NCBI GenBank assembly: GCA_024673055.1
Contig: GCA_024673055.1_4537.1
Source: a phage
DNA length: 64,000 bases
Strand: one strand, 5' to 3'
Shown here: positions 1 through 64,000 of the stretch, one piece after another
Layout: each line of letters begins with the position of its first letter
Position numbering within the stretch: position 1 is the first letter of the stretch
Notes under the pieces: model-generated
Told to the model about the DNA's origin: nothing
What the model saw: the letters and a program-made list of their open reading frames with translations, nothing else
The model's database searches: none
Translations under genes and position numbers: made by a program

Positions 1-82
1 ATTATTTCCTTGTTAATGGGAAGGAGTATGCTGTAGCAAAGACCTTGGTTGATAAGGGTAAAACGTGGAAAGTGGAGGCACT

Positions 83-289
83 ATGATCCCTGTAGCTGGG
101 TGGGTGGTATTGGCAACACTTAATGGGAATGTTACTGTGGAGACTAAAACCATCTTCAAAGCACCAGAAGATTGCTATAACTCCTTGGTAACTTGGCCTC
201 GTGATGAGGATGATAAGGCAGAGTATCAGTGTTTTTACATTGAGGGTAAGCCTGTAGAATTTGAGGTTAAAGTGAAGGAGGAAAAATGA
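83..289 (+). CDS. hypothetical protein
   Basis: Track ORF 65..289; GGAGG at 74-78 favours ATG 83; stop overlaps next start (ATGA). Confidence 0.4.
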   Translation: MIPVAGWVVLATLNGNVTVETKTIFKAPEDCYNSLVTWPRDEDDKAEYQCFYIEGKPVEFEVKVKEEK

Positions 290-756
290 GAATTAAAGTA
301 ACTAAAGCTTACGATGATAACCCGAAGTTTATCTCTTTGAATAAGAGTTATGGTGTCGAAAACGGCGATGAGTTCGAGGTTATCGATCTTTTTGAGGATC
401 ACGGGTATATTGTCAAAGCCCCAATCACAGAGCAGGCTATTATCATCTTACGCACAGAGGCTGTTGAGGTAGGTTCTGATGAACCTCAATATGACAGCCC
501 ATACATGACAGAGTGGATTGTGGCTGTAGATGTTGGAGGCAGGGTTTCTGTATTGAAAGCTCCTAATCTCCATCCTAGTTTTACAGAGAACGGTTTGACA
601 GCTTTGGATTATGGGTTGCCAGAAGATGTTGAGAATACACCGCCAGGTATGTACCGTTGGATTTGCTCTTTCCATGAAGAGAAGGATTGGGAATCAGGAC
701 TTGTTGATGATTGGCATTTTGAAGTGGAAAGTTCTTTTTTGATCATGCCAGCTTAA
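286..756 (+). CDS. hypothetical protein
   Basis: 156-aa ORF, GGAGGA SD upstream, translationally coupled to neighbours. Confidence 0.55.
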   Translation: MRIKVTKAYDDNPKFISLNKSYGVENGDEFEVIDLFEDHGYIVKAPITEQAIIILRTEAVEVGSDEPQYDSPYMTEWIVAVDVGGRVSVLKAPNLHPSFTENGLTALDYGLPEDVENTPPGMYRWICSFHEEKDWESGLVDDWHFEVESSFLIMPA

Positions 757-766
757 AGGAGGCTAT

Positions 767-1111
767 ATGAAAGTTTGGATAGATGATATGCGGAACCCAG
801 CCGACTATGGACAGGAAGATGCAATTTGGTTTAAAACGTCACAAGAAGCTATGGCCTTTCTCAATGATCCTGCTAAACTGTATCGAAGAGTAACCGAGTG
901 GTCTTTTGACAATGATTTAGGTATGGAGTCAGACCAAGATGGGTATGATGTTTTCCTGCACCTGGAAGAACTTCTGGCGTTTGGTAAACCTTGCTTTGGT
1001 TCACCTACCATTTTCGTGCATACTTCTAATCCCGCCGCTGGGGATAAATTCATGCTTGCAAAAGAATCCATGCTGCGTTATGGTATTAAAATGATTCGTG
1101 TGCACTACTAA
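767..1111 (+). CDS. hypothetical protein
   Basis: 114-aa ORF with AAGGAGG SD 7 nt upstream of ATG. Confidence 0.55.
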   Translation: MKVWIDDMRNPADYGQEDAIWFKTSQEAMAFLNDPAKLYRRVTEWSFDNDLGMESDQDGYDVFLHLEELLAFGKPCFGSPTIFVHTSNPAAGDKFMLAKESMLRYGIKMIRVHY

Positions 1112-1120
1112 GGAGAAAAC

Positions 1121-1264
1121 ATGCATCATTCGGTTTGGTCGGAACAAGAAGAGGACGAAGGTTACTTTATCTACCGAGAAGAAGAGGATTGGCCCGACAC
1201 AAGTAATGATCTTTTACTTCCAGACACTAGTTTTTTCGAGGATAACTTAAGAGAGGAGGATTAG
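1121..1264 (+). CDS. small acidic hypothetical protein (47 aa)
   Basis: ATG 1121 preceded by AAGGAGAAAAC; fills gap between annotated ORFs; below 60-aa track cutoff. Confidence 0.3.
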   Translation: MHHSVWSEQEEDEGYFIYREEEDWPDTSNDLLLPDTSFFEDNLREED

Positions 1265-1270
1265 GAAACA

Positions 1271-1627
1271 ATGAGTGGTATTGAAAACAACATTTGTTAC
1301 CAACCTCTTACCTGGATTGGTGAGGGTCATTATGCGCAACGTGTTATCGTCTGTGCTGCGAATAAGTATATTTTGAATAATGGTGAAGAGTTAATTATTC
1401 CTTGTGTTCGACATGCAAATCCTGTACTATATGCACAGTTAAGCGTGTTGAAAGAAGCAGGTGTAATCAACAAAACTTTGTGCACACCAGATAATCAAGG
1501 CTTTATCGATCAGTATTACAATTGGTGGAGTCGTGCGGATGCTTACATCATCGCGGAAAATGCTGACCAGATCGACCATGAGCGTAATGGTCACGACCAT
1601 GAATTATTTAGCGAGGGATTATACTAA
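1271..1627 (+). CDS. hypothetical protein
   Basis: 118-aa ORF, GAGGAGGA SD, stop overlaps next start. Confidence 0.55.
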   Translation: MSGIENNICYQPLTWIGEGHYAQRVIVCAANKYILNNGEELIIPCVRHANPVLYAQLSVLKEAGVINKTLCTPDNQGFIDQYYNWWSRADAYIIAENADQIDHERNGHDHELFSEGLY

Positions 1628-2178
1628 TGTTTATTACAAGCGATTTGCATTTTATGCATAAACGTATTCGAGAGTTTGCTCCTGAATATCGTCCGTGGGA
1701 AGATATGGACCACATGACAGAAGCCTTGATCGAAGCATGGAACAAATGTGCTACTACTCCTGGTGTTAAGATGTGGCATTTGGGCGACTTCTGTTTCGGA
1801 ACTGAAGAAGATACCCGTAAAATTGCTTCCCGTCTCCAAGGAGATATCACCTACTGTGTTGGGAACCATGACTACAGCAAACACCGAGAAGTGCTTGCAG
1901 AGTATGGAGAAGTGGTGTATTATGACGAAGTGAAATATCAGAAGCTGTTCTTCGTCTTAAGCCATTACCCTATGGCCTCCTGGAATAAACAAGGTCGTGG
2001 ATCAATCATGCTACACGGGCATTCCCACGGATCTTTCCCTGATGAAGCTTATGGTAAAATGTTAGATGTGGGTTGGGATGCACACGGAAAAATCTTGCAT
2101 TTTGATGAGATAATTTCTATGATGAGTAAACGAGATATCGTGACTGTAGACCATCACAAAATAATCAAAGGAGAATAA
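1627..2178 (+). CDS. calcineurin-like metallophosphoesterase (candidate 2',3'/3'-phosphatase of RNA repair cassette)
   Basis: Motifs SDLHFMH (DxH), LGDFCFG, VGNHDY (GNHD), LHGHSHG (GHxH) typical of metallophosphoesterases; immediately upstream of RNA ligase. Confidence 0.7.
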   Translation: MFITSDLHFMHKRIREFAPEYRPWEDMDHMTEALIEAWNKCATTPGVKMWHLGDFCFGTEEDTRKIASRLQGDITYCVGNHDYSKHREVLAEYGEVVYYDEVKYQKLFFVLSHYPMASWNKQGRGSIMLHGHSHGSFPDEAYGKMLDVGWDAHGKILHFDEIISMMSKRDIVTVDHHKIIKGE

Positions 2179-2179
2179 T

Positions 2180-3112
2180 GTGGCTAAATTTAATTGCGAC
2201 GATTTGGTTGAAAAAGGTTTAGTTCATAAGAAAACATATAAAGAAGGAGAGTATTCTGGTCTATCTGTTCTTAAGTATAAGAACAAAGTTTTCTGGGATA
2301 ACTTATGGAGCATTGATTCTCGTCTTCTAGAATGTCGCGGAATCGTTGTTGATGCTGATGACAATGTTGTTATTTGGCCTTTCACTAAGATTTTTAATCG
2401 TTTTGAGAATGGCACAGATCTACCAGCGGATGAACTTGTAGATGTGGTTCGTAAAGTAAATGGTTTTATGGCCTCTGTAGGTGTATATAAAGGTCAACTT
2501 ATTGTATCGACAACAGGAAGCCTTGAATCAGATTTTGCAAGTATTGCAAAGAATCATATTGTTTCAGAGTGTGATGACATAGAACATTTCATCAAATGGA
2601 CAGAGAGTGCAAAAGCAACTTTCCTTTTTGAAATCTGTGATCCTTCTGATCCGCATATTGTCGAAGAAGAACCAGGTGCATACTTAATTGGTGCCAGAAT
2701 TCAAAATCCTGATGGGACAAGTTTTATGTTACCTGAAGGTGCTCTTGATGGAATTGCTTCTGTCACCAAATTTAAGCGTCCTGAAGTTCATCCAATGGTT
2801 AAGTTTTCAGATGTTGTTGAAATGTCTAAACATTGTAAACACGAAGGGTTTGTAGTTCGTGAAACAAACTATCCGTTCAACTTACTTTTAAAAATTAAAT
2901 CACCACACTATCTTACTAAGAAGTTTCTTATGCGCGGTGGAGATAAAAAGTGGGATCTGATTTGGGATAATCCAAAAAATGCCAAACAAATGGTTGACGA
3001 AGAATATTACGCTTTGTTAGAATGGATTCGAAATAATTTTACGAAGATTCAATGGGCTGCTTTAAATCAGCAAGAGCGACGTGAAAAAATCGAAAACTTT
3101 TTTGGAGGATAA
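2180..3112 (+). CDS. rnlA: RNA ligase 1 (T4 gp63/Rnl1 family)
   Basis: GTG start after AAGGAG; LECRGIVVD and KVNGFMASV (nucleotidyltransferase motif I lysine) and STTGSLESDFASIAKNHI align with recalled T4 Rnl1 LECRGIMFE / KEDGSLVST / KSKGSIKSEQALMANGIL. Confidence 0.7.
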   Translation: MAKFNCDDLVEKGLVHKKTYKEGEYSGLSVLKYKNKVFWDNLWSIDSRLLECRGIVVDADDNVVIWPFTKIFNRFENGTDLPADELVDVVRKVNGFMASVGVYKGQLIVSTTGSLESDFASIAKNHIVSECDDIEHFIKWTESAKATFLFEICDPSDPHIVEEEPGAYLIGARIQNPDGTSFMLPEGALDGIASVTKFKRPEVHPMVKFSDVVEMSKHCKHEGFVVRETNYPFNLLLKIKSPHYLTKKFLMRGGDKKWDLIWDNPKNAKQMVDEEYYALLEWIRNNFTKIQWAALNQQERREKIENFFGG

Positions 3113-3517
3113 ATGAAACAACTTATCATTTTACGTGGTGTTTCAGGTGCTGGTAAATCTACAGTAGCAGAAATTATTTCTGAAGGTTATTGGCCTATCT
3201 GTGAGGCAGATCAATATCATTACACAGAGAGTGGTGTTTACGATTGGAAGCCAGAAAATGTAGGTAAAGCACACGCATGGTGTCAGGGTATTGTTCGTGA
3301 TGCTATGGCATCTAATCTTAACAAGATTATTGTTTCTAATACTTCAACCACAGAGAAAGAACTTAAACCTTATCTAGCTCTTGCTGAAGAGTTTGGTTAT
3401 CAAGTTATCTCTTTAGTTGTTGAAAATAGGCACGGTAATGATTCAATTCACGAGGTTCCACAATATATCCGTGATCAGCAAGAGAAACGTCTTCGTGGTT
3501 CACTTAAACTTCAATAA
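3113..3517 (+). CDS. P-loop polynucleotide-kinase-like protein
   Basis: Walker A GVSGAGKST at N-terminus; 134 aa; resembles kinase domain of T4 Pnk; adjacent to Rnl1. Confidence 0.55.
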   Translation: MKQLIILRGVSGAGKSTVAEIISEGYWPICEADQYHYTESGVYDWKPENVGKAHAWCQGIVRDAMASNLNKIIVSNTSTTEKELKPYLALAEEFGYQVISLVVENRHGNDSIHEVPQYIRDQQEKRLRGSLKLQ

Positions 3518-3526
3518 GGAGAAATA

Positions 3527-3853
3527 ATGCAGATTTATACAGATGATCGTAAATATGAGACAATTTTAGATGAAGATACTGGACGAATTACCGTTCTCCG
3601 TCACGGTGAAGAGTGGCGTGATGAAACGGGAGACAATTATATCTTGTCTCTGATTCATCTTATTGAACAAATGCGTGATGATTACGCTGAACTGCATTAT
3701 GAAAATGAGGCTAATAAAGTAAAATTTGAAAATGAATTAGAAGAGAAAGAATCCGAAATGGTATATCTAAAAGAAGAGATCTCCCGTTTGGAGGAAGAGA
3801 TTGATGCTCTTCAAGAAGAGATTTACGAACTCAACAACGAACTTAACGCTTAA
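3527..3853 (+). CDS. hypothetical coiled-coil acidic protein
   Basis: 108-aa ORF, AAGGAG SD; C-terminal heptad-like EEEI repeats. Confidence 0.5.
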   Translation: MQIYTDDRKYETILDEDTGRITVLRHGEEWRDETGDNYILSLIHLIEQMRDDYAELHYENEANKVKFENELEEKESEMVYLKEEISRLEEEIDALQEEIYELNNELNA

Positions 3854-3862
3854 GGAGGGATT

Positions 3863-4054
3863 ATGAAAAAAGATATCGTTGTTGTTGGTTGGCTGACTTG
3901 CCCTTGTGGTAGTAATGACATAACTGTAAACACAGAGGGTGATAAAAATTATTTATTCTACGGGGATAAAATCACTTGCAATACCTGCGGACGTGTTGGT
4001 ATTATAGAAACCGATGATTGTTGTGCTTTTGAATCTTGGGATGAAGAAGAATGA
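3863..4054 (+). CDS. small zinc-ribbon protein
   Basis: CPCG...CNTCG paired Cys motifs; AAGGAGG SD. Confidence 0.45.
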   Translation: MKKDIVVVGWLTCPCGSNDITVNTEGDKNYLFYGDKITCNTCGRVGIIETDDCCAFESWDEEE

Positions 4055-4272
4055 GTACTGCATTTTATGTTCGTAGCGGAGACGAGGATTTTTTAGCTAC
4101 TTTTGATGACGGTGATCTTGAAGATATGTATGAAGATATGCTTGACTATGCCAAAGGGCAAGGTTTCACAAGCATTGATTACATGTTGGCAACATCTACA
4201 ACGTTACTCGACGCAGATTTGGATGAAGTGTGTAACAGATTGAAAATTTCAGTTTTTAAATGGGAGGACTAA
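4051..4272 (+). CDS. hypothetical acidic protein
   Basis: 73-aa ORF overlapping stop/start with neighbours. Confidence 0.4.
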   Translation: MSTAFYVRSGDEDFLATFDDGDLEDMYEDMLDYAKGQGFTSIDYMLATSTTLLDADLDEVCNRLKISVFKWED

Positions 4273-5387
4273 TGCAACAAACAAATCAAACGCTGTATGG
4301 TAAAGATTCAAAAGGAAAACTTAAACAGTGGACAGTGTATACAGATGGTGCAGTTGTTACTGTAGCTCATGGAAGAGTAGGTGGAAAAATCACAGAAAAA
4401 TCTTATACAGCAGAAGCAAAAAACATTGGTCGCTCCAATGAAACAACACCGGAAGAACAAGCTGAACTTGAAGCTTTTGCCAAATGGACAAAACAGTTAA
4501 AGAATGGTTATTATAAAACAAAAGAAGAAGCTGAAAACCATGTTCCTTCCACACCAATGAAATGCCAGGATTATAAAGATTATCCTGAAAGGGTTGTGTT
4601 CCCTGGTTATGCACAATACAAACTGAACGGGTTACGTTCTATGATTAACATGAAAGGAGAGTGTTTATCAAAAGCTGGGGAAGTGTATAACCTGCCACCT
4701 CATTGGAAAGGTATTCCAAACTTTATTAGTGAAGTTGTTGGTCATCCTCTTGATGGTGAAGTGTTTGCTGGGTTAGGTGTCCTTAGTCTGCAACAAATTA
4801 ACAGCGCCTGGAAGAAGCATAATGCAAATACACCTTTGCTGAATTATTACGTATACGATATTCCAGTTCCAGATCTACCGTTTGAAAAACGTGTTGATGT
4901 TCTTGCTGCTCTTAAGGCAGTAGTTGAAGATTATGGTCTTAATGAGCTTATTTGTGTAGTTCATACAGAGTATATTGAAAACCAAGAACAGTTTGATGCT
5001 TTCTATGAAAAAGCTTTACTTGAGAAAGCTGAAGGTGTAGTATATCGTAATGCTCACGGAGTTTACGAATTTGATAAACGTTCTTATGACGTTATTAAAC
5101 GTAAGCCTCGCCATACCCTTGAAGTTAAAGTAACAAATTCAAAAAGTGATAAAAATGGCGATGGAGTGTTGACAGGTGAGATGGAAAATGGTAAAGTAGT
5201 CGAATTCTTAATGCGTAAAGATGCTCATGAGACTATCAATTATCGTAAAGCAGAGAATGCTTCTACCTTGATTAATCAGTTTGTTGAAATAGAGTATGAA
5301 GAATTTTCAGATGAAGGTATTCCAACAAAACCTGTTGGTGTTCGTATTCGAGAAATGATCCCAGGCACTTGGGAACCAGCAGAATAA
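4272..5387 (+). CDS. ATP-dependent ligase-family nucleotidyltransferase (probable DNA ligase)
   Basis: Start ATG 4272 after GGGAGGA; motif I variant KLNGLR (KxDG-type), LDGEV, EGVVYR, DVIKRK spaced as in covalent nucleotidyltransferases. Confidence 0.5.
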   Translation: MQQTNQTLYGKDSKGKLKQWTVYTDGAVVTVAHGRVGGKITEKSYTAEAKNIGRSNETTPEEQAELEAFAKWTKQLKNGYYKTKEEAENHVPSTPMKCQDYKDYPERVVFPGYAQYKLNGLRSMINMKGECLSKAGEVYNLPPHWKGIPNFISEVVGHPLDGEVFAGLGVLSLQQINSAWKKHNANTPLLNYYVYDIPVPDLPFEKRVDVLAALKAVVEDYGLNELICVVHTEYIENQEQFDAFYEKALLEKAEGVVYRNAHGVYEFDKRSYDVIKRKPRHTLEVKVTNSKSDKNGDGVLTGEMENGKVVEFLMRKDAHETINYRKAENASTLINQFVEIEYEEFSDEGIPTKPVGVRIREMIPGTWEPAE

Positions 5388-5396
5388 GGAGGAAAA

Positions 5397-5591
5397 ATGT
5401 TCTTAGCCATTTTAATCGTTTTCAGTGTGCTTTCTTTTTATTGTATGAATGCTTCGGAAAGCTTTCCTAAGAATTCAAAGAAAAGAACCGTATGTATTGC
5501 GATTGATTCATGTATGTCTGGAGTTGGGTATGCGGTAGTTTCTTGTTTCTTAGCTTATCATTGTGCAAAATACCTGGAGGCATTTTTATGA
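5397..5591 (+). CDS. small hydrophobic protein
   Basis: 64-aa ORF with N-terminal hydrophobic segment; SD AGGAGG. Confidence 0.35.
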   Translation: MFLAILIVFSVLSFYCMNASESFPKNSKKRTVCIAIDSCMSGVGYAVVSCFLAYHCAKYLEAFL

Positions 5592-5770
5592 TAATTTTAG
5601 CAACAATTCTTATGATGTTGATAGCCATTGCTATTGTAATTCTGGCATCTTTTCCGGCGGATAAATGGTATTTCAATATTCCACGTATGCTTGTTTTCGG
5701 TTTCGCAGGAATTTACATGGGTGAGACTGTAGTAAATATTAGCAACTTTCTAGAAAGCTATTTTAAATAA
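5588..5770 (+). CDS. small membrane protein
   Basis: GGAGG SD then ATG 5588; two predicted TM helices (IILATILMMLIAIAIVILA, MLVFGFAGIYM). Confidence 0.4.
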   Translation: MIILATILMMLIAIAIVILASFPADKWYFNIPRMLVFGFAGIYMGETVVNISNFLESYFK

Positions 5771-5779
5771 GGAGTTATA

Positions 5780-6505
5780 ATGATCGAGAATTTTTTTAAA
5801 GATATTAAATTCGATACTGAATTTTTCAAAAATGCAGCAAAGCACGTAATTGATTGGAATGCCAAAGCACGAGGTGGTGAACAACCTGAATTCACTCAAG
5901 AGTTATTTATGTCCCAAATCGGGTTCGTTCGTGAAGAGCTTAAAGAGTATGAAACAGCCGCGAAAGTAAACGATCATGTAGAACTCTTGGATGCAGCAGC
6001 GGATATTTTTGTAGTATCTAGTTATCTTACTTACATGTTCTTTGGTGAAGAACATACGCTGAATTTCTTGGACTATGCTGTAGGCGATGTTTTTACTCCA
6101 ACTGTGTATACCGATTTCGATGCTTTGGAACAAACATTTACAGAGCCAGTTCAAATGGCGCTAATGGCTGCTGGTATTATGCGTATGTCTCGTGACACTC
6201 TGATCCGTTCAAAATATCCAGAAAAGAAAGTTATTAAAGAGGTATTGAAAAGTAATGATTCCAAGTATCCAACTAAACAACAGTTGCTGAAAACTTGGAA
6301 AACTTCAGATATCGATTCAGCCATTGCACAAGAATGCGCTGCAATTGAAGAACGAAATGCCAATCGTCCAGAAGGGGCATACACTGGTGTTCATGCCGTT
6401 TATAATGAAAAACAGAAAGTGTATGTGTTCTTTGATGATAAAGGTAAGATCATGAAGTGGTCAGGTTTCATTAAACCTAATATCGCAGGTATTATTAACA
6501 AGTAA
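5780..6505 (+). CDS. hypothetical protein (possible all-alpha MazG-like NTP pyrophosphohydrolase fold)
   Basis: 241-aa ORF; segment REELKEYETAAKVNDHVELLDAAADIFVV resembles MazG/HisE EExxE...D motif; weak. Confidence 0.45.
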   Translation: MIENFFKDIKFDTEFFKNAAKHVIDWNAKARGGEQPEFTQELFMSQIGFVREELKEYETAAKVNDHVELLDAAADIFVVSSYLTYMFFGEEHTLNFLDYAVGDVFTPTVYTDFDALEQTFTEPVQMALMAAGIMRMSRDTLIRSKYPEKKVIKEVLKSNDSKYPTKQQLLKTWKTSDIDSAIAQECAAIEERNANRPEGAYTGVHAVYNEKQKVYVFFDDKGKIMKWSGFIKPNIAGIINK

Positions 6506-6561
6506 TGTTGTAAGCAGCCCTTTACGGGCGGTAATGTGAGATGTATTAAATAGGAGGAAAC

Positions 6562-7440
6562 ATGTTTGTAAAATCTTTTAAATCTGCTCTGCCTATGGTT
6601 GTTGGTGACGATGCTTCTGTAGCATCCCTTAACAGCATTACAGATATTCCTCTGGAATTTGTAACAGCAGAAGGCTCCCAGTCACACACTATCGGTCTTG
6701 TTCGTTTCGAAGATGACTCTAAATTTGTAAAAGAGTTTTCAGATCTTGAACTGCTTAATGTAGGTCAATCTGTGAAGAAGGTAGATAAAAAGAAAGTTAA
6801 ACGTATTCTGAATGAACGTCTAGAAGAAATGCGTCAGGACATGGAGAGCGAAGGTAAAGAGTTTTATGTCGATAAAGAAGTAGTCAAAGCAATGAAGGAA
6901 GATATTGAATTTGCACTATTGCCTGAAACAGAACCTGAAGATTTCTTTAACTATGTTGTCTTGGATAAAACTACGAATCTTCTTTATGTTCTTAATGGAA
7001 GTAAAAAGGTCGCAGAAGAGATTACTTCTTTCCTCCGTTCCGTTCTGGGGACTTTCCCTTCGGTAGGTTTTAGTGTGCACGAAGAAGCTATTGTAAAAGG
7101 TTTTGGTGAATTGCTGGAGAATCATGAAGCAGATCGTATTACTCTCGGAAATTATATCAAAATGGAGGATAGCGAGGGCGTTGTTGTTTGGAGTAAAGAA
7201 TCCCTATACGAGTCTAAAGCTGTCGAACTAAAAGAGGATGGTAAAGATGTGGTTGCAATCGGTCTTGAATATGACGGTGTTGTAGATTTTGTAGTGGATA
7301 AAGAGTTTAAACTTTCTAAACTACGTTTTCCGAAATATTTTGCAGACGAAGAAGGTAGTATTGAAGCTTCAGTCCTTCTGTGCTTCAATGAGATTCGAGG
7401 TCTGATGGAAGATTTAACCAAAGCAACAATCCTTAAATAA
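6562..7440 (+). CDS. hypothetical acidic protein
   Basis: 292-aa ORF with AGGAGGA SD; no confident family assignment. Confidence 0.5.
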   Translation: MFVKSFKSALPMVVGDDASVASLNSITDIPLEFVTAEGSQSHTIGLVRFEDDSKFVKEFSDLELLNVGQSVKKVDKKKVKRILNERLEEMRQDMESEGKEFYVDKEVVKAMKEDIEFALLPETEPEDFFNYVVLDKTTNLLYVLNGSKKVAEEITSFLRSVLGTFPSVGFSVHEEAIVKGFGELLENHEADRITLGNYIKMEDSEGVVVWSKESLYESKAVELKEDGKDVVAIGLEYDGVVDFVVDKEFKLSKLRFPKYFADEEGSIEASVLLCFNEIRGLMEDLTKATILK

Positions 7441-7444
7441 GTTC

Positions 7445-7473
7445 TTGACTTGCGGGATTAGTTATGATATTAT
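7445..7473 (+). promoter_or_regulatory. sigma70-like early promoter (TTGACT-17-TATTAT)
   Basis: -35 TTGACT 7445-7450, 17-nt spacer, -10 TATTAT 7468-7473. Confidence 0.5.
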
Positions 7474-7502
7474 GCCTACCTACTTAATGAGGTAGGCTTT
7501 TT
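7474..7502 (+). terminator. stem-loop with U-tract overlapping promoter
   Basis: GCCTACC...GGTAGGC stem followed by TTTTT, directly after the -10 element. Confidence 0.45.
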
Positions 7503-7512
7503 AGGAGGCGTT

Positions 7513-7722
7513 ATGAAAAAGATTCTGACAGTCGTTCTTTTAGCTTTTAGTTTCACAGTAGCAGCAGGTCAAATTACTTTAATCTTGTCTGATTCTGAAG
7601 TTAATGGCAACACAAAATATTGCTACTATTCTAACGCTAACCAAGATGAAGTTATAGCAATCCCGAAAAGTCGTCAATGTCCGTATACTAAAACATTCTC
7701 AACAGAGGATGACGATGAATAA
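7513..7722 (+). CDS. small secreted protein (signal peptide)
   Basis: MKKILTVVLLAFSFTVAAG N-terminal signal-like sequence; AGGAGG SD. Confidence 0.5.
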   Translation: MKKILTVVLLAFSFTVAAGQITLILSDSEVNGNTKYCYYSNANQDEVIAIPKSRQCPYTKTFSTEDDDE

Positions 7723-8163
7723 TTAGGGGGAAATATTAGCGGTTATATTTTAATTAAACCTGAAGATCTTCATTTATATGTCAACGAAGAAACAATAGCT
7801 GCAATTGATTATGATCAGATCGCTTTCCAAGCAGCGTCTGCATTAGAGAAAAGAACAATCATTGCGAAGCACATCCCTTCAGGTGCTCAAAAGGAATTTA
7901 AAAATAAGACAGAGTTTTGGGGTAAAAGTAAGACTAAAATTGGAGGTTGGCTAGGAGATACAAATGCAGAAAGAGCCTCCAAAAACAAACGTCCCTTCAC
8001 AAAGGAAGAGTTCGAAATTATTGATAAGCAATACCCGCCAGAAGATATCGGACACACCTTCCAAGCAGCTAAAACAAAAGTCTTAGGTATTCTAAAACAT
8101 CTACGTTTAGAAAAATATTGCGGAGTTATTGGCGTAGGAAAAACTTTCAGACACGCCTTCAAA

Positions 8164-8853
8164 ATGCCTGTAGAATATAAGTCTGAACGATTAGATATCA
8201 AACCACTTCAGCTTTCAGAAACCAAAGATTATCTTGTGGAGTTCCACAATGGTGATGTTGTTACTGTAATAGAGGCTGACGATGAGTTAGAGAAGTATGG
8301 TTTCCAAGGTTATAAAGATTATAAAAGGACGGGTAAATTTTCTTATATCGTAGTGTCTATAGATAAAGATAGTTTACATACTCCTAGTATCCTTTTTAAT
8401 TTCTACAAAGAGGATGGAGTATTTAAAAATCCAGATATAATTCTTATTGACGAGTCTATTGGCGACATATGGATCGTAGATAAAGGTAAAAAGAAAGAAG
8501 TTAAAGGTTGGGGAAGTTATTGGTTAGCCTATCAGATGCTAATGGGAGATAAAACAGATAGTATCCGACCTTATCAAGATTTTGATATTAAGTTCGGAGA
8601 TATTACTTGTTTTAATCTTCTTTCAGCTTGTAAAACTCAAGCAGAACTTTTCCAAACAGTTAAAGATACTTACTACTCGTGGTTCCCAGATGGTGTTAAT
8701 TTTACTTCTTGGGATGGAGAAGAAGTCCATATGACAACAGATGAATGGATAGAAACAATTTTCCAGTTGGTATACATGAAACGCTGGGATAATGACGATA
8801 CAACATTTGAGAGTATGCTTCAGTCATACATCTCACAACAGGAGGCAGAGTGA
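8164..8853 (+). CDS. hypothetical protein; 5' end uncertain (open frame continues upstream to 7723 without ATG/GTG/TTG)
   Basis: Track ORF; ATG 8164 lacks SD; same frame stays open for 147 codons upstream. Confidence 0.45.
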   Translation: MPVEYKSERLDIKPLQLSETKDYLVEFHNGDVVTVIEADDELEKYGFQGYKDYKRTGKFSYIVVSIDKDSLHTPSILFNFYKEDGVFKNPDIILIDESIGDIWIVDKGKKKEVKGWGSYWLAYQMLMGDKTDSIRPYQDFDIKFGDITCFNLLSACKTQAELFQTVKDTYYSWFPDGVNFTSWDGEEVHMTTDEWIETIFQLVYMKRWDNDDTTFESMLQSYISQQEAE

Positions 8854-9809
8854 GCAGATTAACAGAAGAGCAGAAAGCAGATATCCTTAGTATGAGTGCA
8901 GAGGGTATGTCTTCTCGCAATATTGCAGCAATTGTTTTAGGTAGTCCAACAAGAAAAAGCACAGTAAATGATTTCCTTGCACGTTTCGGTGCAAGTAAAC
9001 AAGAGCCAGTTAAAAAGAAACAACCAGTTATTAAAATTATTGATGTTGAAACTGCACCAGAGATTGCATATACTTTCCGTCGATTCAAAGCCTTCATTTC
9101 TCCAGACCAGGTAATTCGTAGGGGTTATTTGTTATCTTACTCTTCTGCTGATTTGTATACAGGTGAAGTAGAAGGTAAGAACTTATCTTCTTATCCTCTT
9201 TTCGATATCGATCATACAGATGATTGGGAACTTTGCCAAGATCTTTGGAATCTTCTGAATGAAGCTGATGTTGTTGTGGCTCATAATGGATACAAGTTTG
9301 ACCGTGCATACATTAACCAACGCTTCGCATATCATGATATGGCTCCACCTTCTAACTATGTAGTTGTTGATACCTTGAAGGCAGCTAAGAAACAGTTTGC
9401 ACTTCCTTCCAATTCTCTTAAAGAAATGGGAGCGTATTTTGAAACAGAAAGTGAAAAACTGGATAACGAGGGGTTCCCTTTATGGAAAGCATGTTGTGAA
9501 GGTGATCGTGATGCTTTTGAACGTATGCAGATTTACAATGATGGTGATGTTGTTTCACTTCGTGATTTGTATATGAAAATCCTTCCGTGGATTCCACAGC
9601 ATCCTAACTTATCCGCTTATTACCCAGATGAGAAAGTCCGTTGTTCTCGTTGCGGCAGTGATCATGTTCACGTTGTTACTGGTAAGCAATACCACACTGC
9701 GGTAAGTTCTTTCGATATCATTCGTTGTGAATCTTGTGGAGGTTTGTCACGTAGTAGAGCAAACACCAGATCCAAAGATAAACGAGCAGCAACTATTATT
9801 GGAATCTAA
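8850..9809 (+). CDS. DnaQ/DEDD-family 3'-5' exonuclease with N-terminal HTH and C-terminal zinc ribbon
   Basis: Exo motifs IIDVETAP (DxE), VVVAHNGYKFDRAYIN, YNDGDVV; CSRCG...CESCGG Cys pairs. Confidence 0.6.
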   Translation: MSRLTEEQKADILSMSAEGMSSRNIAAIVLGSPTRKSTVNDFLARFGASKQEPVKKKQPVIKIIDVETAPEIAYTFRRFKAFISPDQVIRRGYLLSYSSADLYTGEVEGKNLSSYPLFDIDHTDDWELCQDLWNLLNEADVVVAHNGYKFDRAYINQRFAYHDMAPPSNYVVVDTLKAAKKQFALPSNSLKEMGAYFETESEKLDNEGFPLWKACCEGDRDAFERMQIYNDGDVVSLRDLYMKILPWIPQHPNLSAYYPDEKVRCSRCGSDHVHVVTGKQYHTAVSSFDIIRCESCGGLSRSRANTRSKDKRAATIIGI

Positions 9810-9815
9810 TAATCA

Positions 9816-9838
9816 GGGAGCTTATTGCTCCCTTTTTT
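9816..9838 (+). terminator. intrinsic terminator
   Basis: GGGAGC-TTAT-GCTCCC hairpin followed by TTTTTT. Confidence 0.6.
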
Positions 9839-9839
9839 A

Positions 9840-9868
9840 TTGACAAAAATTTGATATTAGTGTATACT
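9840..9868 (+). promoter_or_regulatory. sigma70-like promoter (TTGACA-17-TATACT)
   Basis: -35 TTGACA 9840-9845, spacer 17, -10 TATACT 9863-9868. Confidence 0.55.
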
Positions 9869-9895
9869 CTGCTAACCACAATAAAAGGAGGAAAT

Positions 9896-10123
9896 ATGAG
9901 CATTACATTAACAGGTAACGAAATTTTCGAACTGTTTGAAATGTTAGGTTTAAACTATACCATCGAGAAAGACCCAGATTTACTTGACGTTGAAATAACA
10001 ATTCAAGAAGATACAGCAATCTACAATGATGATGGTGATGTTATCTATCAAGGTAGGGTAGCTTATTATACAGATTACCCAGAAGAAGGCGCAGTAGGAA
10101 TTCAGGAGGAAAATTATGTCTAA
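9896..10123 (+). CDS. hypothetical protein
   Basis: ATG 9896 after AAGGAGGA; downstream of promoter. Confidence 0.5.
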   Translation: MSITLTGNEIFELFEMLGLNYTIEKDPDLLDVEITIQEDTAIYNDDGDVIYQGRVAYYTDYPEEGAVGIQEENYV

Positions 10124-10517
10124 TGCTTTTGATAATCAGGTTGACGGTGATCACTACACAAAAATGGCAATGCAACCTATTGAACTAGCTTATTTGGTTG
10201 GTGGCACACCTTGTTTTTGCAAATTGGCAAAATACGCAACACGTATTAAAGGTGAACGTCAGATTAACCTAGATAAAGCTATTCATTGTATTGAACTAGA
10301 AAGAACCCTTATGCAAAATAACACGTATATGGTTCGTGAAAATTATCCATCTATGACAAATGCAGCTAAACATGATCAAGCTATGCTTCTTATTGATTTC
10401 TTCACAAAAGATCCTTTAGTACGAGTAGCACTGAAACACATGTATAACTCTTCTTATGTAGATGCAGTTGAAGCTATTAAACAACTTAAGGAACGTATTA
10501 GTGGCGAGCAATACTAA
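10116..10517 (+). CDS. hypothetical protein
   Basis: 133-aa ORF, GGAGGA SD. Confidence 0.5.
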   Translation: MSNAFDNQVDGDHYTKMAMQPIELAYLVGGTPCFCKLAKYATRIKGERQINLDKAIHCIELERTLMQNNTYMVRENYPSMTNAAKHDQAMLLIDFFTKDPLVRVALKHMYNSSYVDAVEAIKQLKERISGEQY

Positions 10518-10605
10518 ACAATATGGAGCAGGAGAAGTTTATAAAATATTCAACCGAAAAGGTGATAAACTTTTACTAACTTTGACTATTCCAGAAACAA
10601 TGTGC

Positions 10606-10635
10606 AAGGCGGGGTTAGACCGCCTTTTGTTTTTT
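10606..10635 (+). terminator. intrinsic terminator
   Basis: AAGGCGG-GGTTAGA-CCGCCTT hairpin followed by TTTTGTTTTTT. Confidence 0.55.
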
Positions 10636-10705
10636 AAACACAATATCCCACCAGGGGAATATACAGCTAAAAAGGTGAGCAATATTGGCAGGTGAACCAA
10701 AAATA

Positions 10706-11260
10706 ATGTGGGGTGAAGGAACACCCTGGAAAACACAAGCTGAATTTTATACTTATCTTAGGGGATGTTTTAGAAAAGCATGGATGAGACACCCTAATAA
10801 AATTAAGGTTATCAATGCAAGGCGTTTTAAAGTTGATCGAGTAGATAAAGACGGCAATGTGATGATAGACAAGAAAACTGGAAAACCAAAACAAGTTTGG
10901 AATTGTGAGTGCGAAATATGTGGACATAGAGGAGGAATGAAAGACTTCCAAGTGGATCATATTCACGCAGCAAAACAACTTCAATGTTTTGATGATATTC
11001 CTCTTTTTGTTTTCCGTTTAATCTATGTGAAAGAAGAAGATTTGCGAATGGTTTGTAAATTGTGCAACTCTATTCTTGCTTATGCAGACAAGCAAGGCAT
11101 ATCTTTTGAAGAAGCAAAAGCTGAAAAAGAAGCGATAGCTTTGTGTAGAGCTAAGAAAGATAAAGCGTGGCTGAAGAAGCGTAAAATAGAACCTGAAAGC
11201 ACAGTAGCAAAACGCCGTAAACAAATAGTCAAAATCCTATTGCAGGAAATTGAAAGTTAG
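10706..11260 (+). CDS. HNH-family endonuclease
   Basis: CECEICGH...FQVDHIHAAKQ...CKLCNS His-Me finger/HNH-like Cys/His pattern. Confidence 0.5.
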   Translation: MWGEGTPWKTQAEFYTYLRGCFRKAWMRHPNKIKVINARRFKVDRVDKDGNVMIDKKTGKPKQVWNCECEICGHRGGMKDFQVDHIHAAKQLQCFDDIPLFVFRLIYVKEEDLRMVCKLCNSILAYADKQGISFEEAKAEKEAIALCRAKKDKAWLKKRKIEPESTVAKRRKQIVKILLQEIES

Positions 11261-11296
11261 TATAAGATAACTATACTGAAAGAGAGAGGAGGTTTT

Positions 11297-11905
11297 ATGC
11301 AGATAGTATGTGATTGGGATTTAGTTGTGGCTCCATTAGATGTTGCTTGGTTAGAATGGTTGAATAAGATTAGTGGACTTGGTGTTAAGATAGATACATT
11401 CACAAAAAATGCAGACTATGATCTTACCAACTACTTTCCTGGTTTCAGGGAGGAGTTCAATATAGATCCTTACGGATTTCTGGATAATCCTCATCTCTAT
11501 GATACAATGGGTTTTGTTTCAGGTATGCCAGATTTCTTAAAGTATGTTTCAAGGAAAGGTAGCAATCTTTTGATCGCAAGTGTGACAAAAGGTGGTCACT
11601 TAAGTTCTAAACATAAGCATGTTTTAAGAACGTTAGATACGATTGATTTTAGCAAAGGATCTGGTAACGGCTTTTTTGCTACGAAAGAAAAATACTTATT
11701 GCCTTGTGATATAGCAATAGATGACAGGGCTGATAACCTACTATATTTTCCAGATGAAGTGGTTAAAATATATTTTAATACGCCTTATAAAGATAACCAT
11801 CTAGAAGAACTAAAGAAAAAACCAAATGTTGTGATCACAGGTTTAGAAGATCAGTGGCTAACATGTTTGGATGTTTTTAACACTTTGAACAATTTTAAAA
11901 ACTAA
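11297..11905 (+). CDS. hypothetical protein (possible HAD-like nucleotidase)
   Basis: 202-aa ORF; N-terminal IVCDWDLV (DxD-like) and distal IDDRADN are weakly HAD-like. Confidence 0.4.
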   Translation: MQIVCDWDLVVAPLDVAWLEWLNKISGLGVKIDTFTKNADYDLTNYFPGFREEFNIDPYGFLDNPHLYDTMGFVSGMPDFLKYVSRKGSNLLIASVTKGGHLSSKHKHVLRTLDTIDFSKGSGNGFFATKEKYLLPCDIAIDDRADNLLYFPDEVVKIYFNTPYKDNHLEELKKKPNVVITGLEDQWLTCLDVFNTLNNFKN

Positions 11906-11914
11906 GGAGAAAAA

Positions 11915-12913
11915 ATGACAAAACAGATTTCGGCTAGTATTATTGCGCATTCCATCACTGAAGACGGAAAAGAGATTGTAACTTTTGAACTAGAATATCC
12001 ACGTATTATTCATTCAGAATTGATGACTCACCGCCTGTTCAGTCGTAATGCTGCTTCTAGCCGTGCTATACCTGTTAAAACACTGATTGAAATGGTGCGA
12101 AATCAACCTGCTCGTCCTTATCGTTTTGGGGCTAACCAACCTGGTATGCAGGATAAAGGTGTTGATCACGATGCTCTTATTGATGCAGGTTATACTGCTC
12201 AAGAGTGGTGGGATCTTGCCGCGCTTAGTGCAGCACGTTTTGCAGAAGAATTCTCTTTGGCAGGGTACCACAAACAAGTTGCAAACCGTCTTCTGGAACC
12301 TTTCCAACGAATTAAAACAGTTCTGACAGCAACAGAATATGAAAATTTCTGGTGGCTGCGTGATGACAAAGAAGCCGATCCTACTATCGAAGCTTTGGCT
12401 AAAGAGATGCACAAAGAGTATGAAGGATCTACACCAGAAGTGCTGAAACCAGGGCAATGGCACACACCTTATGTAGACCATTTCTATGATACTATTGGCA
12501 CAGAAGGTGACGATCATTTTGTTTTTGGTGGATACTACGTTCAAGATGAATCTGGAGAAGTTGTTGTGCTTACTTTGGAAGAAGCCAAAGCTATTTCAGC
12601 TTCGTGTTGTGCACAGGTTAGCTATCGTCGTTTGAATGCAACTAAAGATAAAGCTTTAGATATCTATGGTCGTTTGCTGACTGGGCGCAAGGTTCATGCT
12701 TCTCCGTTTGAACATCAAGCCACTCCAATGCAAGAAACATACGAACAATATGGAGAGAACTGTTTTGAAGATTTGTTTATCAATGCTCCTTGGGATTTTA
12801 ACTCTTGGGAGCCAGGCATTACCCATGTAGATCGTAATGGTAAGTTTTGGTCTGGCAATTTCAAAGGCTGGATTCAACATCGTCAACTTTTAACAAATCA
12901 TACTAAATGGTGA
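11915..12913 (+). CDS. thyX: ThyX-like flavin-dependent thymidylate synthase (divergent motif)
   Basis: THRLFSRNAASSR matches the ThyX RHRxxSxxxxSxR signature except R->T; occupies td position upstream of nrdA. Confidence 0.5.
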   Translation: MTKQISASIIAHSITEDGKEIVTFELEYPRIIHSELMTHRLFSRNAASSRAIPVKTLIEMVRNQPARPYRFGANQPGMQDKGVDHDALIDAGYTAQEWWDLAALSAARFAEEFSLAGYHKQVANRLLEPFQRIKTVLTATEYENFWWLRDDKEADPTIEALAKEMHKEYEGSTPEVLKPGQWHTPYVDHFYDTIGTEGDDHFVFGGYYVQDESGEVVVLTLEEAKAISASCCAQVSYRRLNATKDKALDIYGRLLTGRKVHASPFEHQATPMQETYEQYGENCFEDLFINAPWDFNSWEPGITHVDRNGKFWSGNFKGWIQHRQLLTNHTKW

Positions 12914-12929
12914 TCTGTTTAAATAGTTA

Positions 12930-12957
12930 TTGACTTTAGTATTAGTTTTAGTATAAT
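12930..12957 (+). promoter_or_regulatory. sigma70-like promoter (TTGACT-16-TATAAT)
   Basis: -35 TTGACT 12930-12935; -10 TATAAT 12952-12957. Confidence 0.55.
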
Positions 12958-12970
12958 ATAGCACAATACT

Positions 12971-12990
12971 GGGAGGAGGTGAGTCCTCCC
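12971..12990 (+). promoter_or_regulatory. leader stem-loop after promoter
   Basis: GGGAGGA-ggtgag-TCCTCCC perfect 7-bp stem immediately downstream of promoter. Confidence 0.45.
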
Positions 12991-13011
12991 ATTCAAAATG
13001 AAGGAGAAAAT

Positions 13012-13422
13012 ATGTCATTAGTAAATACTACAACTTGGGCTACCGTAAGCATGTCTACTGTAATGTCTACCCCTATCTGGAAACTAGAATCAAATAAACA
13101 CAATGGTAATATCCCACACGAGAAACAAAATGCTGTTATTAGAGCGTCGCTTGTAATGCTGGGTATGGCTGAAGATTCACACTATTCTGTTGAGCGTAAT
13201 GTGAATATCCGAAGCAATAACGATAAGCGAGTAGTGTTTGCAAATACAACGCTTTTCACTTTCCCTGTTTCACCTAATTGTGGTTTTAAACGAATCTACC
13301 AAGAAAATGATATTTTTCATTTTGGTGATGAAGAATTTACAGGTTGGGGTGCGTCACATATTAAGATGGATGATTTCGGTAACTCTTATGATCCTGCGAA
13401 AGCAGATGATACTAATCAATGA
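13012..13422 (+). CDS. hypothetical protein
   Basis: ATG 13012 after AAGGAG; track ORF 12979..13422 trimmed to SD-supported start. Confidence 0.5.
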   Translation: MSLVNTTTWATVSMSTVMSTPIWKLESNKHNGNIPHEKQNAVIRASLVMLGMAEDSHYSVERNVNIRSNNDKRVVFANTTLFTFPVSPNCGFKRIYQENDIFHFGDEEFTGWGASHIKMDDFGNSYDPAKADDTNQ

Positions 13423-13430
13423 GAGGGACA

Positions 13431-13673
13431 ATGACTGATAATAAATATGAAGGCTGTGAAATCGAAGTCTATTTTGATGAAACTGTTGGTTGTAATGTAA
13501 CTGTAATTCTAGACACTTCAAAACGTTTATCTCCTAAAAGACAAGAAGCAGACCGTCGAGCAAAAGCAAAAGGGTTTGATGACATAACTCATTTTGAAGG
13601 TTTTCTATATGCTAATGGACTTTTTAATGAAATGAAGTTCGGTTATGATGTAGATGTTTTGAATATGCATTAA
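13431..13673 (+). CDS. hypothetical protein
   Basis: ATG 13431 after GAGAGGGACA. Confidence 0.45.
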   Translation: MTDNKYEGCEIEVYFDETVGCNVTVILDTSKRLSPKRQEADRRAKAKGFDDITHFEGFLYANGLFNEMKFGYDVDVLNMH

Positions 13674-13689
13674 TAATAGGGAGGAGAAG

Positions 13690-15933
13690 TTGATTCGTTT
13701 TGTAACTAAATCTAACGGTAAGACAGAGGAGTTTAATCCAGAAAAACTTCGCAAGTGGTCTGAATTTGCAGCAGGTAAACTAAACTGGTCTGAAATTGAA
13801 TTAGAAGCTGTGAAGCGGTGTTATGACGGTGTGTCTACACGTGATCTGCATAAAGCAATGATTGCAGCGTGTATTGACAAGAAAACACAAGCTTACAGTG
13901 ATATGGCAGGAAGACTTCTTCTGGGTATGATTTACAAACAGGCTCATGGGGGATACCACAGTATCCCTTCACTGAATACCTTTTATCATGATATGGTAGA
14001 ACGTGGACATTGGGCTAAAATGGATTATACTGATGAAGAGATCAAAGAAATCGGTAAGATTGTAAAGCATAATAAAAATCTAACTTATGGTTATTCTGTT
14101 TTACGTCAGATGGTAGATAAATATCTTATTCGAGATGCAGTAAACGATGTTGTGCATGAGTCCCCACAGTTTCTTTTCATTGGTATCGCAATGAAGGTTA
14201 TGGAGATCCAACCAAAAGAACGCCGTATAGAAGATATTAAAAAACTTTATACTTATGTTAGCGATCTTAAGATTAATCTGCCATCGCCGTATCTGACAAC
14301 TCTACGAACTCCAATCAAAGGAAGTGCGTCTTGTTGTTTATTCCGTGCAGACGATACGGCAGAGTCTTTAGCCATTGCTAACTACTTAGCTCATGAGTAT
14401 ACGTTGAATAACGCAGGTATTGGTGTTAATCTTCAAACTCGTGCCACAGGTCAAGGTGTTAAGAATAATCGTATTATTCATGGTGGTCTTCTTCCGTATC
14501 TGAAATGGATGGAAGATAGTGTTGGAGCTTCGAAGCAAGCAAGCCGTGGAGGTAGTGCTACAGTTACCTTTACCATACTTGAACCAGATTTCGACGATCT
14601 GATTCGACTGAAGAATCCAACAACACCTATAGATAAACGAGTAGACAAACTGGATTATTCTATTGTTGTTAACCGTTCATTCTTGCGTCGAGCAGCAAAA
14701 AACGAAGATTGGATGTTAGTTAGTTGTGATGATGCTCCTGAACTTTATGAAGCTTTGTATAAAAGTGAAGAAGAGTTTGATGCAGTTTATGGCAAAGTAA
14801 GCCGTCGTCGCATTAAGAAAAAATTTGTTAAGGCTCGTGATCTTCTGACAGAGATTATTGTTCAACGTGCAGAAACAGGACGTATTTACATGTTCTTTGC
14901 TGACAACGTTAACAACCATACACCTTTCCTGGATACGGTGTATCAATCAAACCTGTGTCAAGAGATTTTCTTACCGACTAAAGCTTTCCACAATATGCCG
15001 GATCTCTTTACTGGTGAGAATACTGAAGATCAAGAATTGGCTTTATGTTTCTTATCTTCTATTGTTGCTGGTCGTGTATTACCTGAAGAATATGAAGATG
15101 TTGCATACTACACTGTATTGACAATTGACAACGTTATTGAAACAATGGATTATCCATTTAAACATAACGAAATAACTGCTAAAGCACGTAGATCTATTGG
15201 TGTAGGCATTACAAACTTAGCGCATTACTTGGCAAGTAATTTTGTAAATTATTCAGATGCTTATGCTAAAAAATTAATGCATGAACTTGCAGAACGTCAT
15301 TACTTTTGGTTGGCAAAAGCCTCTCTGCGTCTGGCTAAGGAAAAAGGTAATGCGGAGTGGATCGATAAGACCAAATGGCCTCAAGGTTGGCTACCAATTG
15401 ACACTTATGCTAAAACAGTAGATAGTATCGGTAATTTTGATCTTAAAATGGACTGGGAAGGCTTACGTGCTGAAATCATTGAACAAGGTGGTATCCGTAA
15501 CAGTGTCTTGGCTGCTATTGCACCCAATGAGTCCAGCAGTTTGGTAAGCAATACTACTAACTCTCTGTATCCTGTTCGTGATACCATTATGTATAAACAA
15601 AGTCAGAAAGGCAGTGTATTATTTATTGTTCCAGACTATGAAAAACTGAAAATGTTCTACCAATCTGCCTGGGATACTCCGGCTAAAGATCTTGCAGAAA
15701 TGTATGGTATCTTTACCAAGTTTACGGACCAAGGAATTTCTTGTGATTCTTGGTTAGATTATTCTAAATTGGTAGGGGGACGTTTATCAGTTAAAGAAGA
15801 GATGAAATTTATTTTGAACTTTGCTAGACTGGGTGGTAAGTCATTGTATTACCTTAATAGTAGAACAAAATCAGCAGACTCTTTAGCACAAGAAGATTCT
15901 GAAGACGAAGGATGTAGTGCCTGTAAAATGTAG
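13690..15933 (+). CDS. nrdA: ribonucleoside-diphosphate reductase large subunit (class Ia)
   Basis: 747 aa; N-terminal ATP-cone-like region; C-terminal CSAC tail; TTG start after GGGAGGAG. Confidence 0.9.
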   Translation: MIRFVTKSNGKTEEFNPEKLRKWSEFAAGKLNWSEIELEAVKRCYDGVSTRDLHKAMIAACIDKKTQAYSDMAGRLLLGMIYKQAHGGYHSIPSLNTFYHDMVERGHWAKMDYTDEEIKEIGKIVKHNKNLTYGYSVLRQMVDKYLIRDAVNDVVHESPQFLFIGIAMKVMEIQPKERRIEDIKKLYTYVSDLKINLPSPYLTTLRTPIKGSASCCLFRADDTAESLAIANYLAHEYTLNNAGIGVNLQTRATGQGVKNNRIIHGGLLPYLKWMEDSVGASKQASRGGSATVTFTILEPDFDDLIRLKNPTTPIDKRVDKLDYSIVVNRSFLRRAAKNEDWMLVSCDDAPELYEALYKSEEEFDAVYGKVSRRRIKKKFVKARDLLTEIIVQRAETGRIYMFFADNVNNHTPFLDTVYQSNLCQEIFLPTKAFHNMPDLFTGENTEDQELALCFLSSIVAGRVLPEEYEDVAYYTVLTIDNVIETMDYPFKHNEITAKARRSIGVGITNLAHYLASNFVNYSDAYAKKLMHELAERHYFWLAKASLRLAKEKGNAEWIDKTKWPQGWLPIDTYAKTVDSIGNFDLKMDWEGLRAEIIEQGGIRNSVLAAIAPNESSSLVSNTTNSLYPVRDTIMYKQSQKGSVLFIVPDYEKLKMFYQSAWDTPAKDLAEMYGIFTKFTDQGISCDSWLDYSKLVGGRLSVKEEMKFILNFARLGGKSLYYLNSRTKSADSLAQEDSEDEGCSACKM

Positions 15934-15944
15934 TAGGAGAACAG

Positions 15945-16601
15945 ATGAAGAAGGGTAAACGTAAAGTTACCGTTCTCACAGAGAGGGGAGAAATCCCCTT
16001 GATTGTGGATGTTGAACGTAGATTGTGGGAAGGTGGTGTTATCAATGGGAAAAGGGTTAATACATTCATAGACCCTTCCTATGCAGCTTGGAAAGGCATG
16101 TTTAATCGTGCATATCGTATGGAAAACATTAGACCAGGTTATAAAGATGTTACTGTGTGTGATGCTTGGTTCACCTTTTCAAACTTTGATAACTGGTATC
16201 AAGAACACAATGTGGAAGGCTTTGTTTTAGATAAAGATCTTGTTCTTGAAGGAAATACTGTTTATTGTCCTGAATATTGTAGGTTTGTTCCTCCTTATAT
16301 AAATACACTCTTAAATTATGCTAAGAGGTATGAAAGAAAATACTTACTAGGAGCACATGTTAGGAAAGATGGTAAGATTTATGCCAAAGCTTCTGGGAGT
16401 AAAGGAAAGCATTTAGGCTACTTCGCTACAGAGGAAGAGGCACACTTCGCTTGGCTAAAAGATAAAGCTAAGTCAATCAGGGAAACAGCGGATCGTTACA
16501 AAGAGGAAGAACATTTTTATCCAGAGGTGTACAACACTCTTGTAAACAAGGCGGATTTCTATTGGCACCTGGCGGAAACAAAAACAGTATTTCGAGGCTA
16601 A
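15945..16601 (+). CDS. HNH/AP2-type homing endonuclease inserted between nrdA and nrdB
   Basis: Position identical to T4 mobE; AP2-like GYFATEEEAHFAW segment; LDKDL...GN...PEYCRFV HNH-like core. Confidence 0.5.
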   Translation: MKKGKRKVTVLTERGEIPLIVDVERRLWEGGVINGKRVNTFIDPSYAAWKGMFNRAYRMENIRPGYKDVTVCDAWFTFSNFDNWYQEHNVEGFVLDKDLVLEGNTVYCPEYCRFVPPYINTLLNYAKRYERKYLLGAHVRKDGKIYAKASGSKGKHLGYFATEEEAHFAWLKDKAKSIRETADRYKEEEHFYPEVYNTLVNKADFYWHLAETKTVFRG

Positions 16602-16605
16602 ATAT

Positions 16606-16629
16606 AAAGGGGCTTCGGCCCCCTTTTAT
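16606..16629 (+). terminator. intrinsic terminator (UUCG tetraloop)
   Basis: GGGGC-TTCG-GCCCC followed by TTTTATT. Confidence 0.65.
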
Positions 16630-16644
16630 TGAGGAGAATTTTAA

Positions 16645-17730
16645 ATGGCAGCAATTAATTTACACAATGAAGTTTACAAAACAGGAAAATATCCAGTATT
16701 TTTGGGGGAGCAATTAGGGATCTTTGATTCTGTTAACGTAACTTATCCAGAAATGCACAAACTCTACAAACTTCAAAAAGCACAAGATTGGGATGAAAAC
16801 GAAGTTAATCTGGATCAGACACGTAAAGATTTCGTAGCTTGTTCTAAAAACAACTATGATGTTATGATTAAAAACTTATCGTTCCAATGGGAAAATGATT
16901 CTCTTGCAAAATCAATCATCACTTTGTTCTCTCCATTCTTGAGTAACAATGAAGCCTGTGCTATGATGATGAAGCAGAGTGAAATGGAAGTTCTCCATGC
17001 GTTAACGTATTCTGAAATAATCCGTCAATGTACTCCAGATCCAATTGAAGTCATCAATCAGATTATGATTAATGATAAAATTTTCAATCGTATGGGTATC
17101 ATTGCTGATATCATGGGTCAGTTGGAAGAAGCTGGTCATAAGTATGCTCTAGGATTGATTGAAGCTAACGATGAACTTCGATTACTGATTCTTAAAGGGA
17201 TGGTAGCCCTGATTGGATTAGAAGGTATTCAGTTTATATCTTCCTTCTCTGCTACTTTTGCTATGGCAGAACAACAACTGTTTGTTGGGGCTTGTAAACT
17301 GATCCAGAAAATTATGCTAGATGAAATCTTGCATGTTAAGATGGATTATGCTGTAATTGATGCATTGATGCATGACCCAATTTGGCGTAAAATTTACGAA
17401 GATAATATTGAAGAGTTGACTTTGATCCTCGACACTGTTGTTGAACAAGAGGAACAGTGGTGTGACTACCTGTTTAGTGAAGGTCGTTTTATTGTAGGTC
17501 TTAACGCCGAATTGTCTAAACAGTGGGTTTATTTCAATGCTGCTCCTATTTATCGTCGATTGAAAATGAAAGCCAAGTTTAAAGCACCTAAACATAGTCC
17601 TTTAGCTTGGATGGAAAAATGGTTGAATCCTGATTTGATTCAGTCAGCAGCCCAAGAGATTCAGTTAACTAATTACAAATTGAATTCAGCTAACAAAGAT
17701 CTCTCTGATGATGAGGAGCTTGACTTCTAA
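16645..17730 (+). CDS. nrdB: ribonucleoside-diphosphate reductase small subunit
   Basis: 361 aa; acidic C-terminal tail (LSDDEELDF); immediately downstream of nrdA/homing endonuclease. Confidence 0.85.
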   Translation: MAAINLHNEVYKTGKYPVFLGEQLGIFDSVNVTYPEMHKLYKLQKAQDWDENEVNLDQTRKDFVACSKNNYDVMIKNLSFQWENDSLAKSIITLFSPFLSNNEACAMMMKQSEMEVLHALTYSEIIRQCTPDPIEVINQIMINDKIFNRMGIIADIMGQLEEAGHKYALGLIEANDELRLLILKGMVALIGLEGIQFISSFSATFAMAEQQLFVGACKLIQKIMLDEILHVKMDYAVIDALMHDPIWRKIYEDNIEELTLILDTVVEQEEQWCDYLFSEGRFIVGLNAELSKQWVYFNAAPIYRRLKMKAKFKAPKHSPLAWMEKWLNPDLIQSAAQEIQLTNYKLNSANKDLSDDEELDF

Positions 17731-17939
17731 TGATTTTGAGATGTGTTGGTATAATCGACACATTCAAAGACGTTTTTGACAAAGAGGCTTCTTATGAAGC
17801 CTCCGAAATGAAGAATGGTTTTTGTGATGTATTCGGTAAACGCCTGAAGAAAAACGGCGATCCTTGGCTAGGAGTTATGTCTTGTGGTCATATTATTGTA
17901 AATGGTGTTGCCAAGTTTGAAATAATTAAGGAGGAATAA
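17730..17939 (+). CDS. hypothetical protein
   Basis: 69-aa ORF coupled to nrdB stop. Confidence 0.4.
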   Translation: MILRCVGIIDTFKDVFDKEASYEASEMKNGFCDVFGKRLKKNGDPWLGVMSCGHIIVNGVAKFEIIKEE

Positions 17940-18091
17940 TGGCTGAAAAACTTATTTTTTGTCCTGTGTGTGGTGGGACTGGACAGATGGAAGTGGAAAT
18001 TATGGTAACATTTCCTTGCCTGAATTGTCATGGTGAAGGACGAGTAGTAGTCTTTGAAAAAGAAGGGTTGGAGGTAGAAGATGGAGAGTGA
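17939..18091 (+). CDS. small zinc-ribbon protein (50 aa)
   Basis: AAGGAGGA SD; CPVCGG...CLNCHG; below track cutoff. Confidence 0.35.
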   Translation: MAEKLIFCPVCGGTGQMEVEIMVTFPCLNCHGEGRVVVFEKEGLEVEDGE

Positions 18092-18245
18092 AAAAGAGTA
18101 TGTCCGAATTCCACGAGAATTAACAGATCACATTGCAGAAGCAATAGCTTTCGAAGCTAGATGTTGTGGAGGCATTGCTTACGATATTTATGAAGCAATT
18201 ATTAAAGCTGCTCAAGAAGAGGAGGAGATGAAAAATGGGTATTGA
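18081..18245 (+). CDS. small hypothetical protein (54 aa)
   Basis: GGAGG SD then ATG 18081; fills otherwise empty coding gap. Confidence 0.3.
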   Translation: MESEKEYVRIPRELTDHIAEAIAFEARCCGGIAYDIYEAIIKAAQEEEEMKNGY

Positions 18246-18561
18246 TATCGAATGGCGTATGTTACAGGGTGCACCTTTTAATAAGTGGGAAGAGGTTGTA
18301 GGAGAAGATCCTAGAATTGAAGAAGAATTTGATGGAGATTTTAACTGGTTCTTACAAGAAGGTCTTGACTTAAGTCGCATCTCTCCTTTCTACGATGCTG
18401 ATGAGTCTTATTGCATATATGGTATTTATTTAGAAGGCGGAGAAGGAAGCGTAGCTGTAGATCTTGAGCAAGTAAATGAGAATGCAAAAGAAGCCTATGC
18501 AGAGCTACTTGAAAAATATAACATTAAAACGGAAACTATTATTTCTCAACATGTCTGGTAA
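18235..18561 (+). CDS. hypothetical acidic protein
   Basis: 108-aa ORF, GAGGAGGAG SD. Confidence 0.5.
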   Translation: MGIDIEWRMLQGAPFNKWEEVVGEDPRIEEEFDGDFNWFLQEGLDLSRISPFYDADESYCIYGIYLEGGEGSVAVDLEQVNENAKEAYAELLEKYNIKTETIISQHVW

Positions 18562-18570
18562 GGAGAGAAA

Positions 18571-19137
18571 ATGAAAGTAGAAAAAACAAAAATTGAAGGT
18601 GCGGTAATTATCAAACCAGACGTTTATAAAGATGATCGTGGTTTCTTTTTAGAAACATACAATGAACAAAAATACGAAGATATCATTGGTAAACAAACTT
18701 TCGTTCAAGATAATATGTCTAAATCAAACTTCGGTGTTTTGCGAGGAATGCACTTTCAAACAAATAACCCGCAAGGTAAGCTTGTTCGTTGTGTAAGTGG
18801 AGAAGTATTGGATTTCGCTGTAGATTTACGTAAAGATAGTCCAACTTACGGTGCTTGGGACGGTGTTGTTCTTCGTGCACGACACCATACGCAGTTTTGG
18901 CTTCCCCCTGGTTTGGCACATGGTTTTATAGTTTTGAGTATGGACGCTATCTTTGAATACAAATGCACAACTCCATACGACCCTTCTAGCGAACAAAGTT
19001 TACGTTGGGATGATCCTGACATAGGGATCGATTGGGGCTTCGATATGATTTTTGACGAAGGTTTTAAACCTATCTTATCAACAAAAGATGCAATGGCTAA
19101 ATCTTTTCAACAGTTGCGTAGTGAGGGTGTATGCTAA
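18571..19137 (+). CDS. rmlC: dTDP-4-dehydrorhamnose 3,5-epimerase
   Basis: Cupin-fold RmlC signature DDRGFFLET and GMHFQ; 188 aa. Confidence 0.8.
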   Translation: MKVEKTKIEGAVIIKPDVYKDDRGFFLETYNEQKYEDIIGKQTFVQDNMSKSNFGVLRGMHFQTNNPQGKLVRCVSGEVLDFAVDLRKDSPTYGAWDGVVLRARHHTQFWLPPGLAHGFIVLSMDAIFEYKCTTPYDPSSEQSLRWDDPDIGIDWGFDMIFDEGFKPILSTKDAMAKSFQQLRSEGVC

Positions 19138-19973
19138 CATATCTGGTATTGGGTGGTAATGGACAACTGGGACAAGCTTTACGTAAAGTGGTTCCTTCTA
19201 ATGTATCTTTAATTTATCCTAAAGAACGTGTAGATATTACAAATTTTGAAGCTGTGCGAAACGCTATTGTTGAAGATTATGTAGACGGTGTTATTAACTG
19301 CGCTGCTTATACGGCTGTAGATAAAGCAGAACATGATTTTGCTACTGCTTTGGCTGTTAATGCGTATGGACCTGCAAATATTGCGGCAGTGTGCAGCAAA
19401 CTTAAAATTGATTTTGTGCATATTTCTACAGACTATATTTTTAATTACTCTCACCCTATTTTTGAAGATACTACACCTAACCCAATAAACAATTATGGGT
19501 ATACGAAAGAACTTGGTGAAAAAATGGTGCGAGGAGTTAACCCAAATGCATATATTATTCGAACAGCCTCGGTATATAGCGAATTTGGAAATAACTTTCT
19601 AAAAACGATGTTGTCTCGCTATAATGATGGACAACGTGATTTTATTATTGTTGCTGATCAGTTCTCTTGTCCAACATATGCTCCAGATTTAGCAGAAGCT
19701 ATTTTTGAAGTATTAAAGACAGGTTGGTCAAGGTCTGTTAAGACTTACCATTTTGCAGGAAGCCATTTTATTTCTTGGGCGGAGTTTGCGGAAAAGATCT
19801 TGACACAGATGCCAGAACCTGTTAAGATATCGGCGGTATCAGCTTCAACCTATAATGCTCCAGCAGCACGTCCGGTGAAGTCACAACTAGTAACCAGTCA
19901 CTACCTTACAAAATCAGATTTAAATAAAGGTATTGAACAGTCTTTAGCAGTATTACTTAATAAGGAGAGGTAA
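19131..19973 (+). CDS. rmlD: dTDP-4-dehydrorhamnose reductase
   Basis: N-terminal GGNGQLG Rossmann motif; YTAVDKAE and STDYIF motifs characteristic of RmlD. Confidence 0.75.
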   Translation: MLTYLVLGGNGQLGQALRKVVPSNVSLIYPKERVDITNFEAVRNAIVEDYVDGVINCAAYTAVDKAEHDFATALAVNAYGPANIAAVCSKLKIDFVHISTDYIFNYSHPIFEDTTPNPINNYGYTKELGEKMVRGVNPNAYIIRTASVYSEFGNNFLKTMLSRYNDGQRDFIIVADQFSCPTYAPDLAEAIFEVLKTGWSRSVKTYHFAGSHFISWAEFAEKILTQMPEPVKISAVSASTYNAPAARPVKSQLVTSHYLTKSDLNKGIEQSLAVLLNKER

Positions 19974-20233
19974 TGGAATTTGTAATTTTTGGTAAACCTA
20001 ACTGTCAATTTTGCGAAATGTCAAAACAACTATTAACCATGCGCAATAAACAGTTTGAATATTTAAGTCTTGATCAAGACTATGATTTAGAATCAATGAC
20101 TAAAACAGTTGTTGATCTTACCGGAGTTCCTCCACGCACATTTCCACAAATTCTATCTGAAGTGAACGGGGAGGTAACATACGTAGGCGGTTTTACCGAA
20201 CTGCGTGATCTCATGGCTCAAATTGCGGAGTAA
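19973..20233 (+). CDS. nrdC: glutaredoxin-like protein (T4 NrdC-type)
   Basis: 86 aa; CQFC redox motif near N-terminus; size and layout as T4 NrdC. Confidence 0.7.
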   Translation: MEFVIFGKPNCQFCEMSKQLLTMRNKQFEYLSLDQDYDLESMTKTVVDLTGVPPRTFPQILSEVNGEVTYVGGFTELRDLMAQIAE

Positions 20234-20238
20234 CAATT

Positions 20239-20388
20239 ATGAAAAGTAAACAGAAACGTAAGATCTTTTCTCGTGCTTTGGCAAATGAGCTGAAGTCCAA
20301 CATAAAGAAAACGAAACCAAAACGTGAGACTTCTCCAGAACATCTGTTGTTTAACGAGTTGGATCACGGAGTAGGAGACGATGAATAG
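20239..20388 (+). CDS. small basic hypothetical protein (49 aa)
   Basis: ATG 20239 after GGAG; fills gap before lysozyme. Confidence 0.3.
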   Translation: MKSKQKRKIFSRALANELKSNIKKTKPKRETSPEHLLFNELDHGVGDDE

Positions 20389-20395
20389 GAAGTAA

Positions 20396-20896
20396 ATGGC
20401 TAAAGTAGTAGATGAGTTTGATATGCTACGAGTCGATGAAGGACTGAAGCTTACTGTTTACCAAGATCATCTTGGTTATTGGACAGTTGGCATAGGACAC
20501 CTTCTGACTAAAATAAAAGATAAAGCAAAGGCTATTCAAATCTTAGATAATCTTCTTGGTCGTAAGACTAATGGAGTTATCACAGAAAAAGAAGCCCGTC
20601 AAATCTTTGCTGACGATGTTGCAAAAGTGAAGAGAGACATAAAAAACAGTACTATCTTATCACCAATCTATGATAAGGTTAGTGATACTCGTAAATTGGG
20701 AATAATCAACATGGTTTTCCAGTTGGGGTTAAAAGGTGCTGAAGGGTTTCAAAATAGCTTGACTTTAATCAGCAATGCATATTATACTCAAGCAGGTAAA
20801 AACATGCGTAAAAGCCGATGGTATAGCCAGACGCCAAACCGTGCTGAACGAGTAATTAAAGTTCTGACTTCTGGAACTTTAGATGCTTACAACTAA
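20396..20896 (+). CDS. e: T4-type lysozyme (endolysin)
   Basis: MLRVDEGLKLTVYQD...GYWTVGIGHLLTK...NMVFQLG...KSRWYSQTPNRAERVI closely parallels T4 lysozyme including the catalytic Glu/Asp/Thr region. Confidence 0.9.
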   Translation: MAKVVDEFDMLRVDEGLKLTVYQDHLGYWTVGIGHLLTKIKDKAKAIQILDNLLGRKTNGVITEKEARQIFADDVAKVKRDIKNSTILSPIYDKVSDTRKLGIINMVFQLGLKGAEGFQNSLTLISNAYYTQAGKNMRKSRWYSQTPNRAERVIKVLTSGTLDAYN

Positions 20897-20898
20897 TA

Positions 20899-20920
20899 AA
20901 GGGGCTTCGGCCCCTTCTAA
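20899..20920 (+). terminator. stem-loop (UUCG tetraloop), weak U-tract
   Basis: GGGGC-TTCG-GCCCC followed by TTCTAAAA. Confidence 0.45.
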
Positions 20921-20933
20921 AAGGAGTGCTACT

Positions 20934-21692
20934 ATGGGAAATAAAACCGCAGCTAAAACACAACGGCAGAAACTGGCTAATTCAGCAAAGATTGAAAGCC
21001 GTTATGCAGCAAAAGCGGTAGGTAATGACGATTACCGTTTAGATGAATTTATGCCTGAAGGGGACCAAAATAAGATTGTTCAAAGCATGATTTGGAATGA
21101 TCTGACTGTTGTAAATGCTCCGGCAGGGACTGGTAAAACCTCTGTTGCTTTATGGAAAGCTTTGCAGATGCTTCGTTCAGGAGACTTCCGTAAACTACTT
21201 TTTATCAAGAACCCTACTGAAGTCGGAGATGATCAGATTGGTTTCTTGTCGGGGGATAAAACAGATAAACTAGCAGCACACTATGAATCTACAAAACGTA
21301 TTTTCCAGCAATTCATGACAGCCAACAAATTGGAAAACGATATTGGATCAGGTAAGATCGAATTGAATATTCCTAACTATTTGTTAGGGGCTACCCTGGA
21401 TAATACAATCGTCATTATTGACGAAGCACAACTTATGTCAACAGAAACACTTAAACTTCTTATTGAACGTGCAGGTATTAATACGCATGTTATTGTATTA
21501 GGCGATGTTCGCCAGACATATGCAATTAAAAAACGTAGCAATGGTCTGCATCAAATTTTGGAACTTTTATATCCAGAAAATGAAGAAGGTGTTCGTGAGC
21601 CAATTGTAGATTTTATTGGATACGTTGAACTGACAACGGACGATAATAAACGTGGACGTTTGTCTAAACTGATTACTGAAGTGTTTATTTAA
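20934..21692 (+). CDS. phoH: PhoH-like ATPase
   Basis: Walker A APAGTGKTS, Walker B IIDEAQ; start ATG 20934 after AAGGAG (track start 20883 overlaps lysozyme and terminator). Confidence 0.75.
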   Translation: MGNKTAAKTQRQKLANSAKIESRYAAKAVGNDDYRLDEFMPEGDQNKIVQSMIWNDLTVVNAPAGTGKTSVALWKALQMLRSGDFRKLLFIKNPTEVGDDQIGFLSGDKTDKLAAHYESTKRIFQQFMTANKLENDIGSGKIELNIPNYLLGATLDNTIVIIDEAQLMSTETLKLLIERAGINTHVIVLGDVRQTYAIKKRSNGLHQILELLYPENEEGVREPIVDFIGYVELTTDDNKRGRLSKLITEVFI

Positions 21693-21727
21693 TAACATGG
21701 CAGGGAAGCCATTTATAAGGAGGATTG

Positions 21728-22228
21728 ATGGGTGTAGCAACAATAGCTATCGGAAGAAGCGGTATAGATGAGTGCTATCAAACGGGACTCGTAAAACCTA
21801 ACGAATTTCGTCAAATTTGTGTAAACCATATTGAAAAAGAGATTGCTCTTACTTTAGAGAATATGACCCTCCGAGATAAACTGGAAATGTTTAAATGTTG
21901 GTGTCTAGGAGAAGATTGGCTTTTAAACCATTTTCAAGAACTTTCTGATAGTAAAGAAAGCTTGTTTGATTGTATAATAGGAATAGCTGGCTCCGATCCT
22001 AGCCTTCTGCACATAACAGAAGAAGAGGCGAAGTTACTGTTCTTAAGTAATTTGTTTAATAAGAAAGCACTGCTTGTTCGTGATTGCAGTGATCTTCTTA
22101 ATAACCCGCTCGCAACGTCTGATCAAATTTTTGTTGACAAAGAGACACTACGTGCGATAGAATACATCTGCAAATATGTGAATGGCGGGAAAGCGGTTCT
22201 TAAAACATTAACAGAGGAGGAAGAATAG
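21728..22228 (+). CDS. hypothetical protein
   Basis: AAGGAGGA SD then ATG 21728. Confidence 0.5.
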   Translation: MGVATIAIGRSGIDECYQTGLVKPNEFRQICVNHIEKEIALTLENMTLRDKLEMFKCWCLGEDWLLNHFQELSDSKESLFDCIIGIAGSDPSLLHITEEEAKLLFLSNLFNKKALLVRDCSDLLNNPLATSDQIFVDKETLRAIEYICKYVNGGKAVLKTLTEEEE

Positions 22229-22920
22229 TGACGACAATTATTGCAACCAAAAATAAGATTTTGAGTGACGGTAAGGTAACTTTTGGTGGACGTGTAGATT
22301 CTATTAATTTCAAAAAGGTCCGAAAAATTGGAGATTACCTTGTAGGTGGTGCTGGTCGTCTGACCTCCGTGCTTTCTTTCTTTCAATGGTTTGAACAAAA
22401 TCTACAGTGCGAAGCAGCACGTGATGCTGTCCCTGGTTTGATGATTCACTCTGATCCAGATAAAGAAGATGAAGAGTTTATTGCACTTGTTGTTCATCCA
22501 GACGGACGTATTTTCCTGCACGAAGGTAACAACCCAACACGTGCATATCCGATTGATGAAGAATATTATGCAGTAGGGAGTGGGTCAGATTTTGCTTTAG
22601 CTGCTCTTGATGCAGGGGCAACACCAGAACAGGCTATGGAAGTAGCTAAAAAGCGAGATGCTTTTTCTGGTGGTGAAACATTTATTGAAGAACAAGACGA
22701 GATTATTGAATTAACAGATGATGATTTAGAAAACTTCTCCAAAGAAGAATTGATCAATCTTTTGAAATTCGGTAATCCCTACGGTGAAGAAGAACCTCGT
22801 AACGTGGCAGGTAACGAGGCGGATACTGAAGAAAAATCTGTTGCAGAAAACAACTTGACTTCTAAATCTGAAAATATTAATCTCGTAAATGTGGCGGATT
22901 TCGAAGGAACCGCTATTTAA
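22228..22920 (+). CDS. HslV/proteasome-beta-like Ntn peptidase with acidic C-terminal extension
   Basis: N-terminal M-TTIIATK (Thr1 nucleophile after Met removal), GGAGRL, YYAVGSGSDFALAALDAG matches HslV GSGG/active-site region. Confidence 0.55.
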   Translation: MTTIIATKNKILSDGKVTFGGRVDSINFKKVRKIGDYLVGGAGRLTSVLSFFQWFEQNLQCEAARDAVPGLMIHSDPDKEDEEFIALVVHPDGRIFLHEGNNPTRAYPIDEEYYAVGSGSDFALAALDAGATPEQAMEVAKKRDAFSGGETFIEEQDEIIELTDDDLENFSKEELINLLKFGNPYGEEEPRNVAGNEADTEEKSVAENNLTSKSENINLVNVADFEGTAI

Positions 22921-22925
22921 CAAAC

Positions 22926-22945
22926 TGCCCCTTCGGGGGCATTTC
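22926..22945 (+). terminator. intrinsic terminator
   Basis: GCCCC-TTCG-GGGGC followed by ATTTCTT. Confidence 0.5.
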
Positions 22946-22965
22946 TTAAACATAGGAGATTAATA

Positions 22966-23400
22966 ATGTTACAAGTTCCTGCTAAGTTTGTTGAAGGCGC
23001 TATCCACTCTTACCGTCAAACATGTAAGAGGGCAAGAAACTGTTTAGATGGTCTGGTGGCAAAAACCTATACTGTTGAAAAGAAGAAACGTTGGTTTGGC
23101 AAAGATGTTTATGAAGTTAATATTTTTGGTGAACATAAACTAAACCATGACACTCCTGAAAACATGTTAGAAATATTTCTAAGAGATGACAAAATATCTC
23201 CTATGGATTACCAACTTTTAAAATTTTATGATTCTTCTTTGGCTATTGATAAGTTTGTTGAAGATATTCTGTCTAGAAAAACAGATAAAAACACTTATCC
23301 TCTAGAAGCTGATCAAATAGGATTATTAAACGAGATTTCATCCTTTAAAGAGTTGGATAATATTACAAAAGAGGAGATTTTAGATGGCATTAGATTATGA
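22966..23400 (+). CDS. hypothetical protein
   Basis: 144-aa ORF, AGGAGA SD. Confidence 0.5.
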   Translation: MLQVPAKFVEGAIHSYRQTCKRARNCLDGLVAKTYTVEKKKRWFGKDVYEVNIFGEHKLNHDTPENMLEIFLRDDKISPMDYQLLKFYDSSLAIDKFVEDILSRKTDKNTYPLEADQIGLLNEISSFKELDNITKEEILDGIRL

Positions 23401-23893
23401 TCGCCCAACGAGCGATTATTATCCGACACCGCAAAAAGCAATCAATAGTTTGTTTAGTGTTATAGATTTCAAAAATCTAAAGGAAGAAGGTTGGGTTTTT
23501 GCAGAACCTTGCAGAGGTGAAGCTGAAGCGATTTATCGCCATTTTCCTGAAGGTTCAGAATATTGCGAACTTGAAGAAGGTAAAGATTATTTTAGTCATG
23601 AATGGGAAAATCGTCCCGACATTATAATCACAAATCCTCCATTTAAGTTAGCAATGGAGTTCTTGGAAAAGAGCTTAAAAGAGGCGGATGTTTGTATTTA
23701 TCTTCTTCGGTTGGGTTTCTTGGAGTCAAAGAAACGACGAGAGTTCCATCAAAAGAATCCACCAACAAACCTTATAGTCCTTTCAGAACGGCCTTCGTTT
23801 GTTGCAGGTGGAACAGATAAGACAGCATACGCTTGGTATGTATACGACCCAAAGAATCGTTTGGGCCTCTCTCAACCATTTTATTTTGTTTAA
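23384..23893 (+). CDS. small amino-methyltransferase-like protein (phage Dam-like, NPPF motif)
   Basis: IIITNPPF (motif IV of N6A/N4C MTases) and FAEPCRGEAEA (SAM-binding-like); 169 aa. Confidence 0.5.
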   Translation: MALDYDRPTSDYYPTPQKAINSLFSVIDFKNLKEEGWVFAEPCRGEAEAIYRHFPEGSEYCELEEGKDYFSHEWENRPDIIITNPPFKLAMEFLEKSLKEADVCIYLLRLGFLESKKRREFHQKNPPTNLIVLSERPSFVAGGTDKTAYAWYVYDPKNRLGLSQPFYFV

Positions 23894-23905
23894 GGAGTGT
23901 GAACT

Positions 23906-24142
23906 ATGGGTAAACTAATTATGACAGTGGCTATTGATTTTGATGAAGTAGATGAAAGCCTCAACCTTTCACTTTCTACTGACGTAGATGGCGAAATGGA
24001 TAATATTGAAGCAGCTACTGCTCTTTTCTTCAAAAAAGCCATTGAAGTTTATGCCGAACATGCTGCAAATCAGGCAGTAGATTACGGTGGTATCGTGCGA
24101 GCTTTAGTTCACTCTACCGAGGGCAATGACTGGGAAGATTAA
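23906..24142 (+). CDS. hypothetical protein
   Basis: 78-aa ORF. Confidence 0.4.
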   Translation: MGKLIMTVAIDFDEVDESLNLSLSTDVDGEMDNIEAATALFFKKAIEVYAEHAANQAVDYGGIVRALVHSTEGNDWED

Positions 24143-24345
24143 TGGCTTACAATTATTACTGCATTTATGCACATGAAAAGAAAAAAGGTGACACTGGGAC
24201 TAACGTTTATGCAGAGTCCGAATCTCATGCAAAAGAGATTGGTGCTATCCTTTTATCACGCTGGACTGGAAATAATTACAGTGCAGAAGATATGTTTGCA
24301 GAAGTGGATTCTAGTATCCAAGAAGACAACATAACAACTACGTGA
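24142..24345 (+). CDS. hypothetical protein
   Basis: 67-aa ORF coupled to upstream stop. Confidence 0.4.
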   Translation: MAYNYYCIYAHEKKKGDTGTNVYAESESHAKEIGAILLSRWTGNNYSAEDMFAEVDSSIQEDNITTT

Positions 24346-24390
24346 TATACTTATACTCCCTTTTCGGAGGGAGTATTTTAAGGAGGGATT

Positions 24391-24585
24391 ATGCAGAGCG
24401 GAGAAGAACTTTTAGAGAAACAATTCTCAACGCGTCAACAAGCTTTAAGTTATATGGTTTTTCTAAGCAATCTTGATGTGAATGAGATACTTTTACGGCG
24501 CGAAGGTAATTTCTGGAGCGTTAAATATCATGCAACAAGGTCTGTAATCTACCTGGAAGAGGCGGAATTCTCTTTGGTAGAATGA
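24391..24585 (+). CDS. hypothetical protein
   Basis: AAGGAGGGA SD; preceded by stem-loop CTCCC-TTTTCG-GAGGGAG. Confidence 0.4.
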   Translation: MQSGEELLEKQFSTRQQALSYMVFLSNLDVNEILLRREGNFWSVKYHATRSVIYLEEAEFSLVE

Positions 24586-24599
24586 TCCGAGGAGTAGTT

Positions 24600-25172
24600 A
24601 TGCGTTCAACTTTCACTGGCAAAATAAATGCTGGTTTGATTTTTACAGCAGTAAGCATTCTTAGCAAAAAGTTTAAAGTTGTTAACTTACCTGTGTGTGT
24701 CGATTTCGATCATGTTTTTGATCCTTCGAACCCCACTCGTTGCATAGTAAGGAGCAATGTTGAAAACCCAACAGAAAATCTTTTTTATGTAACAAAACCA
24801 TCTCAAAGCATACTTAACCAGGTTGAGGCGAAATTGATACCTAACGGTAAATATTACTCCTTTTTACCTTGTAAGTCGGTTGAAGTAGAGAATAGCAGTA
24901 CTTTCGCTAACAACTTGTCTGTATTCGTTTTCTTTGTTTCACAGGAAGACGAAACAGATGAAATGGTAGCAACAGTGAGATCACTTTATGACTCTTTAGG
25001 GGTTGTTTATAGTCAACAAGTGTGCGAAAATAATAAAGCCTGTGTAGATTTCATTATCAACGGTATTTGTGTTTGTAGAGTAGAATCTTTTTGGCTGCAC
25101 GATACATATGTGACTGTAGCAGAGGTTATATCTGAACCAAGATTTAGTCATGCGGTTTCGTTAATAATTTGA
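24600..25172 (+). CDS. hypothetical protein
   Basis: GAGGAG SD then ATG 24600 (track start 24582 lacks SD). Confidence 0.5.
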   Translation: MRSTFTGKINAGLIFTAVSILSKKFKVVNLPVCVDFDHVFDPSNPTRCIVRSNVENPTENLFYVTKPSQSILNQVEAKLIPNGKYYSFLPCKSVEVENSSTFANNLSVFVFFVSQEDETDEMVATVRSLYDSLGVVYSQQVCENNKACVDFIINGICVCRVESFWLHDTYVTVAEVISEPRFSHAVSLII

Positions 25173-25182
25173 GGAGGAAGGA

Positions 25183-25512
25183 ATGGAAATTACTACAGAA
25201 CAAGCCCTTATCGACGAGGGTCGTAAAATCTTAGAAAAGTATTTAGGGGAGATTCATAAAACCCCTGGCTATTTGGGTTGGAGAATTGTTGAAGCTGTAG
25301 ATTTCCTTCCTCGTAACAGTAAAAACGTCGAAATGCGATCTCTTTTCTTATTAGTAAAGGTGGATGGGGATACACCTTTTAAAGATGCCGCAGAACATAT
25401 TGAAAAAGTTGAAGAGAAAGCTTATGCAGAATTTGCCGATCTTGTTTTAGAACAAGAGATTGAAGGAAAGGTGAATATTTTTATTTTCTTAGATTTTGAG
25501 GAGGATAAGTGA
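25183..25512 (+). CDS. hypothetical protein
   Basis: 109-aa ORF, GAGGAGGAAGG SD. Confidence 0.5.
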   Translation: MEITTEQALIDEGRKILEKYLGEIHKTPGYLGWRIVEAVDFLPRNSKNVEMRSLFLLVKVDGDTPFKDAAEHIEKVEEKAYAEFADLVLEQEIEGKVNIFIFLDFEEDK

Positions 25513-26252
25513 TCATACACAGAGAAATTACTGTTGAAAGCGATCAAGATCTTTTTATAATTGGAGATCTACACGGTTGTTATAATTTGTATGAAAAAGG
25601 AAAGGCAAAGTTAGGTATCCGAGATACAGATGTGGTTGTATCTCTAGGAGATCTTACTGACCGTGGAAAGCAAAACTTTCGTTGTGTTTTAGAATTTACT
25701 CGTAAACACAATCGCTACGCTATTCGTGGAAATCATGAAGACATGATGATTAAAGGTATGCTGGAAGGAGATCGTAGCTACTACGAGTGTTGGTATCAAA
25801 ATGGAGGATATACGGTCTTTGAAGAATGTGGTGAAGAAGGAGCTACAGCCTTAGCAATGATGACAGAAGATTTACCTGTTGTTCTCATTGTTAACTACAG
25901 AGGCATGAAACTTGCGTTTATTCATGGTGGGTATCCATCTTCTTTGGAATATCTCCCTGTAACAGATATTCCAGAATACATTTCGAAGATGACAAAAACA
26001 CAGGAAAACCGTTTTGCTGAAGCACTTATGTGGGACAGAGATATGGTAGACTGTGCTAAAGAGGGAATGAAACTTCCTGTTGTGATGGGTGTGGATTATG
26101 TGTTTCATGGACACTCTTATGTAAAAACACCTATTATCAATGCGAATCGTGTTTATATGGATACTGGATCTGTGTTCAATAATAACTTAACATTTGCTTA
26201 TTTCGATATGGACGGTGGTCTTCAATTTTATTCAACTCTTGAGGAGGATTAA
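25509..26252 (+). CDS. Ser/Thr protein phosphatase (lambda PPase-like metallophosphatase)
   Basis: GDLHG, GDLTDRG, RGNHE motifs in canonical order; GTG start after GAGGAGGA. Confidence 0.75.
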   Translation: MIIHREITVESDQDLFIIGDLHGCYNLYEKGKAKLGIRDTDVVVSLGDLTDRGKQNFRCVLEFTRKHNRYAIRGNHEDMMIKGMLEGDRSYYECWYQNGGYTVFEECGEEGATALAMMTEDLPVVLIVNYRGMKLAFIHGGYPSSLEYLPVTDIPEYISKMTKTQENRFAEALMWDRDMVDCAKEGMKLPVVMGVDYVFHGHSYVKTPIINANRVYMDTGSVFNNNLTFAYFDMDGGLQFYSTLEED

Positions 26253-26560
26253 TGTATAAGATTACAATTATTCAAAGTGTAGGTAATATCCGTAAAGAAG
26301 TTATCTTAGAAACAGAAGATGTTAATCTTGTTCGTGAGATTGTTCTTAAGGAAGATAACCTGCAAGCTGTAGAATCAGATGCACCGAATCTTATGGTGGA
26401 TCAAGAATATTCTGAACTTCGTCGTATTTTTGAAGAGATTCAGAAGAAAGAAACACAACCGACCATAAAACCTTTTGGTCCTTATGATCCGAGCAATCCT
26501 AGCAGTCCTTGGATCATGAGAAATACGGAACCGTATACACCTTTTGAAATTACTTGTTGA
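26252..26560 (+). CDS. hypothetical protein
   Basis: 102-aa ORF. Confidence 0.45.
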   Translation: MYKITIIQSVGNIRKEVILETEDVNLVREIVLKEDNLQAVESDAPNLMVDQEYSELRRIFEEIQKKETQPTIKPFGPYDPSNPSSPWIMRNTEPYTPFEITC

Positions 26561-26567
26561 GGTGATT

Positions 26568-27149
26568 ATGGCAGAACTGTTCTATACGGGAGTTGGAAGT
26601 AGAGACATATCCGAAGAAGAGTGGGCTTTGATGGTAGGCATAGGGAAATGGCTTTCAAACCTTGGGTTTAAATTAAGGTCTGGGAAGGCAGAGGGTAGTG
26701 ATTCTGCTTTTGAAACAGGTGTCCAAGAGTCTGAAAATCCTACTAACAAGGAGATTTATGTTCCTTGGGAAAATTTCAAAGGTAATCAGATTCCAGGGGA
26801 TGTTATTGTTCTTGCAAAACCAGATACAATGAACTATGCTATCTCTGTGCAATGGATCAAAGATGTTCACCCAGCCTATGAAAAGCTTAAGCAGGGTGCT
26901 AGAAAATTGCACCAACGTAATGTGCATCAAGTGTTAGGTAGAGATTTGGAAAATCCTGCTCCATCATGTTTCTTGTTGGCTTGTGCTAATACTGATAAAC
27001 ATGGAGATGCAAAAGGTGGAACAGCTACGGCTTGGAAGATAGCTAAAGCCAATAATGTTCCTTGTTTAAACATTCGTGGGAAAACAAAACAAGAGATTTA
27101 CGATTTTCTACGACCTTTGGTAATGAGGGCAATAACAAGTGATTCCTAA
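26568..27149 (+). CDS. SLOG/DprA-like Rossmann-fold protein
   Basis: GVGSRD and RSGKAEGSDSAFETG resemble DprA/SLOG SGxAxGxD nucleotide-binding motif; weak. Confidence 0.35.
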   Translation: MAELFYTGVGSRDISEEEWALMVGIGKWLSNLGFKLRSGKAEGSDSAFETGVQESENPTNKEIYVPWENFKGNQIPGDVIVLAKPDTMNYAISVQWIKDVHPAYEKLKQGARKLHQRNVHQVLGRDLENPAPSCFLLACANTDKHGDAKGGTATAWKIAKANNVPCLNIRGKTKQEIYDFLRPLVMRAITSDS

Positions 27150-27651
27150 ACGTAAACGTGGTGAACAAAGAACAAACTTGGCAGAAATCTTAGATTACAA
27201 CATGGTTAATGATGTGACAAAAGAAATTCTGCCTGTTGTAGAAGATATTCTTCAAAGAGGGTTACGATTCTGCTCGGATCGGGTGCATTTCATGTGGACA
27301 CATAAAAGTGACTCCGCTTTGAATTTCTATCCTTTGGATTATACTCTGAACAATACAGAGATGAAAGATATCAACAAATACTTAATGGGATATAAAGATA
27401 TAACCGAAACTGTTCTTGGAGAATTGGCAGAAATCTTGGCTAACGATATTCTTAGAAATATTAATAAGGCTCTTGACAGAAGCCCAGCAGGAGTAGTAGT
27501 ATCTTTTGCTGTGCCAGATATGGTTAAATATGAGTCTACAATACCTAATAAAGCTTATGCCTTTCTTCGGAGAGACGTTCGTGGAAATGTGTTGGAGATG
27601 GAGTCAAACTACAAGATTGAGGAGGTTTTATGGCAGAGTTCGGATCAGTAA
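27139..27651 (+). CDS. hypothetical protein
   Basis: 170-aa ORF; start uncertain (GTG 27139 or ATG 27199). Confidence 0.4.
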   Translation: MIPKRKRGEQRTNLAEILDYNMVNDVTKEILPVVEDILQRGLRFCSDRVHFMWTHKSDSALNFYPLDYTLNNTEMKDINKYLMGYKDITETVLGELAEILANDILRNINKALDRSPAGVVVSFAVPDMVKYESTIPNKAYAFLRRDVRGNVLEMESNYKIEEVLWQSSDQ

Positions 27652-27920
27652 CAAGTTTTGAAAGTAACTTCGTTACCGCTTGGGAAGCTTGGGATGAAAT
27701 GGGTGTTGGGGAACTTTATTTTTACAATGTAACACTACGTCCAGAGTATGCTTACCTGGTACCAGAAGGAACAGTTCAAATTGGCATGTATCTGTCTTCT
27801 CAAGATGGTGTTGTTCAATTTGAGTTTTATTCAAACACAACGGACAACGAATTTACATATCGTGCATTTCATGTCAACATGTCTTTAGGAGAGGAGAAAT
27901 TTTATGACGACCAAGTTTAA
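27630..27920 (+). CDS. hypothetical protein
   Basis: 96-aa ORF, GAGGAGG SD. Confidence 0.45.
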   Translation: MAEFGSVTSFESNFVTAWEAWDEMGVGELYFYNVTLRPEYAYLVPEGTVQIGMYLSSQDGVVQFEFYSNTTDNEFTYRAFHVNMSLGEEKFYDDQV

Positions 27921-28101
27921 AACAGTAGAAGAAGCCGTAAAAGCAGCTTATGAGGCTTTAGCGGAAGCAGAGCAGTTAGCAGATGAGACTGGTAAAGGTT
28001 TCCGTTTCTCCCCTGAATATGGGATGGGTGGCTATTATGATCCAGAAGATGAAAATGAGAATACTGGAACAAATTGGCATCCATCTTCTTTAAGTTGTTA
28101 A
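27904..28101 (+). CDS. hypothetical protein
   Basis: 65-aa ORF, GGAGAGGAG SD. Confidence 0.4.
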   Translation: MTTKFKTVEEAVKAAYEALAEAEQLADETGKGFRFSPEYGMGGYYDPEDENENTGTNWHPSSLSC

Positions 28102-28112
28102 TAGGAGGTAAA

Positions 28113-28388
28113 GTGGGAATCGAAGATATCAAAGGTTATAAGGCGCATACTGACGATAAGATTGGCAAGGTTAACGCTATTAAAGATGCAGAAGAGCGTT
28201 TAGGTTTAATCTTCAAAGCTTTAGAGGAAGAGTATTGTGAAGCATATCATGGGTCTTTTGACGGCACAGAAAAAGAATTAGATCTTGCATACGAACGTAT
28301 TGATCAAATCCGTTGTGCTATTAAACATTTAAAAGAAGCTAGTATGTGGGCTTGTCGTTCAGTTTTCCAACCAGAGGAGAAATACTAA
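28113..28388 (+). CDS. hypothetical protein
   Basis: AGGAGG then GTG 28113. Confidence 0.4.
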   Translation: MGIEDIKGYKAHTDDKIGKVNAIKDAEERLGLIFKALEEEYCEAYHGSFDGTEKELDLAYERIDQIRCAIKHLKEASMWACRSVFQPEEKY

Positions 28389-28606
28389 TGAGTGATCGTA
28401 ATGTTGAAGAATTAACTGAAAAAGCCCAAGCTATTATGGCTTTAGTGGACGAACTTACAAAAGAAGCTGAAGATGCTGGTTTTGGTCTTAGTTTAGAAAA
28501 TGACGCAATCTGTTTTGAAGATTGGCAATCCTCTTCTTGTTATGGTGAAGGTGATGATGGTTTCGTCGTTAATTCTCAAGGCGTTTGGCACAGTAGTAGC
28601 TGTTAA
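28388..28606 (+). CDS. hypothetical protein
   Basis: GAGGAGAAATACTA then ATG 28388. Confidence 0.4.
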   Translation: MSDRNVEELTEKAQAIMALVDELTKEAEDAGFGLSLENDAICFEDWQSSSCYGEGDDGFVVNSQGVWHSSSC

Positions 28607-28615
28607 GGAGAGATT

Positions 28616-28888
28616 GTGGAGTCTGAAGGCGAACTGCTGATAAAAAAGAAAGTTAAAGAGATGGAACAAGCACAAAGAAAGTTTCGTAAGGAGATTGAAG
28701 AACTTTGTGAACAGTTTCAGGAACAAGCTTGGATAGGTGACTACGGTAACGGAGAAACTTATTACCCTACAGGAACGCCAGCCGCAGATCACTATATTGA
28801 TTTCATTTGTGAAGATTATGGTGTAGAGTTGGATGAAAATGGTTTAACCACAAGAGGTGTTTGGATCTCTTCTTCCTTAATGTGTTAG
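28616..28888 (+). CDS. hypothetical protein
   Basis: GGAGAGATT then GTG 28616. Confidence 0.4.
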   Translation: MESEGELLIKKKVKEMEQAQRKFRKEIEELCEQFQEQAWIGDYGNGETYYPTGTPAADHYIDFICEDYGVELDENGLTTRGVWISSSLMC

Positions 28889-28897
28889 TAAATAATA

Positions 28898-28919
28898 ACC
28901 CGCTTCGGCGGGTTTTTTA
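28898..28919 (+). terminator. intrinsic terminator (UUCG tetraloop)
   Basis: ACCCGC-TTCG-GCGGGT followed by TTTTTT. Confidence 0.65.
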
Positions 28920-28922
28920 TTG

Positions 28923-28951
28923 ACAGGAATCTGGAAGCTTGATAAACTTAA
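28923..28951 (+). promoter_or_regulatory. sigma70-like promoter (TTGACA-17-TAAACT)
   Basis: -35 TTGACA 28923-28928 immediately after terminator; -10 TAAACT. Confidence 0.45.
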
Positions 28952-28978
28952 CCTATCAACCAATAGAGGAGAAATATT

Positions 28979-29920
28979 ATGGTGTTAATTGGTAGCCGTG
29001 CATTGCAAATTCATGCTATGGACATGGGAAAAGACTTGTATCGCCCTTGTGTAGATTTAGATTACCTGTGTACAGAACAAGAGTGGGAAGAATTATTAAA
29101 AATGTTCTCTCAAGAGGAGTTTGTTGAACTTGTAGAACGTAAAGGAAACAAAGGCCATGTCAAAATGATAGCTGGTGCACATTTGGAATACGATATTGCT
29201 TCTCAAGGAGATAGCACAGAAGCTTTGATTAGTTATTGTGAAGATTCTGATGATGTTCGTCGAACTTACGCTGGACATGTTGTTGCTCCTTTAGATGTGC
29301 TCTACCTTCTTAAAATGAGTCATCGTTTTAAAAAGGATAGTCCTCACTTCTTTAAAACTATGAAAGATATTCATTTCATGCGGTCACTGGGCGCAAAGAT
29401 CCCAGAAAATCTTAAGAGTATTTATGAGTTGCGTGAGAAAGAAACATACACTTACTCTCATCCGAACTTAAACGTAAAAAGTAAAGACTTCTTTAAAGGT
29501 GATGAGGTTCCGTATGTTTATGATCATGATTCTATCCATGAAGCAATCTCGGTAATGGATGCTCCAGCATATAAATCTTATATGAAAGATGGAAGTGAAG
29601 TTATGACCAGCAAAGAAAAGTTTTTTGCTCAACCAAAACATGTGCGCCTGTTAGGTGTTTATGAAGAAGCGTGTGTTTTGGCTTTGGAACGTTCACAAAT
29701 CCCTTTCGGTGAAGAGATCGGAGGTCCAACCCCTAAGCAAAGTTTTATAATGGCTTTATCTAAAGTCTGCACATCCATCACTAGTGGTTGGTTTAGGGAA
29801 TATGCTTGGGAAAACTTTTATGTTGTTACTAAGCTATATGAAAACATGGGCGAAAACGATTATGTTGAACGTTTTAAAGCTAATCAACATGTAGTTAAGC
29901 CTTTTGAAGGAGGTTATTAA
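28979..29920 (+). CDS. hypothetical protein (possible minimal nucleotidyltransferase fold)
   Basis: 313-aa ORF; N-terminal LIGSRAL...DLD loosely resembles pol-beta-type NTase GS...DxD; weak. Confidence 0.45.
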   Translation: MVLIGSRALQIHAMDMGKDLYRPCVDLDYLCTEQEWEELLKMFSQEEFVELVERKGNKGHVKMIAGAHLEYDIASQGDSTEALISYCEDSDDVRRTYAGHVVAPLDVLYLLKMSHRFKKDSPHFFKTMKDIHFMRSLGAKIPENLKSIYELREKETYTYSHPNLNVKSKDFFKGDEVPYVYDHDSIHEAISVMDAPAYKSYMKDGSEVMTSKEKFFAQPKHVRLLGVYEEACVLALERSQIPFGEEIGGPTPKQSFIMALSKVCTSITSGWFREYAWENFYVVTKLYENMGENDYVERFKANQHVVKPFEGGY

Positions 29921-29921
29921 T

Positions 29922-30317
29922 ATGTGTGGATATCTTTCAGAAAGTTATTTCAAAGTGACCCATGAGGATTTAGAAAAAGCACGATTGAAACTGACAGCTA
30001 TTATTGAATACTCTAATACTGTTGATCACAGATTAAAGACTACTAAAGTATCTGTTCCTTGTTGGTTAGGTTTACGGCATAAAACAATGTCTCAGCATGA
30101 CCATGTTGTTCGAGAGATGCATGGTTGGTGTTGGTTTCACGATGTGGCTCTGCATTTTGGTTATATTACAGAAGAAGAGCATAGATTCTGTGAACTAACA
30201 TATCGTATTCCAACCCTTCACGATTTAGATTTGTGGAAGAAAGCAAACGAGATTTTTCTTACAGAAAGTGATTGGCGTAAAGTTATGGCTTGTCTTGAAT
30301 GGAGGGGTAATGAGTAA
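29922..30317 (+). CDS. hypothetical protein
   Basis: AAGGAGG then ATG 29922. Confidence 0.45.
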   Translation: MCGYLSESYFKVTHEDLEKARLKLTAIIEYSNTVDHRLKTTKVSVPCWLGLRHKTMSQHDHVVREMHGWCWFHDVALHFGYITEEEHRFCELTYRIPTLHDLDLWKKANEIFLTESDWRKVMACLEWRGNE

Positions 30318-30993
30318 AACAGTTTTGTCTATGTTTGACGGATCTGGGATCATGGTGTTACGTTATGCCGAAGCAGGTCACAAGTGTTTTTGTGTAAACG
30401 CTGATGAAGGGGATCACGGTAAATACGAGGTTAGGATGGAGCACCCAAACATAACCTATGTGAATGCCTGGATAGATTCTACATTCAACCCTGAAGATCA
30501 TGGGATACCTAAACCCGATATTATTTTTGGATTTCCACCCTGCACTATGTTAGCAGGTAGTGGTAGCAAACACGAACGTAGCACAGAGGAATTAGATGAA
30601 GCTTTAGCTAATATTCGTGTAGTGGAAGCTTTGGGTAACAAATATAATGTTCCTTGGATGATTGAGAACCCAGTAGGTAAACTTTCAACCTTATGGCGTA
30701 AACCCGATTTTTACTTTGATCCTTATGAGTATGGTGGGTATTTGTTTGAAGAGGAAGGAAGCTTTCATCCTAAAATGCCTACCCGTGATGGGTATACAAA
30801 GAAAACTTGTATTTGGCACGGCAATGGTTTTGTTCAACCAGTGAAGAAACCAGTAGATCATATAGGCTGCTTCTGGGGTTGGAAAAGCTTAGGTGGAGCT
30901 AGTGCAAAAACAAAACAACTTAGATCACTAACCGCACGTGGTTTTGCTCGTGCAGTGTTTTTGTCTAACAATCTTCTAGATAAGGAGAAATAA
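30310..30993 (+). CDS. cytosine-C5 methyltransferase-like protein (minimal, PCT variant)
   Basis: Start ATG 30310 after GGAGG; FDGSG (motif I-like), FGFPPCTMLAG (motif IV PC(Q)-like), IENPVGKL (motif VI ENV-like); no obvious target-recognition domain. Confidence 0.45.
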   Translation: MSKTVLSMFDGSGIMVLRYAEAGHKCFCVNADEGDHGKYEVRMEHPNITYVNAWIDSTFNPEDHGIPKPDIIFGFPPCTMLAGSGSKHERSTEELDEALANIRVVEALGNKYNVPWMIENPVGKLSTLWRKPDFYFDPYEYGGYLFEEEGSFHPKMPTRDGYTKKTCIWHGNGFVQPVKKPVDHIGCFWGWKSLGGASAKTKQLRSLTARGFARAVFLSNNLLDKEK

Positions 30994-31646
30994 TGTCAAA
31001 TTCAAAACCAGTGGTTGCTTATCAAGTAGATCGTAATGATGGTGAAGGAAGTGTTGTTATTTTCAGTACACACGGTCTTGAGGCTCGTCGAAAAGGTGCA
31101 TATCGTTTAGAATGTGAGTTTGAAGACTGCACAAGCCACCGTGTCAAACAATTCGATCAATATGCTGATAAAGGCTTCGTCCCTATCAAAGCGTTACTGG
31201 AAGATGGTTGGTGGGTATATTCTGCTTTTGATTACTCAAAACTGGAGGAGTCAGCTTCGTGCGCCTCCGAGATCGAATATGATGATTACTATGACACTCT
31301 ATACCTTCCAGAATGGCTTGTCTTTTCTCCTGATGAGAGAAGTGTCTGGAAAACGTGGGAAGAAATGGAGAGACATGCGTATAGCATCAATGAAGCTTTA
31401 GATCGTAAAGCTTGGTTTATTGAGGCAGTAAAGGCGGCATACCCCCAATTCTCATTCTGTGATTTCACTGGTGGCCCAGGATACATTACACATACAGCCT
31501 CTTTTGAGTTTCCTGGTTCACGTTATAAGGGTAATGTTTATTGGGACTGGGATGAAAATAAACAACCTTCGGCTCAAGACTTCCGTTGCTATGTTTGTCA
31601 AGGTGATCAAGAAGCCCTTGACAAATACCTTGAAAGTCTGGTATAG
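30993..31646 (+). CDS. hypothetical protein
   Basis: 217-aa ORF, AAGGAGAAATA SD. Confidence 0.5.
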   Translation: MSNSKPVVAYQVDRNDGEGSVVIFSTHGLEARRKGAYRLECEFEDCTSHRVKQFDQYADKGFVPIKALLEDGWWVYSAFDYSKLEESASCASEIEYDDYYDTLYLPEWLVFSPDERSVWKTWEEMERHAYSINEALDRKAWFIEAVKAAYPQFSFCDFTGGPGYITHTASFEFPGSRYKGNVYWDWDENKQPSAQDFRCYVCQGDQEALDKYLESLV

Positions 31647-31654
31647 TGCCGATA

Positions 31655-31690
31655 TCTGAACAAAGCCTCCTGTTTCAGGGGGCTTTTCTT
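31655..31690 (+). terminator. probable intrinsic terminator
   Basis: GCCTCC-tgtttca-GGGGGC stem-loop followed by TTTTCTTTT. Confidence 0.45.
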
Positions 31691-31704
31691 TTATAGGAGG
31701 GAAT

Positions 31705-32190
31705 ATGTTTCAAGTAAATGTCAATGTGCATAATAGTTACTCTGATTGTGAAACGTGTGGCTATAATTCATCTAATGTTATTCGTATTAGTGGCGATTTA
31801 GGAGAAGCTTCTTTTGGAGAAGAAGCAAGTTGCTTTAGTGGTATGGATGCAGAATGGAATGATATTGCACATTGGTTAGTGAGCAAACTAAAAGAAAAAG
31901 AGAAACCATTTCCTACTCTGCTTGATCGTTCTCTTGTGGAAGATGCAGGTAAAGCATATGCAGACTATGCGTATGCAGACGGGAAATATTTGGAAGATGA
32001 TAAGGCTAACCATTTGCTTTATGTTTACTATGAAGCTGAATCTGCCTACGATAATTATTACAGCATGTCTAACATCCTACGTCTGTTTGCAGAGTTTGAT
32101 ATTTATTTCGAAGTAGAATTTTCAGAAGATGATACTTACGAGTACAATTCTTATGATCCATTTGAGGAGGAAGAATGCCAAGACGAGTGA
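31705..32190 (+). CDS. hypothetical acidic protein
   Basis: 161-aa ORF, AGGAGGGAATATG. Confidence 0.5.
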   Translation: MFQVNVNVHNSYSDCETCGYNSSNVIRISGDLGEASFGEEASCFSGMDAEWNDIAHWLVSKLKEKEKPFPTLLDRSLVEDAGKAYADYAYADGKYLEDDKANHLLYVYYEAESAYDNYYSMSNILRLFAEFDIYFEVEFSEDDTYEYNSYDPFEEEECQDE

Positions 32191-32990
32191 TTTTTGTAAG
32201 TGGTGCAGGTTTAAGTGCAGACAGTGGGATTCGAACATTTAGAACAGACACAGATAGTGGTCGTGCTTTATGGGAAGAATATGATTTAGAAGAGGTCTGC
32301 GATATTGGAGCTTTCCAAGCAGGTTATCGTGTTAGAACATCTCCAGATCTTCCAGTGGTCGGTGGTGTAGACGAGAACGGTATGGATTTGTATGCCAAAA
32401 CACACGAATTTTATAACAAAAGACGTGTTGAGCTTAAAGATGTACAACCTAATGCTGCACATATTCAAATAGCAAAGTGGTTTAAGGAATATCCTAACCA
32501 AATAGTAAACTTGACAACAAACGTTGATGATCTACTAGAGCGAGCAGGTGTAGACAGAGATTCTGTTATTCACGTACACGGATATCTTCCTGAAGTAGTT
32601 TACCGTATGCATCCTGGAGATTACAAAACACTGGTAGATATTGGTTACAATAGTATAAACATAGATGATTATAACTGGGTGAAGCCTAATGTTGTATTTT
32701 TTGGTGAGGCTGCACCTTTGTATGCAGATATGGCTCACTTGTTCGATACTTTGACCATGCAAGATTTGGTTGTAGTAGTAGGATGTTCAAACCAAGTTAT
32801 CAATTTTAATTGGGAATTATTTCCTGCACTTAGTATGGGTACAAAAATGGTTGTAGTTAACCCTGGAGTTAATTACGAAGAAACACTTCTCTATGAAGAT
32901 CGTGGAGTTTTTGTTTACCGAGAAAAAGCTGCAACAGCCTTCAGCAATGAAGGTTTCATTAAAATGGTCGAAGACCACTTAAACAAATAA
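32175..32990 (+). CDS. SIR2-family (sirtuin-like) NAD-binding protein lacking zinc module
   Basis: FVSGAGLSADSGIRTFR matches sirtuin GAGxSxxSGIPxFR; NVDDLLERAG and HVHG motifs present; no CxxC zinc ribbon. Confidence 0.65.
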   Translation: MPRRVIFVSGAGLSADSGIRTFRTDTDSGRALWEEYDLEEVCDIGAFQAGYRVRTSPDLPVVGGVDENGMDLYAKTHEFYNKRRVELKDVQPNAAHIQIAKWFKEYPNQIVNLTTNVDDLLERAGVDRDSVIHVHGYLPEVVYRMHPGDYKTLVDIGYNSINIDDYNWVKPNVVFFGEAAPLYADMAHLFDTLTMQDLVVVVGCSNQVINFNWELFPALSMGTKMVVVNPGVNYEETLLYEDRGVFVYREKAATAFSNEGFIKMVEDHLNK

Positions 32991-32998
32991 ACCACTCA

Positions 32999-33024
32999 AG
33001 GGGGCTTCGGCCCCTTTCTTATTA
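32999..33024 (+). terminator. intrinsic terminator (UUCG tetraloop)
   Basis: GGGGC-TTCG-GCCCC followed by TTTCTTATT. Confidence 0.6.
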
Positions 33025-33034
33025 GGAGAATAAA

Positions 33035-33307
33035 ATGACTGAAGAAATCCGTGATTACTACCTTGCACATTACGTTTACTACTTTGCCAATGCTACACAA
33101 AAAGGGGAAGGTAATCTTTACTTGGCAACAGGACATGGAACAGGCGTTAGGAAATCAAATATTGATAATGCCTTGGCTCAAGTGGCTGCGGGGCTAGAAG
33201 ATAAACTTCAAACACCTGTAGTTGTAGTGATGCAAAATATAAGTTACCTAGCAAGTTGTACTGAAACCGAATTTAACGCGTCTGAGACGCAATCTAACGA
33301 AGAATAA
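33035..33307 (+). CDS. hypothetical protein
   Basis: 90-aa ORF, AGGAGAATAAA SD; last + strand gene before strand switch. Confidence 0.45.
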   Translation: MTEEIRDYYLAHYVYYFANATQKGEGNLYLATGHGTGVRKSNIDNALAQVAAGLEDKLQTPVVVVMQNISYLASCTETEFNASETQSNEE

Positions 33308-33310
33308 AAC

Positions 33311-33337
33311 AAAGGCACCCAAGTGGGTGCCTTTTCT
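33311..33337. terminator. bidirectional terminator at convergence point
   Basis: GGCACCC-AAGT-GGGTGCC hairpin flanked by T-tracts on both strands between converging gene blocks. Confidence 0.6.
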
Positions 33338-33376
33338 ATTTTAGAGCGTCTCTGTTCGATTTAGGTGGGTTCTAGC

Positions 33377-33607
33377 TTACTTGTGTAGTGCTCTCTCGTA
33401 TAACTCAATGATCAATTCATCCTCTACTGTAATACGCGCCATTTGATCCGTCTTAAGTATTGTTGGTTGGTAGTGGTGCATTTCACTATTGATACTACAA
33501 TCCCATTCGTCATAACCTAAATACTCTCCTACATGGACCTTAACCATAAAGGGAAACGGGTTATCTACCAAAAATGCCATACAACCTTCTTCGATTTTAT
33601 TTAACAC
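33377..33607 (-). CDS. hypothetical protein
   Basis: Track ORF; start ambiguous. Confidence 0.35.
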   Translation of the reverse strand: MLNKIEEGCMAFLVDNPFPFMVKVHVGEYLGYDEWDCSINSEMHHYQPTILKTDQMARITVEDELIIELYERALHK

Positions 33608-33698
33608 ACGACCTCCTATTGCTACAGATATGAAAAAACCCGCCGAAGCGGGTTCTATTGCTACGATAGGATCACTATCCTATAGTATTGTTTCTGTG

Positions 33699-33980
33699 TC
33701 AAGCCTTAGCGTAGAAAAACTTCTCATATTCAGATTTTGTTACGATTGTGGGGCAATCTTTTGTTCCATCCTCGATAACAGGGGCTTCTACCATTCTGGT
33801 GTTGAATAAGCAATAAGTTCCACGCATGTAAATACCCAGTTTTGTTTCTACGATGTGCTCTTTACTTACACTTGAAAACTTAATCTCACCATCGGAGTCT
33901 CTTATAGCAATAAGCGCATGTTCAGGCCAATCTTTTCCTTTTGCTCCTAAAGCATTATACAATTCTTGAACGAGTTCCAT
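33699..33980 (-). CDS. hypothetical protein
   Basis: 93-aa track ORF in same-strand array. Confidence 0.45.
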   Translation of the reverse strand: MELVQELYNALGAKGKDWPEHALIAIRDSDGEIKFSSVSKEHIVETKLGIYMRGTYCLFNTRMVEAPVIEDGTKDCPTIVTKSEYEKFFYAKA

Positions 33981-33992
33981 ATGACCTCCTTA

Positions 33993-34166
33993 TTAAATAA
34001 CAAATTTTTCTTCTTCTGGCTTATCGTAATCTGGAGAATAAACATGTGCGGGATTAAAACCTTTAAAATTTCCGCGACCTTTACGTGGACAGTTGAATGT
34101 GCGAGCTTGATGATCCCCAAAAGATTTCCCACAATGCATACATTTAAAATCAGTGCGTTTAGTCAT
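33993..34166 (-). CDS. small zinc-ribbon protein
   Basis: AAGGAGA SD then ATG 34166; CMHCG...CPRKG Cys pairs. Confidence 0.4.
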   Translation of the reverse strand: MTKRTDFKCMHCGKSFGDHQARTFNCPRKGRGNFKGFNPAHVYSPDYDKPEEEKFVI

Positions 34167-34218
34167 GCCATATCTCCTTTTAAAAGGCTGCACCTATTGA
34201 AGATGCAGCTTTGATAGA

Positions 34219-34320
34219 TTATTTAGATGAGTCTAAAATGTCTTTTACTTTTGCCGTGATAACGTCTTGATATTTGTTAATAAGATAGCCTACAACTACA
34301 CCTACGATAAATGAAACCAT
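34219..34320 (-). CDS. small membrane protein (33 aa)
   Basis: AAGGAGAAATA then ATG; single hydrophobic helix; below track cutoff. Confidence 0.3.
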   Translation of the reverse strand: MVSFIVGVVVGYLINKYQDVITAKVKDILDSSK

Positions 34321-34329
34321 TATTTCTCC

Positions 34330-34938
34330 TTATTTAAGTGGTGAGAGAACAATCTCTCGGTTTTTTAAGAACCAAAGCACGTCATCTTGATCATAGTCTG
34401 ATCCCTCTGTAGTAGAATTTTTGATAGAATCAAAAAACCAACGAGGTATACCAAAACAACTTCCAGATGACTGCATGTCTTTCTGCGACATTTTAAATGT
34501 GATTGGAAAATCACAATTATCAATCTCTCGGATATCTGCTGAAGATAAGATTGTAACTTCGACCAGTTCGTCGTTAGATGTAGTATCGTTGTCTTCCTGA
34601 ATAATGTCAAATGCTTTTTGCACATCTTTTGCATCTAATGTTAAACCTGTGGCTTTCTGAAAAGCCGAAACAAAAATTAGAGCTTCTTCAGAGCAAGGGG
34701 CTTCCAGCAAATGAGCCATAATAGGTGACAAGCAAATGTTAAGATCTTTGTCATACCAACGAACAATCCACACAGGCGTTGCTCCGTTTTGTTTGTCACG
34801 AGCCAAAATTGTAACGTGCTGACCTTCTTCTGGTATATGATACAAACCAGAAAAACCAGGACCCGTAGTAGATTTTTTGACACGCGCTACGTGTCCAACT
34901 TCTAAAGGATCTTTACCATCCCAAATCTTCTCTTCCAT
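34330..34938 (-). CDS. hypothetical protein
   Basis: 202-aa ORF with AGGAGG SD. Confidence 0.55.
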   Translation of the reverse strand: MEEKIWDGKDPLEVGHVARVKKSTTGPGFSGLYHIPEEGQHVTILARDKQNGATPVWIVRWYDKDLNICLSPIMAHLLEAPCSEEALIFVSAFQKATGLTLDAKDVQKAFDIIQEDNDTTSNDELVEVTILSSADIREIDNCDFPITFKMSQKDMQSSGSCFGIPRWFFDSIKNSTTEGSDYDQDDVLWFLKNREIVLSPLK

Positions 34939-34946
34939 ATAACCTC

Positions 34947-35210
34947 CTAAATAACATCTTTGAAATAGTGAATCACTTCAATATTATGGTACAAAGTGCT
35001 TCGCTCTTTTGTGTACTCTGTTTTAGTAACAAACACTTTTGCAATACCGTACTTATGCGCTGGTAGGCTTGGATTGGTTTGCATAATTTCTTTCACTACA
35101 CTTATAGTTTCGTGCTCGGATTCCCAATAAGTGAAGTAACCCTCACTATCAACGATTAAAGACTCGTTTTCAAGATCTACAAAACAGAAAAATATTGACG
35201 GATGGCTCAT
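34947..35210 (-). CDS. hypothetical protein
   Basis: 87-aa track ORF. Confidence 0.45.
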   Translation of the reverse strand: MSHPSIFFCFVDLENESLIVDSEGYFTYWESEHETISVVKEIMQTNPSLPAHKYGIAKVFVTKTEYTKERSTLYHNIEVIHYFKDVI

Positions 35211-35374
35211 TCTTTTTCTTCAACCTTCCTCAAAGCTTTTTGATCGAATATAGCGTGTTGCAACTCCCCGTTTTCATCAAACCAAGTTACTTTACAAGAT
35301 TCACCATAACTTTCTATTACTGTCATTTGTTTGTTTGCACCTTTAAGACAAACAACATCACCTACTTGCATCAT
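35207..35374 (-). CDS. small hypothetical protein (55 aa)
   Basis: AAGGAAC then ATG 35374; fills gap between ORFs. Confidence 0.3.
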   Translation of the reverse strand: MMQVGDVVCLKGANKQMTVIESYGESCKVTWFDENGELQHAIFDQKALRKVEEKE

Positions 35375-35820
35375 GATTGAGTTCCTTTTTGTTTTTCAAT
35401 AGCTGCACGAATTTCTGCTAAAGGCTCTGCTACCAGATCTTCAACTTCTTGGATTTGTTCATTCATTACGTCACGAACCATTTGAATCCGCTCTTCAAGG
35501 GAAACAGCAAGTTCATCTGCATAAGCCATATTAAGAACGTGGTAGAAATTTTCTTGTGCACTTAAAGCACCAGATAACAAATAATCCTGATCTTCCTCTG
35601 GTAAAAGCATGTGTTGCTCATATTCAGCAAAAGTGTTTTTGTTAATCTCAAGTAAAGCACCCATCATAACATCATACTGATAATCTTTATGACCAGGGTT
35701 GTTTAAAATAACATCTTCAAAGATATTAAGAAGAATCTTAGTAACAAAAGCATTGTTTTCGGCACCTTCCATCTGACGGATTACCGTGATTACTTCTTTT
35801 TCTTTAGCGTTTTGGCTCAT
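35371..35820 (-). CDS. hypothetical protein
   Basis: 149-aa track ORF. Confidence 0.5.
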   Translation of the reverse strand: MSQNAKEKEVITVIRQMEGAENNAFVTKILLNIFEDVILNNPGHKDYQYDVMMGALLEINKNTFAEYEQHMLLPEEDQDYLLSGALSAQENFYHVLNMAYADELAVSLEERIQMVRDVMNEQIQEVEDLVAEPLAEIRAAIEKQKGTQS

Positions 35821-36010
35821 AGTGTTTCTCCTCTGATTCTATTTGGATATAACCTGTGGTTTTGCACGGGTTACACTCGTAAATTTGACCTACGTCCGCC
35901 ATAACATATCCTGCACCACCACAATAGGGGCAAGGCATAGGAGGACAAGGTATGGACGTAGTGATTGTTACGACATTATCAATTTCCAACATTTTCGCCA
36001 TTACTACCAT
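35804..36010 (-). CDS. small zinc-ribbon protein
   Basis: CPPMPCPYCGG...CNPCKTTG. Confidence 0.45.
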   Translation of the reverse strand: MVVMAKMLEIDNVVTITTSIPCPPMPCPYCGGAGYVMADVGQIYECNPCKTTGYIQIESEEKHYEPKR

Positions 36011-36252
36011 TCCGCTATTAACGTCAAACCAAGTGCATCGTTAAAACGCTCAACATTTGAGTATAGGTATGGAGGGGTTATTTGCTCTAAAATTTGTGCT
36101 GCTTCCACTTGGTGTTCTATGTTTTGAGAAGTTCGGGCATAAACTAAGACACCCATTTTATTCAAAATAAAAACAGAATCAGACCCATCCAGCTTATCAA
36201 CGGCTGCATACATTTTAGTCATATTTTCTCCTGGATTACCATTCAGCAACAA
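36004..36252 (-). CDS. hypothetical protein
   Basis: 82-aa track ORF; C-terminal ...LIAEW shared with next ORF. Confidence 0.4.
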   Translation of the reverse strand: MLLNGNPGENMTKMYAAVDKLDGSDSVFILNKMGVLVYARTSQNIEHQVEAAQILEQITPPYLYSNVERFNDALGLTLIAEW

Positions 36253-36451
36253 GATTAGGATTCATAGCAAAAGCTTTGAAAGTTGTTATGTCATGACTAA
36301 CATTAAAACTAACACCTTTTACTTTCTCTAATATTTGAACTTTCGTCTCTCCGTCCCACGGTAGGATGATAACACCATCTTCTGTGATCAACCACCAATG
36401 GTTCTCTCCATCTCGTGAATCTTTTGCTTTGTATAGAAAATTGGAACTCAT
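36236..36451 (-). CDS. hypothetical protein
   Basis: 71-aa track ORF; C-terminal ...LVAEW. Confidence 0.4.
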   Translation of the reverse strand: MSSNFLYKAKDSRDGENHWWLITEDGVIILPWDGETKVQILEKVKGVSFNVSHDITTFKAFAMNPNLVAEW

Positions 36452-36811
36452 TCTTCCTCCTGTTCGGTATTATTCACCTGTGAGACACAATGTAACACAA
36501 GCTTTGTGAGTTTGTCAAGGATCTAATTACATTCTATAGAAGAAGAGGGTTAATAACTATAGGAATAGTCTGACTATACGTGCAATACTAGTTAAGAGTT
36601 AGATTGATAGGTAAGACTTATCTTAAACGGATAATTGATAGGTGAGTCAGCATTGACTTTTTCAAAAAAATATGGTACCCTAAACATATGTTTACGAGCG
36701 ATAGCGAGTAGTAGATTTCTATATAATAATGTTTCATGTTACTCACGATAGTGAGGTATGAAACGTAAGTGAAGGTAGATAAACTATGATCATCTATCTA
36801 CCATCTATTAA

Positions 36812-37021
36812 TCAATATAGATCTAATGTTAGACTAACAGTTATCCAACAAACAATAGCAGTCCATATAACAAGTAATGATCTACAAACTACATCCCATT
36901 CAAATACATTGTATGTTAACCATTCTCCCATCACAACAGAAGAACCCAACCAACATCCAACAACAACTATAATCCAATAAAAGAATCCTACAGTAGAGTA
37001 TACAGCAAAAGCTTTTAACAT
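36812..37021 (-). CDS. small membrane protein
   Basis: GGAGGA SD; two hydrophobic helices. Confidence 0.35.
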   Translation of the reverse strand: MLKAFAVYSTVGFFYWIIVVVGCWLGSSVVMGEWLTYNVFEWDVVCRSLLVIWTAIVCWITVSLTLDLY

Positions 37022-37434
37022 CTTTCCTCCAGAAGTTGTTCAACAGTTTGACGAGTATGATTGTCCCAGTAAACCTTAGTGAAGTCAAGAGTTCCTTGTT
37101 CGTTTCTCTTAGTTTCGAAGAAGTATCCGCCTTCTCTTTCTACTCTGTCTCTAATGTGCTCTATGAGGTGCTTTTTACAAGATGCTGATAAACAATAGTC
37201 ATATTCCCCACGAAGCAATGCTATAGCTGCAAGTCTGTTATCACCAACTTGAGATATTGTCCAAGAAAGCATACTACCTTTTATACCTAAAGGTGTTTGT
37301 CGAATGGAATATCCACCATGCCGACTGATAGAAATTATGGCAAGTGGTTCTCCTGTTAGAGATCTTCCTAATGCACCTTCTGTTGGACTTCCTTCAACAA
37401 TACGTTTGAAAAAAGCTTTGATCTTACCTAACAT
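37015..37434 (-). CDS. hypothetical protein
   Basis: 139-aa track ORF. Confidence 0.5.
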   Translation of the reverse strand: MLGKIKAFFKRIVEGSPTEGALGRSLTGEPLAIISISRHGGYSIRQTPLGIKGSMLSWTISQVGDNRLAAIALLRGEYDYCLSASCKKHLIEHIRDRVEREGGYFFETKRNEQGTLDFTKVYWDNHTRQTVEQLLEERC

Positions 37435-37453
37435 AAGTCCCCCTTAAAACTTA

Positions 37454-37585
37454 CTTGTTTAAAGTATCTCTTACTTGTTCTGCTTGACGTTTAGTAATAA
37501 AAGTCCCAACCGAAACGTTAAATTCATTGACTACAGAGAACGATCCATCACGATTCTCACGAATATTAAACAATTTCTTACTCAT
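37454..37585 (-). CDS. small hypothetical protein (43 aa)
   Basis: GAAGGAGG SD then ATG 37585. Confidence 0.3.
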
Positions 37586-37781
37586 TTCTACCTCCTTCGA
37601 TGCTTTGTGCCGTACCATCCCAAGCCATTAGAATATTTGCCAATAGTTCACGAGGCTCTTTAAACCAAACTTCCATTTCATCAAGAATCTCGTCCGTGTC
37701 GTAAGTATAACCTGGAACACCAAGTTCGCATTTCTTAAGATAGCTTTCTAACCAGCGGTGATAATTCTTAACCCCATTCAT
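37578..37781 (-). CDS. hypothetical protein
   Basis: 67-aa track ORF. Confidence 0.4.
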   Translation of the reverse strand: MNGVKNYHRWLESYLKKCELGVPGYTYDTDEILDEMEVWFKEPRELLANILMAWDGTAQSIEGGRNE

Positions 37782-38154
37782 ACTGTGCTACCTTTTCTTT
37801 TACCCAATCTACACGATCTTTATCATAATGTTGAGTGCCAAGGAAAAGACCATTGTGGAAACTTTCCTCACCGAAAGGATAAATCGGATCTAAACCATCT
37901 TCTTCAAATAACATTTTTAGTCTCTGTGATGTAGATTTCTTAGTTTCTGAGTTGTAGTTTGTGGTTATAAGCCAATCTTCCAAACAACGACACAAACCTT
38001 GACGAGAATCCCAAGGAAAAACACAATCTCCAACAGGAGCTTTTTCCGCCCATTCTAACCAACCTTTAAAAAAGTTATACAATATGTAGTCTTCAGTGTA
38101 ATACATTAGCGCCTCCTTTACATATACAATAACACCCCGCAGAACGGGGTGCAA
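37768..38154 (-). CDS. paralog family A (GLC...YPF...WVK family)
   Basis: Shares GLCRCL, IYPFG, RVDWVKEKV motifs with six other ORFs. Confidence 0.5.
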   Translation of the reverse strand: MHPVLRGVIVYVKEALMYYTEDYILYNFFKGWLEWAEKAPVGDCVFPWDSRQGLCRCLEDWLITTNYNSETKKSTSQRLKMLFEEDGLDPIYPFGEESFHNGLFLGTQHYDKDRVDWVKEKVAQYEWG

Positions 38155-38157
38155 CTG

Positions 38158-38769
38158 TTATTTAATCTGTTTAAAAATTTCGTTTGGAACGGTACCGTTT
38201 AAAATACCTTCTACGATCTCTTGTGCAGACGTGTAAGAGAGTCCAAAAGAAGCTACGCCTAAAATTGCCTCCTTTAAAGGATCTGGCAGGGGTTCAAAAT
38301 TACCTGCAACAAAGCCACCTGCACAAGCAGCACCTTCATCATCCCAGAAAACAACTGCTACGTCGTTACCATGCGAAGTTGTGCGATGTGCAATAACTTC
38401 AACTTCTGTTCCTTCTTTAGGAACAGAATAAGAACTGTCCCAAGAATATCTTTCCAAATCAGGAACAAAGATAACCTTTTCACCTACTGGCGGCAGTTCA
38501 CAACGATAATACCAAGAATTTTTTTCGTTCATTGTTTTATTTTCCTCCGCGTCTTCAAAAGTAACGATCCAATCGTAGCCGTAAGAAAACGGATATTTTA
38601 GATCTAAAGAATAAGTTTGACCTAGATCGTCCTCAACAAGAACCATCCTGTCAAAGTTTGCGATGTTAGGATTATGTTTAATGATAGGGTATGTTTCCCC
38701 TACAGTAAATTGCCCCAAATGGTAAAGTTCATCTCTCCAAGTAATTTGGATATGAGTGCATTGAATCAT
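38158..38769 (-). CDS. hypothetical protein
   Basis: 203-aa track ORF. Confidence 0.55.
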   Translation of the reverse strand: MIQCTHIQITWRDELYHLGQFTVGETYPIIKHNPNIANFDRMVLVEDDLGQTYSLDLKYPFSYGYDWIVTFEDAEENKTMNEKNSWYYRCELPPVGEKVIFVPDLERYSWDSSYSVPKEGTEVEVIAHRTTSHGNDVAVVFWDDEGAACAGGFVAGNFEPLPDPLKEAILGVASFGLSYTSAQEIVEGILNGTVPNEIFKQIK

Positions 38770-38773
38770 AAAA

Positions 38774-39046
38774 TCACCCCCAAGAAATATTTATATATCT
38801 TACAATGTTTGCACTGTCTAAAGCCATGTTTGCACCACACCCACGCTCGCGCCAGTAACTAACAATACCTTCACAGATACTCTCTTGTATCTTCTTATCA
38901 CTTGGCATTTCTAGTATAAGACTTGGGTTGTGGATGTTTATGTTATAATATCCTTCCTCTGCGGCTTGAGCTACCAATTTACTTACTTTTTCAAAGTACG
39001 GGGAATTAGTGGCATCTGCCATTGTTTTTAAGGTTTGTCTATCCAT
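38774..39046 (-). CDS. hypothetical protein
   Basis: 90-aa track ORF. Confidence 0.45.
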   Translation of the reverse strand: MDRQTLKTMADATNSPYFEKVSKLVAQAAEEGYYNINIHNPSLILEMPSDKKIQESICEGIVSYWRERGCGANMALDSANIVRYINISWG

Positions 39047-39444
39047 TATTCTGCCTCATCGTAGAAGAAATCCAACTCTTGTTCCAGTTGTTTAACTTGA
39101 TCCTTAACCCACTGTACACGTTTTTCATTAAACATGCAACGTTTTTCCTTACACTCTTGCTCAAAAGATTTTGCTGTGTTAAATGGGAAAGTTGTATCTA
39201 AACCAGCGTTTTCAAAACTGGCTAATTGCATACCATAAACAGAATATGCTAAAGAATGCTCTGCCCGAAATTCATCACTTATATACATACGCAGACCTCG
39301 GCATAAGCCAACATCAGCGTAACCACTTTCTCTTGGAAAGAGACGGAGGTGTTCTAACCAATTATTATAGAAATCTAAAAGAATCCTTTTACACTTCAAA
39401 TCGATTGTCATAAAAAGTTTCTCCTTCATCAAACAAGTTGGCAA
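39046..39444 (-). CDS. paralog family B (GLC...PF...WVK family)
   Basis: VGLCRGL, TFPFN, RVQWVKDQV motifs; start uncertain. Confidence 0.45.
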   Translation of the reverse strand: MPTCLMKEKLFMTIDLKCKRILLDFYNNWLEHLRLFPRESGYADVGLCRGLRMYISDEFRAEHSLAYSVYGMQLASFENAGLDTTFPFNTAKSFEQECKEKRCMFNEKRVQWVKDQVKQLEQELDFFYDEAE

Positions 39445-39811
39445 GATTGTTCACGGCAATCTGGGTGGAAAGAAGACAACTGTTTGCAGACACATAAGCA
39501 CGAGCTATTTTGTAAACATAGGCTTTCGTATTACAATTGTCTAGGATCGGAAGACTTTCGTCGATAGCATCTATAACACTAAACATCACATCTAAAACTT
39601 TAATGGTGAGTGTTGTATTTGTATCTTCGTAACCTTTTTCAATCAGACCTGAATAGAAAGTATAGTCCTCAACAGTTCGTCGTTTAAATTGGCGCATAAA
39701 ATCGGAACCATCTGTAGCAGAATTGAACAAATTTTCAAAAAATACGTCCCATCCGGCAAAAAGTGCTGACAGCATGATTAAGTGATCTACAGATTCATTT
39801 TCTTGTTTCAT
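39389..39811 (-). CDS. hypothetical protein
   Basis: 140-aa track ORF. Confidence 0.45.
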   Translation of the reverse strand: MKQENESVDHLIMLSALFAGWDVFFENLFNSATDGSDFMRQFKRRTVEDYTFYSGLIEKGYEDTNTTLTIKVLDVMFSVIDAIDESLPILDNCNTKAYVYKIARAYVSANSCLLSTQIAVNNLANLFDEGETFYDNRFEV

Positions 39812-39819
39812 ATCCTCTC

Positions 39820-40497
39820 CTATTTAATGTTCAGTCTGGCACACAAACGAGAAACAGTTTTAGCATCCCATTTACCACCACGTGCTGTTGCTATTTTCTT
39901 ACTATTGAATTTTTCAGCAATAGTTTTGTAAGGTGTATTTAAATCTCTAAGGATCTCCAAACGTTCACGGAATGTCTCTGCAAAAGCGTCTGCTTTAACA
40001 GAGTTGTATTCCATTTTTCCTTTTCTACGTGCAGCGGCAGTTTTAGGATTAGCACTGCCTAATAAAACACCTTTGCTTTTTGCTACAGCAAGACCCTTTT
40101 TAATACGATCAGCAATACCTCTAACTTCTTGTTCAGCCAGAACAGACAGAAGCTGTATAACCATTTTATCTGCGTCTGGCATGATGGCTATCTTAACATC
40201 GATCATTTCTAGAAGAGTTGCTACGGAGGCGTTGTTACGACCCAAGCGGTCAACTTTAGCTACCAATAAAGTTGCTCCGGTAGCTTTACACATTTCAACC
40301 GCTTTAACCAGTTCCTTACGTTGCTTCCAATCGCCCTTACCCGAATAGTATTCAGAAAATTGACCAATAACTTCCGCATCAGGCACAGAGTCTAAGAAGT
40401 AACGGATATCGTTCTCCTGGCTCTGCATACCATACTGGGCTTCACCTTTCTTCTGTTTAGACAAACGGCTGTAAACAACAAACTTTTTCATGATCAA
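39820..40497 (-). CDS. serine recombinase (resolvase/invertase family)
   Basis: VYSRLSKQ (catalytic Ser region), LLVAKVDRLGRN, LLSVLAEQEVRGIADRIKKGLAVAKSKG align with Hin/Gin/resolvase core; C-terminal HTH-like tail. Confidence 0.7.
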   Translation of the reverse strand: MIMKKFVVYSRLSKQKKGEAQYGMQSQENDIRYFLDSVPDAEVIGQFSEYYSGKGDWKQRKELVKAVEMCKATGATLLVAKVDRLGRNNASVATLLEMIDVKIAIMPDADKMVIQLLSVLAEQEVRGIADRIKKGLAVAKSKGVLLGSANPKTAAARRKGKMEYNSVKADAFAETFRERLEILRDLNTPYKTIAEKFNSKKIATARGGKWDAKTVSRLCARLNIK

Positions 40498-40501
40498 CTC
40501 C

Positions 40502-40729
40502 TCAATCGTTATCAGGATTCCATTTTACAAACTTGAAGCAGTTATTGTCAAGGAATTTATTGGCATCTTTTTCCTGTTTCCAAACGGTGCATTGTTCTTT
40601 AAGGGCTATCTGCTCATTCTGCACGTCTGATACCGCATTAGCAAAGAGGATCAGAAATCCCAAAAAGACCAACATCAATAACAGATTAAAGAAAGTTTGA
40701 AAACTCATGCATCCTCCCATTTGATCCAC
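40502..40729 (-). CDS. small membrane protein (paralog of 46911..47147)
   Basis: TM helix; WKQEKDANKFLDNNC matches LKHERNAEKFLDLEC in the paralog. Confidence 0.4.
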   Translation of the reverse strand: MDQMGGCMSFQTFFNLLLMLVFLGFLILFANAVSDVQNEQIALKEQCTVWKQEKDANKFLDNNCFKFVKWNPDND

Positions 40730-40956
40730 AGAATCATTTCTTCAACGTAAACCTCTTTACCTTTGTTATTGATGAAAGTGTATTCTATGAACTCCGCTGT
40801 ATACTTTTTGTTGTATTGCTCCGCTGCTGGGATCGGACACTTTGTCATACGTGTCTCAACCCATTGACGATGAATCGTTGCCTTGTTTTTGGGGTCAAAC
40901 GGGTGTAAATAGTGCGGTTCTCCCTCTTGACTATGCCCCATTTTATTCTTCTTCGC
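40705..40956 (-). CDS. hypothetical protein
   Basis: Track ORF trimmed to ATG with GGAGGAGG SD (40956). Confidence 0.4.
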   Translation of the reverse strand, partial: AKKNKMGHSQEGEPHYLHPFDPKNKATIHRQWVETRMTKCPIPAAEQYNKKYTAEFIEYTFINNKGKEVYVEEMILWIKWEDA

Positions 40957-41287
40957 CATGCTGCACCTCCTCCAGACGGTCATACACCCAAGCAAGACGA
41001 TCGAAGTTTTTGTGTTGGGTGCCGGACTTCTTCTCAATCCAATAACAAGGAATCCAACCTGACAGATCCCACTCGCCATCGAACGGATAGTTCCATTCTA
41101 AACCTTCCGCTTCAAACTGCTCTACCATTTCATCAGAGAGGGAAAGATACAAATCTTGGTCTTCCCCGCAATACACTTCCACTGCATGACACAAACCGCA
41201 AGCTTTGATGTTTTCGGGTGGATTTTGACTCATAGCTTGATCCAACCACCACTCATAGAATTCCAACAACATGATACTTGATTTCAT
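40943..41287 (-). CDS. paralog family C (GLC...YPF family)
   Basis: LLEFYEWWL, CGLCHAV, NYPFDG motifs. Confidence 0.5.
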   Translation of the reverse strand: MKSSIMLLEFYEWWLDQAMSQNPPENIKACGLCHAVEVYCGEDQDLYLSLSDEMVEQFEAEGLEWNYPFDGEWDLSGWIPCYWIEKKSGTQHKNFDRLAWVYDRLEEVQHGEEE

Positions 41288-41655
41288 TTGTCTTCCCCTT
41301 TCTCCATAAGCGGCGAAGCCGCGATCATCGACTTATAGACAACTTCGGCTGTTCGGGTTAGCCCCGTCCAGTCCTTCGCTGCCTCCAACATTTCTGAGGT
41401 AGGCTCTTTCGGGACCAAGACATACCCTTCTGGGATACACATTCCACTCTCTTTCTTTTCAGCTTCTTCCGACATAACTTGCCACACTCCGTAGCTGCAA
41501 TTCTCGAACAAACAATAGAGTTCAGATCCTTCATCATCCACGACAATGAAACAGTTCTCATCTGCTACTTTGGCGTTGTAAATCCGACCTATGGTCAAAT
41601 AGTCTCGGACATTAATAAACTTAGAGGCAAGAAACTTCACACGAATGTTTTTCAT
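41284..41655 (-). CDS. hypothetical protein
   Basis: 123-aa track ORF. Confidence 0.5.
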   Translation of the reverse strand: MKNIRVKFLASKFINVRDYLTIGRIYNAKVADENCFIVVDDEGSELYCLFENCSYGVWQVMSEEAEKKESGMCIPEGYVLVPKEPTSEMLEAAKDWTGLTRTAEVVYKSMIAASPLMEKGEDK

Positions 41656-41891
41656 TTCTTAAACTCCGAAAAGCAACCCAAAGAGATGACCCCGCCATTA
41701 TAGACGATAGCAAACTGGCACCCTGTTTTTGTGTCTGTGATGATGTAATCTAAAGCCCCAGTCATGCCAGTTTGAACAAAGCGATCCTTGGTTACAACTT
41801 TTGAGTCCGAGAAGCCGTTAACTTTCGGCACAGTGTCTGCCATAACAGCAGGAGTCACCAGAAACAATGCAATCAGTAATGCCTTTTTCAT
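41652..41891 (-). CDS. small secreted protein (signal peptide)
   Basis: MKKALLIALFLVTPAVMA signal-like N-terminus. Confidence 0.5.
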   Translation of the reverse strand: MKKALLIALFLVTPAVMADTVPKVNGFSDSKVVTKDRFVQTGMTGALDYIITDTKTGCQFAIVYNGGVISLGCFSEFKK

Positions 41892-41902
41892 AAATCCTCC
41901 AG

Positions 41903-42217
41903 TTAGCCTTGAAATGAATTGCGACGACCAATACGGGCACAGCGATCACCTTCATAAGAGGTGAAATCCAAACTCACTCGGAAGCCAGGGTGGGTATCAG
42001 AGATCCCCACATTCTTCACCCACATCTCGAAACTGCCGATATGTAAGGTCATAATGTTTACATACCATTCCAGCGTCACTTCTGTGCCGTCTACACCTGT
42101 GATGTAAAACTCACGAGCGAAATGGGTGTCGTGCTTCTCTTTCTGACGCTCATACTTAGCGATTGCACCTTTCTCAACAGCCGCTTTCAGGATCACTTCT
42201 AATTCTTCTATTTGCAT
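41903..42217 (-). CDS. hypothetical protein
   Basis: 104-aa track ORF. Confidence 0.5.
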   Translation of the reverse strand: MQIEELEVILKAAVEKGAIAKYERQKEKHDTHFAREFYITGVDGTEVTLEWYVNIMTLHIGSFEMWVKNVGISDTHPGFRVSLDFTSYEGDRCARIGRRNSFQG

Positions 42218-42272
42218 GTTCTCTCTCCTCTTGTTGTTGATGCAATCACTATAATATGTCTGACACTCTCTG

Positions 42273-42488
42273 TCAAATGTTTTCTGCTTCCAGTACTACT
42301 CTCTGGATCTGCACATCGTCAATGTTTGCAAGACAAGTCCCTAAGATAAGCCCTGCTCGGAAAGGGGCTTGGAATTTGGAGGAAGCCCCCACTCGAATAG
42401 AATACTCCACACCGCACATAACATAATCTACACGGTACATATTCAAGCCCATGAACATGAGTTCTTCTTCCGACTCTTCGATTTGCAT
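42273..42488 (-). CDS. hypothetical protein
   Basis: 71-aa track ORF (preferred over overlapping 42319..42510). Confidence 0.4.
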   Translation of the reverse strand: MQIEESEEELMFMGLNMYRVDYVMCGVEYSIRVGASSKFQAPFRAGLILGTCLANIDDVQIQRVVLEAENI

Positions 42489-42500
42489 TTTTATCTCCTC

Positions 42501-43055
42501 TTAGTTCCAACTAACGATGATGTGTTTGATAACCCCAAAAACGCTATATTCCGCTGTTGTCAACGTTACATCTAAACCTTTTGCACGCAACATTGTGGCT
42601 ACTACATTCACCCCTTCTTTCTGTTTATCCATCTCTTCGTAAGAAGAAGGGCTGTTACACAAACCAAAACTCGAAGGTTCAAAATATTTTTGGAATTTCC
42701 CCTGTTCTGCATAATCTTCAATCTCCGGCAGAATACAGTCTACCATTTCAGTAAAATGGGAATTTGCTTGCAGTGCTTTACTACGTAGTTTATCACGTAA
42801 ACTTCCCACAAACCCTTCCTGATCTTCTGTTTGCTCTTCTTCACAGAAAGGATGAAGTTCAGCCCAGTCCCAAACGTCTCCCTCTAAAGCAAACGTTGTG
42901 TTGTAGTTGAAGAAGGTGCAACGTGGAAGTTCCCCGTTGAAAGAGTCCTTCAGCAAAATGTATTTCTTACCATTTGCGTGGAAGAGTTCCCCTTTGATAA
43001 CCTTGCCTTTCTCGATATCGCTGTTGGTGGAACGGGTGCAGATAAACTGTTTCAT
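42501..43055 (-). CDS. hypothetical protein
   Basis: 184-aa track ORF. Confidence 0.55.
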   Translation of the reverse strand: MKQFICTRSTNSDIEKGKVIKGELFHANGKKYILLKDSFNGELPRCTFFNYNTTFALEGDVWDWAELHPFCEEEQTEDQEGFVGSLRDKLRSKALQANSHFTEMVDCILPEIEDYAEQGKFQKYFEPSSFGLCNSPSSYEEMDKQKEGVNVVATMLRAKGLDVTLTTAEYSVFGVIKHIIVSWN

Positions 43056-43109
43056 GATTTTCTCCTCTCTGTTTCGATGAGATGATTATGACAAAGACAG
43101 ATCCCTCTG

Positions 43110-43436
43110 TCAACCAATTATTTCTTCTGCTACACGTTCTTTTACCCAGTTCACGCGATCCACATTCAAATGACAACGGCTTCTTTCTGCTTCTAAGGTG
43201 TACTTTCCAAAATTACTGTTGAAAGGCAGCACCATAACCAAACCTTTGTGGTAGAACTGCTCATGCATTTCATCCAGTACAGGTTCGTATCGTTCGCTTT
43301 CTCCCATATCGTAAAAATCATAGAGGTTCGTGCACAAACCTGTGCAACGGGTGAACGGTTCGCCTTCAGGAGCACCAGCTTCCAACCATGCCAAATACGT
43401 GCGGTAAAATGTTAATAGTTCTTCGCTCATTTCCAC
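43110..43436 (-). CDS. paralog family D
   Basis: LTFYRTYLAWLEAGAP, TGLCTNL, VLPFN, RVNWVKERV. Confidence 0.5.
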   Translation of the reverse strand: MEMSEELLTFYRTYLAWLEAGAPEGEPFTRCTGLCTNLYDFYDMGESERYEPVLDEMHEQFYHKGLVMVLPFNSNFGKYTLEAERSRCHLNVDRVNWVKERVAEEIIG

Positions 43437-43639
43437 TCTCCTTCATGATAGTAAACCTCAAAAGAATAGTAAGTGAACATGCTCATTGTAACACCTGCCA
43501 TTTCTGGATCAAAGGGAGTGTTGTTATACATGTCAACCACTGCCTGACCCGCTGCTTTGGCATGTGCTGCCGAATCACAGGCACAAACATCTTTCTCCCA
43601 CGGAAACTTGCCATCGTACTTAAGACGGACAATCCACAT
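43427..43639 (-). CDS. hypothetical protein
   Basis: 70-aa track ORF. Confidence 0.45.
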   Translation of the reverse strand: MWIVRLKYDGKFPWEKDVCACDSAAHAKAAGQAVVDMYNNTPFDPEMAGVTMSMFTYYSFEVYYHEGEWK

Positions 43640-43641
43640 GC

Positions 43642-43869
43642 TTATTCCTCCATCTCAAACCATTCAGGGAACACTTTACGGAAGACACGGGTTGTTTCCA
43701 AAAGGAATTCCAATTCTTTTTCCAGATCTGCGTTCCAATCGTGCACTTTAACATTGATTGCCAATGCACTTGCACGGCGACTTAATTCTTGACAGATTGG
43801 ATCACGCAGAACTATTGAGTCGTAAAACTGACAAACGGCCTCAAGTTCATACCAGTTATAATCCGACAT
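43642..43869 (-). CDS. hypothetical protein
   Basis: 75-aa track ORF. Confidence 0.45.
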   Translation of the reverse strand: MSDYNWYELEAVCQFYDSIVLRDPICQELSRRASALAINVKVHDWNADLEKELEFLLETTRVFRKVFPEWFEMEE

Positions 43870-44195
43870 TATTCATCCTCCTCTGCAATACGATCTCTTA
43901 CCCAATTAATCCTGTCCACGTTCAGGTGACATACCTCTGCATCTGATTCTAAGACATATGCATCGTAGTTCTCATTGAAAGGGAGTTCTTGACTCAACCC
44001 TTTGTAGTAAAACTGTGAGTGCATTTCGTCTGACAAGGTTGTTATAAGGAGATTGTAGCCATCTGCGTGCACATAATCGAACAAGTTGGCACACAAACCG
44101 CAATCTCGCCGAAAAGGTTTACCATCAGGAGCACCAACATCAATCCATGCTAGATAAATTTTATAAAACTCCATCAACCCTGCGCTTGTTTTCAT
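43869..44195 (-). CDS. paralog family E
   Basis: MEFYKIYLAWIDVGAP, CGLCANL, LPFN, RINWVRDRI. Confidence 0.5.
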   Translation of the reverse strand: MKTSAGLMEFYKIYLAWIDVGAPDGKPFRRDCGLCANLFDYVHADGYNLLITTLSDEMHSQFYYKGLSQELPFNENYDAYVLESDAEVCHLNVDRINWVRDRIAEEDE

Positions 44196-44433
44196 TTAGC
44201 CACCTCGTTAGTTTTTCTTGCTCTTTGTTTGCGCGTTCTAAGCTTCTAAACTTTAAACAAAGGGAACGAGAATCCCTACCCATGCACAAGCTTTCATCTA
44301 AGCTGTGCTCCCCAACCAACCAAAGAGAATATGTTTGAACATCTAACCCATAGTTTCTGTCTTTCCATAATCTCACCCCAAGAACATCAAAAGGCGCTTC
44401 CGCGACTAAAGAAAGAAACCGATCTTTATTCAT
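44161..44433 (-). CDS. hypothetical protein
   Basis: 90-aa track ORF. Confidence 0.4.
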   Translation of the reverse strand: MNKDRFLSLVAEAPFDVLGVRLWKDRNYGLDVQTYSLWLVGEHSLDESLCMGRDSRSLCLKFRSLERANKEQEKLTRWLNENKRRVDGVL

Positions 44434-44495
44434 ATTACACCACCTTTCTCACGTTGATAATGTATGTATACCATACATAAAATAAATGTCAAGGC

Positions 44496-44696
44496 TTATC
44501 GACACAGATAGTTGTAACGATCTGCTTTATCCTCTGCTTCAGCAAAGTCAGCAATCAAGGAAGTTTTGAGTTCTTCCAACTCTTTCACCCAAGAGTCGTA
44601 ATCGTTCTGTGTTTCTCCAATAGTTTGGAGAAAACAATCGTCGTAGCCAATAGACATGGCTAACTCGATAATACGTTCCAGTTTTTCTTCCATCAC
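44496..44696 (-). CDS. hypothetical protein
   Basis: 66-aa track ORF. Confidence 0.4.
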   Translation of the reverse strand: MMEEKLERIIELAMSIGYDDCFLQTIGETQNDYDSWVKELEELKTSLIADFAEAEDKADRYNYLCR

Positions 44697-45055
44697 TTCT
44701 CTCCTTCTACAGACTTCTGTTTAACATAGAAGTAAGCACCACGAGCAAGATACAAATCATGTTCAATATCGCTCACAGGAAAACCATCTGGATTTTTAAA
44801 ACCATCTTCTACAGCCAAAATGAGAGATCGTAAACTGATAGCTAACAACTCCATTTGATCTTGTAGTTTTCTATTTTCTGCGTAAAGGTTTTTGCATTTT
44901 TGTTCTGCATTTTTCCATTGTTCTAATGCATGATCATAGCGGTGCATAAGAATAGCTTTTTCTTGTTCACGCTTAAAAGTTTCTTCACAAATGAAATCCG
45001 TGCCTAAACCAGTTTCTTCATCTTTGACAAATACTTCAACAAAATCTTTAGACAT
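44693..45055 (-). CDS. hypothetical protein
   Basis: Track ORF trimmed to ATG 45055 with AGGAGA SD. Confidence 0.45.
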   Translation of the reverse strand: MSKDFVEVFVKDEETGLGTDFICEETFKREQEKAILMHRYDHALEQWKNAEQKCKNLYAENRKLQDQMELLAISLRSLILAVEDGFKNPDGFPVSDIEHDLYLARGAYFYVKQKSVEGEK

Positions 45056-45056
45056 A

Positions 45057-45320
45057 TTATCTCCTATTTGCTTTTGGATACTCCCAACCCTCTGGGAGAT
45101 CTTCTTTACACATCCACTCAAAAGGCCAGCGACAATAACTGTGCCACTTCCCATCGAGATACAAGCAATCTTCATCTACTGGTCCACAAGGGTTGATAAC
45201 TACAACACACCCTTTCGCTCGCCAATATTGAACTATTTCAGGGTAAAAACAAGAAACGTCGGTCCACTCCCAAATACGCTCATCATTCAAACGATATGCT
45301 GCTGGCAATGTTTCTTCCAT
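45057..45320 (-). CDS. hypothetical protein
   Basis: 87-aa track ORF. Confidence 0.45.
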   Translation of the reverse strand: MEETLPAAYRLNDERIWEWTDVSCFYPEIVQYWRAKGCVVVINPCGPVDEDCLYLDGKWHSYCRWPFEWMCKEDLPEGWEYPKANRR

Positions 45321-45324
45321 ATTA

Positions 45325-45771
45325 TTAAACCTCTGTCAAAGAGAACCGCCAATCCTTACTACTACCTACACCAAGGAAGATATAGTCTCCGGTACTAACG
45401 GAATATCTCCAAGCGGGAATCCAATCAGGAATCTCTGGCTTATGGCTGTAGCCATAACGCTCGCCACTCGAATCTGTTGCAATATAATTAACAAATTCAG
45501 GAACCTCTAAAATTTCACCTTGATACTCTACACGCTTGAAGCCATCTTCCACTTCTTTCTCACCTTCTACCAGACAAGCAAGAAGTTTGATGTGAGGGCA
45601 AGTGAAATCTTGTCCTGGATAACGTGAACGGATATCAGTTAACAATGCGATCACAGCATCCGATAACTCTTTATAATCCTCATATCTTACAAATGTGCCT
45701 TCTGTCGGATCATCAGGACATAAACGCCAAACATCGTTGCAGTTTACAGCATAATGTCGCATTTTAGTCAT
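45325..45771 (-). CDS. hypothetical protein
   Basis: 148-aa track ORF. Confidence 0.5.
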   Translation of the reverse strand: MTKMRHYAVNCNDVWRLCPDDPTEGTFVRYEDYKELSDAVIALLTDIRSRYPGQDFTCPHIKLLACLVEGEKEVEDGFKRVEYQGEILEVPEFVNYIATDSSGERYGYSHKPEIPDWIPAWRYSVSTGDYIFLGVGSSKDWRFSLTEV

Positions 45772-45781
45772 AAATACCCCC

Positions 45782-46180
45782 TTATCGTTGCGTACAATCA
45801 GCTTCTAGAGTAAGAACATTCGTTATTGTTTTATCATTTTTTAGAAATGCAAACCAAGCCAAAGTGTCTCGATACTCTGTGCGCATCATTACTACTTCAG
45901 TAGTGCCAATAAACTGTTGTGAACCGTACATAGCACTACCATCTTTACTTTTTTCTCCTGTGTATTGCAGAATGCCACTCATCAAAGCACCACCTGAATT
46001 TTTAAGGATAAAGGAGTTATCTTTATTAATGACAACAGAAGCCATTTTCTTAGGACCAGAAATCACTTCACCTTTCAGATTTTTAACAACCACATCTGAC
46101 ACACACTCATAAACTTGAGACGCATTTGCTGTTCCAAGTGATGCAATGAGTAACAATAAACCTACAATGATCTTTTTCAT
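45782..46180 (-). CDS. secreted protein (signal peptide)
   Basis: MKKIIVGLLLLIASLGTANA signal peptide. Confidence 0.5.
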   Translation of the reverse strand: MKKIIVGLLLLIASLGTANASQVYECVSDVVVKNLKGEVISGPKKMASVVINKDNSFILKNSGGALMSGILQYTGEKSKDGSAMYGSQQFIGTTEVVMMRTEYRDTLAWFAFLKNDKTITNVLTLEADCTQR

Positions 46181-46275
46181 ATAAACTCTCCTCTTTATTT
46201 ACCCGACGCGCCCCTGTTGGGCGGAAAGGGTTGTACGCAAAATTTTTAGCTCCAATCGTCGGGTGTCCCGACTCC

Positions 46276-46482
46276 TTACGCTTTTAATGTTTTAACAGAA
46301 TGACAAGCTTTGCAAACCATAACCGGAACAAGTTCATCTCCATTATCCGCATAAATCACTGTTTTCTTCATTCTGCCACCACATGAACAATACTCCGTAT
46401 GATCCACTGGAATATTAAATATTCCGTAATCACTTTCATACTGTTTCTTACATATGGACACTGCTTTTGTAAAACAAGACAT
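46276..46482 (-). CDS. small zinc-ribbon protein
   Basis: CKKQ...CSCGG...CKAC. Confidence 0.45.
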   Translation of the reverse strand: MSCFTKAVSICKKQYESDYGIFNIPVDHTEYCSCGGRMKKTVIYADNGDELVPVMVCKACHSVKTLKA

Positions 46483-46484
46483 AC

Positions 46485-46706
46485 CTACTCCGAAAGAACA
46501 TTCACTTCATCAGAGAAAAATACGTAATCACAACCTTCCCAAACATCTTCTTCAAACCACTCCCATCCCTCAACTTTGGACATTTCTTCTATCGTAACAA
46601 AGAATGTTGTCATATCATCGCTAACAAGATGTGCTTCAACAACAAAAGGAATCTGAACATTCTCAAAACCAACATAACCCAATACATCGCAAACTCTAAT
46701 TTTCAT
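46485..46706 (-). CDS. DYVFF-family small protein (paralog of 49962..50192)
   Basis: Shares W-rich acidic C-terminus ...EGCDYVFFSDE with ...EGEDYVFFPHE. Confidence 0.45.
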   Translation of the reverse strand: MKIRVCDVLGYVGFENVQIPFVVEAHLVSDDMTTFFVTIEEMSKVEGWEWFEEDVWEGCDYVFFSDEVNVLSE

Positions 46707-46707
46707 A

Positions 46708-46908
46708 TTATGCTCCTTTGTAGATTATGTTGGTGCGTTCACACTCTGCCACCAGCAAGCGATTAGCGATGTTGTCCATAGGAACATCAATCTCTACGCT
46801 CCAGGCATTGATATACACTTCTTCAATCTTTGCTCCAAGCGTTTGTGCGATCAGGGCAACAGCCCCAGCATATTCAAGTTTAATCTCTATTACCATTTTG
46901 CACCTCAA
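46708..46908 (-). CDS. hypothetical protein
   Basis: 66-aa track ORF. Confidence 0.4.
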   Translation of the reverse strand: MRCKMVIEIKLEYAGAVALIAQTLGAKIEEVYINAWSVEIDVPMDNIANRLLVAECERTNIIYKGA

Positions 46909-46910
46909 GG

Positions 46911-47147
46911 TTATTTATCTTGCTTGTATCTTACAAGGCGATCACACTCTAGGTCAAGAAATTTCTCCGCATTTCGTTCATGTTTGAGCACAATACATTG
47001 TTCTTTCCAGTCTGTAGCTCTTTGCTGCGCTGCTCCTGGGTCAAAATCCCAAAGCCATGCCGCGAAAAGAACAACCATAACAATTATCAAGAAACTAAAC
47101 ACTATTGGCATTGCACATCCTCCTGTGTAGCATGATCTTTTACCCAT
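46911..47147 (-). CDS. small membrane protein (paralog of 40502..40729)
   Basis: TM helix plus conserved KEQC...AEKFLDLEC segment. Confidence 0.4.
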   Translation of the reverse strand: MGKRSCYTGGCAMPIVFSFLIIVMVVLFAAWLWDFDPGAAQQRATDWKEQCIVLKHERNAEKFLDLECDRLVRYKQDK

Positions 47148-47416
47148 TTTATACGGGCAGCATTCAAATGTAATAGCCCGTTTCTTTGTGCAAAATCATA
47201 TTTAAACCAGTCTCCGTCATCAAACGGGTATTCTTCAGACAACCCTGCTTCTCGAAATTGCATTTGCATTTCATAATTTAGATCATCGTAACCACCAGTC
47301 CAAAGGTAGAGGCAACTACATAATCCTTTATCGTGCCAGAAAGGATTATTATCTGGAGCACCAGCTAATAGCCAGTTATGATATGCCTGATAAAATTCTT
47401 TAAGTTCTTCTGACAT
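47102..47416 (-). CDS. paralog family F
   Basis: LKEFYQAYHNWLLAGAP, KGLCSCL, EYPFD, RIKWVKDH. Confidence 0.5.
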   Translation of the reverse strand: MSEELKEFYQAYHNWLLAGAPDNNPFWHDKGLCSCLYLWTGGYDDLNYEMQMQFREAGLSEEYPFDDGDWFKYDFAQRNGLLHLNAARIKWVKDHATQEDVQCQ

Positions 47417-47614
47417 TTAACCTCCTGTATACAGTGTTGAAAGATACACAGCAAAAGCATTCTCGGCTGTTTTCACCTCCTCTTCAAGATCTTCACGCTC
47501 TGCTGGCGTTAATGCATTCCGCACAGCAGCGTCTGCTTCTCGGATTTTTCTTACTAAACGTGAAACATCTTTCAATTGTTGAAAAGTAGCCATAATCTTT
47601 CTCCTTTTAGTCAA
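47417..47614 (-). CDS. hypothetical protein
   Basis: 65-aa track ORF. Confidence 0.4.
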   Translation of the reverse strand: MTKRRKIMATFQQLKDVSRLVRKIREADAAVRNALTPAEREDLEEEVKTAENAFAVYLSTLYTGG

Positions 47615-47858
47615 ACCAGTTGTATTCAGAAGGGTAACGAGCGTAGTTTGGCTTGTACCCCAGCCTTTTCATCTTGACAGACATACGAGTGAAGCCAAAG
47701 GTTGTTTTGCCCTTAGACATAAACTTCTTCCCACTCTTCATTGGCTTCTTAGGGTCTTTGATCGTCTGGTGTAACGCTCGCGCAAGCCATAAAGTGTATG
47801 CGCTCGGCACTTGATTAACTTTCATCTTGTTACCTTTCATCATTTCACCTCGGACCAA
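47607..47858 (-). CDS. hypothetical basic protein
   Basis: 83-aa track ORF; lysine-rich. Confidence 0.4.
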   Translation of the reverse strand: MVRGEMMKGNKMKVNQVPSAYTLWLARALHQTIKDPKKPMKSGKKFMSKGKTTFGFTRMSVKMKRLGYKPNYARYPSEYNWFD

Positions 47859-48139
47859 TCAATAGTGATCCACTCGTATGCCCCGTTCAGATCCATTTCT
47901 TTATAAACAATAAGCCCACGCTCACGAAGAATTGCTACTGCTTCATCCATCCATTTCACCTGATTGTAGATTTCCCCTGGGTGAGTAGGAGAATTATCCA
48001 AACCAAAATCGGATGGCGTGAAATTCCTTGAAGAGTTTCCCGCTCGTGCTTCAGCAAAACAAGTCTCGATCACTTCTTCAACAGGGAAGTTGAAGGAAGC
48101 TTCTTTTGCAATACGGCGTAACTGTTCGGTCAGATTCAT
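47840..48139 (-). CDS. hypothetical protein
   Basis: 99-aa track ORF. Confidence 0.45.
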   Translation of the reverse strand: MNLTEQLRRIAKEASFNFPVEEVIETCFAEARAGNSSRNFTPSDFGLDNSPTHPGEIYNQVKWMDEAVAILRERGLIVYKEMDLNGAYEWITIDWSEVK

Positions 48140-48166
48140 CTTATTCTCCTTTCGTTGTGCGAAACA

Positions 48167-48604
48167 TTATAACAGATCTAATGCTTTCAACTCTTCTTTC
48201 AATGATTCAGGCAGGTCACATTCAATGTCAATCAGAGATAACAAGTGACCAACAATGCCTTCCAGATGTTGATACTCACTATAACTTATAAATTCAGAAT
48301 TGTAAACAGAAACATCCTTAGTTTCTTTCACAACTTCCCCCGCAGACACGCACATAAAAAAGTTACGCTCTCCGCGAGCTAACAATATCTCCCAACTTCT
48401 GAACGGATACTGTCCAGCTTCAATAATATCCCCGCTGTCCAATAAAGTCAATGAGCAAACAGACCCTGATTCACTAACATCTTCGACGCGGAAACAAGAC
48501 CCTTCAATCAAAGCTGCCATTTTGAAATTTTCATCCGAGATCACAGAGAAAGCTTCACAGGCAGCTTTACTTTTGAAACAGTAAACAGCATTAACTTTAA
48601 ACAT
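48167..48604 (-). CDS. hypothetical protein
   Basis: 145-aa track ORF. Confidence 0.5.
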   Translation of the reverse strand: MFKVNAVYCFKSKAACEAFSVISDENFKMAALIEGSCFRVEDVSESGSVCSLTLLDSGDIIEAGQYPFRSWEILLARGERNFFMCVSAGEVVKETKDVSVYNSEFISYSEYQHLEGIVGHLLSLIDIECDLPESLKEELKALDLL

Positions 48605-48616
48605 AACATTCCCCTT

Positions 48617-49153
48617 TTAAACAAAAGATACTCCGATGGTAGCAACAACCAAACGTTTATAAACTTCAACCTCTTCTGTAGGATTAGCCATTTTATGCTC
48701 TGCTGCTTCTTTCAAAGCTTCTTCATAACTTTCAAATCCAGAAATACAGGTGTCATCAGTCATTACAACATACCACTCTTCTTTTGTTGTATCAACAGGT
48801 TCTTCTTGGGGTTTTCCACGACCACCACGAATACCACCGTCAACAAAATAATCTATATGAGCAGAATTGATTATGTAACGATCCCCATCACTAGCAGTGA
48901 TAATACCGTCTCTCCCTATCACAACAATTGACAAGATATTACCATTTGCATCAGTGCTCAACACCTCGAAAAAATTCTCTCCGATGATAGCCGCAATACT
49001 GTTATCAAAGGTAGAATATAGTCGCATATAATCCTCATCCTGGAAACGGTAGACATGACCTTCTTTAAACATTGTATGCTCCTTCTTGTTCAAGAGTGAA
49101 AGGAATGATTTCACCATAGCTGTATCGCATAGCATCAACTTCTGCTTCTGCAC
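48617..49153 (-). CDS. hypothetical protein
   Basis: 178-aa track ORF. Confidence 0.5.
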   Translation of the reverse strand: MQKQKLMLCDTAMVKSFLSLLNKKEHTMFKEGHVYRFQDEDYMRLYSTFDNSIAAIIGENFFEVLSTDANGNILSIVVIGRDGIITASDGDRYIINSAHIDYFVDGGIRGGRGKPQEEPVDTTKEEWYVVMTDDTCISGFESYEEALKEAAEHKMANPTEEVEVYKRLVVATIGVSFV

Positions 49154-49259
49154 GTTGTGCTAGTTCTAATGTTGCACAGATCTTGTAAGGGACAGTGCTG
49201 CATTGGCTCCAGCCTGGGGTATTCTTTGTTACTAAATATACAGTAGTTCCTTTATTCAT
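49065..49259 (-). CDS. hypothetical protein
   Basis: 64-aa track ORF; overlaps upstream gene by 89 nt, uncertain. Confidence 0.3.
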   Translation of the reverse strand: MNKGTTVYLVTKNTPGWSQCSTVPYKICATLELAQRAEAEVDAMRYSYGEIIPFTLEQEGAYNV

Positions 49260-49713
49260 AACTTTCTCCTCCTAGTTCATCATACCATTTCAAAGCGTCT
49301 TTTGGAAGCATACCAAAATCTTCTTTCAGTTCTTTTTCAATCTCTTCTTGCATTTCCATCAGCGTTTTCAGTTGACGGACTTTTTTGTGCATAGCCACAT
49401 TCCTTTCATTAAGGTTTGTCACTACATTATTTGCACGACTCGGTGGGAATGACAAAGGTTTCACGGGAAGATAATCTTCAATATTATCTAATGCATTACG
49501 AAAATTATGATCCAAGAAACGCACATCTACACGATTGTAATCGGCAGCTACAACAGTGAACACTTTAAACGGCACATTGGATAAAGTATGTTGCACACAG
49601 ACAGTACCCATATTGCCTTCAATTTTACTATTAACTTCCAGCAAACCTGTATGAGCACTAACATAATCGTGAACACATTGCACATAAGCTGCCAGTATAG
49701 TGAATTGTCTCAT
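49252..49713 (-). CDS. hypothetical protein
   Basis: 153-aa track ORF. Confidence 0.5.
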   Translation of the reverse strand: MRQFTILAAYVQCVHDYVSAHTGLLEVNSKIEGNMGTVCVQHTLSNVPFKVFTVVAADYNRVDVRFLDHNFRNALDNIEDYLPVKPLSFPPSRANNVVTNLNERNVAMHKKVRQLKTLMEMQEEIEKELKEDFGMLPKDALKWYDELGGESYE

Positions 49714-49958
49714 TTTCTACCTCCCCATAATGCTAACATTTTATTGAAAATGGAAACGCGTCGTGCGCGAGATGCCATATCATAATTCATTCTTTCCGTC
49801 TCTGCAAGAAATTGATCTACTGTAATCAACGCTTCCGTCTTCTCTTTCAGAGTTTGCACATTCATCCATTCACATTCAGAGTACCAGTTATCGAAATACA
49901 AACTATCAAGAAGATCCATTGCTGCTTCATTCTGTTGTGGTGTGATCATTGCACACAA
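49710..49958 (-). CDS. hypothetical protein
   Basis: 82-aa track ORF. Confidence 0.45.
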   Translation of the reverse strand: MCAMITPQQNEAAMDLLDSLYFDNWYSECEWMNVQTLKEKTEALITVDQFLAETERMNYDMASRARRVSIFNKMLALWGGRK

Positions 49959-49961
49959 CCT

Positions 49962-50192
49962 TTAATAGACAATTTCATATTCGTGAGGAAAGAAAACATA
50001 ATCTTCCCCTTCTCGTGCATCTATCTCGTCCCAAAACCATTCCTGCACTTCCATCATCTTCGAGAATCGCACATGAGCAAGCCCACTGTATTCCACTGTA
50101 GCTTCCAACACAAGTGGAAATTTTGCATGTGCCAATCCTTTATAACCACCATCATTCTCAATACGAATTTTCATGCGTTTCATGTTATGCAT
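49962..50192 (-). CDS. DYVFF-family small protein
   Basis: Paralog of 46485..46706. Confidence 0.45.
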   Translation of the reverse strand: MHNMKRMKIRIENDGGYKGLAHAKFPLVLEATVEYSGLAHVRFSKMMEVQEWFWDEIDAREGEDYVFFPHEYEIVY

Positions 50193-50394
50193 CCTTCAGA
50201 CCCTTAATGAAGTAACGACTAACCGGATTCCCTCGGAAGTATTCGTTAATGAAATCGATAACACACGTTTCACTGCCTGTCACAACGGACGGCTTACAGT
50301 TTTGGAATTCTACAGCTACACGGCTGGCTTTAGCCAGTGCTTGCACACGTGTAGGATCAGTCAAGAACATTGTGACAGTTTTCAAATTCTTCAT
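50185..50394 (-). CDS. hypothetical protein
   Basis: 69-aa track ORF. Confidence 0.4.
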   Translation of the reverse strand: MKNLKTVTMFLTDPTRVQALAKASRVAVEFQNCKPSVVTGSETCVIDFINEYFRGNPVSRYFIKGLKDA

Positions 50395-50443
50395 TTCATC
50401 TCCTCATTGGCTATCTGTTATGTCATCCATTATACAAACATCT

Positions 50444-50818
50444 TTATTCAATGCAAGCATTATTTGCATCTTCAATTCTGTCTTTCACCCACTGAAGACG
50501 TAACGTGTTGGTATGACACGCCAAGTTTATACACTCTGAAAGGTAATCCATGCAATCTGCATTGAACGGAAGATTGTAGTCCAACCCTGCACATGTAAAT
50601 TGTTTCCTCATTTCATATTTCAAACGGTCCAACAAACTATCCCGCCATCTTCTATCTTCTTCTCTAGTTGTCTCACCAACAAAATCATCTACATAATCTA
50701 CCAGACAACCGCATAAGCCACTCGTTGTGCGATTCATTGCAGGATAGTTGGCAATCCATGCTTTATAGAAGCGAAGTAATGTTGCACTACTCAACGGAAC
50801 ATTTTTACTCTCTTGCAT
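50444..50818 (-). CDS. paralog family G (first gene of the minus-strand block)
   Basis: LLRFYKAWI, SGLCGCL, NLPFN, RLQWVKDRI. Confidence 0.5.
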   Translation of the reverse strand: MQESKNVPLSSATLLRFYKAWIANYPAMNRTTSGLCGCLVDYVDDFVGETTREEDRRWRDSLLDRLKYEMRKQFTCAGLDYNLPFNADCMDYLSECINLACHTNTLRLQWVKDRIEDANNACIE

Positions 50819-51157
50819 GATAATCTCCTCTCATCGTTAGCCATCTTTCATGGCAATCATCAATCACCAACATCATACGATCAATCTTAAGGAATTACAA
50901 TCGAATTATCATAGGGGATTCCTATCAATTATCCTATATATACCGATTATTTTTGACACCCCACTCTTGTATAAAAAGTAACCCAAAATATCTACGGGGA
51001 GAGATTATTTCGACACACCCTGTTTCATGGCAATCATGGCAAGAATATCTAATAGAATCAATATGATATGGCAAAAATCATGGCGCATACGTAAGAAGTG
51101 CTTAACGCGAATTTTCGGGCCGTCAGGTCCACGCAGCGACAATTCCCAAATATCATG

Positions 51158-51181
51158 CGAATGAGAATAATTATCATTCGT
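51158..51181. repeat. palindromic operator-like box (Fur-box-like)
   Basis: GCGAATGAGAATAATTATCATTCG near-perfect inverted repeat. Confidence 0.45.
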
Positions 51182-51336
51182 ATTCAATGACTTATGCAAG
51201 GCTCATGCCAACATAGCGACAAGGTGGGCCACTTGATTATAAATCACACAAACACTTATTTATCAATGGTTTGGCAACTTCATCATATGACGGAACAATG
51301 TCAACTAATCCCGCCCATGACAGACGGACTATTATT

Positions 51337-51358
51337 TATATGAGAATGATTATTATTT
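51337..51358. repeat. palindromic operator-like box
   Basis: ATATGAGAATGATTATTATTTA, same core as 63829 repeats. Confidence 0.4.
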
Positions 51359-52247
51359 AAACGTTTATTAACATAAAAACCAGAATAAATCAAGAATTTT
51401 CTGATTTTATTTACGTTTAAGAGAACGTGCTCAACATCCTACCGGATCGCCGTTGGCAATCCTCGGGTATTTACGCCCCCATAATTATTGCCATGCTAAT
51501 TATTTCCTTATGTAATTACCACAATGATTATTGTTATTGCGCTAATGTTATGATCTTGGTAATTACATATAATGCTAATAATAAGCCAGCGCAATAAGTG
51601 TAAGCGTCATTACGCTTGCAATTATTGCAAGCTACGCAGTAACAAGAAATAACCATCACCGATGGTTATGATTGTTGGGGTGTAGTTGGCTTATTATTAG
51701 CTCGCTATGTGTCCGGCATAGCGTGCTAATGATAATCCTGGGAATGATTCGTTTTGTAATGATTTCATTCAGTCACTATTATGGCAATAGTTATTATTTT
51801 AATGGTTTCGTTTGTTATTGTTCGTTAGTTGGTTGTTTTGTCGTGTTATCGTTATCTTGCTTAGTATTCATCATGGTTTGATTGTTTGTCGTTATCAATC
51901 ATCTTGCTATTATTCCTTTGATTATGATTAGTTTGCTTATTGTTTTAGGTTGTTGGTTAGTTAGTTGTTGCGAACTATTATCAACATTATAGTTATGCAC
52001 TTATATTGCATAGATAAACATGGATAGATGATAATGGTTATCATTGCACTAGAAAGGAGGTAAAAGGGTGTTTTTGATGGTTTGTTGTTGGTTGTTGATC
52101 GATTTTAACCGCTATAAATGGCTCTCTAACAGCCTGTTACCCTGGGAGGTATGGTTATTCGTTTAATGGTTGATTAGCTCGATACCGCGATTTATTCAAT
52201 TTTGTTCTGTGTCGGTTTTTCATAGGCGAAAGCTATCAACATTGTTC

Positions 52248-52277
52248 GGGCAAAAAGAAAGGGCGCTTGGTGCGCCC
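52248..52277 (-). terminator. intrinsic terminator ending the small-gene array
   Basis: GGGCGC-ACCAA-GCGCCC hairpin (read on - strand) followed by TTTCTTTTT; same hairpin recurs at 52826 and 58301. Confidence 0.55.
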
Positions 52278-52293
52278 CTTGTTTTGTTGTCGC

Positions 52294-52713
52294 TTATAAC
52301 GCTTCATAGATTGAGTAGATCCGGTTTGCAAGGTCATTACGAAAGCGGAATTTTTCATCACGTTTGATCATCAGATCCTTAAAACCGCATTCTTTCAGTG
52401 CTTCATTAACTTTATGGCGGCAAACGTTCATATTATCCTGCGCGTCACCAATAAACTTATTACTGTGATGCATTGCTTTGATCTCTTCCTCCAATACCAG
52501 GGCAACTACACGGATCGGATCAAGCTGATATGCGGTAACATCCATGCGGCATTGTAAACGGCTTTTAACATCGTTTACCGGATACACTGCAACCTCTTCC
52601 CCGTCAACGTTCACGATAACCAATTTACCATCGATTTCGAAGCCTTTGGCGGCGCTACCGTGACAAAAAGCGTTATCGAAGGAGTAAGCTGGATTATTTG
52701 ATTTAATGTTCAT
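52294..52713 (-). CDS. hypothetical protein
   Basis: 139-aa track ORF. Confidence 0.5.
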   Translation of the reverse strand: MNIKSNNPAYSFDNAFCHGSAAKGFEIDGKLVIVNVDGEEVAVYPVNDVKSRLQCRMDVTAYQLDPIRVVALVLEEEIKAMHHSNKFIGDAQDNMNVCRHKVNEALKECGFKDLMIKRDEKFRFRNDLANRIYSIYEAL

Positions 52714-52825
52714 GGTGTTGTCCTTTGTTTCGTTTCGTTGTTTGCTGCCAGTGAGTTAAATATAATATAACGCCGATCCCCTGTCAATAGGGGATAGCGC
52801 ATTATTTACATTTCTTTACGTTAAA

Positions 52826-52842
52826 GGGCGCTTGGTGCGCCC
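52826..52842 (-). terminator. stem-loop (copy of GGGCGCTTGGTGCGCCC)
   Basis: Identical 17-bp hairpin downstream of 52853..53221. Confidence 0.4.
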
Positions 52843-52852
52843 TTGTATAATC

Positions 52853-53221
52853 TTACTTTGTGCTGTTGTAAACGTTATCGCGTTCAACCATCACGGCAAG
52901 GCGGATCAGTTGATCAGTTGTATCGCGTAAATTGTCGGGCCATGTTTTACTGTTCCAGCTATCCAGGTTTGACTGTATATAGGTTTCAATGGCTTGATCC
53001 ATATTATCAAACAAGTTTTCCTCCAGGCTCTCGGCTGTTTCACACTGGAAAGCATTAGCGACACTATTAATCAATAAGCAAGCCAGTAAATCAGCATTAC
53101 GCCAATTTTTACGGATAGTTTCATCTGTCAGATAACCAACGAGATTAACCTTTGCGCCAGTGGTTGACGTTGCGATCACTTCTTGTGCTTTTTCAAGTGC
53201 TTTAATTGCTGATTTGCTCAT
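52853..53221 (-). CDS. hypothetical protein
   Basis: 122-aa track ORF. Confidence 0.5.
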   Translation of the reverse strand: MSKSAIKALEKAQEVIATSTTGAKVNLVGYLTDETIRKNWRNADLLACLLINSVANAFQCETAESLEENLFDNMDQAIETYIQSNLDSWNSKTWPDNLRDTTDQLIRLAVMVERDNVYNSTK

Positions 53222-53299
53222 CTTCTTTTCCTCTTTGTGGGCTTGCTGTATTGCTCGCCCTACGCAATAACTATAAGTTAACAGGAGAAATAAAGCAAG

Positions 53300-53533
53300 C
53301 TATTTTTTATAAAATTTTTCTGCTGTGATATTCTTCCCAGTAGGCTTAACCACTTGCAAGATCTTATCATGTGCCGAACGTCCAAAAGAGTAAGATCCGT
53401 ACACGGTAAACCAATAATCCCCGTTCGGTTGAACGGTTACGGCGGCGTACGGTGTACCTCTTTCATTATCCCCGATAAAGTGAGAAACATTACCGTTAAC
53501 ATTTGGTTTAGTGCTTTTAATTTGTTCGATCAT
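53300..53533 (-). CDS. hypothetical protein
   Basis: 77-aa track ORF. Confidence 0.45.
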   Translation of the reverse strand: MIEQIKSTKPNVNGNVSHFIGDNERGTPYAAVTVQPNGDYWFTVYGSYSFGRSAHDKILQVVKPTGKNITAEKFYKK

Positions 53534-53551
53534 GATATAACTCCTAAATCA

Positions 53552-53610
53552 GGCGGGAAACATTCCCGCCCTACGTGATAAATGATAATGTAAGCGTGAT
53601 CCGGTGTCAA
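53552..53610 (-). promoter_or_regulatory. promoter + stem-loop cassette (PeSL-like)
   Basis: On - strand: TTGACA (53605-53610) ... -10 ... hairpin GGCGGGAA-tgt-TTCCCGCC (53552-53570) in leader. Confidence 0.5.
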
Positions 53611-53785
53611 TAGGTAGGATTGTAAAGATTTGATAGTTTATCTCTTTGATGTTTTGTTGTTTGATAGATGTTAGCTATCAATATATAGCGGGGTCGTCCG
53701 GTGATTATCTTCCCCTGCTCCCAGGTGCCGCCCGTTCAATAAGTATAACAAAAAACAGGACAAAAACAAGCCCTGTTTATTTATC

Positions 53786-53920
53786 TTAAAACCAGTTGCC
53801 AACCGTTTCCAATAGGTCACTGACTACCAGGACAACATTAATCAGCACATGTTCAACCATGAAAGGGATAAGCGCCAGCGTTGCTACTACGATCCCCATT
53901 GTGATGATTACCTTTCTCAT
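53786..53920 (-). CDS. small membrane protein (44 aa)
   Basis: ATG 53920; hydrophobic helix; below track cutoff. Confidence 0.3.
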   Translation of the reverse strand: MRKVIITMGIVVATLALIPFMVEHVLINVVLVVSDLLETVGNWF

Positions 53921-53922
53921 GG

Positions 53923-54207
53923 TTAGCGGCTTACGTAAGCTTTACCGTTTACGGTCATCGGTATGGCCTCAAGGTCTGGATCTTCCTTAAGGTCGCGTGC
54001 AAGCTCACCGCAGCGGATACCCTCGAATCCGTAGTACTCTGTTGTGCCGTCCTGGAAAGTTTTAGCGGCAAGGCATAGGCGATAATTAACGCCGATCCGG
54101 TTCACTGCGTTAATATCGGTTAACGTGATGGATTCTGGCAACTCTTTCGCCATTACAGGCGCGTTAATACCAACAACCAGGGCAACTACTGCGATCATCT
54201 TTTTCAT
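53923..54207 (-). CDS. secreted protein (signal peptide)
   Basis: MKKMIAVVALVVGINAPVMA signal peptide. Confidence 0.5.
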   Translation of the reverse strand: MKKMIAVVALVVGINAPVMAKELPESITLTDINAVNRIGVNYRLCLAAKTFQDGTTEYYGFEGIRCGELARDLKEDPDLEAIPMTVNGKAYVSR

Positions 54208-54262
54208 GCTTTCTAGCCTCTTCCTATTGCGTTTAATGGGGCGTTACCGCCGCGCTTATGGT

Positions 54263-54499
54263 TTATTGATTGATGTTATAATGAAAATTATTTTCTTCAA
54301 TAGCTTTTAAAATAAAAGCCGTGATCGCTTTCGTGTCTACTTGTTCGAACGTATCGGAATAGCACCAATAATGATCATCCCCTACTTTCGGCGGGTAAAC
54401 CTGGACAAGGAGATCGCCACCTGGTTGATCTATAAGCTCAACATGCAAGCCGGATGATTCAGCGGTTTTAACGGCGGTTAATACTGTTGCAATACTCAT
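54263..54499 (-). CDS. hypothetical protein
   Basis: 78-aa track ORF. Confidence 0.45.
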   Translation of the reverse strand: MSIATVLTAVKTAESSGLHVELIDQPGGDLLVQVYPPKVGDDHYWCYSDTFEQVDTKAITAFILKAIEENNFHYNINQ

Positions 54500-54543
54500 A
54501 ATCTTTTCCTTTCTGATGTGGGGCGTTGCCGCCCCTTTGTTGA

Positions 54544-54843
54544 TTAGATCGCTGTTTCCAGTAGTTCGGCTAACGTCTTACCGCCTGATAGTTGGTCTAA
54601 CGTTTGCTCTTCTGGCAAGAAATTAGCTGATATTAATCCGACTTGATTTCCTTTGTGCCAATTAGCTTGACGGATGATTCCATCCTTTAAAGATTTTACC
54701 GCCATTGTGCAACCGTCGCCAAATGATTCATTTTTATGATCCATCACTTCATAAGCGCCCAGCTTGCTACTGTTAGGCACCATTAACGCGAATACATCAC
54801 CAACAACCAGTTTTTCTACGGTAATAATAGCGATAGTTTCCAT
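54544..54843 (-). CDS. hypothetical protein
   Basis: 99-aa track ORF. Confidence 0.45.
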   Translation of the reverse strand: METIAIITVEKLVVGDVFALMVPNSSKLGAYEVMDHKNESFGDGCTMAVKSLKDGIIRQANWHKGNQVGLISANFLPEEQTLDQLSGGKTLAELLETAI

Positions 54844-54921
54844 TTTACTTTCCTCATTATCGGCGGCACCATTGCCGCCCTACGCATTAAATATAAGTTA
54901 TCTAAGAGATTAGATCAAGGA

Positions 54922-55113
54922 TTATTTTGTAAAGATTACAGCTTCATCAAAATTTTCAACATAGTAAGCAAGCTCTTCATTTGCTGCAACCATTCCTAAA
55001 AGTTGGCTATAAGATAAACCTTTGATCCCTTCCTCGTTGTTTAATGCTTCGATGATTTCATCAACGGGCGCAAAAAACATGTTATTCGATTCCAGATAGG
55101 TGATAGTTTTCAT
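54922..55113 (-). CDS. hypothetical protein
   Basis: 63-aa track ORF. Confidence 0.4.
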   Translation of the reverse strand: MKTITYLESNNMFFAPVDEIIEALNNEEGIKGLSYSQLLGMVAANEELAYYVENFDEAVIFTK

Positions 55114-55134
55114 AATGTTTACCTTTTACAGTGA

Positions 55135-55190
55135 GCGGCACCATTGCCGCCCTACGTGGTAAATATTAGCACACTGGCGATCTGTGTCAA
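55135..55190 (-). promoter_or_regulatory. promoter + stem-loop cassette (PeSL-like)
   Basis: - strand TTGACA (55185-55190), -10 near 55162-55167, hairpin GCGGCA-ATGG-TGCCGC (55135-55150). Confidence 0.55.
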
Positions 55191-55196
55191 TACTTT

Positions 55197-55583
55197 TTAT
55201 TCAATATAAATCAAATTATCTTCACCAATGTAAGCCGACACGTCCGGCATGAATTTAGCGGCATTTGTTAGGCGGTTCGCCGTGTTAGTGGTGTATATTT
55301 CAGGTCGATCCCAAAAGCCTACGCCGTGACTGTTACGGGTAAAATGTAAATCATTTCCGATCTGGTTGGCTGTTGCGCCGTCGCTCATTGCCTCAGAGAT
55401 AGCGGCAAGATTAGCATTAATAAAGGCTGTTACATCCTGGGCGATCCGTTTGTCCGCGCTAGGAGAAAAATCATAATCGTCTAAGTTATCAATAAAATTA
55501 CCTTCATGATCCCTTGCTGATTCAGCAAAAATAAAGGCTTCTTTATAGCCGTTGATGACTTCGTTAATGATTTCTGTTTTCAT
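55197..55583 (-). CDS. hypothetical protein
   Basis: 128-aa track ORF. Confidence 0.5.
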   Translation of the reverse strand: MKTEIINEVINGYKEAFIFAESARDHEGNFIDNLDDYDFSPSADKRIAQDVTAFINANLAAISEAMSDGATANQIGNDLHFTRNSHGVGFWDRPEIYTTNTANRLTNAAKFMPDVSAYIGEDNLIYIE

Positions 55584-55804
55584 GCTGTACGCTCGACAAT
55601 AATAATGGTTTGCGGGATCTCGTTTTCTGCAACTATCAAGGCTTTTTTCTGCGTAATAGATATTTTAACACGTTGTAAACTAGCGGTAAAGTCTTTCATT
55701 TCATTGTGTGCGGACTTCGTGCAATGCCAGATCTCAGGCTTACCAATTTGTAAGCCGCGTAAAAATTCCGTTTTTCCTATTTTGTTCGTGATCATTTGTT
55801 TCAC
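55580..55804 (-). CDS. hypothetical protein
   Basis: 74-aa track ORF. Confidence 0.45.
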   Translation of the reverse strand: MKQMITNKIGKTEFLRGLQIGKPEIWHCTKSAHNEMKDFTASLQRVKISITQKKALIVAENEIPQTIIIVERTA

Positions 55805-55805
55805 C

Positions 55806-55910
55806 TTAACCGATACCGTGGGAAGATAGGATCATGTTAGCCATAGTTGCAACCACTCCAACCGATAACGCCAGGCCCACTATTACAACCGTGAAAATTT
55901 TCTCTAACAT
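55806..55910 (-). CDS. small membrane protein (34 aa)
   Basis: ATG 55910; hydrophobic; below cutoff. Confidence 0.3.
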   Translation of the reverse strand: MLEKIFTVVIVGLALSVGVVATMANMILSSHGIG

Positions 55911-55928
55911 GATTCTACCCTCATTAAT

Positions 55929-55990
55929 GGGCGTTGCCTTATTGCCCCGCCCTACGAAATACATTCTACCCGATTTATAATTGTTGTCAA
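55929..55990 (-). promoter_or_regulatory. promoter + stem-loop cassette (degenerate)
   Basis: TTGACA at 55985-55990 (- strand); imperfect GC-rich hairpin. Confidence 0.4.
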
Positions 55991-55991
55991 A

Positions 55992-56261
55992 TTATTTTTT
56001 CAAGCTTGACCACTCAAAACACGGGGCGATCTCGTTAAAACTTGCACCCTGTAAAGCACATAATTTTTTAGCAATAGCCGCCGTAACCTGGCGTTGTACG
56101 CGCGGATCTGCTACTGATTGGAGAAAGTAGGCGGCTTTATATGTGATCATGCTTTCGCCTGTTTCCTTGTTAACATGATGCACTATTTTAGCCTTATCAT
56201 CTTTTACCAGGATGTAACCGGATTCGATGGCCTTGATTGCAACGTCCAATGATATTTTCAT
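55992..56261 (-). CDS. hypothetical protein
   Basis: 89-aa track ORF. Confidence 0.45.
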   Translation of the reverse strand: MKISLDVAIKAIESGYILVKDDKAKIVHHVNKETGESMITYKAAYFLQSVADPRVQRQVTAAIAKKLCALQGASFNEIAPCFEWSSLKK

Positions 56262-56308
56262 GATTTACCTCTTTATTGACGGCGGGGAATACTCCCCCGC
56301 CTCATTAA

Positions 56309-56479
56309 TTATTCTTCATCGTCGCTGTTATAGTATTCAATGCCATTTTCATCGGTTACGGTGATGTTAACGCCACCGATAGCAACACGATCACGGGCAA
56401 ACGTCATAGCTTCATTTAAATCTTCAGACCAAAAAATATTGTGACCTTTGCGCGATACATAAAACATAGTCGGGATCAT
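56309..56479 (-). CDS. hypothetical protein (56 aa)
   Basis: Track ORF 56309..56563 trimmed: N-terminal 28 codons are translation of the conserved cassette hairpin (YHIGRRNGP). Confidence 0.4.
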   Translation of the reverse strand: MIPTMFYVSRKGHNIFWSEDLNEAMTFARDRVAIGGVNITVTDENGIEYYNSDDEE

Positions 56480-56498
56480 GATTTGTTTCTCTTCTGTT

Positions 56499-56563
56499 GT
56501 GAGCGGTGGACCATTCCGCCGCCCTATGTGGTAAACTTTACTACGTTGTTTGCGTGCTGTCAA
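56499..56563 (-). promoter_or_regulatory. promoter + stem-loop cassette
   Basis: TTGACA 56558-56563 (- strand); hairpin GGCGGTGGACCATTCCGCCGCC. Confidence 0.5.
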
Positions 56564-56564
56564 A

Positions 56565-56849
56565 TTATTTTTTAATGTTTTGCCCTACAAAATTAATCAT
56601 TTCCTTAAGCTGTCTCTCTGTCATGATCGTACCTGGTAACTCTTCTTTAATTTCTTCCGGTAAATAGATATTACCGCGCCAGGTTAACAAACAACCGTTT
56701 TGATCTTCGCAGATAGAATAAGAAAACATCCACTCGCAATCATTTTCAAGCTCCCAAAAACACAAAAAGTCTTCTTTCCCTAAGTTTTCAACGGTTAAAC
56801 ATAATCCGCGACGTGCTGCATAATTAGTTAGGCTTTTTGTAATTTTCAT
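56565..56849 (-). CDS. hypothetical protein
   Basis: 94-aa track ORF. Confidence 0.45.
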   Translation of the reverse strand: MKITKSLTNYAARRGLCLTVENLGKEDFLCFWELENDCEWMFSYSICEDQNGCLLTWRGNIYLPEEIKEELPGTIMTERQLKEMINFVGQNIKK

Positions 56850-56870
56850 GATTTTTCTCTCTTCTTGTGA

Positions 56871-56926
56871 GCGGCACCATTGCCGCCCTACAAGATATAT
56901 ATTATCAGACTAGGCGGACTTGTCAA
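56871..56926 (-). promoter_or_regulatory. promoter + stem-loop cassette
   Basis: Hairpin GCGGCA-CCAT-TGCCGC 56871-56886; TTGACA 56921-56926 (- strand). Confidence 0.55.
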
Positions 56927-56927
56927 A

Positions 56928-57038
56928 CTATTTTTTCTTTTTCTTTGCTTCCAACCGTCTAAAGTTACGGCTTGACTTATTGCGCAAGGCGCTTAGATCG
57001 TCGTACCCTTTCCATGCTTGCATATCTTTCGGATTCAT
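56928..57038 (-). CDS. small basic protein (36 aa)
   Basis: AAGGGGATAAC then ATG 57038; lysine-rich C-terminus. Confidence 0.3.
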   Translation of the reverse strand: MNPKDMQAWKGYDDLSALRNKSSRNFRRLEAKKKKK

Positions 57039-57047
57039 GTTATCCCC

Positions 57048-57209
57048 TTACTTGTTAGCCGGATCATATACCAGGACCGCGCCGCTTGCTTTCACGCTTT
57101 CCGCTTCATAGTTGCGCAGATCGTTTTCTGTAAGATTGAGCGCGATCACTTCCTCGATCTCAACGCCAGCGGCAAGGGCGATCTCTTTGATAATATCTGT
57201 TGTTTTCAT
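57048..57209 (-). CDS. small hypothetical protein (53 aa)
   Basis: ATG 57209; no internal stops. Confidence 0.3.
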   Translation of the reverse strand: MKTTDIIKEIALAAGVEIEEVIALNLTENDLRNYEAESVKASGAVLVYDPANK

Positions 57210-57219
57210 GGTGTGCACC

Positions 57220-57339
57220 TTATAAGATGATTAATAAGATAGTGACAACGAAAGCGATTATACTGATGGCAAATGTCATCTTTTTACCTTCGGATACTGC
57301 CGGATTCTCTACCGTGTATTCTACTGTGTACTTGCTCAT
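57220..57339 (-). CDS. small membrane protein (39 aa)
   Basis: GAGGATTACACG then ATG 57339; C-terminal TM helix. Confidence 0.3.
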   Translation of the reverse strand: MSKYTVEYTVENPAVSEGKKMTFAISIIAFVVTILLIIL

Positions 57340-57362
57340 CGTGTAATCCTCTCGTTTGCTTT

Positions 57363-57420
57363 GGGAACTATTCCCGCCGCCCTATGAATTAAATATACAC
57401 TATCTCAAAATGATTGCAAG
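57363..57420 (-). promoter_or_regulatory. promoter + stem-loop cassette (TTGCAA -35 variant)
   Basis: Hairpin GGGAACTATTCCC; TTGCAA at 57415-57420 (- strand). Confidence 0.4.
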
Positions 57421-57436
57421 CCTTTTTCTAAATTAT

Positions 57437-57721
57437 TTATGCAGTAAACAAACCATCATTTACAACGGCGGCGATGATCTCCCGTGCCATTGATTCAGGG
57501 AAAGGGGCGCTATAATCCTGGCTTGTCTCATCGGTATCGGTGATCCAATGATAAGCTAACGAGTAAAAGCCTTTACTAACTGTTTTCAGTGAGATGATGA
57601 TCACTCGGTCAAGCTTATTGGTGAATGTTGCCGTTAATGTGTTACCCTCCTGCGTCATGTTGGACAAGTAAGCTGGATCATTAATCAGGGAAAACATTAG
57701 CACGGTGTTAGCTTTACTCAT
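57437..57721 (-). CDS. hypothetical protein
   Basis: Track ORF trimmed to second ATG (57721) downstream of cassette hairpin. Confidence 0.45.
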   Translation of the reverse strand: MSKANTVLMFSLINDPAYLSNMTQEGNTLTATFTNKLDRVIIISLKTVSKGFYSLAYHWITDTDETSQDYSAPFPESMAREIIAAVVNDGLFTA

Positions 57722-57741
57722 GATTGCATCCTCAAAGGGGC

Positions 57742-57795
57742 GCGGCACCATTGCCGCCCTACACGATAACTATAACACAATGTAAAACAGGATCA
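57742..57795 (-). promoter_or_regulatory. promoter + stem-loop cassette (TTGATC -35 variant)
   Basis: Hairpin GCGGCA-CCAT-TGCCGC 57742-57757. Confidence 0.4.
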
Positions 57796-57999
57796 ACCTT
57801 TATTTTTCCACGGTGTTAGTTTGTTAATCATTGGTGATAAATAGCGTTTACCAACGTAAAACAGCACGCCAACTGATGCAACGGCGGCGACCTCATGCAT
57901 AGCCGACGGGAAACGGGTATCATAATAAGATCCAATAATAGCAATAGCGGCAACGGCTGCAACGTCGATAATGATTTTCTCTTGTTTTGCGGTGATCAT
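57793..57999 (-). CDS. small membrane protein
   Basis: 68 aa; two hydrophobic helices. Confidence 0.45.
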   Translation of the reverse strand: MITAKQEKIIIDVAAVAAIAIIGSYYDTRFPSAMHEVAAVASVGVLFYVGKRYLSPMINKLTPWKNKG

Positions 58000-58021
58000 A
58001 ATATTTACCTTTTTGTATGGT

Positions 58022-58078
58022 GGGGAACTATTCCCCGCCTGATGTAATACAGTTTAACAGGTCCGGTTATGGTGTCAA
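58022..58078 (-). promoter_or_regulatory. promoter + stem-loop cassette
   Basis: Hairpin GGGGAACTATTCCCC; TTGACA 58073-58078 (- strand). Confidence 0.5.
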
Positions 58079-58084
58079 CCACTT

Positions 58085-58270
58085 TTAAAGATATTTTATG
58101 CTAATGACGTTTTCAGGTTTTACCTTGTTATGATGTGCATCAACATAGATTAAACCATCGTCAGAAAAGCCCAGGATCACGCCCTGCGCGATAAAACCGT
58201 ACTCGTCACGGTAACGCACGGCTATTTTTAATGTTGCGTTGTAGGCTGTTTTAAGCTCGTTTAAAGTCAT
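58085..58270 (-). CDS. hypothetical protein
   Basis: 61-aa track ORF. Confidence 0.4.
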   Translation of the reverse strand: MTLNELKTAYNATLKIAVRYRDEYGFIAQGVILGFSDDGLIYVDAHHNKVKPENVISIKYL

Positions 58271-58300
58271 TTTTGTTTATCCTCTACATGTAAAAAGAAA

Positions 58301-58317
58301 GGGCGCTTGATGCGCCC
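58301..58317 (-). terminator. stem-loop (third copy of GGGCGCTTGATGCGCCC) with U-tract
   Basis: Hairpin followed on - strand by TTTCTTTTT. Confidence 0.45.
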
Positions 58318-58325
58318 TTGTTATG

Positions 58326-58472
58326 TTAATCCTCTAAATCCATCCAATTATATTTGTCACTCTTCCCGCGCTTTGTTTTATTGCGCTTGTCGCCTTTGCG
58401 GATCACTTCCTCGTTCCAGGCCTTGCGGATCTTGGAAGATTGGATTTTTTCTGCGCGATTAGATGTATTCAT
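58326..58472 (-). CDS. small basic protein (48 aa)
   Basis: ATG 58472 downstream of cassette; lysine/arginine-rich. Confidence 0.3.
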   Translation of the reverse strand: MNTSNRAEKIQSSKIRKAWNEEVIRKGDKRNKTKRGKSDKYNWMDLED

Positions 58473-58492
58473 TTTGTTTCCTCTTTATATGA

Positions 58493-58545
58493 GCGGCACC
58501 ATTGCCGCTATATTATTAATTTAAACTTTTTTGTAAAATTGTCAA
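58493..58545 (-). promoter_or_regulatory. promoter + stem-loop cassette
   Basis: Hairpin GCGGCA-CCAT-TGCCGC 58493-58508; TTGACA 58540-58545. Confidence 0.5.
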
Positions 58546-58551
58546 GGTTTA

Positions 58552-58905
58552 TCATTCATAAGAGCAAGCAAGGATCACGCCTGCAATATAAAGCCAATAA
58601 TTTTCCCTTTCTCGTTGGATTTTATCATCGCTGCTATTCTCTTTAATGTATCCCCAGGATGTTAACAAGCGATCAATTTCCCAATATTCGAAAGCGATAT
58701 TAATATCTGATGGCAAACCTTGTAACCATGATGCAAGTGCTTTAACAATACTATAATTAAAACGTGATTGGTTATCAGGGTACCAGTACTCGGAATTAAA
58801 ACGGCGCATCAATTCCGCGATCTTCTCTTTTTCGGTTGTAATACCGTAATCATTAAAATCGATAGCGGCAAGGATGTACTCTTTAATTGCATTTTGTGCT
58901 TTCAT
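58552..58905 (-). CDS. hypothetical protein
   Basis: 117-aa track ORF. Confidence 0.5.
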   Translation of the reverse strand: MKAQNAIKEYILAAIDFNDYGITTEKEKIAELMRRFNSEYWYPDNQSRFNYSIVKALASWLQGLPSDINIAFEYWEIDRLLTSWGYIKENSSDDKIQRERENYWLYIAGVILACSYE

Positions 58906-58923
58906 GGTTTTTCTCTCTTTTTA

Positions 58924-58980
58924 GCGGGAACTATTCCCGCCCTACGTGTAACAGTTTACTGAAAATTAAATCCGTGTCAA
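58924..58980 (-). promoter_or_regulatory. promoter + stem-loop cassette
   Basis: Hairpin GCGGGAA-CTA-TTCCCGC; TTGACA 58975-58980. Confidence 0.5.
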
Positions 58981-58983
58981 GCT

Positions 58984-59205
58984 TTATTTTGTTACTACCA
59001 TTTGGTACCCTGTCTCAATGTTAGTAAACACTGTTATCCCGTCCTGGCGTTCACTCATTAACATACAAGGCGCTAACATCCTTTCTACTGCCTTGCACTC
59101 GTTGTAAACGGCGGTTATATCTCCTGCGGCCTTGTCTTCTGTGGTGAATGTATCGTTTACGTAAACTTGACCAGCAACAACGGTGACAATAGCGAAAGTG
59201 ATCAT
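58984..59205 (-). CDS. hypothetical protein
   Basis: 73-aa track ORF; shares first 5 codons (MITFA) and upstream 20 nt with next gene. Confidence 0.45.
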   Translation of the reverse strand: MITFAIVTVVAGQVYVNDTFTTEDKAAGDITAVYNECKAVERMLAPCMLMSERQDGITVFTNIETGYQMVVTK

Positions 59206-59279
59206 GGTGTTTCCTTGTCAGTAGTGGTTTCTCTTCTCTATAGCGCCCATTATAAGGCGCTATAACGAAAAGTCAACGA

Positions 59280-59447
59280 TTATTTTTTAAGGCTTAAAGT
59301 GCCTAGCTTATCAGCGTGACGCAGACCAGGGAAGATCCATTTTCCTGATTCATCTTTTACAGGTGCTTTAAACGTAGCGCCCAGGTTGGCGGCGTTAACT
59401 TTACGGGCAACGTTGCGAGCGGCTTCACGGGTAGCGAAAGTGATCAT
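59280..59447 (-). CDS. small hypothetical protein (55 aa)
   Basis: ATG 59447; N-terminus MITFA duplicated from 58984..59205. Confidence 0.35.
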   Translation of the reverse strand: MITFATREAARNVARKVNAANLGATFKAPVKDESGKWIFPGLRHADKLGTLSLKK

Positions 59448-59472
59448 GGTGTTTTCCTCTTCTCTTTGTTAG

Positions 59473-59558
59473 GCGGTGGACCATTCCGCCGCCTTGATGT
59501 AATACAGTTTACTTTATTTTATTAAGATTGCAAGCGGTTTTATGAAATAATTGTCAAA
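59473..59558 (-). promoter_or_regulatory. promoter + stem-loop cassette
   Basis: Hairpin GGCGGTGGACCATTCCGCCGCC; TTGACA 59553-59558. Confidence 0.5.
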
Positions 59559-59755
59559 GTAAAATCATAAGACTGATTTAATTTATATTGTACTTTATTG
59601 CCGTAGTAGTCACCTTTACGTAAAGATCCGCGAATACCTATCACATCCTTTACATCTTTAAGATTTTTTACGCCTGTAATGTCTTTATTGAAATACTCGT
59701 CATCTGAAAATAAAACTTGACTTGCATTTTTTAACAGTGTGCGGATATTGGCCAT
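59540..59755 (-). CDS. hypothetical protein
   Basis: 71-aa track ORF. Confidence 0.4.
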   Translation of the reverse strand: MANIRTLLKNASQVLFSDDEYFNKDITGVKNLKDVKDVIGIRGSLRKGDYYGNKVQYKLNQSYDFTLTIIS

Positions 59756-59780
59756 CGTAATAATCTCTCTTCTGTTGTGA

Positions 59781-59836
59781 GCGGCACCATTGCCGCCCTA
59801 CGTAATACAGTTTACTCTTTTTCTTTCCGGTGTCAA
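59781..59836 (-). promoter_or_regulatory. promoter + stem-loop cassette
   Basis: Hairpin GCGGCA-CCAT-TGCCGC 59781-59796; TTGACA 59831-59836. Confidence 0.55.
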
Positions 59837-59845
59837 CAATCTTTT

Positions 59846-60073
59846 TCAGATTAATTCGTCCAGGCATAACAGGCGATCAACGTTGAGATCGGTTAGGCTG
59901 ATGGTTGGCACCTGGTAGGATTCGATGTACTCAACGCTTGCATATTCCCCAAAATTAGCAACAGCCCACTTATTCAAGATCTCACATACATCATTAATCT
60001 TTTTGTTTGTTACAACGGCAATGACCTGGGAAGTGCCAACGGTGCCAGATACGCGAACAATATTGATAGCCAT
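59846..60073 (-). CDS. hypothetical protein
   Basis: 75-aa track ORF. Confidence 0.45.
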   Translation of the reverse strand: MAINIVRVSGTVGTSQVIAVVTNKKINDVCEILNKWAVANFGEYASVEYIESYQVPTISLTDLNVDRLLCLDELI

Positions 60074-60085
60074 AATCTTTAATCT

Positions 60086-60154
60086 CTCTGTTTTGGCGGG
60101 AAACCACTTCCCGCCCTATGTGATACATCTTACACTAATTTTAAACGTTGTCAA
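60086..60154 (-). promoter_or_regulatory. promoter + stem-loop cassette
   Basis: Hairpin GGCGGGAA-ACCAC-TTCCCGCC 60086-60106; TTGACA 60149-60154. Confidence 0.55.
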
Positions 60155-60163
60155 CTGTTTTTA

Positions 60164-60403
60164 TTACATTCCAACCATCGCGGCACGGATCGCAGTAGTG
60201 CTATATTTGAAACCGTCTGGCGTTTTATCTTGTCCAGTTTGTTCCAGAAAAAGCATCATATCCCGCGCCGCATCATTACGATTAGCATTAGCGTTAATAA
60301 AATCTTGGGCCAACCGGTATAACGATTCATCGTTATTAATCCAAAGGCTTACATTCCAATGATTTTTGTTTTTGTGACCGTTGTACATTTTAGATTTAGC
60401 CAT
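60164..60403 (-). CDS. hypothetical protein
   Basis: 79-aa track ORF. Confidence 0.45.
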   Translation of the reverse strand: MAKSKMYNGHKNKNHWNVSLWINNDESLYRLAQDFINANANRNDAARDMMLFLEQTGQDKTPDGFKYSTTAIRAAMVGM

Positions 60404-60427
60404 GATTTTTCTCTCTTTTTCAGTGAG

Positions 60428-60486
60428 GCGGGAAGTGTTCCCGCTCTCTATGTAATATAGTTTACTCTTTCTATTCGTGCTGTCAA
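60428..60486 (-). promoter_or_regulatory. promoter + stem-loop cassette
   Basis: Hairpin GCGGGAAGTGTTCCCGC; TTGACA 60481-60486. Confidence 0.5.
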
Positions 60487-60492
60487 TGCTTT

Positions 60493-60876
60493 TTATAAAT
60501 CTTTTTTACGTTTTACATCGCTCGCATGACTGTATACAGTGATCCCATTGTCACGGCAAAAACGGGAAAGGTAGGCATAATTTGAAAACTCTTTACCTTC
60601 CAGGTTGATAACCTTGCTAAACTCTTCTAGGGCAACGGTATCAAAATGATCACCATAGCCATATTGAAACGGAACGTTAACCACCTCGATCAGTTTACCG
60701 CCGATCTCAACGTCAACCATTAAAGAAAAATATGTGTTACCGTAGGACCGTTGAAACCAGCGACGGGCGCTAATATGCACCGCCTCAATGCTGGATAATT
60801 CAATTTTAGCCGTGTTAGCCATGGTAGCATAAGCGGAAACATTAATATTAATAGCCATGATGATAACCTTTTTCAT
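60493..60876 (-). CDS. hypothetical protein
   Basis: 127-aa track ORF. Confidence 0.5.
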   Translation of the reverse strand: MKKVIIMAININVSAYATMANTAKIELSSIEAVHISARRWFQRSYGNTYFSLMVDVEIGGKLIEVVNVPFQYGYGDHFDTVALEEFSKVINLEGKEFSNYAYLSRFCRDNGITVYSHASDVKRKKDL

Positions 60877-60880
60877 TGTT

Positions 60881-60940
60881 GGCGGGAAACCACTTCCCGC
60901 CTTATGTGGTAAACTATACCAGAAGTTTAAACAGTGTCAA
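60881..60940 (-). promoter_or_regulatory. promoter + stem-loop cassette
   Basis: Hairpin GGCGGGAAACCACTTCCCGCC; TTGACA 60935-60940. Confidence 0.5.
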
Positions 60941-60946
60941 CCGTTT

Positions 60947-61309
60947 TTATTCGTAAATTTTACCGCTTTCGGCCCATACCATAACGCGGCGCATACTATC
61001 CCAAGTGTTTTGATCCAAGTTTAAGCCGTGCAACTCTTCGGTACTTCCCAGACCAGGTACCGCCTTGTTGTAAGTTGCATATAAGCGCCCTTGATACTCA
61101 TACGCCAGGGTGAGATCCGTTTGAATCATCTTTTTAAGCATAGCATTAAGCATCATATTAGCGGCATGTTGATCACGTTTTAGCGGTAACATATCAATAA
61201 GGGCGCGATAAGCTGAAACATGAATATCAACCGTTTCACGTGGTAAATTTTTCATATCATCGCGGAAAGATACCAGATTAAACATGATAGTATTGATTTG
61301 CTTGCTCAT
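60947..61309 (-). CDS. hypothetical protein
   Basis: 120-aa track ORF. Confidence 0.5.
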   Translation of the reverse strand: MSKQINTIMFNLVSFRDDMKNLPRETVDIHVSAYRALIDMLPLKRDQHAANMMLNAMLKKMIQTDLTLAYEYQGRLYATYNKAVPGLGSTEELHGLNLDQNTWDSMRRVMVWAESGKIYE

Positions 61310-61330
61310 TGTGTTACCCTTTTTTGTTTT

Positions 61331-61391
61331 GGCGGTGGACCATTCCGCCGCCCTATGTGATACATCTTATCAGATTAAAAAACGTTGTCAA
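61331..61391 (-). promoter_or_regulatory. promoter + stem-loop cassette
   Basis: Hairpin GGCGGTGGACCATTCCGCCGCC; TTGACA 61386-61391. Confidence 0.5.
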
Positions 61392-61400
61392 GAATATTTT

Positions 61401-61496
61401 TTAGAAAATAATAGCCGCTACTACAACCCAAAATGGAACGGCGAAAATGATAGCGTTAATCGTTCCAACCGTCAAGCTATTTTCTTTATTAATCAT
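61401..61496 (-). CDS. small membrane protein (31 aa)
   Basis: ATG 61496; hydrophobic C-terminal half. Confidence 0.3.
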   Translation of the reverse strand: MINKENSLTVGTINAIIFAVPFWVVVAAIIF

Positions 61497-61525
61497 TGCA
61501 AACCTCTTGCATAATTTCACTATGA

Positions 61526-61582
61526 GCGGCACCATTGCCGCCCTACGTGGTAAATATTATGCCAGTGGCGGCGATATGTCAA
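61526..61582 (-). promoter_or_regulatory. promoter + stem-loop cassette
   Basis: Hairpin GCGGCA-CCAT-TGCCGC 61526-61541; TTGACA 61577-61582. Confidence 0.55.
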
Positions 61583-62145
61583 AGACTATTTTCAAAGTTT
61601 TCTAGCGCGATCCTTTTTTCTTCCTCTGTCGGCTGATAATCAGGAAAAGCATCAACACACAACAACGGCGGGATCTCTTCGTACTCTTCCTCTTCCGTTG
61701 TCTCCTCGTCTTCCTCCTGGGCTATGGCTGCAATTTTGGCTAATTTTCTTTCAGCTTGAATCAATTTACCATCAAGTACGTTTTTTGCCATGTTGTAAGC
61801 GGTCCAGGTGATGCGCTTACTTTCCAGGGCTTGATCGAGCGCCGCTATCTTGCTGGGGTATTCATCCAGGACACGAAAAGCCGGATCAATTTTGTACAAA
61901 GGATTATCTTTCGCGCCGTCGCTCGCATCTTCCGCACTGGATAAATCAGCGTTACCATTTGCCAGCCAACCAGGGCGCACATAACGCGCTTTTACGTTGC
62001 CGTTACTACGTGCTAATCTGTTACCTATTTGCTCACCGCTATATCCCGTGGATTCATCGATAAGATGATCGGGAATGATGCGCGGATCATCTGCTTCATG
62101 TTTTACCCAAGACTGGATCACATATTCGCGGCCCATATTAACCAC
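61579..62145 (-). CDS. hypothetical protein with acidic C-terminal region
   Basis: 188-aa track ORF. Confidence 0.5.
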   Translation of the reverse strand: MVNMGREYVIQSWVKHEADDPRIIPDHLIDESTGYSGEQIGNRLARSNGNVKARYVRPGWLANGNADLSSAEDASDGAKDNPLYKIDPAFRVLDEYPSKIAALDQALESKRITWTAYNMAKNVLDGKLIQAERKLAKIAAIAQEEDEETTEEEEYEEIPPLLCVDAFPDYQPTEEEKRIALENFENSL

Positions 62146-62395
62146 CTTTTTTCAACAATTGGCATACTTTAAAAAGACTTGCTGAATCCTTGCAAGGGTA
62201 GAAAGATGTACGATAATCACGTACGCCAACCTTGCGGATCTCGATGTTTTCGCATGTTGTTTGATCAAAGATATTTATTTCATCCCGCCCCCTTATATAA
62301 ACATAGTGGGGATGTATTAACGCATATTTTGCTAATCTGTAAAAAGCGTTATCTTTGAACGCGATCACGTGACCTTTTAATTTGATGTAAAACAT
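62138..62395 (-). CDS. hypothetical protein
   Basis: 85-aa track ORF. Confidence 0.45.
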   Translation of the reverse strand: MFYIKLKGHVIAFKDNAFYRLAKYALIHPHYVYIRGRDEINIFDQTTCENIEIRKVGVRDYRTSFYPCKDSASLFKVCQLLKKGG

Positions 62396-62413
62396 TCTAC
62401 CACCTTACAAATA

Positions 62414-62468
62414 GCGGGAACTATTCCCGCTTTATGTAACATATTAACAAATTAGTCGTTAATGTCAA
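62414..62468 (-). promoter_or_regulatory. promoter + stem-loop cassette
   Basis: Hairpin GCGGGAA-CTA-TTCCCGC; TTGACA 62463-62468. Confidence 0.5.
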
Positions 62469-62471
62469 ACC

Positions 62472-62744
62472 TTAAAGCAAAAACGCTACATCTTGCGCTT
62501 TTAGTGTAGTGTCGATCATTTTCGGGCTTTTATAATCCACAAAGCGCGCGGTTTTTTCAATAGCAAAACCGAGATAATCTTGCTTGTTGAAATTACATTC
62601 TTTCTTAAATGTTTCCCGTGCAATGGCAATCGCTGCGTCCAGGGATAAACGCCCGTCAATATTGATATTAGCGAAAGATCCGCCACCGCTCATAGGTTTA
62701 CCAGTTGTGCCAGCTACGATCATTGTTGCGCTATATGATGCCAT
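62472..62744 (-). CDS. hypothetical protein
   Basis: Track ORF 62472..62801 trimmed: first 19 codons (MYHIGRRNGP...) are the translated cassette hairpin. Confidence 0.45.
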   Translation of the reverse strand: MASYSATMIVAGTTGKPMSGGGSFANINIDGRLSLDAAIAIARETFKKECNFNKQDYLGFAIEKTARFVDYKSPKMIDTTLKAQDVAFLL

Positions 62745-62766
62745 GATGATAATCTCTCTGTTGTGA

Positions 62767-62827
62767 GCGGCTGGACCATTCCGCCGCCCTATGTGATACA
62801 TCTTATCAGGTTGTTGTTTGTTGTCAA
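62767..62827 (-). promoter_or_regulatory. promoter + stem-loop cassette
   Basis: Hairpin GGCTGGACCATTCCGCCGCC; TTGACA 62822-62827. Confidence 0.5.
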
Positions 62828-62833
62828 TACTTT

Positions 62834-63031
62834 TTATTCTATCCCTGCAATTTGATTAACGCGCTTGCATTTTGTAGCGTGCTGGTCTTCTGTAATGACT
62901 CCCATTTCTAACAAGGAATCAATAAAAGATAAAACCGTTTCATGATCATCCTGGGGATGACTGAACTCAGTAAAACCATTTACCACGACGCTGATTTGTC
63001 CTGCTTTCGCTACTATGTGCAATGTTGCCAT
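62834..63031 (-). CDS. hypothetical protein
   Basis: 65-aa track ORF; first (most upstream) gene of the array. Confidence 0.4.
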   Translation of the reverse strand: MATLHIVAKAGQISVVVNGFTEFSHPQDDHETVLSFIDSLLEMGVITEDQHATKCKRVNQIAGIE

Positions 63032-63304
63032 GATTTTAACTCCAGGTGATGAATGATGTTTTTTGTTGGTGGACGGTGGATTATGGAGATCCTCACCTTT
63101 GCCCGTCCTGCATTGCGCCCGCCTGTTGTTTATTGTCGTTGTGCCGCGCCCCCCTCGACAAGATGAATACTACGCTACCAGGTGAGGAACGTCAACCACT
63201 TTTTCAATCTTTTTTATTTTCTTTTTGCTTGCTATGTATAAAGGAAAAGGCTATCATCTTTCTACCGCGCCAACCAGGGCGCACAACAAAGAAAGGGCGA
63301 CACC

Positions 63305-63571
63305 ATGACAAATACTACATTACACCTTATGCACTCATTGGGCTGGCAAGGCGGCACGGTGCACCAGGTCGCAAGCGCAACGGGCTTAAAGGTTGAAACC
63401 GTTCTCAACCTGGGCGATCATAAGGTGGAAGAAATAGAAAACTTTGATCCGTTCGCTGATGGTTATTTATGGGCTTGCAGTGGCGGCGGGGAAAGCAAGA
63501 TCCCACCAGGGGCGCGGGGCGATATGCATTTTTGGTTAGGTGTCCTATCCTGGCAAGAAAACAAAAAATAA
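63305..63571 (+). CDS. hypothetical protein (GC-rich ORF)
   Basis: 88-aa ORF; upstream AAAGGGCG weak SD; noticeably more GC-rich than the early module. Confidence 0.35.
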   Translation: MTNTTLHLMHSLGWQGGTVHQVASATGLKVETVLNLGDHKVEEIENFDPFADGYLWACSGGGESKIPPGARGDMHFWLGVLSWQENKK

Positions 63572-63575
63572 TCTT

Positions 63576-63605
63576 GACAAGCCCAGGGATCGGGCTTATA
63601 CTGTT
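63576..63605 (+). promoter_or_regulatory. sigma70-like promoter (TTGACA-17-TATACT)
   Basis: -35 TTGACA 63576-63581; -10 TATACT 63599-63604. Confidence 0.45.
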
Positions 63606-63828
63606 TTACATACAGAAGAGGAAGCGCCACCCCACGGCGTAAAGGCGGGGCTAACATACCAGGGCGCTGGTTGGAAGGTTGATCGCCGGTAGGCTGGGCG
63701 CTATATATTTGTAAAGAAATGTAAAGATAAAATAATCGCTTGCTTTCCTGGCTGGATCTGTTATTCTTATTACATGGCGAGGGGACACGGGAGCGCGAGA
63801 CAAACACCGCCCCTGCGCGTCATTCTCT

Positions 63829-63937
63829 AAATGAGAATGATTATCATTTACCTTATCAAATAAGAATCAATCTCATTTATAAACCTAAATGCGAATCATT
63901 ATCATTTGCATTTCCACATGAGAACTCTTCTCATTCT
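63829..63937. repeat. four tandem palindromic 22-bp boxes at 29-bp periodicity (iteron/operator-like, Fur-box-like)
   Basis: AAATGAGAATGATTATCATTTA (63829), AAATAAGAATCAATCTCATTTA (63858), AAATGCGAATCATTATCATTTG (63887), ACATGAGAACTCTTCTCATTCT (63916). Confidence 0.55.
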
Positions 63938-64000
63938 CACCTGCATAAAAATTTTTGTAAACTTTAAATTTTGGTTTTGTACTTTCATTTTTGTAAAAGC

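Follow-up and report, generated by a model that had tools for sequence, protein, structure and literature searches.

A predicted phage RNA-repair module that combines a metallophosphoesterase, an Rnl1-clade RNA ligase and a stand-alone P-loop kinase

Three adjacent genes of a phage, for a metallophosphoesterase (MPE), an RNA ligase and a small P-loop kinase, raise the question of whether they act together in the repair of broken RNA and, if so, whether such a module is of a new kind. The first-pass annotation, made from the letters of the DNA, had described them as a split RNA-repair cassette. They lie in a stretch of 64,000 nucleotides (the window; contig GCA_024673055.1_4537.1 of GenBank assembly GCA_024673055.1) from a phAPEC8-like Phapecoctavirus with Escherichia coli as host.

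Arrangement and active sites of the three genes

The three open reading frames were found exactly at the positions first given for them (Table 1). Their junctions are tight: the stop codon of ORF118 and the start codon of the MPE overlap in a TAATG at position 1627, a single nucleotide (position 2179) separates the MPE from the ligase, whose GTG start codon is preceded by AAAGGAGAA, and the ligase and the kinase meet in a TAA followed by an ATG (3110–3115), with GGAGGA before it. The trio may be translationally coupled, as had been proposed, although this reading is drawn from spacing that is typical of every gene in the operon. Indeed, all genes of the 7-kb co-directional transcription unit that holds the cassette are as closely spaced, up to an intrinsic terminator that is also annotated at the matching place in MK373788, and a search for an internal cassette promoter gave sigma-70-like sites at no more than chance level (28 seen versus 23.4 ± 4.6 expected). 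Both the spacing and the promoter count would suit an explanation without any functional unit, in which a dense operon just happens to hold three early or middle genes, each useful independently of the others; the evidence against it comes from other phages and is given below.

Table 1. Features discussed in the text and their positions in the 64,000-nucleotide window
Feature	Position	Strand	Remarks
cREC (cyclic-phosphate-processing receiver-like), accessory	767–1111	+	114 aa; Pfam PF20274 cREC_REC, 6.7e-17
ORF118, small orphan-fold protein	1271–1627	+	Overlaps the MPE start codon; probably a lineage-specific neighbour, non-core
Metallophosphoesterase (MPE), calcineurin-like, Aq_1665/COG4186 family	1627–2178	+	183 aa; proposed 2′,3′-cyclic-phosphate/3′-phosphate end healer
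Rnl1-clade ATP-dependent RNA ligase, short	2180–3112	+	310 aa, GTG start; proposed sealing enzyme
P-loop polynucleotide-kinase-like protein, stand-alone	3113–3517	+	134 aa; proposed 5′-OH kinase
ATP-dependent DNA ligase	4260–5387		
MazG-like nucleotide pyrophosphohydrolase, accessory	5780–6505	+	Pfam PRA-PH, 2.8e-6; phrog_671; Mydo and HdK5 neighbours homologous
Intrinsic terminator	7474–7497	+	Stem of 8 bp with a run of T after it; ends the co-directional transcription unit holding the cassette
Lambda-type phosphatase	25509–26252		Member of the lambda-phosphatase family
Sir2-family protein	32175–32990	+	271 aa; PF02146, 1.9e-22; 56% identity to Mydo Sir2, 3.7e-102 (tblastn)

The ligase matches PF09511 (RNA_lig_T4_1) over the whole model (positions 1–227 of 227; 3.8e-15, 56.8 bits for a gathering cut-off of 28.3) and phrog_562 (3.4e-70). 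T4 Rnl1 is the only match of its family profile in the PDB (5.6e-14), and hhalign pairs the two with 97.9% probability. All of the nucleotidyltransferase motifs are there: R53, K70, K92, E151, E222-G223 and K238/K240 align with T4 residues R54, K75, K99 (motif I), E159, E227-G228 (motif IV) and K240/K242 (motif V), and these residues are among ten sites that are invariant in 80 of 80 homologues. The ligase is nevertheless only about 23% identical to T4 Rnl1 and 64 residues shorter at its C-terminus (310 versus 374 residues), and it scores 24.1 bits against the T4 RnlA equivalog model (NCBIfam TIGR02308), below the cut-off of 242.25; tblastn does not find T4 among 728 phage records. The alignment stops at T4 residue 291 (HMM) or 249 (hhalign), and the ligase has a conserved tail (DEEYY...R300). 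The C-terminal tRNA-specificity domain of T4 RnlA spans approximately residues 255–374. Among 185,579 cellular species only seven matches to the ligase subfamily were found, mostly in metagenome-assembled contigs, and the subfamily is therefore essentially restricted to phages.

The kinase matches AAA_33 (2.7e-10) and phrog_505, 'polynucleotide kinase' (7.9e-8). Its P-loop, GVSGAGKST (G9-x4-G14-K15-S16), is followed by the catalytic aspartate D33 (D35 in T4), and K15 and D33 are conserved in 70 of 72 homologues. The best PDB matches of its profile are Pnkp1 (1.2e-6), PSTK (2e-5), CthPnk (1e-3) and T4 Pnk (3e-3), with adenylate, gluconate and thymidylate kinases scoring weaker than the polynucleotide kinases. 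In agreement with the likeness to the kinase domain of Pnk only that had been noticed at first, hhalign covers T4 Pnk residues 2–146 and no others (94.3% probability). No match to a T4-type HAD phosphatase domain was found in this 134-residue protein or elsewhere in the window, nor was a second copy of any cassette member.

The MPE exceeds the Pfam Metallophos cut-off (24.9 bits for 21.5) and matches phrog_547 (6.5e-56). It has the α/β sandwich fold and the DxH, GD, GNH[DE], H and GHxH motifs of the calcineurin-like superfamily; the three motifs that had been read from the letters are D6-L-H8, G79-N-H-D82 and G131-H-S-H134, and the metal ligands are conserved in at least 65 of 66 homologues. 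It belongs to the family of Aq_1665 (PDB entry 1xm7; COG4186) and has no specific affinity to the CthPnkp/lambda-phosphatase clade. Since this family is not specifically related to the Pnkp phosphatase, action on RNA 3′ ends is proposed purely from context. Here, the context differs: Aq_1665 of Aquifex aeolicus is a cellular protein for which we found no assigned function or RNA-repair context, whereas the MPE of the window is a phage protein with RNA-repair neighbours.

Profile searches (Metallophos, PF09511, AAA_33 and phrogs) thus agree with all three assignments of the first-pass annotation, the Rnl1 and kinase matches included. The cassette stretch recurs with 98–99% identity in dozens of Phapecoctavirus genomes, and 66–80 divergent homologues keep the catalytic residues, which puts the trio far beyond chance; by this sequence conservation, its active sites are under purifying selection.

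Linkage across phages

We surveyed 80 IMG/VR loci seeded with the ligase. The kinase is near the ligase in 72 of them (median distance 0.68 kb); for the MPE, the figures are 66 loci and 1.0 kb. The order is MPE–ligase–kinase in 40 loci and kinase–ligase–MPE in 15, with divergent arrangements besides, and in ten loci the kinase and the ligase are fused. Beside one such fusion (locus L056), no replacement phosphoesterase was seen by Pfam. The reciprocal survey, seeded with the kinase, found the MPE in 52 of 78 loci (median 741 bp). Moreover, among the full-length kinase-seeded loci, an Rnl1-like or Rnl5-like RNA ligase lies close to 32 of the 33 kinase–MPE pairs: where the Rnl1-like ligase is missing, a ligase of the Rnl5 type (NgrRnl, 3e-13) usually adjoins the pair. 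The module occurs in hundreds of phages, including Phapecoctavirus, Vequintavirus and Pakpunavirus and phages of Vibrio, Aeromonas and Acinetobacter.

The linkage persists between lineages whose proteins are only 37–60% identical, in permuted orders and on both strands. Together with the gene fusion and the displacement of one ligase by another, this speaks so strongly against three unrelated genes in a crowded operon that we regard that explanation as extremely unlikely.

The same loci bear on the nature of the nucleic acid. Conceivably, it is DNA ends that are healed and sealed, with the MPE as an end nuclease or 3′-phosphatase (PdeM/MPE-like) and the kinase feeding the ATP-dependent DNA ligase of the window in replication or recombination. 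However, a DNA-ligase-associated nuclease of the PdeM type was rejected for the MPE, with a PdeM score far below the 150-bit cut-off and contrary distance statistics: of the RNA ligase and the ATP-dependent DNA ligase, the former is the one nearer to the MPE in 32 of 33 loci, and 33 loci have the MPE and no DNA ligase within 8 kb. In addition, the kinase is fused to RNA ligase and never to DNA ligase, and the kinase–MPE pair alternates between two RNA ligase families. We therefore give the DNA explanation very little credence.

In favour of RNA repair, genes for tRNAs are present in 36 of the 80 ligase-seeded loci. The window itself contains no tRNA genes or Rfam RNAs, and in ESCO5 an array of ten tRNA genes lies about 5 kb upstream of the cassette region, just upstream of the window. 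ORF118 was considered as a conserved fourth member and rejected: the ORFs of similar size that flank the MPE of Mydo and HdK5 are unrelated to it, and it accompanies the ligase in only three of the 80 loci. It has no match in a local copy of Pfam or in NCBIfam and no fold match in the PDB; its matches in BFVD are uncharacterised phage proteins only.

A proposed route of RNA repair

What, then, would these proteins do together? Because of the conserved synteny, the kinase–ligase fusion and the swapping of ligases, RNA end healing and sealing is the best functional reading, and we consider it probable that the trio is a phage module for the repair of RNA breaks, in which the MPE and the kinase heal the ends and the ligase seals them. 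Ribonucleases of the host or of a competitor, typically metal-independent anticodon nucleases, would leave a 2′,3′-cyclic phosphate on one end and a 5′-OH on the other. The Aq_1665-type MPE would convert the cyclic or 3′-phosphate end to a 3′-OH, the 134-residue kinase would phosphorylate the 5′-OH, and the short Rnl1-clade ligase would form lysyl-AMP at K92 and join the 3′-OH to the 5′-phosphate. The cREC, the MazG-like protein and the distal Sir2 could be accessory, offering an alternative or complementary clean-up of cyclic or 2′-phosphates (as in Iyer et al., 2022; PMC9503650). From motifs and gene context we infer an RNA substrate, tRNA or other, each of the enzymatic activities and a role in counter-defence; repair of cut tRNAs is the most likely function of the trio.

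A different division of labour is unlikely but has some observations in its favour. The healer of RNA 3′ ends could be cREC plus Sir2, by way of a cyclic phosphate opened to a 2′-phosphate that is then removed in an NAD-dependent step, or the lambda-type phosphatase; the cassette MPE would then degrade a by-product or a signal, such as ADP-ribose 1″-2″ cyclic phosphate or alarm signals that consist of cyclic (oligo)nucleotides. Iyer et al. (2022; PMC9503650) allow for a calcineurin-like enzyme that acts on ADPr>P and not on RNA ends, cREC and Sir2 are both encoded in the window, and 2′,3′-cyclic phosphodiesterase activity is proven for the lambda-phosphatase family (PMC2190708), of which the window has one member. 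Furthermore, about half of the MPE-seeded loci have no RNA ligase nearby. On the other hand, cREC and Sir2 stand beside the ligase in only 10–11 of 80 loci (cREC in ten), compared with 66 of 80 for the MPE, which is thus the sole linked phosphoesterase in most lineages, and the pair that the MPE forms with the kinase nearly always adjoins an RNA ligase (32 of 33).

Within the reading of the trio as an RNA-repair module, our confidence is evenly divided on a narrower proposal, namely that the kinase and the Aq_1665-type MPE form a phage-specific, split equivalent of Pnkp that is indifferent to the ligase, taking an Rnl1-like or an Rnl5-like partner and sometimes being fused to the Rnl1-like one. 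In the literature covered we found no explicit statement of such a two-gene core; Burroughs & Aravind (2016) lies outside that coverage and may describe it. Nor did we find experimental literature on the module. If active, the module would provide an orphan metallophosphoesterase family with a function, and if the pair is what we propose, this would be the first biochemical function for COG4186/Aq_1665, that of an RNA 2′,3′-cyclic phosphodiesterase/3′-phosphatase. Defences that cleave tRNA are now seen as widespread (PrrC, RloC, Cas13, retron/PtuAB, PARIS and HEPN toxins), and validated phage counter-measures are few besides T4 Pnkp/Rnl1 and phage-encoded tRNAs. An active module would probably be among the commonest RNA-repair devices of phages, carried by phages of therapeutic relevance.

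Comparison with known RNA-repair systems

The module is of a kind that is already known from computational prediction, and the window adds a further member and not a new principle. Iyer et al. (2022; Viruses 14:1977; PMC9503650) described, computationally, a type 2 sirtuin-linked RNA-repair neighbourhood in Escherichia phage V5 and Proteus phage Mydo, with a T4-like RNA ligase, cREC, a kinase, MazG, a sirtuin and sometimes a calcineurin-like phosphoesterase. The novelty first seen in the MPE is therefore not upheld, and GenBank too already labels the trio as phosphoesterase, RNA ligase and polynucleotide kinase. Likewise, three genes are too narrow a limit for the module, since the cREC, MazG and distal Sir2 of the published neighbourhood are also present. 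The matching families are 35–75% identical, and the ligase, cREC, kinase, MazG-like protein and MPE all fall within positions 767–6505 on one strand. The differences lie in the arrangement: the sirtuin gene is 29 kb downstream in the window, compared with 0.2–1 kb from the kinase or the ligase in Mydo and the rV5-like HdK5; cREC is upstream of the MPE, whereas in Mydo it is placed between ligase and kinase and in HdK5 behind the ligase; and the orphan ORF118 is inserted. In addition, the phosphoesterase called 'occasional' in that work accompanies most of the ligase loci surveyed here (66 of 80).

With T4 Pnkp (pseT) and Rnl1 (rnlA), the cassette would share the chemistry of 5′-kinase, 3′-phosphoesterase and Rnl1-clade ligase, and homology is detectable for the ligase and the kinase. 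The T4 genes, which had been described as separate loci in contrast to the cassette, are clustered too, at a distance of 1.4 kb and in the same orientation. The actual difference is that T4 Pnkp is one bifunctional protein, whereas healing in the phage studied here would be split over two polypeptides, with an MPE instead of the HAD phosphatase. The lack of a HAD-domain match in the window agrees with the replacement that the first-pass annotation had suggested. This design is not new, however, but defines bacterial Pnkp: in the Pnkp-Hen1 system, Clostridium thermocellum Pnkp combines kinase, MPE phosphatase and ligase in a single polypeptide, and its binuclear metallophosphoesterase, not a HAD enzyme, heals 2′,3′-cyclic and 3′-phosphates (PMC2190708, PMC3675462). 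Hydrolysis of RNA 2′,3′-cyclic phosphates is known for both MPE-fold CthPnkp and lambda phosphatase (PMC2190708). An MPE, a P-loop polynucleotide kinase (the kinase profile matching CthPnk at 1e-3) and an ATP-dependent ligase are thus common to both systems; within 20 kb, the ESCO5 annotation lists no Hen1-like gene.

The split architecture itself has a counterpart in the Capnocytophaga Pnkp1-Rnl-Hen1 complex, which has a separate RNA ligase (PMC4411300), and the kinase domain of Pnkp1 is the nearest solved relative of the phage kinase (1.2e-6). There, the phosphatase has a T4-Pnkp-like fold and is fused to the kinase, and the system needs Hen1, whereas in the phage module the MPE stands alone and no Hen1 is annotated. 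Finally, the RNA ligase of this complex contacts the kinase domain of Pnkp1 (PMC4411300), an arrangement that fits the kinase–ligase fusions of the phages.

A three-gene cassette within a co-directional operon

The window shares 98-99% identity with phAPEC8-like Escherichia myoviruses (genus Phapecoctavirus, subfamily Stephanstirmvirinae). Its cassette encodes a calcineurin-like metallophosphoesterase (MPE) of the Aq_1665 (COG4186) family, an Rnl1-clade RNA ligase and a P-loop kinase, and the three ORFs coincide exactly with the positions given in the first-pass annotation. The MPE start overlaps the upstream ORF through TAATG, a single nucleotide separates the MPE and ligase ORFs, and the ligase TAA directly abuts the kinase ATG. 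The trio is embedded in a long early/middle-type operon that begins some 3 kb upstream of the window and runs divergently from an array of 10 tRNA genes (as seen in phage ESCO5). Promoter-like sites show no excess over chance. As every gene of this operon is tightly spaced, the translational coupling previously proposed for the trio is plausible but not distinctive.

Features of the cassette and its surroundings in the window
Feature	Coordinates	Strand	Size	Remarks
cREC (cyclic-phosphate-processing receiver-like protein)	767-1111	+		PF20274, 6.7e-17; two genes upstream of trio
ORF118	1271-1627	+		overlaps MPE start codon
MPE	1627-2178	+	183 aa	
RNA ligase	2180-3112	+	310 aa	GTG start preceded by AAAGGAGAA
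Kinase	3113-3517	+	134 aa	
ATP-dependent DNA ligase	4260-5387			downstream of trio
MazG-like pyrophosphohydrolase	5780-6505	+		downstream of trio
RdgC				downstream of trio
Intrinsic terminator	7474-7497			operon end
Second MPE, lambda-phosphatase/NinI type	25509-26252	+	247 aa	GDLHG, GDLTDRG, GNHE motifs
Sir2-family protein	32175-32990	+		PF02146, 1.9e-22

The Sir2 protein shares 56% identity with the sirtuin that Proteus phage Mydo encodes within its equivalent neighbourhood; in the window it is displaced by 29 kb, to the end of the rightward operon. At about 32000-34000 the GC skew changes sign and the coding strand switches from + to -; two large transcription blocks converge there, just past Sir2. 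It should also be noted that database labels for these proteins can mislead: the cREC is annotated in RefSeq ESCO5 (gp119, L002 20767-21111) as 'putative RNA ligase and tail attachment protein', and in Ralstonia phage RSP15 the ligase and the kinase are labelled 'metallophosphoesterase' and 'NEDD4-binding protein', respectively.

The three predicted enzymes

The MPE scores above the Pfam Metallophos cut-off (24.9 versus 21.5 bits), matches phrog_547 (6.5e-56) and gives a confident AlphaFold model (pLDDT 96.2). The canonical metal ligands (D6, H8, D54, N80, H81, H113, H132 and H134) show no variation in a 51-sequence alignment and are conserved in at least 65/66 phage homologues. The initial assignment of the protein holds. 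It is a member of the MPE superfamily, outside the Pnkp/lambda phosphatase clade. The family is broader than RNA repair, since 24/44 full-length MPE-seeded loci lack any RNA ligase within 8 kb.

The Rnl1-type assignment of the ligase is likewise confirmed: PF09511 is matched over the whole model (3.8e-15), T4 Rnl1 is the sole PDB match of the family profile (5.6e-14), and hhalign aligns it with genuine T4 Rnl1 at 97.9% probability and 23% identity. Counterparts of the T4 residues are found at R53, K70, K92 (the motif I lysine), E151, E222-G223 and K238/K240, and all of them are conserved without exception in 80/80 homologues. On the other hand, the C-terminus is 64 aa shorter than that of T4 Rnl1, the NCBI T4 RnlA equivalog model gives 24 bits against a cut-off of 242, and tblastn with the ligase did not recover T4 among 728 phage records. 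Judged by sequence, the ligase belongs to a distinct short subfamily within the Rnl1 clade and is not a T4 RnlA orthologue. This subfamily is essentially phage-restricted, with seven matches in cellular genomes among 185,579 species, mostly on metagenome-assembled contigs.

The kinase matches AAA_33 (2.7e-10) and the PHROG 'polynucleotide kinase' (7.9e-8), and its closest solved relatives are RNA-repair kinases (Pnkp1, 1.2e-6; CthPnk, 1e-3; T4 Pnk, 3e-3). As the first-pass annotation had noticed, it resembles only the kinase domain of Pnk: the hhalign alignment spans T4 Pnk residues 2-146, the kinase half, and no T4-type HAD domain was detectable anywhere in the 64-kb window. These profile matches place it in the polynucleotide-kinase clade, and not among bifunctional Pnkps.

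Linkage across phage loci

We sampled 80 IMG/VR loci seeded with the ligase (37-88% identity to that of the window). Of these, 72/80 contain the kinase, at a median distance of 0.68 kb, and 66/80 the MPE, at a median of 1.0 kb, in permuted gene orders (MPE-Rnl-Kin in 40, Kin-Rnl-MPE in 15, and others including divergent arrangements). A trio that is merely co-located is scarcely credible. Moreover, ten loci (L053, L056, L058-L061, L063, L065, L066 and L068) carry kinase and ligase fused into a single ORF of about 430 aa (for example L056 7536-8834), in which an N-terminal kinase (residues 13-141) precedes the Rnl1-like ligase (149-428). The search for an MPE within 8 kb of these fusions found none, and a Pfam search of L056 showed no alternative phosphoesterase. 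The cREC, Sir2 and MazG, each found in only 10-13 of the 80 loci, are lineage-restricted accessories. ORF118 represents a widespread family of small phage proteins in which the motifs IVCAAN, RH, QGFID and LFSExLY do not vary; its predicted fold is confident, yet has no PDB match. With only 3/80 loci carrying it near the ligase, it probably falls outside the module.

Kinase-seeded loci provide a reciprocal, less biased test: of 78 such loci, 52 contain the MPE (at a median of 741 bp) and 32 the Rnl1-like ligase. In full-length kinase and MPE loci without the latter, 9/10 adjacent ORFs of about 380 aa encode another type of RNA ligase, which combines PF09414 with an OB domain at the N-terminus (PF21189) and, among solved structures, is nearest to that of Naegleria NgrRnl, the Rnl5 exemplar (3e-13). 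This Rnl5-type enzyme displaces the Rnl1-like ligase in L181, L186, L187, L189, L197, L205, L214 and L223, and eight kinase-seeded loci contain both types. An RNA ligase of either type lies near the kinase-MPE pair in 32/33 full-length kinase-seeded loci. We give about even odds to the view that kinase and Aq_1665-type MPE act as a split, ligase-agnostic pair for end healing; if true, this would give the orphan MPE family its first function.

Repair of DNA ends together with the neighbouring DNA ligase is very unlikely: in 32/33 loci the MPE is nearer to the RNA ligase than to the DNA ligase, and an MPE with no DNA ligase nearby is seen in 33 loci. The MPE thus tracks the RNA ligase. In pakpunaviruses, such as Pseudomonas phage PAK_P2 (L005 8346-11172), a ribose-phosphate pyrophosphokinase and a nicotinamide phosphoribosyltransferase (NAD salvage) come immediately after the ligase-kinase pair. 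Elsewhere these phages also encode a T4-like Pnkp and another RNA ligase, of 381 aa (PMC10511388 tables), which points to two RNA-repair routes in parallel and to a connection with NAD supply.

Predicted RNA repair and known systems

The cassette is probably an RNA-break repair pathway. The MPE would convert 2',3'-cyclic or 3'-phosphate ends to 3'-OH, the kinase would phosphorylate 5'-OH ends and the ligase would seal the break through K92-AMP; the substrate may be tRNA and the role counter-defence. The sequence data show the domains, their intact active sites, the gene linkage, the fusion and the replacement of one ligase by another, and from these the activities, substrate and role are predicted. 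The cREC, Sir2 and MazG could serve clean-up as accessories or as an alternative route, a hypothesis put forward by Iyer et al. Three points weigh against tRNA specificity or the role assigned to the MPE: the short C-terminal region of the ligase, the lack of specific affinity of the MPE to Pnkp and lambda phosphatases, and the presence of other candidate 3'-end healers. Among these is the lambda-type MPE, since 2',3'-cyclic phosphodiesterase activity has been demonstrated in vitro for its family (PMC2190708). That the cassette MPE acts on a by-product or a signal, and not on RNA ends, is an unlikely alternative to RNA-break repair.

This organization has precedents. In GenBank MK373788 the three genes already carry the labels 'putative phosphoesterase', 'putative RNA ligase' and 'putative polynucleotide kinase'. 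Escherichia phage V5 and Proteus phage Mydo are the prototypes of a conserved neighbourhood that Iyer et al. (2022; PMC9503650, section 3.7.3) described in medium-sized phages and interpreted as serving RNA repair at 2',3'-cyclic-phosphate ends. The window proteins are 35-75% identical to those of Mydo and the rV5-like phage HdK5, and the neighbourhood matches except that the sirtuin is non-adjacent. Given the domain memberships and this match, the cassette is a further case of a known, computationally predicted kind of module; a search of the literature turned up no biochemical or genetic work on it. An MPE in place of the HAD phosphatase, at first read as a possible new pathway design, is the arrangement of bacterial Pnkp, whose MPE-fold 3'-end healing was established biochemically as far back as 2007 (PMC2190708, PMC3675462). 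A split Pnkp1-Rnl-Hen1 system has been described as well (PMC4411300). Nor are T4 Pnk and Rnl1 encoded at separate loci, as had been stated: pseT (134002-134907) and rnlA (136340-137464) lie 1.4 kb apart on one strand of NC_000866 (L252, L253), with pseT.1-3 and alc between them. The predicted mode of action of the cassette resembles that of T4 Pnkp with Rnl1 and of bacterial Pnkp.

Follow-up and report, generated by a model that had tools for sequence, protein, structure and literature searches.

An ATP-dependent DNA ligase gene of a Phapecoctavirus and the recurrence of asparagine in its motif I

The window analysed here is a whole stretch of 64,000 nucleotides of phage DNA (GenBank assembly GCA_024673055.1, contig GCA_024673055.1_4537.1). 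It belongs to an E. coli phage of the Phapecoctavirus group (phAPEC8-like, genomes of ~150 kb) and shares 99.3% identity with Escherichia phage Mt1B1_P17 and other genomes of this group. On its plus strand, an open reading frame (ORF) runs from an ATG at 4272 to a TAA at 5385-5387 and translates to a protein of 371 aa. A Shine-Dalgarno sequence, GGGAGGA (4262-4268), stands directly 5' of this ATG, which shares 1 base with the TAA stop of the ORF before it. We rejected an alternative in-frame start (ATG 4260), which has no Shine-Dalgarno sequence; RefSeq and the homologues begin at the equivalent of 4272. The gene (4272..5387) is the orthologue of the phAPEC8 ligase and of Mt1B1_P17 gp264, which carries the RefSeq label "ATP-dependent DNA ligase", and it is an ordinary phage ATP-dependent DNA ligase, already known and annotated. 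When the whole 151-kb Mt1B1_P17 reference genome was read, no second ligase-sized DNA ligase was found annotated. The 65-aa product gp203 (window 35804-36010, minus strand) is labelled "DNA ligase" in that reference, but we rejected it as a ligase candidate; it is a small zinc-finger protein with two CxxCxGxG-like motifs.

Upstream on the same strand lie a calcineurin-type metallophosphoesterase (1627-2178), an Rnl1-family RNA ligase (2180-3112; PF09511, E 3.8e-15) that is annotated only as hypothetical, and a P-loop kinase (3113-3517). Together these form the RNA-repair cassette that a first, sequence-only reading of the window had placed a few genes before the ligase, and the cassette is real, being separated from the ligase by ~750 bp and four small ORFs. 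On the 3' side, the ligase is followed by genes for a pyrophosphohydrolase, an RdgC-like protein, a DNA polymerase exonuclease subunit, and the NrdAB ribonucleotide reductase subunits. The ligase neighbourhood is one of replication and recombination.

The protein comprises an N-terminal DNA-binding domain (NTD), a nucleotidyltransferase (adenylation) domain, and an OB-fold domain. [quoted passage not shown] Alignment to AsfvLIG places its loop and helix start at K50-N51-I-G-R-S-N56-E-T-T-P-E-E-Q63 (4419..4460), the counterpart of the AsfvLIG beta7-alpha3 loop and Q98; K50, N51, N56, and Q63 vary little or not at all among 67 homologues. The nucleotidyltransferase domain (aa 95-280; 4554..5111) was delimited by its match to PF01068 (aa 95-278) and by Foldseek comparison with ligase structures. 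It contains motif I, KLNGLR (aa 117-122; 4620..4637), with K117 as the predicted AMP-accepting lysine and N119 in place of the canonical Asp; motif III, LDGEV (aa 160-164; 4749..4763); the stretch L171-S-L173-Q-Q175 (4782..4796), in which L173 holds the nick-site position of AsfvLIG Leu211 and human LIG1 Phe635; motif IIIa, YYVYD (aa 192-196; 4845..4859), assigned by motif and conservation; motif IV, EGVVYR (aa 254-259; 5031..5048); and motif V, DVIKRK (aa 273-278; 5088..5105), of which KRK is residues 276-278. The OB-fold domain (aa 281-365; 5112..5366) carries motif VI, TKPVGVRIRE (aa 352-361; 5325..5354), with T352 and K353 at the positions of L402 and Q403 in AsfvLIG and of R871 and F872 in human LIG1. 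The succession of KLNGLR, LDGEV, EGVVYR, and KRK in a 371-aa protein is as the sequence-only reading had described it. Among the 67 homologues, the catalytic residues K117, G120, R122, D161, E163, E254, G255, K276, and K278 are invariant, as are R277 and the nick-site neighbours S172, L173, and Q174, and at least 90% of them have N119.

Profile comparisons against DNA-ligase, RNA-ligase, and capping-enzyme families place the protein among the DNA ligases. PF01068 is matched over its full profile length (E 1.5e-9; 38.2 bits against a curated cut-off of 26.2), and PHROG 114, 'ATP-dependent DNA ligase', is matched with E 2.8e-74, so that a chance succession of motifs is out of the question. The NCBIfam ligase models match only weakly, in keeping with a divergent phage enzyme. 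As to cofactor, all matching models and structures of this kind are those of ATP-dependent ligases, with none resembling the domains of NAD ligases. PF09414 (RNA_ligase), with E 0.0067, reaches 17 of the 27 bits that its cut-off requires, and the Rnl1-type model PF09511 does not match the 371-aa protein. The Pfam, NCBIfam, and PDB sequence matches and the top 50 Foldseek matches include no family or structure of capping enzymes. For the C-terminal domain, PF14743 (OB_2) is subthreshold in the query itself (E 0.049) but matches 51 of the 67 family members (best E 1.2e-5); we assign it to the DNA-ligase OB_2 type on the strength of these family members and the structural model.

The same placement follows from comparison with solved structures. 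A profile built from the 67 family sequences matches AsfvLIG best (E 5e-23; aa 37-364 against AsfvLIG 74-411), followed by Lig E and the Chlorella virus, P. marinus, and T4 ligases. The motif I lysine, K117, aligns with the catalytic lysine of Psychromonas Lig E (4d05, KLDGIR) and with K151 of AsfvLIG (KRNGVR), and hence lies in a true motif I context. The AlphaFold (AF2) model (pLDDT 94, pTM 0.82) resembles ligases throughout, nucleotidyltransferase and OB-fold domains included; its top Foldseek matches are closed AsfvLIG:DNA complexes (E 3e-25, TMq 0.77, ~410 columns), and every significant PDB match is a DNA ligase. The nucleotidyltransferase domain, the OB domain with motif VI, and the PF01068 and PHROG 114 matches bear out the sequence-only view of the protein as a covalent nucleotidyltransferase of the ligase family.

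AsfvLIG (NP419L; PDB 6IMJ, 6IMK, 6IML, 6IMN), a eukaryotic-virus enzyme with a role in base-excision repair, is the closest solved structure and matches across the whole phage protein, with an identity of only ~22%. Its NTD is longer than that of the phage ligase (120 versus ~92 aa), its motif VI reads LQARAVGFRE rather than TKPVGVRIRE, and the OB-domain pair at the nick site is L402/Q403 as opposed to T352/K353. Two nick-site residues are shared, N119 corresponding to Asn153 and L173 to Leu211, so that the phage enzyme has part of the four-residue AsfvLIG set. The minimal ligases of Chlorella virus PBCV-1 and of bacteria (Lig E, e.g. 4D05, 6GDR) have the same nucleotidyltransferase and OB_2 core with six motifs, matching with profile E values of 1e-15 to 1e-17 and Foldseek E values of ~1e-17 to 1e-18, but they are without an N-terminal DNA-binding domain and have KxDG in motif I. 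The catalytic core also aligns with the T4 ligase group (T4 6DT1; Rhizobium phage P10VF 9FZX; P. marinus) at a Foldseek E of ~1e-18. T4 ligase is a phage replicative ATP-dependent ligase whose three domains encircle the nick; in this group, however, the DNA-binding domain consists of alpha-helices and bears no relation to the NTD described here, and motif I is again KxDG.

The other phage ligases of PHROG 114 have the same NTD signature, nucleotidyltransferase, and OB domains and range over rV5/Vequintavirinae, Felix O1/Ounavirinae, Pakpunavirus, Nankokuvirus, and Vibrio, Alteromonas, and Caulobacter phages. In ten sampled distant phage clades (25-35% identity), Cronobacter phages included, motif I keeps KxDG, and eight of the ten have Phe at the K353 position, mostly as QFP, whereas the Phapecoctavirus-type subfamily combines KLNG with TKP. 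The commercial 'R2D ligase' comes from a Cronobacter phage (PMC12121391). Our search of viral contigs at this locus returned almost only close relatives (at least 43% identity), and the distant phage ligases were taken individually. In the genome of phage CR9, which may be the source of the R2D enzyme, the 60-105 kb stretch contains no homologue of the ligase described here. Nor did we find biochemistry in the literature for any member of the phage subfamily.

The NTD of AsfvLIG was reported by Chen et al. to have a 'completely novel' fold, with its beta7-alpha3 loop (K85, N86, K89-N91) and Q98 contacting DNA (PMC6344480), and a later review described this NTD as unique and AsfvLIG as a single node (Williamson and Leiros 2020; PMC7470946). 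The phage domain has the same mixed alpha/beta organization, with the beta7-alpha3 loop and the long helix. A domain with its loop-helix signature, KNxGxxNxTxxxQA, begins the ligase in 815 phage records that align over their full length, and is found also in the ligases of pithovirus-like metagenomic viruses and of Solivirus. The relationship is visible to profiles alone: as a single sequence, the NTD finds nothing significant among PDB sequences (AsfvLIG E 1.5), while an NTD-only profile matches AsfvLIG with E 3.9e-6. The same profile matches 2ra8 with E 0.03 over the stretch 'W..V.G..V.V.YGK.G', and in structure the domain has the appearance of a WGR fold. This link to WGR thus consists of structure and one marginal profile match, and we speak of a WGR-like fold rather than of homology because the Pfam WGR model, PF05406, matches none of the 67 family members at E <=1. 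Compared with the WGR domains of bacterial WGR-NT-OB_2 ligases and of PARPs, the phage NTD has an extra conserved KNxGxxN loop.

Motif I of the protein has Asn at the usual Asp position. That N119 is a genuine motif I residue, as the sequence-only reading had it, is clear from the alignments above, but the implication that KxNG is an oddity does not hold, since most of the subfamily has it, it turns up repeatedly among the phage ligases at large, and AsfvLIG, an active enzyme, has it as well. Among 120 close homologues, KxNG is found in 113 and KxDG in 7. A full-library profile search recovered a wider family of 3,271 representatives (50% identity clusters) at E <=1e-30; in the best 150 of these, motif I could be read in 145, with Asn in 56 and Asp in 89. 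N119 is therefore a tolerated, recurrent variant of the canonical Asp. AsfvLIG itself has K151-R-N153-G as motif I and is an active ligase, and Chen et al. named Asn153, Leu211, Leu402, and Gln403 as its four 'unique' nick-site residues, whose human LIG1 counterparts are Asp570, Phe635, Arg871, and Phe872, with a salt bridge between Asp570 and Arg871; the N153D substitution was examined only in combination with other mutations (PMC6344480).

The OB-domain residue at the R871 position appears to be relevant here. In the wider set, Arg occupies the R871-equivalent position in 28 of the 89 Asp-type ligases and in none of the 56 Asn-type ligases (Fisher p 1.8e-7, without correction for phylogeny). 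Among the close homologues, N119 occurs together with T352 in 111 of 114 cases, and D119 together with Q, L, or C in six of seven. This pattern suggests that Asn is tolerated where the OB-domain Arg clamp is absent. We infer that Asp would be needed mainly with an Arg partner, so that lineages without the Arg could drift to Asn; in the Phapecoctavirus-type subfamily, T352 leaves motif I without the Arg charge partner, and Asn would therefore suffice.

The Asn of ASFV and that of the phage subfamily probably arose independently and are convergent. When a fragment of AsfvLIG, reconstructed from the alignment as printed, was used as the query, its highest scores were with phage ligases of the Asp type, namely those of Cronobacter phage 009 (1.4e-27) and Alteromonas phage AD45-P1 (7e-26), ahead of the subfamily described here, although at ~22% identity this is weak evidence. 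Common ancestry of the two Asn residues was rejected as the simplest reading on the same ground.

Beside the phage DNA ligase, the sequence-only reading had entertained a second RNA/DNA-end sealing enzyme, and a role in sealing RNA or RNA/DNA-hybrid ends together with the upstream cassette could be read from the proximity of the two on one strand, from the weak PF09414 match, and from Caulobacter phage CcrSC, in which a homologue lies two genes from a T4 RnlA-like RNA ligase. Some DNA ligases, moreover, accept RNA-containing substrates, the Chlorella virus ligase, sold as SplintR, among them (PMC12121391). We nonetheless consider such a role very unlikely. The PF09414 match, 10 bits short of the score that Pfam requires, expresses likeness at the level of the superfamily. 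At its C-terminus the protein has the OB fold of DNA ligases, with motif VI, and not the C-domain of an Rnl1 or Rnl2 enzyme. The NTD has as its homologue an AsfvLIG domain for which binding to duplex DNA was shown (PMC6344480), and the significant structural matches are to DNA ligases alone. RNA sealing has its own enzyme in this phage, because the cassette includes an Rnl1-family ligase, and a phage without the gene at 4272..5387 would have no DNA ligase. Of the two options it is the phage DNA ligase that is upheld, by the best sequence and structure matches, all of them ATP-dependent DNA ligases, and by the lack of another ligase-sized one in the reference genome.

The remaining alternatives accept a DNA ligase homologue and concern what the nick-site residues do. 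That loss of the motif I Asp has left a catalytically impaired or nonenzymatic protein is extremely improbable. This Asp is highly conserved in most DNA ligases, and motif I residues share in water-mediated metal coordination (PMC7470946), but all other catalytic residues are invariant in the 67 homologues, the level of Asn conservation in the subfamily indicates selection, AsfvLIG is active with the same Asn (PMC6344480), and the phage has no DNA ligase besides this protein. A better case can be made for a low-fidelity, mismatch-tolerant ligase like AsfvLIG, in which Asn119, Leu173, and Thr352/Lys353 would loosen base-pair discrimination: two of the four AsfvLIG nick-site residues are identical, the other two positions are likewise without the Arg/Phe pair of the high-fidelity human LIG1, and the architecture and closed-form model match AsfvLIG. 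We regard this too as unlikely. Chen et al. tie the four residues to catalytic efficiency and complex assembly and not to mismatch discrimination as such (PMC6344480), and Leu at the 173 position is common in the wider phage family, sampled Asp-type clades included. The sole ligase of a 150-kb phage must also seal normal nicks accurately enough, and since the nearest phage relatives of ASFV in our set are Asp-type, pointing to an independent Asn, the AsfvLIG phenotype need not carry over.

Judging from sequence and model together, we conclude that the gene very probably encodes the phage's own ATP-dependent DNA ligase, with WGR-like N-terminal, adenylation, and OB domains, and that it performs standard three-step nick sealing. 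For its catalysis, we predict that ligase-AMP forms by attack of K117 on ATP while motif VI, in the OB domain, orients the pyrophosphate; that the NTD, nucleotidyltransferase, and OB domains then close around a nicked duplex as they do in AsfvLIG, and AMP is transferred to the 5' phosphate; and that attack by the 3' OH seals the nick. N119 presumably retains a hydrogen-bonding role near the nick and the metal waters. The ligase would be co-expressed with the replication, recombination, and nucleotide-metabolism genes, and its biological role would lie in closing the nicks that Okazaki fragments, recombination, and repair leave in the 150-kb phage genome.

The identification of the gene in itself matters little, as it is an annotated DNA ligase and Asn is normal at this place of motif I in its family. 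The comparison is modestly useful for AsfvLIG, whose supposed uniqueness in the NTD and in Asn153 and Leu211 can be corrected, since hundreds of phage genomes, and giant viruses of the pithovirus-like kind, have these features too. More generally, the NTD, Asn153, and Leu211 of AsfvLIG may be commonplace in a very large superfamily of phage ligases with a divergent WGR-fold domain, in which motif I Asp has changed to Asn repeatedly and only in the absence of the OB-domain Arg, a proposal that we put forward tentatively and with some doubt. If it is true, these enzymes would have a 'clamp-less' nick site that may relax fidelity or broaden the range of substrates, which could yield new ligase reagents and would recast ideas on AsfvLIG targeting. 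The mutual exclusion of motif I Asn and OB-domain Arg gives ligase engineering a simple hypothesis on structure and function that can be put to the test.

The sharing of the NTD with more than 800 phage genomes, and its WGR-like fold, are mildly new. As a side result they are incremental because WGR domains had already been annotated in bacterial ligases and the ASFV ligase was suggested in 2009 to have come from a phage (PMC2806865). The NTD resembles the WGR module of the kind carried by PARPs.

The N-terminal DNA-binding domain of the ligase (aa 1-92), a homolog of the corresponding domain of the African swine fever virus ligase, has matches in BFVD to A0A481Z1D1, A0A481ZBX0, and A0A3G5AK00, three DNA ligases that come from Solivirus and from metagenomic viruses resembling pithoviruses. 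The domain aligns with these giant-virus ligases at a TMq of 0.7-0.8 and 25-38% identity. The phage/ASFV-type domain is therefore also found in other giant viruses.

Six of the best 150 family representatives, from 3,271 in the full-library profile search, carry an intein-like insert of ∼350 aa exactly within motif I (P0123, P0144, P0160, P0176, P0181, and P0195), which accounts for their size of 706-785 aa. At the junctions, K-L-D/N-G is followed by an insert that begins with C and ends with VHN, after which the ligase resumes with C-R. The catalytic motif I of all six is split until splicing.

Upstream of the ligase lies a split RNA-repair cassette of three genes on the plus strand (1627-3517), comprising a calcineurin-type phosphoesterase (1627-2178), an Rnl1-family RNA ligase (2180-3112; PF09511, E = 3.8e-15) that RefSeq labels only as “hypothetical,” and a 134-aa P-loop kinase (3113-3517). 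The cassette looks like a T4 Pnkp/Rnl1-style tRNA repair system in which the kinase and phosphatase are separate proteins. A phage tRNA gene cluster is located upstream of the cassette in the reference genome, Escherichia phage Mt1B1_P17.

RNA and DNA ligases are also close together in the unrelated jumbo phage CcrSC of Caulobacter, in which a T4 RnlA-like RNA ligase (gp219) is followed two genes later by the ligase homolog gp221 (region 162243-164154), annotated as “hypothetical protein.” Among the Vequintavirinae-like records, several from phages of Klebsiella, Proteus, and Raoultella (e.g., NC_028659.1, MK024806.1) have a Sir2-like NAD-dependent deacetylase gene immediately beside the ligase homolog, whereas in Mt1B1_P17 a Sir2 gene (gp213), although present, is ∼27 kb away.

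A 68-aa ORF on the minus strand (35804-36010) is the ortholog of Mt1B1_P17 gp203, annotated as “DNA ligase” in RefSeq. The ORF is much too small for a ligase, and the label is therefore probably a misannotation. The ORF contains two DnaJ-like CxxCxGxG motifs (CPYCGGAGY and CNPCKTTGY).

The MG0656xx records (“Campylobacter phage A141, C7, D1...”) are labeled as Campylobacter jejuni phages. Their ligase genes are 96-99.8% identical to those of E. coli rV5-like phages, and some of the records match the Phapecoctavirus region as well. By sequence, they appear either to carry wrong host labels or to represent isolates that are E. coli phages.

Follow-up and report, generated by a model that had tools for sequence, protein, structure and literature searches.

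How the transcription of one set of genes could end and that of the next begin within a single short intergenic gap is the question raised by positions 7445-7502 of the DNA analyzed here. The window, i.e., the whole stretch of 64,000 nucleotides, belongs to a Phapecoctavirus (a phAPEC8/ESCO13-like E. coli myovirus of the subfamily Stephanstirmvirinae) and is 98-99% identical to many such phages. DNA-metabolism genes on the + strand fill positions 1 to about 33,300, and small genes on the - strand make up the remainder. The 7445 unit is housed in a 72-nt gap between an rdgC-like gene and a gene for a small signal-peptide protein. The first-pass annotation had placed in this gap a TTGACT-17-TATTAT promoter followed by a hairpin and a U-tract (7445-7502), and every one of these elements was found in the sequence. 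The unit and its neighboring genes comprise the following features:

6562-7440, + strand: rdgC-like recombination-associated gene (ORF list; named 'exonuclease recombination-associated' or RdgC in ESCO13 and relatives)
7445-7450, + strand: -35 hexamer TTGACT (sequence and scan)
7465-7473, + strand: extended -10 element TGaTATTAT, with TG at 7465-7466 and TATTAT at 7468-7473 (alignment of relatives)
7474-7497, + strand: terminator hairpin, with 5' arm 7474-7481, loop 7482-7489, and 3' arm 7490-7497 (scan, folding, and covariation)
7480-7482, + strand: predicted transcription start (position inferred from the sigma70 spacing rule)
7498-7502, + strand: T5 tract (U-tract), fused to the Shine-Dalgarno sequence (sequence)
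7503-7508, + strand: Shine-Dalgarno sequence AGGAGG of the small gene (sequence; ribosome-binding site annotated in ESCO13 and phi92)
7513-7722, + strand: gene for a 69-aa signal-peptide protein, PHROG 4641, with ATG at 7513 (ORF; signal peptide annotated in phi92)
7735-8853, + strand: exonuclease gene, PHROG 107, with an ATT start, second in the operon (PHROG and annotation)
8850-9809, + strand: exonuclease subunit gene, PHROG 403, RNase_H_2, last in the operon (ORF list and PHROG)

The upstream half of the unit has the composition of a sigma70 extended -10 promoter: a TTGACA-like -35 hexamer, a 17-nt spacer (16-18 nt being the usual range), a TGn element, and a TAnnnT hexamer, with a score of 10/12 plus the TG. 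Sigma70 transcription starts about 7-9 nt past the -10 element, which would place the start at 7480-7482, where the 5' arm of the hairpin gives way to the loop. The C-T-A found at these three positions is conserved (C is invariant, T and A nearly so, in the alignment of 17 distinct sequences), making A7482 the likeliest predicted +1. Promoters of the sigma70 type are the expected kind in the related rV5 group (PMC3606486).

The hairpin that follows (GCCTACCT/ACTTAATG/AGGTAGGC) has eight base pairs, five of them G:C, and folds at -12.7 kcal/mol, or at -13.9 kcal/mol with the U-tract included. A GC-rich stem of about 5-12 bp on the transcribed strand with a U-tract directly 3' of it is the hallmark of an intrinsic (Rho-independent) terminator, and both are present here. 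The same hairpin is annotated independently in a Schickermooser database record as an ARNold terminator of -13.9 kcal/mol, while Rfam models at the gathering threshold gave no match in the whole window on either strand. Folding of the RNA from different start sites indicates how much of the structure a nested transcript could retain: the energy falls to -4.5 kcal/mol for a start at 7480, to -1.4 kcal/mol at 7481, and to 0 at 7482, compared with -12.7 to -13.9 kcal/mol for the full stem. An alternative 7-bp register (7479-7496, -6.9 to -7.6 kcal/mol) also exists; if transcription started at 7478-7479, this register together with the U5 tract could, according to the folding model, still terminate some of the promoter's own transcripts.

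Promoter-like matches (at least 9/12) are not enriched in the window (72 versus 63 +/- 6 expected from shuffles), and the folding energy of the 72-nt region on the + strand is not significantly different from that of shuffled sequences (z = -1.25), so folding energy alone cannot support the 7445 element. The composite of a promoter of at least 10/12 and a terminator hairpin 0-6 nt past its -10 element occurs once in the window, as compared with a mean of 0.033 in 60 dinucleotide shuffles, two of which contain one. The exact 7445 geometry is likewise unique in the window, and a search of 213 kb of DNA from relatives found it at the homologous locus only. As judged from sequence, the decisive evidence against a chance arrangement is comparative, namely conservation and covariation.

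Relatives were gathered via the upstream RdgC protein or by BLAST of the flanking DNA, the promoter playing no part in their selection. A scan of viral contigs with a single RdgC protein gave one locus only, and an alignment was then used as the query; the resulting sample of 24 loci contains 17 distinct sequences, the most distant of which share 41% RdgC identity. A loose scan with the promoter pattern CTTGACTT-N13-15-TGNTANNATGCC was rejected: it returned 91 mostly unrelated loci and biases the sample towards the promoter. Two loci from that scan, L061 and L084, were kept as hairpin variants, and both were recovered again via the unbiased RdgC anchor.

In all 24 relatives the unit is flanked by the same two genes (the downstream signal-peptide gene being present throughout), measures 71-80 nt, and displays one order of elements: stop codon, TTGAC[AT], a 17- or 18-nt spacer, TGnTAnnAT, hairpin, Shine-Dalgarno sequence, and the ATG of the signal-peptide gene. 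Across the 17 distinct sequences TTGAC, TG, TA, and AT, followed by GCC, are invariant, while none of the spacer positions is; the 11 promoter-defining positions are thus unchanged, though the flanking genes share just 41-68% protein identity. The idea that the unit is far better conserved than the flanking genes was dropped: at 0.64-0.83, its identity exceeds that of the adjacent coding DNA (0.57-0.75) only slightly, and the conservation is concentrated in particular positions and in base pairing. Such a slight overall excess implies that conservation is position-specific, as a functional extended -10 promoter predicts.

The hairpin is retained with equal regularity. In 17 of 17 sequences it begins at the first base past the -10 element, with energies of -10.8 to -14.1 kcal/mol, and in 14 of the 17 the stem is followed by T3-T5. 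The T-run is degenerate in three lineages that retain the hairpin (ATTATG in KP13-26-like phages, ATTAAC in L125, and TTCATT in Tr1), and pair 5, inside the stem, is mismatched in two lineages. Shorter hairpins being misaligned by MAFFT, the comparison used an alignment of the arms alone, with pairs numbered from the base of the stem. The stems have been rewritten with pairing kept: the window's GCCTACCT/AGGTAGGC corresponds to GCCTACCTA/TAGGTGGGC in phi92, with a U:G pair, and further versions are GCCCATCTA/TAGGTGGGC, GCCTCTCA/TGAGAGGC (L114), and GCCCTTC/GAAGGGC (L108-L115). Among the seven distinct, phylogenetically related stems, 94.6% of the cells of this alignment are paired, compared with 35-61% in slid registers, compensatory changes on both sides occur in four of the eight pairs, and the covariation score is 0.405 versus 0.185 in shuffles, none of 500 shuffles reaching 0.405.

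Two aspects of this pattern bear on the molecule under selection. Read on the opposite strand, the U:G pairs of the phi92-like and L107-like stems would turn into C.A mismatches, which points to selection on the + strand RNA. In addition, any plausible +1 falls downstream of the covarying pairs 4-6 (7477-7479), which suggests that the stem is selected in RNA arriving from upstream. Constraint on 7477-7479 that applies only in read-through RNA argues that the hairpin is a terminator for the rdgC operon.

The rdgC-like gene is the final gene of the upstream transcription unit, and a search of the 56-nt gap 5' of it for a promoter-like site found none. From its sequence context, the signal-peptide gene is predicted to be the first gene driven by the nested promoter, at the head of the exonuclease operon. 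The exonuclease gene itself has an unusual 5' end: its 372-aa ORF (7735-8853) has no ATG, GTG, or TTG near the 5' end (window positions 7720-7760), and the conserved N-terminus I-S/G-G-Y-I-L-I starts at ATT in the window, phi92, Tr1, and phiWec179 and at ATC in KP13-26, with GGGGG or GGAGG 5-7 nt upstream of the start. The frame relative to the preceding small gene differs among relatives, which argues for a conserved non-canonical start and not for stop read-through. Many records give the exonuclease as a shortened, 229-aa version with its start at ATG 8164.

In light of these observations, the 7445 unit is probably a single-copy, syntenically fixed element combining an intrinsic terminator with a sigma70 extended -10 promoter nested against it, so that one transcription unit ends and the next one starts. 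RNA polymerase arriving from the upstream DNA-metabolism/rdgC operon would transcribe the full stem (7474-7497) and the U5 tract and terminate at about 7500. For polymerase initiating at the nested promoter, the start would fall at about 7480-7482, where the 5' arm meets the loop; without that arm, the RNA could form no terminator stem, and transcription would continue past the T-tract. The nested transcript would extend through the gene for the small secreted protein and both exonuclease genes as far as a terminator at 9815-9833, and two transcription units would be separated within 72 nt. We infer the exact +1, the promoter activity, the efficiency of termination, and the escape from it from these sequence features.

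Several further promoter and hairpin elements in the window provide a context for this reading:

9815-9833, + strand: terminator hairpin AGGGAGC/GCTCCCT with T6, ending the exonuclease operon (scan; covarying stems in 8 of 8 relatives examined)
9840-9868, + strand: putative promoter TTGACA-17-TATACT, driving a small gene at 9896-10123 (scan)
12930-12959, + strand: promoter TTGACT-16-TATAAT (12930-12957) or, in the register common to the relatives, TTGACT-18-TAATAT (retained in 9 of 9 sequences)
12970-12991, + strand: 5'-UTR stem-loop TGGGAGGA/TCCTCCCA, -14.9 kcal/mol, with no U-tract (covarying stems in 9 of 9 sequences)
28897-28914, + strand: terminator hairpin AACCCGC/GCGGGTT with T6 (scan; identical in KP13-26)
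28920-28948, + strand: promoter TTGACA-17-TAAACT with TG, after the terminator (the same promoter shifted by 11 nt in KP13-26)
31618-31686, + strand: promoter-like TTGACA-18-TATAGT with TG, then an 11-bp terminator (31662-31686) with a T-run, 14 nt past the -10 element (scan)
62468, 61582, 60940, 60486, 60154, 59836, 58980, 58545, 58078, 56926, 55190, and 53610, - strand: -35 starts of repeated cassettes (scan)

The terminator-then-promoter pairs that the first-pass annotation had reported at 9816-9868 and 28898-28951 are both present, with the T-tract abutting the -35 element. At the first of these, the promoter is confined to the window, L129, and L130; these three carry an additional small gene, a lineage-specific insertion encoding 75 aa (9896-10123), which the promoter accompanies in a moron-like arrangement. 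The other six of the eight relative loci (L128, L131, L133, and L139-L141; phi92 and L131 being near-identical, these count as five different phages) have the terminator followed directly by a Shine-Dalgarno sequence and ATG without a promoter, and there the post-exonuclease terminator must act as a leaky internal attenuator. Upstream of the second pair, the region 28389-28890 contains two small + strand genes, ending at 28888. The last ~59 nt (28332-28390) of a small gene at 28074-28388 are about 90-93% identical to hundreds of T4-like records (Tequatrovirus and Mosigvirus), in which the patch also ends a small hypothetical gene; it is shared between unrelated phage families.

The unit at 12930-12990 had been described as similar to 7445. 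A promoter and a stem-loop are indeed present, but they work differently: the transcript includes the complete hairpin, and no U-tract is present. In the nine sequences with this unit, the hairpins start 10-13 nt past the -10 element, are followed by no T-run, and have folding energies between -11.9 and -14.9 kcal/mol, which makes this a 5'-UTR hairpin, of a different class from 7445. The 5' arm of this class is always purine-rich and resembles a Shine-Dalgarno sequence (GGGAGGA, GGGAGAG, and GAGAGGGA, in the window at 12970-12991 and in the homologs L129-L141), while the 3' arm resembles an anti-Shine-Dalgarno sequence (TCCTCCC), the real Shine-Dalgarno sequence being located about 15 nt further downstream.

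Hairpins of the 12930 class abound on the - strand. In that block, 20 of 30 strong promoter-like sites fall in coding-strand gaps, compared with 4.9 expected (P about 1e-9), and twelve of these bear a stem-loop of this kind. Between positions 53500 and 62500 of the window, small early genes are preceded by such repeated cassettes, at least 12 in number. Their layout comprises an A-rich upstream region, TTGACA-16-TAAnnT, a GC-rich stem-loop 8-14 nt further on with no T-tract, a Shine-Dalgarno sequence, and ATG, and the stem-loops are near-identical (GGGCGGCAATGGTGCCGCTC five times, besides GGCGGGAA..TTCCCGCC variants). The region is highly mosaic among close relatives; in a comparison with PNJ1809-36, only 4 of 14 indel ends lie on strong - strand cassettes, with repeated sequence at the junction, which is at most suggestive of PeSL-like shuffling.

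The site at 31618, absent from the first-pass annotation, lies inside the 3' end of a gene at 30993-31646. Its terminator starts 14 nt past the -10 element, so the whole terminator would be part of any transcript from this site. Both phi92 (with TATAAT as the -10 element) and phiWec181 match the site at about 95% identity, and the C-terminal coding DNA around it is well conserved too. The + and - gene blocks converge at 33311-33334, where a 10-bp hairpin without mismatches (AAAGGCACCC..GGGTGCCTTT) has T-runs on both strands; from its sequence, it is a candidate bidirectional terminator.

Other explanations of the 7445 hairpin have to be weighed against a nested terminator. It might serve mainly as an attenuator, or as an RNA 3'-end, processing, or stability element, with substantial read-through from upstream and the nested promoter boosting the downstream genes. 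The T-tract of just 5 nt is compatible with this, and its decay in three lineages that keep the stem suggests that the stem may not need efficient termination, or may be an attenuator there; moreover, the post-exonuclease terminators that precede a gene without a promoter in six relatives must leak. The T3-T5 directly past a GC-rich stem base in 14 of the 17 distinct sequences, the invariance of the GCC/GGC base beside the T-run, as in intrinsic terminators, and the ARNold call all speak for termination, and we regard the attenuator as unlikely, though not negligible. It appears very unlikely that the stem-loop is instead part of the RNA made from the nested promoter, serving there as a 5'-UTR hairpin that affects stability or controls translation. 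The class is common in the genome (the 12 - strand cassettes and the 12930 unit), and the alternative 7-bp register from 7479 could provide a structure of this kind; however, members of the class have their hairpin 8-14 nt past the -10 element and no T-run, whereas at 7445 the distance is 0 nt in 17 of 17 sequences and a T-run follows. The covarying 7477-7479 pairs would not be transcribed from the 7445 promoter, and the alternative register is broken in Tr1, where only four pairs are left.

The inverted repeat could also be considered as a DNA operator, bound by a dimeric repressor that overlaps the +1 and regulates the promoter. It covers -6 to +18 relative to the predicted +1, which is the classic operator position, but its arms have been rewritten among lineages with complementarity kept, G:T pairs break the symmetry of the DNA, and a T-run follows the repeat. 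Matches to the stem motif elsewhere in the window are at the chance level (8 with at most one mismatch versus 6.3 expected), and the idea of a repeated operator was dropped, the motif not being repeated in the window. An operator is accordingly highly improbable. Equally hard to credit is a functional terminator accompanied by promoter-like hexamers that match by chance: matches of at least 9/12 are no commoner in the window than in shuffles (72 versus 63), yet TTGAC, TG, TA, and AT are all invariant across divergent relatives while the spacer is free to vary, and strong sites are enriched in coding-strand gaps.

The reading of a promoter nested against a terminator agrees with the proposal of the first-pass annotation that transcripts started inside the stem would escape and those from upstream would terminate; the invariant promoter, the covarying hairpin abutting it, and the folding by start site support this in silico. 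The arrangement had also been called insulating. This is apt for the downstream genes, but not for the promoter itself: an upstream polymerase crosses the promoter before terminating, so that the promoter is not shielded from occlusion. The exact 0-nt nesting may even couple upstream transcription, promoter occupancy, and the efficiency of termination in a transcriptional-interference switch, although we consider this doubtful. In such a switch, upstream polymerases could pause or terminate about 25 bp past the -10 element, and the invariant GCC at the stem base could double as a GC-rich discriminator.

Composite elements of a related design are known from T4-like phages. Promoter-early stem-loop (PeSL) cassettes have been described in RB49/phi1, PST/T4, and nt-1/KVP40 (Arbiol et al. 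2010, PMC2839356; Comeau et al. 2014, PMC4122927); they form five positional subclasses, including ones with stem-loops overlapping or just past the -10 element, and their promoter and terminator activity was shown in lacZ reporters (PMC2839356, PMC4122927). Like the 7445 unit, PeSLs combine a sigma70-type promoter with a stem-loop in intergenic regions of large lytic coliphages, the stem-loop being read as a terminator or attenuator of upstream transcription, and by analogy the 7445 unit may work like the subclass whose stem-loop overlaps or immediately follows the -10 element. The two differ in other respects. PeSLs are multi-copy, mutually similar, and about 100 bp long, whereas the 7445 unit is single-copy, with a stem motif unique in the window; PeSLs are concentrated in hyperplastic regions with variable ORFans and indel breakpoints, and have been implicated in gene shuffling by recombination, whereas the 7445 unit is syntenic between conserved core genes; and their hosts are T4-like myoviruses (Straboviridae), as opposed to a Phapecoctavirus of the Stephanstirmvirinae. 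The - strand cassettes are closer to PeSLs than 7445 is in having at least 12 copies, but their hairpin is inside the transcript and lacks a U-tract.

Ordinary terminator-then-promoter tandems have the same function as that proposed for the 7445 unit, i.e., ending one transcription unit and starting the next. At 7445 the order is reversed, with the promoter first and the hairpin running from the base after the -10 element; escape would therefore depend on a start inside the stem, and polymerases from upstream have to pass over the promoter on their way to the termination site. Stabilizing stem-loops at the 5' end of E. coli mRNAs, such as the stable hairpin near the 5' end of the ompA 5' UTR, are possible analogs of the 12930 unit and the - strand cassettes, which have a hairpin a few nucleotides from the 5' end and no U-tract, and differ from the 7445 hairpin, whose 5' arm is upstream of the predicted +1. 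In the searchable literature on Phapecoctavirus, Justusliebigvirus, phi92, and Stephanstirmvirinae, no description of such units and no transcript maps were found, and an ONT-cappable-seq phage paper contained no comparable case.

Composite promoter/stem-loop elements being already documented in T4-like phages, the general understanding of transcription is unchanged, and the 7445 unit represents, in compact form, a type of regulatory element known from other phages. It would nevertheless provide an example of origin-dependent termination, in which the same 24 nt are a terminator for upstream RNA and invisible to RNA started 6-8 nt inside them. As a 72-nt natural part predicted both to terminate and to re-initiate transcription, the element might be of use in synthetic biology. 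It would also mark transcription-unit boundaries in phAPEC8/phi92-like therapeutic phages, whose records are mostly without regulatory annotation. The geometry is constant across the whole phage subfamily. If the interference switch were real, it would set when in infection the small secreted protein and the exonuclease operon are expressed, and the retention of the 0-nt offset across the subfamily and beyond (RdgC identity of 41%) would reflect selection on this coupling.
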